Assembly (NCBI RefSeq): GCF_001194135.2
Contig: NC_068982.1
Coordinates: 67,790,430 to 67,854,429 of the forward strand
Source: Octopus bimaculoides
Taxonomy: Eukaryota
Reading direction: 5' to 3'
Length of the DNA: 64,000 nucleotides
A program made the position numbers and the translations under genes. Below are positions 1 to 64,000 of this stretch, piece by piece (the first letter of the stretch is position 1; every line of letters begins with the position of its first letter). The notes under the pieces were generated by a model. It saw only the letters and a list, made by a program, of their open reading frames with translations. It was not told the DNA's origin and ran no database searches.

Positions 1-13294: not shown

Positions 13295-13333
<39 letters not shown>
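13247..13333 (+). repeat. (ACT)n/(ACC)n trinucleotide microsatellite
   Basis: Direct reading: actactattactactattaccaccaccacaacc...(act)n. Confidence 0.95.
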
Positions 13334-14340
13334 AAGAAGGATCGGTGAATCCAATATCAAATGTACTGGATTTTTTACTTTTAAAGTCAGCCCCTAGTCT
13401 AGACTACCCCCAAACAATCTCCTTTCATGGAAATCTCGGATTTGAATTCAGCACTGCAAAGTGAAATATTCACCAGTTATTCGATGATACACTACCTGAA
13501 GGAATTCACTATATTTCTACAAGGTAGCACCTTGCAGCTAGACGCTGTAGGACAGTGAAATTTAAATGGCTTGACTATAGATAGACCGCAGTCACAATGA
13601 ATGGGCAATAAAGTGTCGATACTCGGTGTGCAGGTGAATGAATACGCAACCAATTCGACTACTCTGTAACTCTCGTTGGAGGATGAAACTTAAGAACAAG
13701 GGCCAGAAACTCAGAACTGATCGAGAGTTAAGAAAGGATGATTTGTAAGAGAAAGGAAAAAATAAAGAAAAGAAAGACGGGAACAGATAACAAGCTTAAG
13801 AGGAATGAAGAGAAATGACAAGAAACGATGAAAGTATATTTGGCGTGAGGGAAGAACAGAAATTTAATCTCAGCCCGATCCTTCCAAAGCATGCTTGACT
13901 GCAGCAATGGCGTTCTTTATACCTTGCTACTAATACAGTAGCTGAATATCTATCAGCTTCGAGTCGCCATTAATCTGATTTATAGAGCATTTGGTGTTAT
14001 CTCCGATTAGTGTCAAGAGGTTATTACTTGTTGGCCATTCGTTGTTTTATCTATTACTTGACAAAGACTTTACAGAAGAAGAAAAAAGTTTTGTTGCTGA
14101 GTTGATTAAACTATGTTCCAAAAGCAGGTTTATAACGAAGGAATTTTTGCATCCGTTTCACATTAGTAAATAACAGAAAAGAAACGAAAGAGTAACAAAA
14201 GCAAATGAAAATATAAACACGACTTCAATAAATATTTTCGCCATTTGACCTGGATGATAACAAAATTTAGAAATAAAAAAATTTCTCATTTTCGAAAAAC
14301 GGTAATGCGCTAATACTCATCATCTGCGTCAGTGTGTAAT

Positions 14341-14371
<31 letters not shown>

Positions 14372-15159
14372 NNNNNNNNNNNNNNNNNNNNNNNNNNNNN
14401 NNNNNNNNNNNNNNNNNNNNNNNNNNNNNNNNNNNNNNNNNNNNNNNNNNNNNNNNNNNNNNNNNNNNNNNNNNNNNNNNNNNNNNNNNNNNNNNNNNNN
14501 NNNNNNNNNNNNNNNNNNNNNNNNNNNNNNNNNNNNNNNNNNNNNNNNNNNNNNNNNNNNNNNNNNNNNNNNNNNATATATATATATATACATACACATA
14601 TACGTACACGTACATAGATAAACATGTGTGTGTGTATATAATAAATTTTCTATTTCGCTGAGTCTGTAAAAATATGACGTGAACATTTTATTATTAATAA
14701 TATCATCTTTATCTGTATTACTCTTAAGTATTCAGTAAGCAAATATTTATCTTGTAACAGAAATCAATAAGAAATAAAATACACAATATAAGTAAAGATT
14801 ATTAGAAATTGAATTAAAAAAAAAGGAAACAAAAAGAAACTTTTGCATGATTTCTTTTTTAACTTTCAATTGCTCTTGAGTGTAATGCTTGTTATTCTTT
14901 TAACACTGCTTTGTTTGCTTTCCAGCAGGTTTTTTTTAAGTCAGTCATATGTAATGGCTTGCAACTCTTTTGCTCTGTTCAATCGCGCAGGCACGGTACT
15001 TTGAGCATGTGTCTTCTGCTTAGCCTCGGAACAACCAAAACCTTGTAAGCGCAATTTGGTAGATAGAAACTATGTGAAAGACCATCCTCGGATGAAAGAC
15101 TTAATCTAACATCATCATTATTATCATTCGCAACCATTAGAATTATGTCCGAGTCCTAA

Positions 15160-15345
15160 GATTCTTCGGGCTGTTTACTCGGTTTCCACGGTATATGAGT
15201 AATCGAGATCACAACATTTTCCTTGAACAGGATGCCAGTCTGCTGCAGGGTTACTCAAGAATACAACACACCTCTCGATCCAGAAGTCGAAACTACGATC
15301 TTCAGATCATGAGTGCAACACACTAACCAGTAGGCCATGCGCCTC
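15160..15345 (-). mobile_element. Degenerate tRNA-derived SINE
   Basis: The minus strand reads ggaggcgcatggcctactggttagtgtgttgcactcatgatc...gtagtttcgacttctgg, a box A/B-like head. Confidence 0.6.
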
Positions 15346-15456
15346 CCTTAATCCATCTCACGGTTTAATATCAGCAGCGGCCCTTTAGTGGTGCATTTAA
15401 ATGAGTAAATTTATTGTAAGCATTCGGGGGACAGGTTTTCAGTTAAAGGTTGACTG

Positions 15457-15551
15457 CCTACCTTTCTTCCACTAATTTTGTGGGCCGTGTTAAACAGATC
15501 ATGGACGTTGTTCTTCCTCTGAATTATTGAAAAGAAAAAGCAGTAAAGTTG

Positions 15552-15600
<49 letters not shown>

Positions 15601-16314
15601 CGCTGGCGTGTGATCCTTTCTCAACGCATGTTACTGGGGACCTAACATGAATCAACTATCCTACATTGGTTACATATAGCAATTCATTTTGCATAAATCC
15701 TTTTGTAAACAATATTAAGTATTTATAAGTAATAATAACAGTTCTGATGGAAGACAAATCATTTAAACGGACGTAATTTAATGATGGAGAATAAATTGCT
15801 TCACATTCAAAGCCTTTGTAACTCAAAACTATATTACAATGGAGAACAAAGTTTTTGTTGTCTGGTCTTGGAGACATGTTTCTTAATAATATTAGGGTGC
15901 TGGTTTCAAAACTGAAATCTATTTTGCTCTATCACGTCAAGATTTTTCACAAAACGAAATGAAAAATGCCCATTTTTCAACAGCTCAGGTATTGTCACCA
16001 TTTCTAGGGATAGATTTGGCTTCATCAAATGTGGACCCGTGTATGGAGCTTGATATAACTTTGAAAACATAGCTTTCCAATATCATTTAAAGCAAATGCA
16101 ACTACAAAAGGAAAACAAAAGTCACAATTTAAGTTTCTTCAGTGAATAAAAACCATCAAATTCAAGCATCTTTCACTATTTGCCATCTAACCAGCTTAAA
16201 ATGTGAAGATGATGACAGAAATGTCCTTTATTCCTACCTTTCTTCCACTAATTTTGTGGGCCGTGTTAAACAGATCATGGACGCTGTTCTTCCTCTGAAT
16301 TATTGAAAAGAAAA
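15457..16314 (-). repeat. 82-bp direct duplication (15457-15538 and 16233-16314), each copy containing an exon-like unit
   Basis: The copies differ at one base. On - each reads ttttcttttcaataattcag | 57 nt | gtagg. Confidence 0.85.
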
Positions 16315-16480
16315 TGAGATGTTAATTGATTAAAAAACACGTTTCTGTGGTCCTTACATCATATATGTCTCGTATTTGTGGAATTTGTCTGCAGATACGC
16401 CCACGCTGTGCTTGATTTGTGTGACTATCATTGCAATCCAGGTGAGACAAATTTAGTTGAACCTTTAACTATTTCTTATG

Positions 16481-16830
16481 GTGGAGGTGCAATGGCCCAG
16501 TGGTTAGGGCAGCGGATCGCAGTTTCGGTTCCCAGACCGGGCGTTGTAAGAGTTTATTGAGCGAAAACATTTAAAGCTCCCCGAGGCTGAACCCTGCTGT
16601 ACTCTTTCACCACAACTTTCCCTCACTTTTTCTTCCTGTTTCTGTTGTACCTTTATTTCAAAAGGCCAGCCTTGTCACACTCTGTGTCATGCTGAATCTC
16701 CCCAAGAACTACATTAAGGGTACACGTGTCTGTGGAGTGCTCAACCACTTGCACGTTAATTTCACGAGCAGGCTGTTCCATTGATTGGATCAACTGGAAC
16801 TCTCGTCGTCGTAACCGACGGAGTGCCGTA
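16481..16830 (+). mobile_element. tRNA-derived SINE, family B
   Basis: Head gtggaggtgcaatggcccagtggttagggcagcgg...ggttcccagaccgggcg; body cttgtcacactctgtgtcatgctgaatctcccc...cgacggagtgcc; cttatg flanks on both sides. Confidence 0.85.
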
Positions 16831-16869
16831 GCATTGCTTATGAAAATTGGCATTTTGAATGCACCCTTA

Positions 16870-17963
16870 ATATTTTAACTGTGAGGTCAAAGAACTGTAG
16901 AAAAAACTTCATGACACATGTACGCTCTTTGCCATCAACAGTTGATAATTCAGAAAATGCTTTTCCCAGATGGCAACTGGTTTGAATATATGTTTTTTTT
17001 TTTTTTCAGAAATATCGCCTGTTGTGAGAGAAGTAAATGCAAATACAGTCCCAATGTTTTTTGCGTTATTTGTGGATGTTACACTTTACAGATTTTGCAA
17101 AGAAAGCGTACCTTACTTACTTTGGCATGAAAATAGGTGATCGAGTTGTGCACCTCATACAGAGTGTAAAACACGTGCTGAAACACTGAGACAGTGACTA
17201 TTTCAAATACTTTAGCAGAAAGCTTCTAATTTTGTCTTGTGAGAAACTTAAGGTTAGTGTGTTTGACGGACCACAAGTTAGGTGGTTATTGCAGGTCGCG
17301 CAGTTTTTGGGGACCATGTCTGGCATTGAAAAAGAAGCAACGAATGCTTTGCTGCAGCTGTGTCTTTTTCTGGGAAACAGGAAGACATCAAATTCTGAAG
17401 AACTTCTGTAGACCCTCTTAACCAGTTTTCAAGCACTGGACTGCAACATGAGTGTAAAAGTGTATTTCCTTTGGAGTCATCTAAACTACTTTCCTGAGAA
17501 TTATACTGCAATAAATGATGATCAAGGAGAAAGATTCCACCAAGACATCGGGACCATGGAGACTAGTTATGAAGACAGGTGGAACACAAACGTAATGGCT
17601 GACTACTGCTGGTCTCTGCAAAAAGACTTTTCTTGACGCAAGTTATTCACGCAAAGCAGCAAAGAGAAAGTTCACTACTTGAATAACTGAAACTCCAGTT
17701 TGACAGAAATATCTATCCTAAGATGTGCAATTAAAAGTTTTGTGCAATATATTTGTTAAAGAAAAAGAGCACTATTTGGTTTGTGTGAGTTTCTTATTTC
17801 AGAATTTAATGGCAAAATCGACGATTTTATAAAAAATAAATTCTTGTTTTACAAAAAAACTTTCTGAAGGCATTTCTGAACCCAGCACCACCAAATTAGG
17901 TAGAACTATTGTAAAATGCAAGACATGTAACTTTTTTTTCTTTTTCGAAACTGTTCTCCGGTG
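16870..17963 (+). mobile_element. Chapaev(3)-like DNA transposon remnant (CMC superfamily), internally deleted
   Basis: Degenerate CKYSPNVFCVICGCYT and YFGMKIGD...APH..CKTC N-terminus; VFDGPQVR, FLGN, MSVKVYFLWSHLNYFPENY..INDDQGERFHQDI.TME..YEDRWNTNVMADYCWSL C-terminus. The 3' end reads ...ctgttctccgGTG (CAC terminus). The family name is recalled from motifs, not from a search. No 5' TIR found. Confidence 0.65.
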
Positions 17964-20900
17964 TTAGCAATAAAATATTAAAACATCTGACCAGCCCTAT
18001 TACTTACGGGAAAACAATACAAATGAGCTTATTGAGAGAGTAAGCTATAGAAAATAATCTTGGTATGATAGAAGAAAAGTGACTGTGGTTTTGAAATCAG
18101 TATGCCAATCTTAGTTTAAATCAAATGAAAAAGCAAACGCAACAGAAATTATGTTCCTTGTGTTTTCAATGATTAACATTTGATTAATGCTATGGCTATA
18201 TTATAAGGTAATTTGTCTCGCAATACAGATTGGGAAAAGCTTTCTATATACAATAATAAATTCCAACAAAGATAAAAGTTCGCTTTGTATTGTGCAAATT
18301 CTCTAAGATTTATTATAAATTTTCACCCGAGAGACAAGATTATTCTTTAGATAAATAGCTAATGTGAGAAAAAGAGCGAGTGAGGTGTGGTGTAGGCAGA
18401 CCATAATTAACTTTAGTATCAGAGCTTGAAATCGGTTTAGGTGATTAAGAATATTGATAAAGAGATATTTAATTGTCTAGTTCTCGGTCGTCAAATATAA
18501 TTAAAGTTATATTACTGTAATAGCATAATTTTTAAAAAGCAAATAAAATTTTAGTGAATTATTATCAGAATTTCTTTCTCCAAAGTCTTCTGGTTTATTT
18601 ACGCCATGGAACTCGTGCAAACGGCGGATGTGGAGCTAAATTATTATATTTGTTTGTTTCTTGACTCGATTTCCCGAGTTCGAACCTTGCATAGACACCT
18701 GGTATGGTAATTTTTGCGTCTCTCCTCCGAGAAAACCTTTTGATTTCACAGCACTGAATATTCAACCAGAATTCTAGTCTATTAATATTACTCTGTATAT
18801 ATTTACATGCAGTATTCAATTACGTGTAATTTATGGGTAATATCTCATTATTTTTAATTTTAGGTAATAATAATTTGAATTTTGAAATCTATGTCATACA
18901 TAAAANNNNNNNNNNTTGACTAGCTGCATTAAAATGTGTTAACTCTCACATTATTACTGTTTTTCCTGCAAGACTTATTCTCTAATTCTCTAATAATTTC
19001 AGTTATTCTACGCCAATCAATATACAGTCTTACAAATCTATTTAGTATTTTCCCTGAAAACTACCCCGGCAAATATTGCGAATATTTATTCATTTATGAA
19101 TTTCACTCTAAAGGCTGTGGCCATGCTGGGGCACCGAAATCTGTTGTTAAGTAATATTAAAATGTTTAATACACCCTAATAGTATTTAGTTATTTCGGTT
19201 AGTATAAGAAACAAACTCCAAACGAGTTACAATACCATTATAAAATCATTCTGGTTCTATACAGTCCGAGTTCATATCTACCATGATCAACTTGACTTTT
19301 CATCCTATCATAAAATATAGTATTAGTTAAAGTACAGAAATCCATGTAATCACTTATCCCTCTCCCTCAGAATTCCCGGTCTTGTGTTCATATTGGTTTC
19401 AAATTTTGGCACAAGGTCAGCAATTTCGGAAGTACTTGTCTTATTCATCCCGAAAGGATGAAAAACGAAGTCGACCACGTCTGAAATTAAACTCAGAACG
19501 TAAAGACACACGATATGCAGTTAGGTATTTTGTTTGGCGTGCTAATGATTCGACTATCTCGCCGCCTTTCTTGTGTTTTTTACATTCTAAGTTCAAGTTA
19601 CTATATCAAAACAAATTATTATAAAATCATTCTGGCTGTTTCTATTTTGAGCTCAAATCCCATCGAGATCATTATTGCCATTCATCCCTCTGGGGTCATA
19701 AAATAAATTACTAGTTTAAGTACTGGAATTAATGTCATCTACTTAATCATTTCCCCCAGAATATCAGGTCTTGTGCTAACCTAAAAAACAACTATTAAAA
19801 AAAAAACAAAAAAAAAAACATTCAAGCATTGTCCTCACCGAACTTTCCTAAAATATTTTTAAGGAAAACACTAAATGATGGGAAACAGTACACTGGTAGG
19901 CATAAAAAATAGAGTAGAAATGTTTAGAGAAATGTTTAGAGTAATAACTCAAATACACCGTCCGCATGAAAAACAACAAAGATTAAGTTAGTGTAAACAA
20001 ATTTAATGCAGTTAAGTTAAAGTTAACATACATATATATGTTGACTTTATATCATTGCTTACGGTATCTGTTCAACAAATACGAACCTAAGCAATTACAT
20101 ATTCGATTAAAAATAAATATAAGGAAGCTCATTATTTAAAGCATCACAGTTTTTAAGAAATTCAAAGCATTGGCCCTATATGTACTCTACCAGAGATAGT
20201 TCAAGCTACTACAAGAAAGTAGTTTAATGTTGGATAAAGCCACACCAATATTTATTTGTTATGAAGGCGGCATGTAGACAGAATCGTTACCGAACCGTAC
20301 AAAATTTTCAGTGGCATGTCTTCCGACTTCACGTTCTGAGTTCAAATGCTTCCATGGTCGTCTTTGCCTTTCATACTTTCGGAGTCGATAAAATGAGTAC
20401 CAGTCAAGCACTGGGGACAAAGCAATCGACTTACCCACTTCCCCGAAATTGTTGGCCTTGTGAAAAAATTTGAAACTAATGTTTAGTAATTAGGGCGATC
20501 AGCTGGCAAAATCGTCTGTCTTTACCTTCTGAGCTCAAATGCCGCCAATATTTAGTGTTACCGCACAAGACATATAACGAACTTTGTATAGGATCTTACT
20601 TTGTATTGGGTTAGTTAATTCTCTGGTTCTATATTATCTAAAACATGTAAGTAAATAGAAGAAACTAGTATTGTTAGAAAATACACGCCAAATATAATAG
20701 AAAACAATATCTGGACGATATCATGTTATGTGTTCGGTTGTCAAGAATGTCAATAATGTACAACATTTAAATAGGAGATCAATGATTTACGTTGTAGACT
20801 GTTATCAATTTCACGTATGATTGATGGACAAGTCTTTGATTCTCGGCTAAAGCCATTCACTTCATTTGCGTCATTCGTGCCTTTGATAAACGAATGTATC

Positions 20901-21528
20901 ACAAACAACCTCATTTCTCTTCTATAAATATGATCCTTTACGTTGATCAGAAATCAATAAGCAGTTAATCTCTGACAAGCACGTTGTTGCATTTAATGAT
21001 AAATTCCTAGAAAAGTGACGTGGTTTCAATCCCCTGTCGAAATTATTTCACTTTATTTACACTTATAATACTCTCGAGAAAAGCCTTAAAATGCTACTCT
21101 TTACATTTTGCTTCTCCTAAAATATATGAATTTCATTGCCATTTAAAAATAAATTAAAATTCAGTGAAGTAACCACCAAACCTGTATGATTTAAAACTAA
21201 TCTCTTTGATAAAAATAAATAAGGATTTCTGAAGTTGTAAATATGCCAGTACTTTTGGCACAGAGACAAGTAGCACTTGAATGTAACTTATTTTATTGAC
21301 TCCAGAAGAAAGAAATGCAAAGTCGAACTCGTTGAGATTTAAACCAAGGACATAAATAGCGAAAAGCTAATTACTAATTATATTGTGACGCTCTCGAACC
21401 TCTAACGATCCAGTGCTATCTTTAACTAGACACGAAGTTTCCAGAATTAAAAGAGGGAGAAATAGCGGTTATGACATTTATGCTACTTTTTAATAAAGGA
21501 CATTAAATGTACGGGAAAGCATATATAG

Positions 21529-21712
21529 GCGCAGGAGTGGCTGTGTAGTAAGTAGCTTGCTTACCAACCACATGGTTCTGGGTTCAGTCCCACTACGTGA
21601 CACCTTGGACAAGTATGTTCTACTATAGCCTCGGGCCGACCAAGGCCTTGCGAGTGGATTTGGTAGACGGAAACTGAAAGAAGTCCGTCGTATATATATA
21701 TATGTATATATA

Positions 21713-21748
<36 letters not shown>

Positions 21749-21810
21749 CAACATCGATAAAAGGCGGTGCTCCAGCATGGCAACAGTCAAATGACTGAAA
21801 TAAATTTTAA
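21529..21810 (+). mobile_element. tRNA-derived SINE, family C, with an internal (TA)n(TG)n tract
   Basis: ggcgcaggagtggctgtgt.gtaagtagcttgcttaccaaccacatggttc.gggttcagtccca...gtagacggaaactgaaagaag...gtgctccagcatggc. Related copies or pieces at 4264-4418(-), 7130-7340, 9015-9220, 14985-15100, 31215-31495, 52440-52810(-), 55640-56075 and 59800-60165(-). Confidence 0.82.
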
Positions 21811-22247
21811 AAAAGGAGAAAAGAAGAAACCATATATAAATGCTGGCTTTATTTCTTGAATCCAATATCATTTATCCAAACTAAATCTTAAATAATTTAA
21901 GACGATCACTTATGTAGGGCCTCACAACACTATTTGACAGCATGGATTGATCACTCCAACGCCGAGCTAGAGACCGATTGTCTTGGTAAATTTTTGCTCC
22001 GATCGCATCATGGTCCGACACCAGTATCCTCATCCACATATGCTTGTTACCAAATGCTATTGATCCATATGTAACTACTCCCTTCCGAGCCGCCCAATCA
22101 TCTGATTTTGAGGACTTTCTCCATCAACAGCCACTTCACTCGCTCGCTAATATGGTCTTTGTGGTCTTAGACCACTTTAAGGTGTGGATACATTATGCTA
22201 TCTTCTACCTCTGTCTGACGAGCAATCTATACAGATCCGATCCATAT

Positions 22248-22642
22248 GTTGTTGTTGTTGTTGTTGGCACTCCGTCGCTTACGGCGTCGAGGGTTCCAGT
22301 TGATCCGATCAATGGAACAGCCTGCTCGTGAAATTAACGTGAAAGTGGCTGAGCACTCCACAGACACGTGTACCCTTAACGTAGTTCTCGGGGATATTCA
22401 GCGTGACACAGTGTGACAAAGCTGACCCTTTGAATTACAGGTACAACAGAAACAGGAAGAAAGAGTGAGAGAAAGTTGTGGTGAAAGAGTACAGCAGGGT
22501 TCGCCACCATCCCCTGCCGGAGCCTCGTGGAGCTTTAGGTGTTTTCGCTCAATAAACACTCACAACGCCCGGTCTGGGAATCGAAACCGCGATGCTATGA
22601 CCGCGATTCCGCTGCCCTAACCACTAGGCCATTGCGCCTCCA
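22248..22642 (-). mobile_element. tRNA-derived SINE, family B, with (CAA)n tail
   Basis: Full copy; (GTT)n tail at 22248-22265 on +; TSD ccgatcca at 22237-22244 and 22643-22650. Confidence 0.9.
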
Positions 22643-24258
22643 CCCGATCCACACGACCCATTGTAATACCTACATGTCTACACTGATACATTTGGGAAAC
22701 TCGGTCATTATCAGTCAGGCAGTTGGAAGTGTCTGGGCTGGTTTTCAAGGATTTTGTCTCCGCTACTTCTATGGGTTAACCCCACACAATTCCATTGGTA
22801 TCTAAAATACAATTCCAATTCTCCACTAGTACTAAGAAGCGACATATAAGCACAAGATCTAAAATTTGAGGAAAGGAGTCTAAGTACTTATCATGGTCTA
22901 TGTACTTAACTGGTACATATTTTATCGATCCTGCAGGGGTGAAAGGCAAATTCACTTCAGTAGAATTTTAACTCAGCACTGCAACGTATGCGAGCACAGC
23001 AAAGTGACTTTCGAATTAAGATGCAGTAGAGATATAAAGAGTGATAGATTGGCGGAATCAATAGAGAAACAATGAAAATGCTATGTTCTTTATTGTGTTT
23101 GACTTTGCCTTCCTACCGTATAAGAAAATAAGTCGAGTACTGGGTTCGATAGGTTCGAATGCTTCCTTAGATCGCAGTAAGGTTGATTAACTGCTAATGA
23201 CCACATTTGTTCATAGACAAATCAACTCGCTATTTGTCATCACTAGGGTAGAGATAAATAAATACTGAGTACAAGCTGTTATATTGCTTTGGCAATCTCC
23301 ATAAAGATCGTTCATGAAAATATTGGTTATTAATTTAGGCACAAAGCCAGTAAATTTGAGGGATGGTCCCAAGTATCGACTGGAACTTTATTTTAGCGAT
23401 TCCAAAAAGACAAAAATGGAAGACAAAAAGCGAAATTTGAATTTTAACTTAGAATGAAAAAAAAAAAACAAGTACCGAGTGATATTTTAACCGATATTGT
23501 ACTGAGTTTGCAAACTGGCCGCTTTCAGCCATTATATTATTAGAGAAGAGTAATTTTTTCTCGCGCAAAGAATATCGGATCATGTGCCTCACTGTTCCGA
23601 AATTTATGCTTGCAGCCGGTCATATAAATCCTACCTACATATTGCTTCGAGATTGTGACTATGTGCAATTCGCCATTAAAATTAGCTTTTCCAAATTTCC
23701 GTTTCAGTGATTTTGAGTTATAAAACAGTTTATAGATCGTAATATTTTGAAATGCAATTTTATCTCACTTGTCAGCTAAGTGTCTTCGTTGAAATTTTCT
23801 CTGAAAAAATTATTTCTTTACTAATTGATGAGGAAGTTTAAGATAAATGGTATATGCTTCTAGAAAGCAGAAGGTTTTGGTGAGGTAATTTCCTCATGAG
23901 ATCCGACTGTTATGAACTGTAAGTAGGATTTTCAAATTATTTGTGATACACTGCTGACAACTTTATTAACTGGAGAAAATAGCATTAATAAATCCAGTTT
24001 ATTATCACAATGAAATATATTCTATATATTGTATCTGATCAATGTTGTCTCTACTAGAATACAGTTAAGTCTTTTGTTTAACTAGGACAAATGTTAAAGA
24101 AATTGCTATCATTACTTTCTTGGAAACCAAGCTGTGGCTTTACAAACGTGAGAAATAGAACTCAAAACATGAAGTAGAGTACTTATATTTTCATTAACCG
24201 AGAAGCTAGTTTTGTATGTATGTACGTACGTACATACATACATACATACATACATACA

Positions 24259-24643
24259 TGTTGTTGTTGGCACTCCGTCGCTTACGACGTCGAGGGTTCC
24301 AGTTGATCCGATCAACGGAACAGCCTGCTCGTGAAATTAACGTGCAAGTGGCTGAGCACTCCACAGACACGTGTACCCTTAACGTAGTTCTCGGGGATAT
24401 TCAGCGTGACACAGTGTGACAAGGCTGACCCTTTGAATTACAGGCACAATAGAAACAGGAAGAAAGAGTGAGAGAAAGTTGTGGTGGAAAAGTACAGCAG
24501 GGTTCGTCACCATCCTCTGCCGGAGCCTCTTGGAGCTTTAGGTGTTTTCGCTCAATAAACACTCACAATGCCCGGTCTGGGAATCGAAACCGCGATCCTA
24601 TGACCGCGAGTCCGCTGCCCTAACCACTGGGCTATTGCGCCTA
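24259..24643 (-). mobile_element. tRNA-derived SINE, family B, inserted in a (CATA)n tract
   Basis: Highly similar to 22248-22642; (CATA)n on both flanks. Confidence 0.9.
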
Positions 24644-25406
24644 CACACATACATACATACATACATACAAACATACAAACATGCATCCATACATATATTC
24701 ACATGCATGACAATACACAGCAAAGAACACGATAAAAAATTCTATTAGCTTGACGCTGAATGTAAAAACGAAAGAAATGTTTGACGTTTCGGGATTAATT
24801 GTGCTTCGTCGGAAATAAAAACACACAAAGACGGAGAAAGAGGAGAGAAAGAAGGAGAAAAAAAAGGGAGAAAGAAAACGGAAACGACAATAAAAAAAAA
24901 ATTTGCCCTATTTTTAAAGATATTTTAAAATTTTATTATTATTATTTTTAAAAGTAAAGCCAATATATTAACACAGACGGAAGAGAGACGAAATAGGAAG
25001 CGATGTTCAATGTCAAGAATTTCACAAATGTTGGTGTGTATATTTTTCGTACGTACGTTTATGATTATTTTGTGTTAACATAGGCAGGTGCACGTGTGTG
25101 TGTTTTGTGAGCATTTGTGTGTATGCACTTGTACGTATGTGTTTAGTTTGTGTGTGCTGATTGCTTGTATGTGGTTGATGTTATATAGAAATCTCGAATT
25201 GGGTACTACATTATTTTTCTATTTCCCTTATCTCTCTTATCCATTTTTCTTCCCTTTGATAAACTTAGATCCTCTTTTACTTCTTCCTTTGATGCATTTA
25301 TTTTCATTCTAAACTACTTTGCTTGTTTGACTTTCGCTTGATTGACTCTGTGTACTATTTACTTGTTTCTCTCTTCTTTGCTTAGTAATCTCACTCGTGC
25401 TTTTCT

Positions 25407-25438
<32 letters not shown>

Positions 25439-26396
25439 NNNNNNNNNNNNNNNNNNNNNNNNNNNNNNNNNNNNNNNNNNNNNNNNNNNNNNNNNNNNNN
25501 NNNNNNNNNNNNNNNNNNNNNNNNNNNNNNNNNNNNNNNNNNNNNNNNNNNNNNNNNNNNNNNNNNNNNNNNNNNNNNNNNNNNNNNNNNNNNNNNNNNN
25601 NNNNNNNNNNNNNNNNNNNNNNNNNNNNNNNNNNNNNNNNNNNNNNNNNNNNNNNNNNNNNNNNNNNNNNNNNNNNNNNNNNNNNNNNNNNNNNNNNNNN
25701 NNNNNNNNNNNNNNNNNNNNNNNNNNNNNNNNNNNNNNNNNNNNNNNNNNNNNNNNNNNNNNNNNNNNNNNNNNNNNNNNNNNNNNNNNNNNNNNNNNNN
25801 NNNNNNNNNNNNNNNNNNNNNNNNNNNNNNNNNNNNNNNNNNNNNNNNNNNNNNNNNNNNNNNNNNNNNNNNNNNNNNNNNNNNNNNNNNNNNNNNNNNN
25901 NNNNNNNNNNNNNNNNNNNNNNNNNNNNNNNNNNNNNNNNNNNNNNNNNNNNNNNNNNNNNNNNNNNNNNNNNNNNNNNNNNNNNNNNNNNNNNNNNNNN
26001 NNNNNNNNNNNNNNNNNNNNNNNNNNNNNNNNNNNNNNNNNNNNNNNNNNNNNNNNNNNNNNNNNNNNNNNNNNNNNNNNNNNNNNNNNNNNNNNNNNNN
26101 NNNNNNNNNNNNNNNNNNNNNNNNNNNNNNNNNNNNNNNNNNNNNNNNNNNNNNNNNNNNNNNNNNNNNNNNNNNNNNNNNNNNNNNNNNNNNNNNNNNN
26201 NNNNNNNNNNNNNNNNNNNNNNNNNNNNNNNNNNNNNNNNNNNNNNNNNNNNNNNNNNNNNNNNNNNNNNNNNNNNNNNNNNNNNNNNNNNNNNNNNNNN
26301 NNNNNNNNNNNNNNNNNNNNNNNNNNNNNNNNNNNNNNNNNNNNNNNNNNNNNNNNNNNNNNNNNNNNNNNNNNNNNNNNNNNNNNNNNNNNNNNN

Positions 26397-26434
<38 letters not shown>

Positions 26435-27423
26435 GTGTGTGTGTGTATGTGTGTGTTTATGTATATGTATATATATTTATCTATGTATGTATGCTTGCAT
26501 GTATGTATGTATGTATGTATGTATGTATGTATATACATATATATATGATTCAAATTTACAGAAAACAAAAGACGAAGACAGATGTAGGAACAACAAGCAG
26601 GTGTATTAGTTTAACGCTTGGGAAGAATGGAAACGTCTTCTACTTTTCGAGCCTATACTCTACGACATAAAGGATTAAGAGAGGAAAAAACGATGAAAAA
26701 AAGCGGAGAGATAAAAAAAAAAGTTTGTAGGGATTAACATGACGAAATAGCCAGAAGAAGTCTGAAGGAAAGAGAGATAATTACGGTCGAACGAATTCTA
26801 TTCTCGCGCGTGTGTGTATGTGAGAATGGTGTGTATGAGTGTGTGAGTATGTATGTGTAGGCGAGCATGTGCGTTACACATACTGGTATGTATACGTGTG
26901 TGTATATGGACGTGTGTACGTATGTGTGCGGTTATCATGTGTGTGTTCAAAGGCTTTGGCCTGGGTATGTGTGTACATTTATGAGTAACCTAGTGTATGT
27001 GTTGTGTGGAGTAATGTGCGTTTTGTGTATTTGTGTGTGTGTGTGCGTATGGACATATGTGTATGTGTGAGTGTGCATATGGGCGTATGTATGCGTGTGT
27101 GTGAAAACGCTTGTGTTTAATAGCTGATATGTACTTATTCAGGTTGTGTGTGCACATGTGTGTGCGTGTGTGTGTGATTGTGACCATATAGTGCACATGT
27201 GTATAGTGTATGTTTGTGGGCGAAAGCATCTGCCTATGCGTGTTGCGTTTGTTAATGCGTGTTGCGTGTGTTTATGCGTGTTGTGTTTGTTAATGCGTGT
27301 TGCGTGTGTTTATACGTGTTGCGTGTGAGTGTGTATATATTGTCTGTGTTCAGGCATTAAATGTTTGCGTGGGTGTGGGAGTGTACATGATAGTGTATGG
27401 TGTGTATACTGAGTTGAATAGTG

Positions 27424-40619: not shown

Positions 40620-41130
40620 TTATACAAAAGTGAAAATAACACTAACATCTCATTTTAACAGATATTTTTATCAAAATTACATAAAGATATCTTGAAATAC
40701 TAAAGAGTAAATTTATTCAATAAAATCGCCATTCGCTTCAACCACGGCGCCCAAGCGACTTCGGAACCTCCTGCAGCACTTCTGGGCGGTCTCCTTGTTT
40801 GAGTTGCTGAATGCTGCCATAATCCTTGCCTTCAGTTCATCTTTGGTGTTACAAGGAGTATTGTTGGCCTTTCGCTCAACTGCGCTCCACACATAAAGTG
40901 GATTGCAGTCTGGGAAGTTAGGTGGTTAGATGTTAGGGGTGGTGTGGTCGTAGAAATTGTCTGACAGCCATGACTGAGTTCTCCTGCTTGTGTGGCATGG
41001 TGCAGAGTCCTGTTGCCAGACATAGGGTCTTCCAGTAGCCAACCTCTTGACCCAGAGCAGCCCTACCTGTTTTCTATTGAGGGCTTTGATTCTTCTGATT
41101 CTTCTAGAATGTTTGGGCATGTTGCGCAAT
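40620..41130 (-). mobile_element. Tc1/mariner transposase 3' remnant, DD37D (maT)-type spacing
   Basis: PYVWQQDSAPCHTSRRTQSWLSDNFYDHTTPNI*PPNFPDCNPL-YVWSAVERKANN...ELKARIMAAFS...KCCRRFRSRLGAVVEANGDFIE. There are 37 residues from QQD to the expected third D, which has been deleted. Confidence 0.8.
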
Positions 41131-41149
41131 TTCGTCGACCACATTTCTT

Positions 41150-41575
41150 CACTTTTGCGTCCGTTATTTTAGAAAATAATTTTGCCTTTGTGAGGATCAT
41201 TTTTAGTGATTTTGGTTGTTTGTGGCTTTTAATGATCTCATGTGTAAAATTTCCTTTAATTTGGGATCCTTATGTAGCATTGGTAAATTTTGGGTGATGA
41301 TGGTGACGGCTTCTTTGTTTCTGGGGTTGCATGTGGATATGTACGGCAGTATCTTCGGGGAAGGTGTGTTGCAGTGTTGAACTTTTCTTAAGGTTTCTAT
41401 GTCGATTTGTGTTGCACGTCTGATTCCATCCTCTATGAGGTGAACTGTCAATCCGGGTGTTTTTAAATTCTTGCAGTCTAAGGTTTCTGTTATTTTTTTC
41501 TGACACTGCTGTGCATATCCTTCTTGTAAGGTTGAAGAGGATGTTTGTTTCGGTGTGTCTTGGGTGGCATGAATT
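41150..41575 (-). mobile_element. Penelope-like element fragment (post-RT/thumb region)
   Basis: SCHPRHTETNILFNLTRRICTAVSEKNNRNLRLQEFK and ...NPRNKEAVTIITQNLPMLHKDPKLKEIL, typical of PLE ORFs between RT and GIY-YIG. Confidence 0.65.
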
Positions 41576-41661
41576 AAATAATAAATATTGTTTGGCGTCT
41601 GTGGTTTTGTAGAAAATGTCTATTTCTATTTTTAGATTTATTTTTTAAAATTATATATTTA

Positions 41662-41697
<36 letters not shown>

Positions 41698-42597
41698 NNN
41701 NNNNNNNNNNNNNNNNNNNNNNNNNNNNNNNNNNNNNNNNNNNNNNNNNNNNNNNNNNNNNNNNNNNNNNNNNNNNNNNNNNNNNNNNNNNNNNNNNNNN
41801 NNNNNNNNNNNNNNNNNNNNNNNNNNNNNNNNNNNNNNNNNNNNNNNNNNNNNNNNNNNNNNNNNNNNNNNNNNNNNNNNNNNNNNNNNNNNNNNNNNNN
41901 NNNNNNNNNNNNNNNNNNNNNNNNNNNNNNNNNNNNNNNNNNNNNNNNNNNNNNNNNNNNNNNNNNNNNNNNNNNNNNNNNNNNNNNNNNNNNNNNNNNN
42001 NNNNNNNNNNNNNNNNNNNNNNNNNNNNNNNNNNNNNNNNNNNNNNNNNNNNNNNNNNNNNNNNNNNNNNNNNNNNNNNNNNNNNNNNNNNNNNNNNNNN
42101 NNNNNNNNNNNNNNNNNNNNNNNNNNNNNNNNNNNNNNNNNNNNNNNNNNNNNNNNNNNNNNNNNNNNNNNNNNNNNNNNNNNNNNNNNNNNNNNNNNNN
42201 NNNNNNNNNNNNNNNNNNNNNNNNNNNNNNNNNNNNNNNNNNNNNNNNNNNNNNNNNNNNNNNNNNNNNNNNNNNNNNNNNNNNNNNNNNNNNNNNNNNN
42301 NNNNNNNNNNNNNNNNNNNNNNNNNNNNNNNNNNNNNNNNNNNNNNNNNNNNNNNNNNNNNNNNNNNNNNNNNNNNNNNNNNNNNNNNNNNNNNNNNNNN
42401 NNNNNNNNNNNNNNNNNNNNNNNNNNNNNNNNNNNNNNNNNNNNNNNNNNNNNNNNNNNNNNNNNNNNNNNNNNNNNGAAATAAATACAATAAAAGTTTG
42501 TTCAGTGCTTATATAATCAATAATAAATATATGGATGGATGAAGTATGAATAAAAAAAAACATACTTCGGAAAAGCTCTTCGTTAAATTAAATATAA

Positions 42598-42653
<56 letters not shown>

Positions 42654-43845
42654 ACACACATACTACAAGGAAAAACATGCACAGTCACACACATATATAC
42701 ATGCAGAAAACATACGAAAACATGCGTGTTGCTTTTGCATATGTGTTTACTTTAGGTGTGTACAGTTATATATATATATATATATCTAAGAAAGTTAGGA
42801 GTTGTGAATACAACCCACTAAAGGATAATATCTATCCAATATACTGCTTGAAGAATACCCAATTATCATTGCACTAGTGTTTTTTCATTGCATGGCAATT
42901 ACATTGCCAAGTGCAATAAATGGGTGCGGGTAAAAAGTTATTTTACCATTAATCTATATAGCAATAAGAAAATGGAGGGGATTAATAGGTGGTATTCATC
43001 AACTTGCAGACATTGTATTATGTCAATTTACTTGTTTATTTGTTTACTAAAAAGATAATAATAACAATATACAAACACATGTGAATATTATGTCATATCA
43101 TTAATTATAAAAATGACATATAGTAAAAGAAAATGGGATAAAATCTTACAGCTGTTTCGTCCAGAGGTGATATGCCTCACTCTATCTTTATCACTCCAGT
43201 CGACTGAAGTAATTGNNNNNNNNNNNNNNNNNNNNNNNNNNNNNNNNNNNNNNNNNNNNNNNNNNNNNNNNNNNNNNNNNNNNNNNNNNNNNNNNNNNNN
43301 NNNNNNNNNNNNNNNNNNNNNNNNNNNNNNNNNNNNNNNNNNNNNNNNNNNNNNNNNNNNNNNNNNNNNNNNNNNNNNNNNNNNNNNNNNNNNNNNNNNN
43401 NNNNNNNNNNNNNNNNNNNNNNNNNNNNNNNNNNNNNNNNNNNNNNNNNNNNNNNNNNNNNNNNNNNNNNNNNNNNNNNNNNNNNNNNNNNNNNNNNNNN
43501 NNNNNNNNNNNNNNNNNNNNNNNNNNNNNNNNNNNNNNNNNNNNNNNNNNNNNNNNNNNNNNNNNNNNNNNNNNNNNNNNNNNNNNNNNNNNNNNNNNNN
43601 NNNNNNNNNNNNNNNNNNNNNNNNNNNNNNNNNNNNNNNNNNNNNNNNNNNNNNNNNNNNNNNNNNNNNNNNNNNNNNNNNNNNNNNNNNNNNNNNNNNN
43701 NNNNNNNNNNNNNNNNNNNNNNNNNNNNNNNNNNNNNNNNNNNNNNNNNNNNNNNNNNNNNNNNNNNNNNNNNNNNNNNNNNNNNNNNNNNNNNNNNNNN
43801 NNNNNNNNNNNNNNNNNNNNNNNNNNNNNNNNNNNNNNNNNNNNG

Positions 43846-44163
43846 AGGTTGTGTGCGCTTTTCCGCGACACTCCACCCGCATCTAACGAAGAGGACTGCT
43901 TCACTGACCTGGGCCGCCGACTATCCCAGTAGACGCCTGCTCCTGGCCAGTTCCAAGCAGTTGATCTTTTTGCGGGCGCCTGCCAGCGCGCTGTGGACCG
44001 GTTTAACTTTTCCAGGCGTCCTTTTCGACTCAACATCTCCCCAGCCGAACTCTCGGCCCTTCGATCTCTCCGACGCCGCACTGACATCATTATAAAACAC
44101 GCCGATAAGGGTGGAGCCGTGGTGGTATGGCGCGCGGACCTCTACAAGGCCGAAGCTCTCCGC
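43846..44163 (+). mobile_element. Penelope-like element fragment, same family as 29300-29700
   Basis: RLCALFRDTPP..EEDCFTDLGRR..*TPAPGQFQAVDLF..ACQRAVDRFNF...NISPAELSALRSLRRRTDIIIKHADKGGAVVVWRADLYKAEALR. Confidence 0.85.
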
Positions 44164-45023
44164 TTCGAGTAAAGTTATTTGGTTGTAGACTTCTTTTGAG
44201 TCCTTTTATTACCACTGAGTCAGAGATAGTTCCCAGATGGTAACATTGATTTCAAGGCCTTTCCAGATAAGTGACTGGTCATTCAAAGACATTTATAGAT
44301 TGCAAATCTATTCTGTTCAGTTACCCATCGGCATAGTGATCATTGGCAAACTCCAGAGGTGACACTTTCATTTCCCCTTAGCCCTCACGTCACACAGTTG
44401 TTAATGCTTATTTGAGTTGGGTCATACCCTTTCAGTTGCTATAGATCCGTAATACATCTTATTACTGTGCCGGTTACCTGTATTGTGAGGAATCTTACAT
44501 TAGGAAGTGGTAACGACTAGGGTAGGTTAGCTGACTGCTTATTGTGATCATTCGTCTTTTGGTTTCCTCTAGATTTGCTCTCTTTTACAAACCCAGTGAA
44601 CATTAATATATTTTCAATTTCATAGAAATTTAAACAATAGATATGACACATGTTAAAATAAATCCCCAACAATTCAACTTTTCTCTGGTTTACTTTAAGA
44701 CCCCACCTAATAGGGACCTCAACTCTCGCATGTTAGAGCTCCATGTACTCCATCTGCTCCATTTTTCAGGAGCAAAACCTTTGAATAAATTTTACAAGAT
44801 TTGGATTTTGGAATCTGGGCATAAAGACGAGTATTATGGGATAAATATAGCATGATTAGAATTTTTGTTTGAGTGTGTAAAGAGAGAAAGAACCCTCATT
44901 AAAATTCTTAACCTCCAATTTTGCTGAAATTCGAATCATAGGTATTCTAGTTCATTAGAGAAAATATAAAAGAAAAGTGTAATTCTTCAATGCCATTTGA
45001 CATGGGCAAACCGGGTATCTCTG

Positions 45024-45061
<38 letters not shown>

Positions 45062-45354
45062 CATACATACACATAAATACAATTAATATGTACGTACACA
45101 TAGTTACGCTCACACATGAATATACTTATTTCATCCTTTAATGTGACTGAAGGGAAGAGAGTTTCGTACGTAGCACTTATCAGCTTGATTTAGTTTGGTA
45201 AGTGCCACAAATAATATATATATACATACATAAATATTTACAGTAATGCTTTGATATACGAGTTAATTCGTTCTCAGAGACCGAATTGCGCACATACATA
45301 TATGTATGTATGTGCGTATGTGCATATATGTGTGTCCGTGTATATGTGTGTATG

Positions 45355-45390
<36 letters not shown>

Positions 45391-45679
45391 NNNNNNNNNN
45401 NNNNNNNNNNNNNNNNNNNNNNNNNNNNNNNNNNNNNNNNNNNNNNNNNNNNNNNNNNNNNNNNNNNNNNNNNNNNNNNNNNNNNNNNNNNNNNNNNNNN
45501 NNNNNNNNNNNNNNNNNNNNNNNNNNNNNNNNNNNNNNNNNNNNNNNNNNNNNNNNNNNNNNNNNNNNNNNNNNNNNNNNNNNNNNNNNNNNNNNNNNNN
45601 NNNNNNNNNNNNNNNNNNNNNNNNNNNNNNNNNNNNNNNNNNNNNNNNNNNNNNNNNNNNNNNNNNNNNNNNNNNNNNN

Positions 45680-45712
<33 letters not shown>

Positions 45713-46404
45713 GTGTGTGTGTGTGTGTGTGCATATATATATGAGAGTGTTTGTGTGTGTTTTGGTGTGTGTCTGCGTGCATGTGTTGTTTGTTTGAGCA
45801 TACGTGTGGATGCAGTTCGTATATGTGTAAATACATATTAAATTATTTTATATATAAAGTAATATATTATTACATGTGTGTATTTTTTTTAAAGATAGAT
45901 TACTATATTTAGCCAACAGTTTCTTCACACATTCATGTTTATTAAAGATTATATAACCACGAAAGCAACTTTTATTGCATGTATTTCATTTTACCTCTGT
46001 CTGTACTAACCAAGCGTTAATTACCTCCCATTTATCAATTATCGTTAATTATAAACATATTTCAATTAATGACAGAATTACTTTGATTTTTAATATTTTC
46101 ATGCTATTTCAAGTCAAGCATAGATCTGAAGTTTGTTCACACTGTGCAGTTTCAACACTTTTTCGTCAATGTATAATTTCTTCATAACAGAAGTTTAGAG
46201 ACAACAGCCCTTGAGTAACGCGGGGTTGTCATCTATGAGGTCACGAAAAGATTCTGATAAACCAGCTATTTGATTGATGGATTAATCAAACAATTAGTTA
46301 ATTGGCTAAATGGTTGAGTAGATCTCTAATAATAAACAAAGGAAGCGAAACAGAGACCAACTTGCGTTTCTTTTGTAGAATAATCTATTCGCAATATGAG
46401 GATT

Positions 46405-46490
46405 ACATACCACTCTCCTATAAGTTGTGAAACTTGGACTTGTATCGTTGCGACATCAAAAAGCTCGAACGCTTTCATCAATTGTACATA
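46405..46490 (+). mobile_element. Short RTE-clade LINE fragment
   Basis: Degenerate (L)LYSCETWT.YRCDIKKLERFHQ, the conserved post-RT motif of RTE elements. Confidence 0.55.
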
Positions 46491-46649
46491 CTTACATATA
46501 TATGGATACAGATATGCATATATGGGTACAGGATGTCATGGAACGTAAACAACATGAAATTCAAAAACAACATGAAATACGAAATACAAAAACATGGAAT
46601 ACGAACTTTTTTGTGAACAACGATAGAAACAAATGGAAAACAAGACAAG

Positions 46650-49600
46650 TAACATCTCAGCAAATGCCTACAAATGTAGTTTACTTAGCACATCAACAAC
46701 AACTTGCAACAAATATAACAAACGTTCAGAGAAAAATGAACTGGTCAATTGAAGGTCTGGCAAAAAATCTTACTGATGAACCTTTCCAGGAAGAAAATAT
46801 TCTTCATATAATGCCACAACATAACGCAGGAAGTCTTTTTTCATCTGTTTGTCCGTACTGAAAAGCTTATCATTGGCCTCATAAACTCAAAACTCTCTGC
46901 TGTTTCCAGGGAAAAGTGAAACTCACTCAATTACCTCCTGCTCCATCAAATATACTGAAATATTTCGATATCACTCAAGCAGGAAATTCTTTTCTCAGTA
47001 ATATACGTGCACATAATAATGTGCTTACCTTAGCTTCAATTGGTTGCGAAGAGATTAGAGCAACAGGATTTAGTGTCCCGTTTAAGATCCAAGGCATGGT
47101 TTATCATATTATTAAATTATTATTTCCAAGTGATGCTTCACCCAAGTTTGCGCAGCTAATTTGCTCAGCTAATTTGGATGTTGTCATCCTGCAGAACCTG
47201 CAAGAAGATTTGCACTATTACAGCACATACATAAGAAGCTTCAAAGCAGTCATTGAATTACTAGACCCCGAAAATGTGAATATTATTCTATATGCTGAAA
47301 AAAAGGTAAAGCCCATTGATTTCCATTGTCGCACATACAGTCTTCCCATGGCATAAGAGATTGCTGTTATTGAACCTGATATAACATTAGGTCTCTTGGA
47401 TATCATTCTTCATAAAAGAGATGGTGGTCTTCAGAGGATTCATTAGATGCACCGTTCTTATGATCCTCTGCATTACTGTTACTGTTTCCTTGGGGGAATG
47501 ATGGGTTTCAGGTTGGTTTGAAAAAGATTGACAACAACCACACACTCATACCTACTGATTTCTACTGTTATCGGTTACAGGTTAGGCAATGTGACTAGCA
47601 TTATCATGGATAGAAGGCGACTCATGCAGCAATAAACTGTAGATGCTCTGGCAAAAATAGGACATTGTCGCCTTACTTGGGCTCAAAATAATCAAACCAT
47701 GATACGAGCTGAAAAGTATAAAGGTTTTTATGATGCTGTGGCTGAAGGAGATTCAGAAAATGCAGGCCGGAAAATTGTTCTTCTACCTTCAATCTATGGT
47801 TTCCCTCGCTTCTACGATGAGTGCTTCCAAAACTCAATGATTGTGGTTCAATATATGGGAAAGCCATCTTATTTCATCTCAGTGACAACCAACCCTAAAT
47901 GGGATGAAATAAAATAAAAACTAGAGTGCACCCCAGTAACCTATGGACTGTTCTGATATATGTGCAAGAGTCTTCAAGATCAATTATGACAGCCTCATGG
48001 ATGATATACTAAAGCAAAATATCTTAGGAAAAGTAGTGGCTCATTCTGCTACAGTAGAGTGGCAGAAACGAGACCTCACTCATGCTCATATTCTGCTGAT
48101 AATGACTGAAGATAGCAATCCCAAGACTGCAAATGCCATTGTTTAAGTAGTTTACTATGAAATTCCTTATAAAGTGACTAATTCAATTCTTCATAAGATC
48201 ATCACATTCTGCAACATTCGTGGGCCATGTGGACAAGCTAATATGATGTCTTCATGTATGGAAGGGCTAGGACAACCATGCCATTGCTCTAAAGGTTGTC
48301 TTAAGGCATTCAGACAAGCCACATTTGTTGCCAAAAATTCATTTTCTGAATATAGAAGGAGGGATAGACAGTATGGTGGTCATTCCCATACAATCCAATT
48401 TGAGGTCAAGAATTCACCGTTGATAATCATTGGATTGTTCCATACAACCCTTTCCTGTCATTGAGATATTAATTCCACATCATTTGTCAAGGCTGTTAAG
48501 TGTTTATATAAATACATCAAGAAAGGATCAGACAAGATCACTTTCACTATTAAGGATGATCAAGATAATTGTGTCCATGCCAAAAATGAGATTGAAATTT
48601 ATATTATGCACGGTACATCTCAGCCAGTGAAACATTCTGGAGAACTTATAAATTTCCGTTTCATCATCGCAAATCTCCAATTGAGAAACTGCCTTGCCAT
48701 TTACCTGGCAAACAAATGGTAGTACATCAGCAAGTACAAGAAGAAAGTGTTGTTTCTAGGGGACAGCCACTGACTAAGCTGACTGAATATTTTCAGCTGA
48801 GTATTAGAGATCCAATGGCAATGAAACATATTGTATATTGATATACCAAAATATTATACTTGGACAAACAAAAAGTGGTAAAGAAGAAAAAAGGGGCATC
48901 TGGATGGTGATGAACAATTTATGAGTGAATCTCTTGGACGCATTCCAACAATATCTCTCAGTAGACATCCGTCTGAGTTGTATTACCTAAGAATGATCTT
49001 ACATCACAAGGTTGCGTCAACTTCATACAAAGATTTGAGGACAACTGATGTAATTGAATTTCCAACATTCCAAGAGGCATGCAGGAAACTTGGTCCGTTG
49101 GAGGAAGATGAACAGAAAGACAAAGCTATGGAAGAGGCCGCATTCACTACATTTGGACATCAGCTGCGAGAGATCTTCAGCACCATCTTATTGTACAACA
49201 TGGAAGATGATCCTCTGTAATTCCGGGAGGAATGGAAGAATTGTCTTGCTGAGGATATCATGCATGAACATCATGAGCAAGTCATGTCAGAGCAAAGCGT
49301 GCAGATTGTTCTACAGAAGATCCAACAAAGACTTCAACATGAGGGCTTGGACATCCGTGTAAACTATGTATTTCCTCGGCCAGACCCAACTATCGTTACC
49401 ACACCAGCACTCAGTAGGGTTCTTATGGTAGAAACAGATTTCAATACACAACTGCAAGCAAACATAAATGAAGTTTTGCCAACATTGTATCCTAAAAATC
49501 TACGAGTTTTTTTCACAAAGTCGTAGTTGTTTTTCACAAAGTCGTTACCTCAGTAAATGAAAATGAAGGTAAAATTTTCTGTTTCATTGAAAGTGCAGGT

Positions 49601-51364
49601 ACAGGAAAACTTACGTCGTCAACATCATACTGGATTACATTCGATCTCAAAAGAATATTGCACTTACAACCGTCATATCTCGAATACCAGCCACTTTTCT
49701 TCACAGAGGTAGAGCTCCTCATTCCAAATGCAAGATTCCTATCAATGTAACTGCTGAATCAACTTGCACCTCCACAATGAAGGATGCCACAAGTAAACTA
49801 ATGCAGCAAGCTGACTTGCTAATTATTGATGAGATAAGTATGGGGCATAAACATATCTTCGATTAAATTGACAGGAGCTTGCAAGATGTTCTGGATTGCA
49901 ATGAGACATTTGGTTGTCTAACAGTATTACTATCTGGTGACTGGAAGCAAATTCTTCCCGCTGTGCATCATGGTGCTAGACCACAAATAGTTGAGGCAAC
50001 TATCAAGAGATCTTATCTATGGGACTACGTAGAAACTCTGGAGATGACAACCAACCAATGTTTAATTAATGCAGGGGAATATGATGAAAGAGTTCTCAAA
50101 CTACCTTCTTGGTATTGGAAACGGTAACATTCCGACTTTACTAACTTTAGGTGTGTTCACAATTCCTCTGCCAAATGAACCTTGTCTGGAATATGGTGAT
50201 CTATCTGAACTGTGCTTTTTTGTATATACAAATCTTCAAGGAAACTACTCAAACCCTCTATGGCTTGCAAATAGAACCGTCATCACTCCAACAAATGAAG
50301 TAGTAAGATTGATGAATTAATTCATGTTCAACAAGTTCCCTGGTCATGAAAGAGTCTACAATACCTCTGACACAGTAGATAATTAACTGCAATATCTACT
50401 CGAGTTCATCAACAAACTTACACCATCAGGCTTCCCAACACACATTCTTAAACATTCTTAAACTGAAGAAAGGTATTTGCATCATGCTTCTGGGAAATCT
50501 GGATCCTTCAAACGGACATTGCAATGGCACGCGCTATATCATCAGCTTACGTAATCATGTGATTGAAACTGAAGTGGCTTTGGGGCCCAATGCTGGAACC
50601 AGGCTGCTTATCCCACGTTTGCTTCAACTATCTCAAAGGGCTTGAGCTTCCTTTCTCCATTACGCGCGAGCAATTTTCTGTCAAACCTGCCTTTGCCCTT
50701 ACATGCAACATAGCACAAGGGCAGACATTTGACAAGATAGGTGTATATCTACCAACACAATTCTTGGTACATGGTCAGATGTATTTTGCATTATCAAGAG
50801 CGTCAAGAAAAGAAAATATAAAAATATTAATCCAGATAAATGAAACGGGTCCATTTGCTGACGATTGTGTCTACGAAGAAATTCTACAGTGTTGTGAAAC
50901 ATTCATTACTCTCTTTTAATTGAAATGTATTTAAGTTTCTTTTTAATTGCTAGGAAAGGGACACTAGAGACACTTAAGAAGTCCATAAGTGAATATAGTA
51001 AAACAACAATATAGCAAAACTCAACTCTTCATACTGGTAAATGTAATTCATTAATTCCCACCAGAGCATCTATTTTGAAATTCACTCAAGTGAATATTCA
51101 TGAACATTTTCCCTTGACAGTCTCTACACTTTTCCAATTTTCATTATCGTCTTTTTAAAATGTATCATGGATTATTTTACTGATTACAGAATAGACTATA
51201 ACAGAGTCTTTGTTCAATTCATGTGCAAATTGTCAATTTACTTTATAATTTATATATCACATTTATACATATATATAATATCAATATGCACAATACTTAT
51301 GCTGGCAGAAAACCGCCCTCCGATTTAATTAATGAATCTGTCAGCCATAAATGTGTAATTCTAG
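46650..51364 (+). mobile_element. Degenerate autonomous-type Helitron (Rep/HUH endonuclease plus PIF1-family helicase pseudogene)
   Basis: CP..KAYHW..E...CCFQGKV, IRAHNNVLTLAS, FKIQGMVYH, SYDPLHY, GKPSYFISVTTNPKWDEI (Rep motif 1), VEWQKRDLTHAHILL (HUH, about 48057), YRRRD, SAGTGKT (Walker A, about 49600), LLIIDEISMG, LLSGDWKQILP, NLDPSNGHCNGTR, FALTCNIAQGQTFDKIG, HGQMYFALSRA. Many stops and frameshifts. Candidate 3' end: hairpin 51301-51345 then CTAG|T at 51361-51365. Confidence 0.92.
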
Positions 51365-52654
51365 TTTACCATTTTATGGCTTCTTGTAATATATAGCGTG
51401 AGTAACCTTTATGCTTTTCGTTGATATTAAAAGAAAAGAAAAAATTTGTGAAATATCATCGCGGATTTAGAATTGAAACATGAAAGATATCCAAAAATTG
51501 TTGAGTATAAAATGAAGAAATCTATCTGGTTTAGACAACTTAGAATTCGCTATACTTAGAATTCGCTATATTGATGTCAAAAGCTAAATTCTTTTATAAA
51601 TTTGCCGCGTGAACGTGACAATGTTATAGATTATCGAAGTTAATACATTTTATAGAATAACAAAGAAGACAAAATAGAAGTTTAAATCTATTTTAGTTTA
51701 TTTTCTATATTTTTAGAAATCAATAGTCGCATCATATTTGCAATTTGATTTTACAAGAATGATAGTTTACAATATTTTCCAGTAAATGTAATTTTACAGA
51801 AATTAATGCAATTTATTGACATGAAGTAAGCGCACATAATAAAAATATGAAAAAAATAGCATATTTTGAAAATTTAAGAGTCAGCAAATAAAGGCAAAAG
51901 CATTTTGGTGTATGTTTAATATAGATAACGTATACTTTATATATTGGGTAGCTTTTAGCCTCTTGTCTATAAAAGTGGAAAAAAAATCAATAAATATCAT
52001 GCTAAACCGTAAAACTAATGTTTTCGGGTGTACCAATTTCCCAAGATCAAAAATTATGATTATATCGAATAAAATATGGTACATGTGCAACTGTTAGTTT
52101 CCGGTTAGTAGTAAAATGCCAATTTGGGTTGACTCGTATGATCTGAAATAATCATTCATTTTCAAGGTCCACAAAATTGGAATGTTATTAAAGATTATGT
52201 ATATATTCTTTCTAAGATATATATAGTGATACAGCTTTCACTCTGATGCAGATCTCTTATTAATAAATAAGGCAATTTTTTTCTGAGGTATGGCGAAATA
52301 AACTGTGGTATTTTAGCTTCTCAATAGACGAACTAAATTACACTGTATCCCAACAGAATTAAAGAGTCATATAGAAGTGCATTTAGGTGTATACACGAAT
52401 AAGGTAGAACAAACGGCTGAATGCCGAACTAAAAGCTTTTTATCTTTTATTCTTTTCACTTGCTTCTGTTGTTAGACTGCGGTCATACTGGGGCACCACC
52501 TTGAAGGATCTGAGACGAATGAATCAACCCTAGTAGTTATTTTTCTAAGACTTCTACTTTTACTATCGGTCTCTTTTACCGAACACTAAGTTACGGGGAC
52601 GTAAACAAACCAATAACGGTTGTCAAGTGGTGTGGAGGGCAAAGCTACACACAC

Positions 52655-52696
<42 letters not shown>

Positions 52697-52968
52697 CCGA
52701 CGAACTTCTTTCAGTTCCCATCTACCAAATCCACTCATAAGGCTTTGGTTGACCCAGGGCTATAGGAGAAAACAGTTGCCCAATGTGCCATGCTGCGGGA
52801 TTAGTCCCAAAATCGGGAAAATATTTGACACCAGTTAATTTCGTCTCTCTGAATTCAGATTTTATTAAGACGACTTTTCCATTTTAGGCATACACTGGAA
52901 TTGAATCCATCCAAGTATACACCTCGTTCAAATTTGTAGTCTTACGCACATGTATGAAACCACTAGAT

Positions 52969-53343
52969 GTTGTTGTTGGCACTCCGTCGCTTATGACGTC
53001 GAGGGTTCCAGTTGATCCGATCAACGGAACAGCCTGCTCGTGAAATTAACGTGCAAGTGGCTGAGCATTCCACAGATACGTGTACCCTTAACGTAGTTCT
53101 CGGGGATATTCAGCGTGACACAGTGTGACAAGGTTGGCCCTTTGAAATACAAGTACAACAGAAACAGGAAGAAAGAGTAAGAGAAAGTTGTGGTGAAAGA
53201 GTACAACAGGGTTCGCCACCATCTCCTGCCGGAGCCTCGTGGACGTTTTAGGCGTTTTATGTGTTTTTTGCGGTCTGAGAATCGAAACCGCGACCCTATG
53301 ACCGCGAGTCCGCTGCCCTAACCACTGGGCCATTGCGCCTCCA
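52969..53343 (-). mobile_element. tRNA-derived SINE, family B, upstream of the ZNF ORF
   Basis: Same consensus; 12-bp TSD with one mismatch: aaaccactagat (52957-52968) and aaacctctagat (53347-53358). Confidence 0.9.
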
Positions 53344-53660
53344 CTAAAACCTCTAGATATATTAAAGGATTTAATTAATTGCTTCGCCTGATTTTGTCGT
53401 TAGTTTAAGTCCAACAAGGTTAAAAATAATACTAATGTATTGGGTCAGTCCATTCAACTATCACTCCTTAGCCCTAGCTGATTTGAACTTGCCTGATTTA
53501 TTTATTCTAATGAAATTAAACCGTCAGGAAATATAGTTGTGCTGATTGGTTACATTTTTTATTCTCATTATCAAGAAATAAGTTCGATATTTTCAGATTA
53601 TTCTTTATTTATTGTCTGCCAACAATACATTGTATAAAACATTATTCGAATGGTCAACTT

Positions 53661-54020
53661 ATGCATCTTAAAGGTACGCTGGAAAAACCGTTTGAATGTA
53701 TCATTTGCGGGATGGAATTTTGGCGGCAATATCATCTGGAACGTCATCGTTTAAACCATTATGGAAAGAAACCATTTAAATGTGACTGGTGCGGTCACCA
53801 TTTTTCACGGAAGGACCACTTATTAAGACATACCAGGAGCCACACGGGTGTTCGACCTTACCAATGCAATATTTGTATGGCCTTGTTTACCCGGAGTGAC
53901 CATATGGGGAGACATCGGTTAATCCACATAAAAAGCAAATATTCTTGTTTTATATGTAAGAAAGCATTTTTGAAAAGAGAGCGTTTTATTAAGCATATGT
54001 TGAAGCATGTAAACTTTTGA
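53661..54020 (+). CDS. C2H2 zinc-finger protein with 4 tandem fingers; may be a terminal exon starting at 53597
   Basis: Four C-x2-C-x12-H-x3-H units with linkers YGKKPF and TGVRPY. The frame stays open back to a candidate acceptor tattttcag (exon start 53597). AATAAA at 54124-54129. Confidence 0.88.
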   Translation: MHLKGTLEKPFECIICGMEFWRQYHLERHRLNHYGKKPFKCDWCGHHFSRKDHLLRHTRSHTGVRPYQCNICMALFTRSDHMGRHRLIHIKSKYSCFICKKAFLKRERFIKHMLKHVNF

Positions 54021-56071
54021 CTTCATTGAATTTTTCTATATACTTATGAATTCAAACATTCAAAATTTACTTTTTCCTTAAAGAAAAAAGGCATGTTTTT
54101 TTCTTCTTTTTTTTTTTACGAGAAATAAATTTGAACTTGTGTCATTCGTGCATTTCTTAAAAGTATTATTACTGAAATTGCTTCCAGCTATATTATATAT
54201 ACACTGTCTAAAATGTAAAATCTAACACTGTTATGTATCCCTCTATTTTCAAGCATATTAATGTAAACTGGAGGTTGACTGAGAATCTAACTATAATTCG
54301 TGTCACAAGATTGTGTGTGTGTGTGTGTGTTAGATGACTTTATGTGTTCAAGTGTTATTTCGTGCTAAGAAAAGTATCAAATTTACGTAATTCAAGAAAA
54401 TATGCTTCAATATAATTTTAAGTTTAAAAGCAACTAAAAAGAACATACAGGTTGGATAACCGAGTGAATGTGGCTTTTGAATATATTCGAACCCTATTAG
54501 AATATACAAAGAAAAAACTCGATAGTACAGGTGCACAATTATATAGACAACTTTTTTTGCGAGGTTTTTCTCTTTATCTTCTGATTATATAACATCACGC
54601 ATTTTCTTCGCTGTTATTGTTGAACACCTGAACGTTCGAATCCCATATGATCCTCATTGTTATATTCTTTCGTGTCGAAAAATATTTCCAAAGTTTTTGT
54701 TCTGTTTGTTTCCATTATTTCATATTTATAAGACTTGTTAGAGCGTCGTGAAGGATGATTTGTTCTTTATAGTCTGAGTTCGGATCGCAGAGCTCAGCAT
54801 TGCCTTTCAAGCGCAGTTGTCGTCAGTATTGTCTAATCCTCTCTCCTCAAAATTACTGGTTTTCTACTAAAATTAGAAACCCATCCCTGGGGTATTTTTC
54901 CTTGTCCCAAAGTATTCTTGCAACTGTCTCTTAAATAATTGACGTAAAATAAACGTCAAGAACATTCGGTTATATCAATTCCATAATATAATCCGAATAT
55001 GATAATGATGCATTATCTCTTTGATAATCATGAGAGGCATTACTTTCCAGACATCTTTCAGTAAAGGTGATATAACAATGAAAATTTGGTCATTATATCT
55101 CTTGACTTAGAATTTTGAAATTTTTTTTGTTCAATAAATAATGTTGATCTATTTTAACATTAAATATCTAAATAAAATGTTGGCTCCTGACATAAAGGAC
55201 AAAGCCATACTTAAGAGGGGAAGCCTATTTGATCGAGTCCATATTTCACCTGTACATATTTTATCAACCATATAGGATGAAAAGTAAAGCTGACGGCGAA
55301 GGAATCGCTACAAACGAATTTAAATCCCCCAAGGAATACTTTACAAATTTCTAACCAAAACTGCTGTCCATTAAATTAAATATTCATATTTTAATTGTTA
55401 AAAGTAACGCCAAACAAATGTCTAGTGCAAAATGTGATCTGAAGTTGGTGTTACCTGCTGCAATAACAGGACCGCATGCTTTTTACTCGTTGACTTGGAT
55501 TACGGCCATGCTGGGTATCACCTTCAGAGATTTAGTCAAAGTACTCTTAGGTTTGGTTCTTATTCTATCGATATATTTTACAGAACTACGTTACAGCGCT
55601 TTTGAAGCATTGGTAGGGAAAACTCAAGACACACACACACATACAGTGGTGCTCCAGCATGGCCGCAGTCAAAGGAGTGAAACAAGTAAAGGAATAAAAG
55701 AAAGAATATATATATGTATATATATATTTTCTTTTACTTGATTCAGTCATTTGCCTGCGGCCATGCTGGAGTACCGCCTTTAGTCGAACAAATTGACCCC
55801 AGGACTTATTCTTTGTAAGCCTATTAGTTAATGTATCGGTTTTTTGCCGAGCCAATAAGGGATGTAAACACACCAGCATCGGTTGTCAAACACAAATACA
55901 CACACACATATATACAACGGGCTTCTTTCAGTTTCCGTCTAACAAATCAAATTACAAGGCTTTGATCGGCTCGAGACTATAGTAGAAGACACTTATCCAA
56001 GGTGCCACGCAGAGGGAATGAATCCGGAACCATGTGGTTGGGAAGCATGCTTCTTACCACGCAGCCACTCT

Positions 56072-56109
<38 letters not shown>

Positions 56110-57567
56110 TATGCATATATATATATATATATGTGTATATACGTATATATANNNNNNNNNNNNNNNNNNNNNNNNNNNNNNNNNNNNNNNNNNNNNNNNN
56201 NNNNNNNNNNNNNNNNNNNNNNNNNNNNNNNNNNNNNNNNNNNNNNNNNNNNNNNNNNNNNNNNNNNNNNNNNNNNNNNNNNNNNNNNNNNNNNNNNNNN
56301 NNNNNNNNNNNNNNNNNNNNNNNNNNNNNNNNNNNNNNNNNNNNNNNNNNNNNNNNNNNNNNNNNNNNNNNNNNNNNNNNNNNNNNNNNNNNNNNNNNNN
56401 NNNNNNNNNNNNNNNNNNNNNNNNNNNNNNNNNNNNNNNNNNNNNNNNNNNNNNNNNNNNNNNNNGTGTATATATATGCATATCAGGGTACAGGACGTTA
56501 GAACAATGACCTACAGACAACGGAACGAACACATAGGAAAACGGAAAGCTACTTGGAATATCCATTCATCAGCTGTCTCTATTCTAACTAGACGTTTCGA
56601 AGATAAGACAGAACGTACTCTAGAATAGTCTCTTCCTGAGTAGTGGATCAACCCACTACACAGAGGATTCCAAGGTGCAAACACAAACCAAGACAGGAAA
56701 AATTGGACAGTGAAAACAACATTCAAAAGCCGTACGGCCAAACGCGAATCTGAGGTAGAACGCTAGTAGTTCGTCTTGCCTTCACAGCGGCTGGAGTGAA
56801 AAAAAGTTGACCACATGTCACACGAGAGCAGAGAGGATGGTGGAGAGAGGAAGTGGAACAAGGAGGAAGGGACAGAAGGGTATAGCAGTGAAGTAGAGGC
56901 CAGGACAGAGGGATAGATAGAAAGATAGAGGAAGACAGATAGATAAATAGATAGAAAGATAGATAGATAGACAGATAGATAGATAGATAGATAGGTAGAA
57001 AGATAGAGTCACGTCAGAATGATAAAGTAGACTTACTTGCAAAAAAGGACGTGTGCGTTCAATAATGTAATAATACAAAGAATATCTAAACATGTATACA
57101 CACATATATGTATATAAACAAAACAAAAAATGGAGCAAAAACGTAACCAGCGACAACAAAACGTCAGGACAGTTAAACGAAACAAGGAAGGGCAGGAAAA
57201 AAACAAGGATAGGAAAAAACAAGGACGGGTCAATTAGTGCTTTCTATCGTCAGTTGAGTTCCAGATTATCCGTGCAGTTTCGGCCGGTAACCCACAAGAT
57301 TGCTCCAGTCTGGCCGGCCTCAAACAATCTAAGCTAAGAGCATTAGATTCTTTTGAAGAAAATAAGCGAAAGTAAACGAAACAAGTGCGAAAAAAATACG
57401 GAGAAATGTTACACAATTACAAATACAAACAACTTAATATATGTATATATGTGTATGTATATATGCATATGTGTATATGTATATGCCTATGAATATATGT
57501 ATATATATATATCTATGTATATATATATGTACAAATATATATTTATATATATATATATATGTACGTA

Positions 57568-57655
<88 letters not shown>

Positions 57656-58563
57656 GGTGTGTTTGTATATATGTGTATCTATAATACATTAAAAATCAGT
57701 TTGAATCTTGCTTGCTTACTTGCTGACTTACTCAGGCAAACTGGCGTATAATGGGAAAATCTATGAATTAAGTTACCTTGAAATGTTAATACGAACGGTG
57801 TGAAACAAGTTTTGCGTAAATAGGGGCAGTAGTTATTGAGATATTCATGATTTGGTGGGTATATATACTCAAATACTCAAAACGGTGTATAATGAGAAAA
57901 TGTTCCGAATACAACTTCACCCTGAAAGGGAAGAAACTCTAGCCTTTCGATTAGACAGTGATTTGACAACGAAAACATTAAATGATTCTAGTTTCGCTTT
58001 TGTTAAACACAATATGTTAATATAATTTAAAAATATGTTCAAGTGAATGTGATTTCAAAAATGTAAGTTGTTTGTGCACTAAGTATTTATACTTTAGCTT
58101 TCTTTGAGCAGACAACAATTATTTTCAAGTGAATACCATTACAAAAAGTTTTTTGACATATTTGAAAAATATTTTATAATGAAAATGACTTTAAAAATAC
58201 GGTAAATATTTCGTTCGTAACCTCGGTATGAAATAGCTTTTTCCAAAAGGTTTTTTTCTTCGAGTGCATTCAACGTATCTCACCTCCAAAGATTTGGCTG
58301 CTATTTCTAGTACGCCCAGCTATCACGTAACAGCTCTTTGCCATAAAGAACCCAAAATACCTGTTACGTGGTCGCAGGGCGCGCAAGAAATAGCAGCCAA
58401 ATCATTCCTTTTCTGGGGGAAAGGACCCGATTACGCTTGATTTCAATGTCACAATCGTTGAAAGCATGCGAAATAACCTGAAAAAGTAATAAAACTCGCG
58501 AAACAAAACTCGGTTGCTGGGAAACTCAGAGTTTCTCAGTGACCCGACGGTTCACGAGTAGAC

Positions 58564-58604
<41 letters not shown>

Positions 58605-58953
58605 CTAACTTGGGAATGGATGCGTGGCGTTCAATCAAATATACTTAGTAAGGTAGAGGCGATGGGAGGGGGGCAGAAAGAATTAAGTTTAGCGTTATTA
58701 TCCGTGATTACATTAGTGAGTGAGTTTAATATTTATGACAAAGTACCGCTTTTGTGGGTAACAAGGATCATCTACCACTCCAAGAATATATGATAATCAA
58801 AGCTGGCGACAAAAGTAAATACTAACAAGCACCCTACTAACTCAGACTTCGTCTGGTATAACCGATATCCAGTTTAATAGTGTACGGTTTACCGATGGCT
58901 TACTGTACTTCATTTAAAGTTACTTAATCTAAATAACTACATGCATTAGATTC

Positions 58954-59036
<83 letters not shown>

Positions 59037-59952
59037 CTCTCACACACACACATATGCTGTTTGCTTTTGATGCCCGTAAACCTCTAACTAAACGCATTGA
59101 TTTGATTCTTTTATTTTTTCAGATTAAATATAACTTTCATTTGATCTTAGACCACGTCCTCTGGAATATATTTTGTACTCACATGAGCTAAAATGAAATA
59201 TTGTAACATTCAGTCCTTTCCTATTAACGTAAAAGGTTTAATGAGCATAATGAAAATGTTTGAATGCGCAATGAAGTCAGGAGTTTAACATTTTCCTCTT
59301 GCAAACTAGAATCTTCTGGTTTCTGAAACTTCCATAGTGATAGAGAAATTATTGATCTCATTAATAAATACAAACGATATGATTTAGTTTTACTGTTTAT
59401 TTTAACAGAGGAATGTTAGGATATATTTAAATCTGTCGGTGTTGAAATAACCTGAAAAGAACAAAAAATACCGATTAGGTTACTACATAAATCAGCGTGC
59501 TTAAGAAAGCCTAAAAGCAATTTATTTATTATAATTAATCTGCAGTTTTAAGCTGTGTAAAAAAAAAAGAAAAAGAAAAAAAGGCAGATGTAAAAAACAC
59601 TTATTTTCACATACAGAAAAATAGATTATTCTAGCTGGTATATGGTTCTGTTTACCACTCATAATAAAGAAAAAGATACTTTTTTACACAAAGAGAACAT
59701 TTAACATCCGCTATTTATTGCAAAAAACAAACCAGAACTTAACTACAATGCCTAGACTAATTTGCATACCCGAGTTCTTCGGCTGCGAGACTGAATAATT
59801 ATTGTATTGCTTCAGTCATTAGACTGTGGCCATGATAAGGGTATCATGTTGAAGGATTTAATCTAACAAATCGTCTCCAGTACTTATTTTTTAGTCAGGT
59901 ACTGATTCAACAGGCGGAATTATTGCTGAACATCTAAGTTTTGAGGAAAAAG

Positions 59953-60000
<48 letters not shown>

Positions 60001-61720
60001 TGTGTGTGTGTGTGATAGATTTCCACACAACTTCCGTCTATCAAATTCATTCACAGGGTTTTGGTTTATAATCCAAGACACTTTCCCAAAGTACCGCGCA
60101 GAGGAACAGAACCCGAAACCGCATGGTTGCAAAGTAGGCTTCTTAGCAATGCAGCCATGTCTGTGCCTAATAGATATTTATTTACAGTTCAACATGTATT
60201 AAACTAAGGCATGTTTCAAGTAGCTAAACTACATTTTAGTTTTTTTTACCTTGAAACCCTACACAGATGTAATTATATGTAATTAAATGCATGAGGAATT
60301 CATAATTACTAGTCGCAATGAACAAAATTTATTAGAAAAACCGTTATGAGGTAAAATGTTACGAAATTTCCTGTCAGTAAGGGAGTAACGCTTCAGCTAT
60401 AAGAATAAAGAATATATTTCTAAACTCAATGTTTACTTCCAAAGGCGGTGAGCTAGCAGAAACGTTATATCTCCCTGGTTAAAATTGTTAACTGTATTTC
60501 GTCTGTGTTTACGTTTTTGAGTTCAAATTTCGCCGAGGTTGACTTTAACGTACAAATTATTTCATCAAATTTTTTTAAACTAAACTCTTTCAAACTTCCG
60601 ATACTGGTACAATGTGTCACATAGAACAGGGTTTACTCTTAACGTTTTTGAAAACATTTCGTATTTTAGAAGCGGTGTTTCGTCTGTCTTTACGTTCTGA
60701 GTTCAAATTCCTTCGAGGTCGACCTTGCCTTTCATCCATTTCGGATCTATTCAATTAGACGTACAGATTATCTAATTATTTTTTTTTTAAACTAAACACT
60801 TTCAAACTTCTGATACTGGTAGAATGTGTCACATAGAACAGAATTTACTCTTAACGTTTTGGACAAAATTTTGTATTTAGAAGTTATTTCGTCAGAAGTT
60901 ACAGAGTGACGATGGAAACATTCGTGTTTGATAAGTGCCAATACACGAAACTCTCAGCTTTTGACTTACTCTCTAACTTCTGCCGATGATATATATACAT
61001 ATTACATATATGTGTAAAAAAATCCCATCACCTGGTCCCTCGACACGCTAAAATAGCAGCCAAAGTATCGCCCTACCTAAATCACACGCCCATTGTATGT
61101 AATGTTCTAGATTATCCCTAAAAAGACAGTTTGCTGAAGGCTGGAATGTCTTTGATGATACGTTTGCAGTATCAGTGTTGATTTGAGGCTAAATAACAAC
61201 GACATTATGGTCAATTTCTATATTAACACTCACACGAGTTTCACTAAGCAAAAAAAATTTGATTTTTGCGTGGAATCAAATACCCTGACCTTCAAATATG
61301 CTGCGAATCCCTTATTTTGGTTCGGAAAAACTTAGGTGGGGGTCCCCCTATCCCAGAATCATTGGAAATATTTTTCGTTGAATGAATTCCTGTGGCCTCC
61401 TAATATTGCAAAAGTAGGTTACTTAAGGTGAGCCTGGTAATTGATGGTTTTGTGGTCATGTTGTTTGTAACTTATGGTGAGCCATGGTGCAACCAACAAC
61501 ATGGTAAAATTCCCTGCCATTAATTTGGTGTGGATAGGTAATATCAAATAATTCAATCGCAACATACATTTAAATTAAACATGAAAAATATTGAAATATT
61601 ATCATCACTTACATGGAAAAATTGAAATATTATCTTTCAGTATTTTATAAGGTAAAATCTTGAATTACTAATTGACACATTATTAATTATCTTATAACAG
61701 CAATGCCTGGAAAAATCATA

Positions 61721-62231
61721 GATTGCATGGAAAAATGTGAGCATGAAAAGTAATATTCTTAAGATTATAAACCTGGAAAGGTACAGGACAAGTTATTAAA
61801 CCTGTAAAAGTATAGGACAAACTATTACTTCAAGTAAAATAAAGAATAAGAAACATTTTACTTAAAATATTGCAGCTAAAATTAAAATTTGAATATTAAA
61901 AATTATTTTATTATAGTTTACAAATAACACTATACTTATTTAAGTAGAATTTGGCTAATTTACTACCTTAAATACAGAAAAAAGTGACTAATTAGACAAA
62001 CTTACAAATTAGCTGAACAGTTTTGTATAATAAATTTAAAAGATGAGAACTGTAAAGAGTGATAAATTAGAAGAACTGGCATTCTTTGCTGCAATATTTT
62101 AAGTAAAAAGTTTCTTATTCTTTATTTTACTTGAAGTAATAGTTTGTCCTATATTTTTACTTGTCCTGTACTTTTCCAGGTTTATAATCTTAAGAATATT
62201 ACTTTTCATACTCGCACTTTTCCATGTAATA
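61721..62231. mobile_element. Foldback/MITE-like element with about 150-bp inverted arms
   Basis: 61724-61876 (gcatgaaaagtaatattcttaagattataaacctggaaag...cttaaaatattgcagc) is the near-perfect reverse complement of 62089-62228 apart from one indel of about 11 bp. AT-rich spacer of about 210 bp, flanked by cata/cata (61717-61720, 62232-62235). Confidence 0.8.
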
Positions 62232-63523
62232 CATAAATGTGTAATGGTGTCTGTCTGTATGTGTGTTTGGGGTTACTCTAACTCCACCCACACCGTCCAA
62301 CCGATTTTAATGATTTGGGGTACATAGGTAGATCACATGCCCTAAACTTCAAATAAGGCCGGAACTTTTCAAAAACTCGATAATGCTCAGTTGGCATCGA
62401 TTTTTGTGAGCTCAATCGGACGTTTCAATGGAAATTTCCATAACGATGTTATTTTTCCTGCGGCTTTTGCATATTTTGTCCGATTTTGATTAAATTAGAG
62501 GAGTGAGAGAGGTTCATGGCAGTGAGAGTTGATGTCAGTAATGGCGTTGACAAAAGAATCGATAGGTTTGCCTGAGCAGTGGTTTTATAAAATCAATAGG
62601 CCGTAATTTTTATATTTTCTATCCGATTTTAATGAAATTTGAGATGTAAATAAATTTTGTGGTGGAAGAGATGGTAAAGGTGCTTATTTAATTCAAAATG
62701 GCTTGAAAAAGGCACAAATGAAAATAAGCACATTTCCTTAGAGACATCCTTGTCGATTTTGTAGAAATTTTACACGTGATTGCAGTTCATGTTCATTAGT
62801 TGATTCCAGCATCAAGAGCTGACAAAAAAAAAATCGATAATTGCACGTGAGCGGGGTATTTTATGAAATCAATAGGTCTTTGTATGCAATTAACCATAGG
62901 ATTAATATTTTATGCTGTAACTTTTACAGAATTCATCCGGTTTTGATGAAATTTGACATTTAATTAAAGTTTATGGTCGGAGTCATGTAATAGAATTAAA
63001 ATTAAACTGGTGAAAAGCAGAAATCGTCAAAATTCTCTCACAATAAAAATAATGAACTGATTTTGAAGAAAATTGACCCATGAGTAAAATTAAGCACCTC
63101 GACATAAGAAACATCGATTATTCATATAATGAATTAGGATTTAAAAGTCAATAGGATATTCTCATGTGAATGGGTCATATGGATTCTATTTTATGACACA
63201 ACCTTAACACTTTTCTTCGGATTTTGCTGAGATTGGACACGCTGATCAATTTTGTACAGAGAGTGGCATTAAGGGGAGAAAAATAGATAATCGTCACTCT
63301 CAACGGGTCCAGGTACACCCAAACGTTTGACTGCGGTTATAGAGACGGTCCAGTATGTAGGAGTGTGTCAAAATCGTTAACCGGGTAAAATCCCTACTGA
63401 ACCAGATATAACGTCTCATTGGATAAAAGTTGACACGAGGAACGTAGAACATTTCAATACAAGGTCAGAGATGGGCTTAACTTCAACACGGAAAACACGA
63501 GCAATGCCGGGTCAAACAGCTAG
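62232..63523 (+). mobile_element. Non-autonomous Helitron-like (DINE/HINE-type) element with internal degenerate repeats
   Basis: 5' tgtctgtctgtatgtgtg...accgtccaaccgattttaatg. A recurring ccgattttaatgaaatttg-like core at 62301, 62480, 62623, 62753, 62937, 63057 and 63218. 3' end gagcaatgccgggtcaaacagCTAG|T. Confidence 0.65.
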
Positions 63524-63541
63524 TTAATATATAAAGCCATA

Positions 63542-63547
63542 TTTAAT
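63542..63547 (-). terminator. Candidate polyadenylation signal (ATTAAA) of the peptide gene
   Basis: tttaat on + reads ATTAAA on -, 28 nt after the stop codon. Confidence 0.45.
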
Positions 63548-63575
63548 TTCATCAGATACGTTACCCTGTAAAGTT

Positions 63576-63854
63576 TCAGCCTGCCACATTTCCAGCTTTG
63601 ATAACTCGACAATTACGTATTCCATAGCAAGGGCTTCTTGTAGTGGTTACGCGATACTTAGGTCTTCGAACAAGACGTTTTTCTCTGTTAGAAAATACAG
63701 CACTGCGTTTTTCTAGAGAGAAAGCATCACGAAGACCTCCAGCTCTAGACAGGTTATCTTCGTACAAAATTTCACTTCTTGCAATGCAAGTCTCCAGAAG
63801 CCCAACCAAGAGGACTGCATAAATTAAACAGACAATTCTAACCATGTTGAACAT
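63576..63854 (-). CDS. Secreted pre-pro-peptide precursor (signal peptide, KR-cleaved propeptides, cationic 2-Cys C-terminal peptide); family unknown
   Basis: MFNMVRIVCLIYAVLLVGLLETCIA-RSEILYEDNLSRAGGLRDAFSLEKR-SAVFSNREKR-LVRRPKYRVTTTRSPCYGIRNCRVIKAGNVAG*. Hydrophobic N-terminus ending C-I-A and two dibasic KR sites. The second ATG (63845) lies in AACATGG Kozak context. TATA box upstream and ATTAAA downstream. Confidence 0.75.
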   Translation of the reverse strand: MFNMVRIVCLIYAVLLVGLLETCIARSEILYEDNLSRAGGLRDAFSLEKRSAVFSNREKRLVRRPKYRVTTTRSPCYGIRNCRVIKAGNVAG

Positions 63855-63858
63855 AATT

Positions 63859-63887
63859 ACTGTTGTCTATTTCAACTCGCTTTTATA
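63859..63887 (-). promoter_or_regulatory. Core promoter of the peptide gene: TATA box plus Inr-like site
   Basis: The minus strand reads gcTATAAAAgcgagttgaaatagacaACAGTaattATG. TATAAAA occupies 63887-63881, 26 nt upstream of the A of CAGT (63861), which is canonical spacing. Confidence 0.6.
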
Positions 63888-64000
63888 GCATTGATTCAGT
63901 CATTGTTCTGTCGCATATTAATGTTATGCACCTGTTTGGCTGCAATTTTATTAATCCTTTGCTATACCCACGTGCGCTCAGTAAGCAATGTTAAAACAGC

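Follow-up and report, generated by a model that had tools for sequence, protein, structure and literature searches.

Close to one end of a 64,000-nucleotide stretch of Octopus bimaculoides DNA (the window), a first-pass annotation made from the letters alone had proposed a compact gene for a secreted, cationic, single-disulfide peptide. The locus raises two questions: is this short reading frame a real gene, and what kind of secreted peptide would it then encode? To our knowledge, cephalopods have no adaptive immunity. Neither homology- or pattern-based searches nor immune-challenge approaches have yielded an antimicrobial peptide from these animals (PMC7551771), and large surveys have found few lineage-specific peptide families in cephalopods (PMC6425005).

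Architecture of the locus and of the predicted precursor

Direct reading of the minus strand, on which all features described here lie, recovered every element that the first-pass annotation had listed, each at its expected place: a TATAAAA box, an Inr-like core, an ATG, a signal-like N-terminus, two KR sites, and an ATTAAA. The TATA box (63881 to 63887) is unchanged in seven of seven copies of the gene. The A at 63861, within a CAGT Inr-like core 26 nt past the first T of the box, is the putative transcription start (ACAGTAA, 63858 to 63864), as judged solely from TATA-box spacing, and a GACAACA near it is kept in the orthologues. The complete coding sequence (63576 to 63845), comprising 89 amino acids plus stop in one coding exon, begins at an ATG at 63845 in the context caacATGg (A at −3, G at +4) and ends with the stop codon at 63578 to 63576; its assignment draws on the open frame itself, an identical database protein (P0001), intact orthologues, and dN/dS. 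An extra in-frame ATG at 63854 (MFN-), which would give a 92-aa form, is particular to the window sequence and missing from the orthologues. An ATTAAA (63542 to 63547) follows the coding sequence in the window and in both co-orthologous copies of Octopus vulgaris. A distance of 113 nt separates the gene from the end of the window, and its upstream neighbors lie beyond it.

The 89-aa precursor reads, in order, MVRIVCLIYAVLLVGLLETCIA / RSEILYEDNLSRAGGLRDAFSLE-KR / SAVFSNRE-KR / LVRRPKYRVTTTRSPCYGIRNCRVIKAGNVAG. Residues 1 to 22 (63780 to 63845) form the predicted signal peptide, in which the n-region is basic and the hydrophobic core uncharged, with C/A at −3/−1, a call that combines a heuristic score, conservation across the family, and a helix in the AlphaFold2 model. 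The propeptide module, residues 23 to 47 (63705 to 63779), defines the family, in which it occurs once or twice per precursor and always ends in (E/K)KR. It is followed by the spacer peptide, residues 48 to 57 (63675 to 63704), which is kept in the three orthologues, with SAMFSNRE and GAVFSNRE as variants, and is absent from the paralogues. EKR cleavage-type sites occupy residues 45 to 47 and 55 to 57. The remainder is the C-terminal cationic peptide LVRRPKYRVTTTRSPCYGIRNCRVIKAGNVA-G, residues 58 to 89 (63579 to 63674), with a charge of +8 and a pI of 11.4. The peptide counts given by the first-pass annotation were all correct: 32 aa, 8 K/R, no D or E, one C-x5-C loop, and a Gly at the end, which is likely to serve as an amide donor, judging from its position. 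The Cys loop CYGIRNC (C73 to C79; 63609 to 63629) is followed by RVIKAGNVAG and then the stop codon, and two of the four Cys of the precursor lie inside the signal peptide. The C-terminal peptide is only moderately hydrophobic, a property that speaks against a role in host defense.

Chance expectation and signal-peptide call

The length of the reading frame is by itself unremarkable, as the window holds 82 open reading frames of at least 85 aa. Among the 189 ATG starts in the window that give at least 60 aa, a single one, that at 63845, was signal-like according to a simple n/h/c-region heuristic of our own, which is a different test from SignalP. When the window was shuffled 200 times under a first-order Markov model, a signal-like start arose 0.12 times per shuffle and a signal-like start with at least two dibasic sites 0.005 times per shuffle; none of the 200 shuffles combined these two features with a TATAAA at most 70 nt upstream. 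The combination of features at the prepropeptide gene exceeds chance expectation. Across the family, the signal peptide is the best-conserved protein segment, with a near-invariant LLVGLL, and AlphaFold2, run on the family alignment, places a helix over residues 2 to 33, with pLDDT above 80 for the signal helix. The C-terminal peptide region stays below a pLDDT of 55 with no confident structure, so that a beta-hairpin is neither supported nor refuted by the model.

Orthologues and selection

A word-indexed protein search found an identical 89-aa protein, P0001, in UniRef and MetaClust, where it is labeled "uncharacterized"; its source databases are the same as those of two O. bimaculoides paralogues. 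An exact-protein look-up with the 89- and 92-aa forms of the window protein returned no record. On O. vulgaris chromosome OX597815.1 we found two co-orthologues. They share 96.8% identity with one another but about 91% with the window, indicating a duplication after the species split. One of them (L006, 18169 to 18435) is an unbroken, co-linear 89-codon open reading frame, and the other (L001, from 10001) carries 1-nt and 9-nt deletions within the Cys loop. A third octopus species has an intact open reading frame of 87 codons (L002, 352 to 615, of Logan contigs L002 to L004), with a 6-nt in-frame deletion in the propiece. The open frame that the first-pass annotation expected in orthologous DNA of related species is thus present in both O. 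vulgaris L006 and the third octopus.

Pairwise dN/dS among the three intact orthologues (Nei-Gojobori) was 0.31, 0.42, and 0.29 (one-sided Fisher test, p = 0.02, 0.03, and 0.0009), and for the C-terminal peptide alone it ranged from 0.14 to 0.38 between species. Within this peptide, SPCYGIRNCRVI is invariant across the three species. Purifying selection between species on an invariant Cys loop is no less in line with a receptor ligand than with an antimicrobial peptide. With conserved orthologues and dN/dS below 1, the core proposal of the first-pass annotation is supported, namely a gene whose small secreted prepropeptide ends in a cationic peptide with a single disulfide and, probably, a C-terminal amide, and the locus is very probably a real, conserved gene for a secreted precursor.

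We considered the Logan contigs as transcript evidence and rejected this use, since L002 to L004 include the promoter and further upstream DNA and are bounded by repeats, as expected of genomic DNA; L007 to L009 are likewise genomic, and RNA-derived contigs were absent among the Logan matches. The family accessions did not occur in the supplements of the O. vulgaris skin-mucus proteome, and literature searches with the peptide strings, accessions, and SRA runs matched no paper.

Transcript structure and promoter

The gene had been described as intronless, about 340 nt long, and ending at ATTAAA. The coding sequence is indeed a single exon, but a conserved splice donor and a conserved exon with AATAAA suggest an intron of about 4.1 kb in the 3′ untranslated region. 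The putative 5′ splice site (63563 to 63565; CAGG/GTAACGT, with exon 1 ending at G63565 and the GT at 63564 to 63563) lies 11 nt past the stop codon, and a donor of the form AG/GTA(A/T)(C/A)GT is conserved at the homologous position in seven of seven copies, regardless of the distance to their own stop codons. The putative intron (59452 to 63564, 4,113 nt) contains lineage-specific insertions and short SINE-like repeats, and its O. vulgaris counterparts are about 0.9 kb (L006) and about 4.8 kb (L001) long. At its far end, a long polypyrimidine tract leads into the acceptor at 59452, TTTTCAG/G (TTTTTTGTTCTTTTCAG/G), which would open a putative second exon (59375 to 59451, 3′ end approximate) with an AATAAA at 59401 to 59396; this exon shares 92% identity with each of the two O. 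vulgaris copies. A paralogous exon (L005, 46207 to 46359) keeps the acceptor, the AATAAA, and a downstream GT-rich GTTTGT element, with the paralogue introns otherwise unalignable. The O. vulgaris model P0003 also joins exon 1 to the putative second exon; the annotation pipeline of that species drew on ab initio predictors as well as on proteins aligned from O. bimaculoides, and its models may partly derive from such protein alignments rather than from RNA. Taken together, a transcript of two exons, with the coding exon joined to an AATAAA-bearing 3′-UTR exon about 4.1 kb downstream, appears likely.

Given the conserved donor and the conserved AATAAA exon further downstream, the ATTAAA would fall 17 nt inside the putative intron. 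It reads ATTAAC in the third octopus species (L002) and is missing in the L005 paralogues, and could at best be an alternative, proximal poly(A) signal. The stop codon is only 11 nt from the junction, so that nonsense-mediated decay is not expected under the established rule. A single transposable-element insertion directly after the ATTAAA was also considered and could not be established, with large indels separating the copies and only short SINE-like pieces recurring in the window.

Upstream of the TATA box, the conserved proximal promoter (63888 to 64000) continues past the window end. In comparison with the two O. vulgaris copies, identity is 94 to 96% in the promoter and about 94% in the coding sequence, versus 89% in the adjoining intron, the lowest of the regions compared. 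Two promoter blocks, AAAGGATTAATAAAA and CAGAACAATGAC, are invariant or nearly so in seven orthologous and paralogous copies; by eye, conserved blocks of the promoter look more like Sox (AACAATG) and K50-homeodomain (GGATTA) sites than like kappaB sites, which counts against a defensive effector. The TATA promoter, about 150 nt long, is common to the family although the mature-peptide regions cannot be aligned.

A tandem peptide family of Octopus

Eight proteins, all from Octopus, were the only matches in word-indexed searches, run both with a single sequence and with a profile, and in one exhaustive profile-HMM search that covered 1.84 billion protein representatives. A Pfam-A scan of the precursor matched no family at E ≤ 10, in keeping with the earlier impression that the peptide belongs to no recognized family, and a PDB sequence search with the 32-mer returned chance matches only (E above 5). 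No paralogue was found elsewhere within the 64-kb window. Further O. bimaculoides members are P0004 and P0007, and four O. vulgaris copies span about 155 kb on OX597815.1. One of the O. vulgaris paralogues is an intact, one-exon open reading frame with the loop CYGKRNC (L005, 41692 to 41967), to which the model P0005 wrongly grafts an exon from 32 kb upstream. Another (L005, 49401 to 49752) has a frameshift in a T-run of this ONT-based assembly; frameshifts also disrupt L001 and L007. In P0008, from the third octopus species, a deletion of about 10 nt in the signal region breaks the frame between the conserved ATG and the remaining open reading frame.

Seven copies have in common the promoter, the signal peptide, and the SEIL…LEKR modules, with the consensus SEIL(Y/N)E(D/N)…(S)LEKR and one or two modules per precursor. 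Past the last KR, the C-terminal peptides of the paralogues cannot be aligned with one another: SPQRPKKGKAYKGQGNKEYGK; SVSRRCRCSPERAGQRPISGPPIQCTCIRVISRLGT; SLASSASMSQCYGKRNCRRRGK; PQNRCPxGPVRAPGSYG…GK, in two copies; and SRRRHRKKKKTCSKRRGRKKHGKHGK. Each of the eight C-terminal peptides is strongly cationic (+6 to +16, pI 10.2 to 12) and has 0, 1, 2, or 4 Cys; seven of the eight end in G or GK, and that of P0008 consists almost entirely of K, R, and H. The first-pass annotation had predicted paralogues whose signal would be conserved and whose mature region would diverge, and this Octopus family provides them. As judged from these sequences, the gene is a member of an Octopus-restricted, tandemly clustered, birth-and-death family of small, predicted secreted prepropeptides.

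The first-pass annotation had further supposed that the gene was unannotated and missed by gene predictors. This does not hold, since the identical 89-aa protein is in UniRef and MetaClust and O. vulgaris models exist. The gene is already in databases and is not categorically new; what it represents is an uncharacterized family of lineage-restricted secreted cationic prepropeptides. In the O. vulgaris annotation the gene is modeled wrongly, with false upstream exons in place of the signal peptide, and secretome screens would therefore miss these relatives.

Proposed processing and function of the precursor

Cleavage at KR and amidation directed by Gly are established processing rules, and they suggest how the gene may work. 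The conserved TATA promoter would drive a short mRNA under tight regulation and at high output, with exon 1 holding the entire coding sequence and the 3′-UTR exon about 4.1 kb downstream supplying the AATAAA. The 22-aa signal peptide would bring the 89-aa precursor into the ER; prohormone-convertase- or furin-type cuts after EKR47 and EKR57 would free the SEILYEDNLS… propiece and the short spacer; a carboxypeptidase and PAM would turn the C-terminal Gly into an amide; and a C73-C79 disulfide would close a 7-residue loop. The end product would be a peptide of about 31 residues with a charge of +8. With its signal, KR cuts, amide, and disulfide, this route is on balance probable from what can be read in the precursor.

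A conserved prepro region followed by a hypervariable cationic peptide is the pattern of antimicrobial peptide families such as the frog preprodermaseptins and the cathelicidins. We favor a defensive effector because the promoter, signal, and propiece are held constant while the tail is swapped yet stays polycationic, because no Cys framework is kept, and because the copies form a tandem array in which some are decaying. The explanation that we find best, with a little better than even confidence, is a functional gene of an Octopus-only family of secreted prepropeptides, whose product is a putative secreted defensive effector of antimicrobial type. Host defense as the specific function is a more tentative proposal, drawn by analogy, and we would put it somewhat short of an even chance.

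The strongest rival is a neuropeptide or peptide-hormone precursor. Its ligand would target a receptor of the nervous or endocrine tissues and would correspond to the amidated, looped C-terminal peptide or else to the KR-flanked SEILYEDNLS… peptides. The signal peptide, the KR-flanked peptides, and the G/GK amidation signal are compatible with such a precursor, as are the constancy of the loop in three species and the between-species dN/dS of the C-terminal peptide, but the paralogues share no C-terminal motif, length, or Cys number, P0008 with its K/R/H-rich tail is atypical, and no neuropeptide family in Pfam was matched. In neuropeptide precursors the active unit is usually the conserved, repeated one, and the SEIL module is both the most conserved peptide across the paralogues and doubled in several precursors; the likeness of CY-IRNC to the conopressin/cephalotocin ring is a lead only. 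A family restricted to Octopus and with pseudogenised copies also sits poorly with neuropeptide families that are mostly ancient in molluscs (PMC6425005). We regard a neuropeptide or hormone as rather unlikely.

A salivary (venom) or other exocrine toxin, used against prey or predators and evolving in the manner of conopeptides, is distinctly less probable. Its conserved prepro region, hypervariable mature region, tandem duplication, and birth and death would suit such a toxin, as would the disulfide and amidation features and a TATA promoter that may be compatible with high, gland-specific expression, but the Octopus family keeps no Cys framework (0, 1, 2, or 4 Cys), its extreme polycations are more typical of peptides that bind membranes or polyanions than of channel toxins, and it has no homology to known cephalopod salivary peptides or toxin families. 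That the locus is a chance reading frame or a decaying pseudogene spread by annotation pipelines is very improbable, because, even though reading frames of similar length are common in the window, L001, the 49-kb copy on L005, and L007 are frameshifted, and the O. vulgaris models could come from protein alignment, three species retain the frame, their indel is in-frame and dN/dS significantly lower than 1, none of the 200 shuffles reproduces the feature combination, and even old paralogues keep the promoter, splice sites, and poly(A) signal.

With a secreted defensive effector as the favored product, the Octopus family offers concrete and cheaply testable candidates for the missing immune effectors, or else for lineage-specific signaling peptides. 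In addition, it illustrates cleanly how de novo or orphan peptide families can evolve through the reuse of a cassette.

Comparison with known peptide systems

Several peptide systems resemble the octopus precursor in single traits. Whitnin/PKYMDT, elevenin, allatostatin-C, GGNG, and calcitonin-type peptides were considered on account of a PKY… string, the Cys loop, and the length of 32 aa, and were set aside, as the HMM shows no link and position and spacing do not fit. The crustacean-type cardioactive peptides, CCAP and conoCAP, have a C-x5-C ring, are amidated, come from KR-flanked precursors, and occur in molluscs, but their consensus xFCNxFxGC-NH2 is missing here, the octopus ring lies inside a 31-mer with 10 residues following it, and no Pfam or HMM match connects the two. 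Thanatin, to which the first-pass annotation had compared the peptide, carries a C-x6-C loop near the C-terminus of a 21-mer; like other beta-hairpin antimicrobial peptides, it is short, cationic, and closed by one disulfide loop, but it is not homologous, and both the size and the position of the loop differ.

The vasopressin/oxytocin type has a similar ring motif. Conopressin is CFIRNCPKG-NH2 and cephalotocin is CYFRNCPIG-NH2, and the octopus peptide resembles their ring in its local C-Y-x-I-R-N-C motif; in both, Asn precedes the second Cys of the disulfide ring, and the octopus C-terminus, too, is probably amidated. However, their ring is C-x4-C and stands right after the signal peptide, whereas the octopus ring is C-x5-C and occupies residues 73 to 79 of 89, 51 residues past the signal peptide; the octopus precursor is also without the Pro-x-Gly tail, the GKR, and the 14-Cys neurophysin domain. 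The likeness of CY-IRNC to conopressin and cephalotocin is probably coincidental.

The conopeptide superfamilies resemble the Octopus family as a system: they are molluscan prepropeptides with a conserved signal and propiece, a hypervariable mature region, amidation, disulfides, duplication, and fast turnover. In contrast to the conotoxin superfamilies, which keep their Cys framework, the Octopus precursors vary between 0, 1, 2, and 4 Cys behind a shared signal; their coding sequence, in a further difference, occupies one exon, and the two groups are not homologous.

The closest likeness in overall design is to the antimicrobial peptide precursors of frogs. Preprodermaseptin/brevinin precursors are the products of multigene families and combine a conserved signal of about 22 aa and a propiece ending in KR with a hypervariable cationic peptide that is often amidated from G or GK, and the heptapeptide disulfide ring of the Rana-box peptides, a C-x5-C, matches CYGIRNC in size. 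The Octopus family is built in the same way, from a conserved prepro region and, behind the KR, a hypervariable, cationic, probably often amidated peptide, but this is not homology, as Pfam, including the frog signal/propeptide family, was not matched and the HMM matches were Octopus only. Compared with the frog precursors, the octopus propiece is weakly acidic, 10 residues follow the ring, which is C-terminal in frogs, and the octopus peptides are less hydrophobic. By analogy with the frog system, the Octopus tandem array is a candidate, if for now a doubtful one, for the first gene-encoded classical host-defense peptide family in cephalopods, in which the logic of the frog dermaseptins would have evolved independently.

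Gene models and family copies

Two deposited O. vulgaris protein models of family members, P0005 and P0006 (OX597815.1; L005 10001-41970 and L006 10001-18438, respectively), both splice in far upstream exons, which lie 32 kb away in the first case and 8 kb away in the second. Each model uses a cryptic acceptor, TTTATGCAG/TCCTC (the slash marking the splice junction), that falls within the signal-peptide coding region, and the N terminus of the signal peptide is lost as a result. The genomic sequence at both loci (L005 41692-41967 and L006 18169-18435) holds an uninterrupted ORF that has an ATG and a TATA box of its own and encodes the signal peptide in full. P0005 and P0006 look mis-built, and secretome screens would therefore miss the two genes.

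Three family copies are disrupted. Two of them are from O. vulgaris, one with a 1-nt plus a 9-nt deletion in the Cys loop (L001 10228-10260) and the other, the 49 kb copy of L005, with a frameshift in a T-run (49540-49550); these two disruptions could be either residual ONT assembly errors or real pseudogenization. The third, from the third octopus species, carries a deletion of ∼10 nt in the signal peptide (L007 1055-1075).

The promoter blocks that all seven copies conserve (window 63888-63960, minus strand, and their counterparts in L001, L002, L005, L006, and L007) include AACAATG and GGATTAAT. The former resembles a Sox-type consensus and the latter a K50 paired-type homeodomain site with an Otx/Pitx-type core. 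No κB-like site was evident in the ∼110 nt of promoter covered.

Genomic surroundings of the peptide gene

The window contains 5,773 N spread over 15 gaps (for example, 10333-11063, 25439-26396, and 41698-42477), and these N-runs account both for the very low GC of some composition bins and for a large share of the long "ORFs" reported for the two strands. One gap (27535-27836) adjoins telomere-type hexamer arrays in head-to-head arrangement, (TAACCC)x8 followed directly by (GGGTTA)x7 (27855-27946), which could represent an interstitial telomeric repeat or the end of a mobile element, or could be an artifact of the assembly. After the arrays, the 28- to 32-kb region shows a strong G-over-C skew (+0.39 and then +0.21 in successive 2-kb windows).

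A 185-aa ORF on the minus strand (window 5875-6432) matches the reverse-transcriptase family PF00078 weakly, with E = 0.002 and a score under the gathering cutoff, and probably represents a piece of a decayed retroelement. The short SINE-like sequence ACCTCGGCGGAATTCGAACTCAGAACG recurs in several loci, at contig ends and close to family members (L002 1-27; window 28916-28942; L005 41204, 46894, and 48937), and its presence probably explains the breaks in the Logan genomic contigs there.

A 202-aa plus-strand ORF (window 9399-10007), which lies some 53 kb away from the peptide gene, codes for an entire fibrinogen C-terminal globular domain (Pfam PF00147; E = 3.9e-63). It has the appearance of an exon belonging to a fibrinogen-related (FReD/ficolin/angiopoietin-like) gene. 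A 191-aa ORF upstream on the same strand (3740-4315), with only weak coiled-coil-type matches, is possibly part of that gene as well. That this gene is linked to the one for the peptide may be a coincidence; molluscan FReD proteins are innate-immune lectins.
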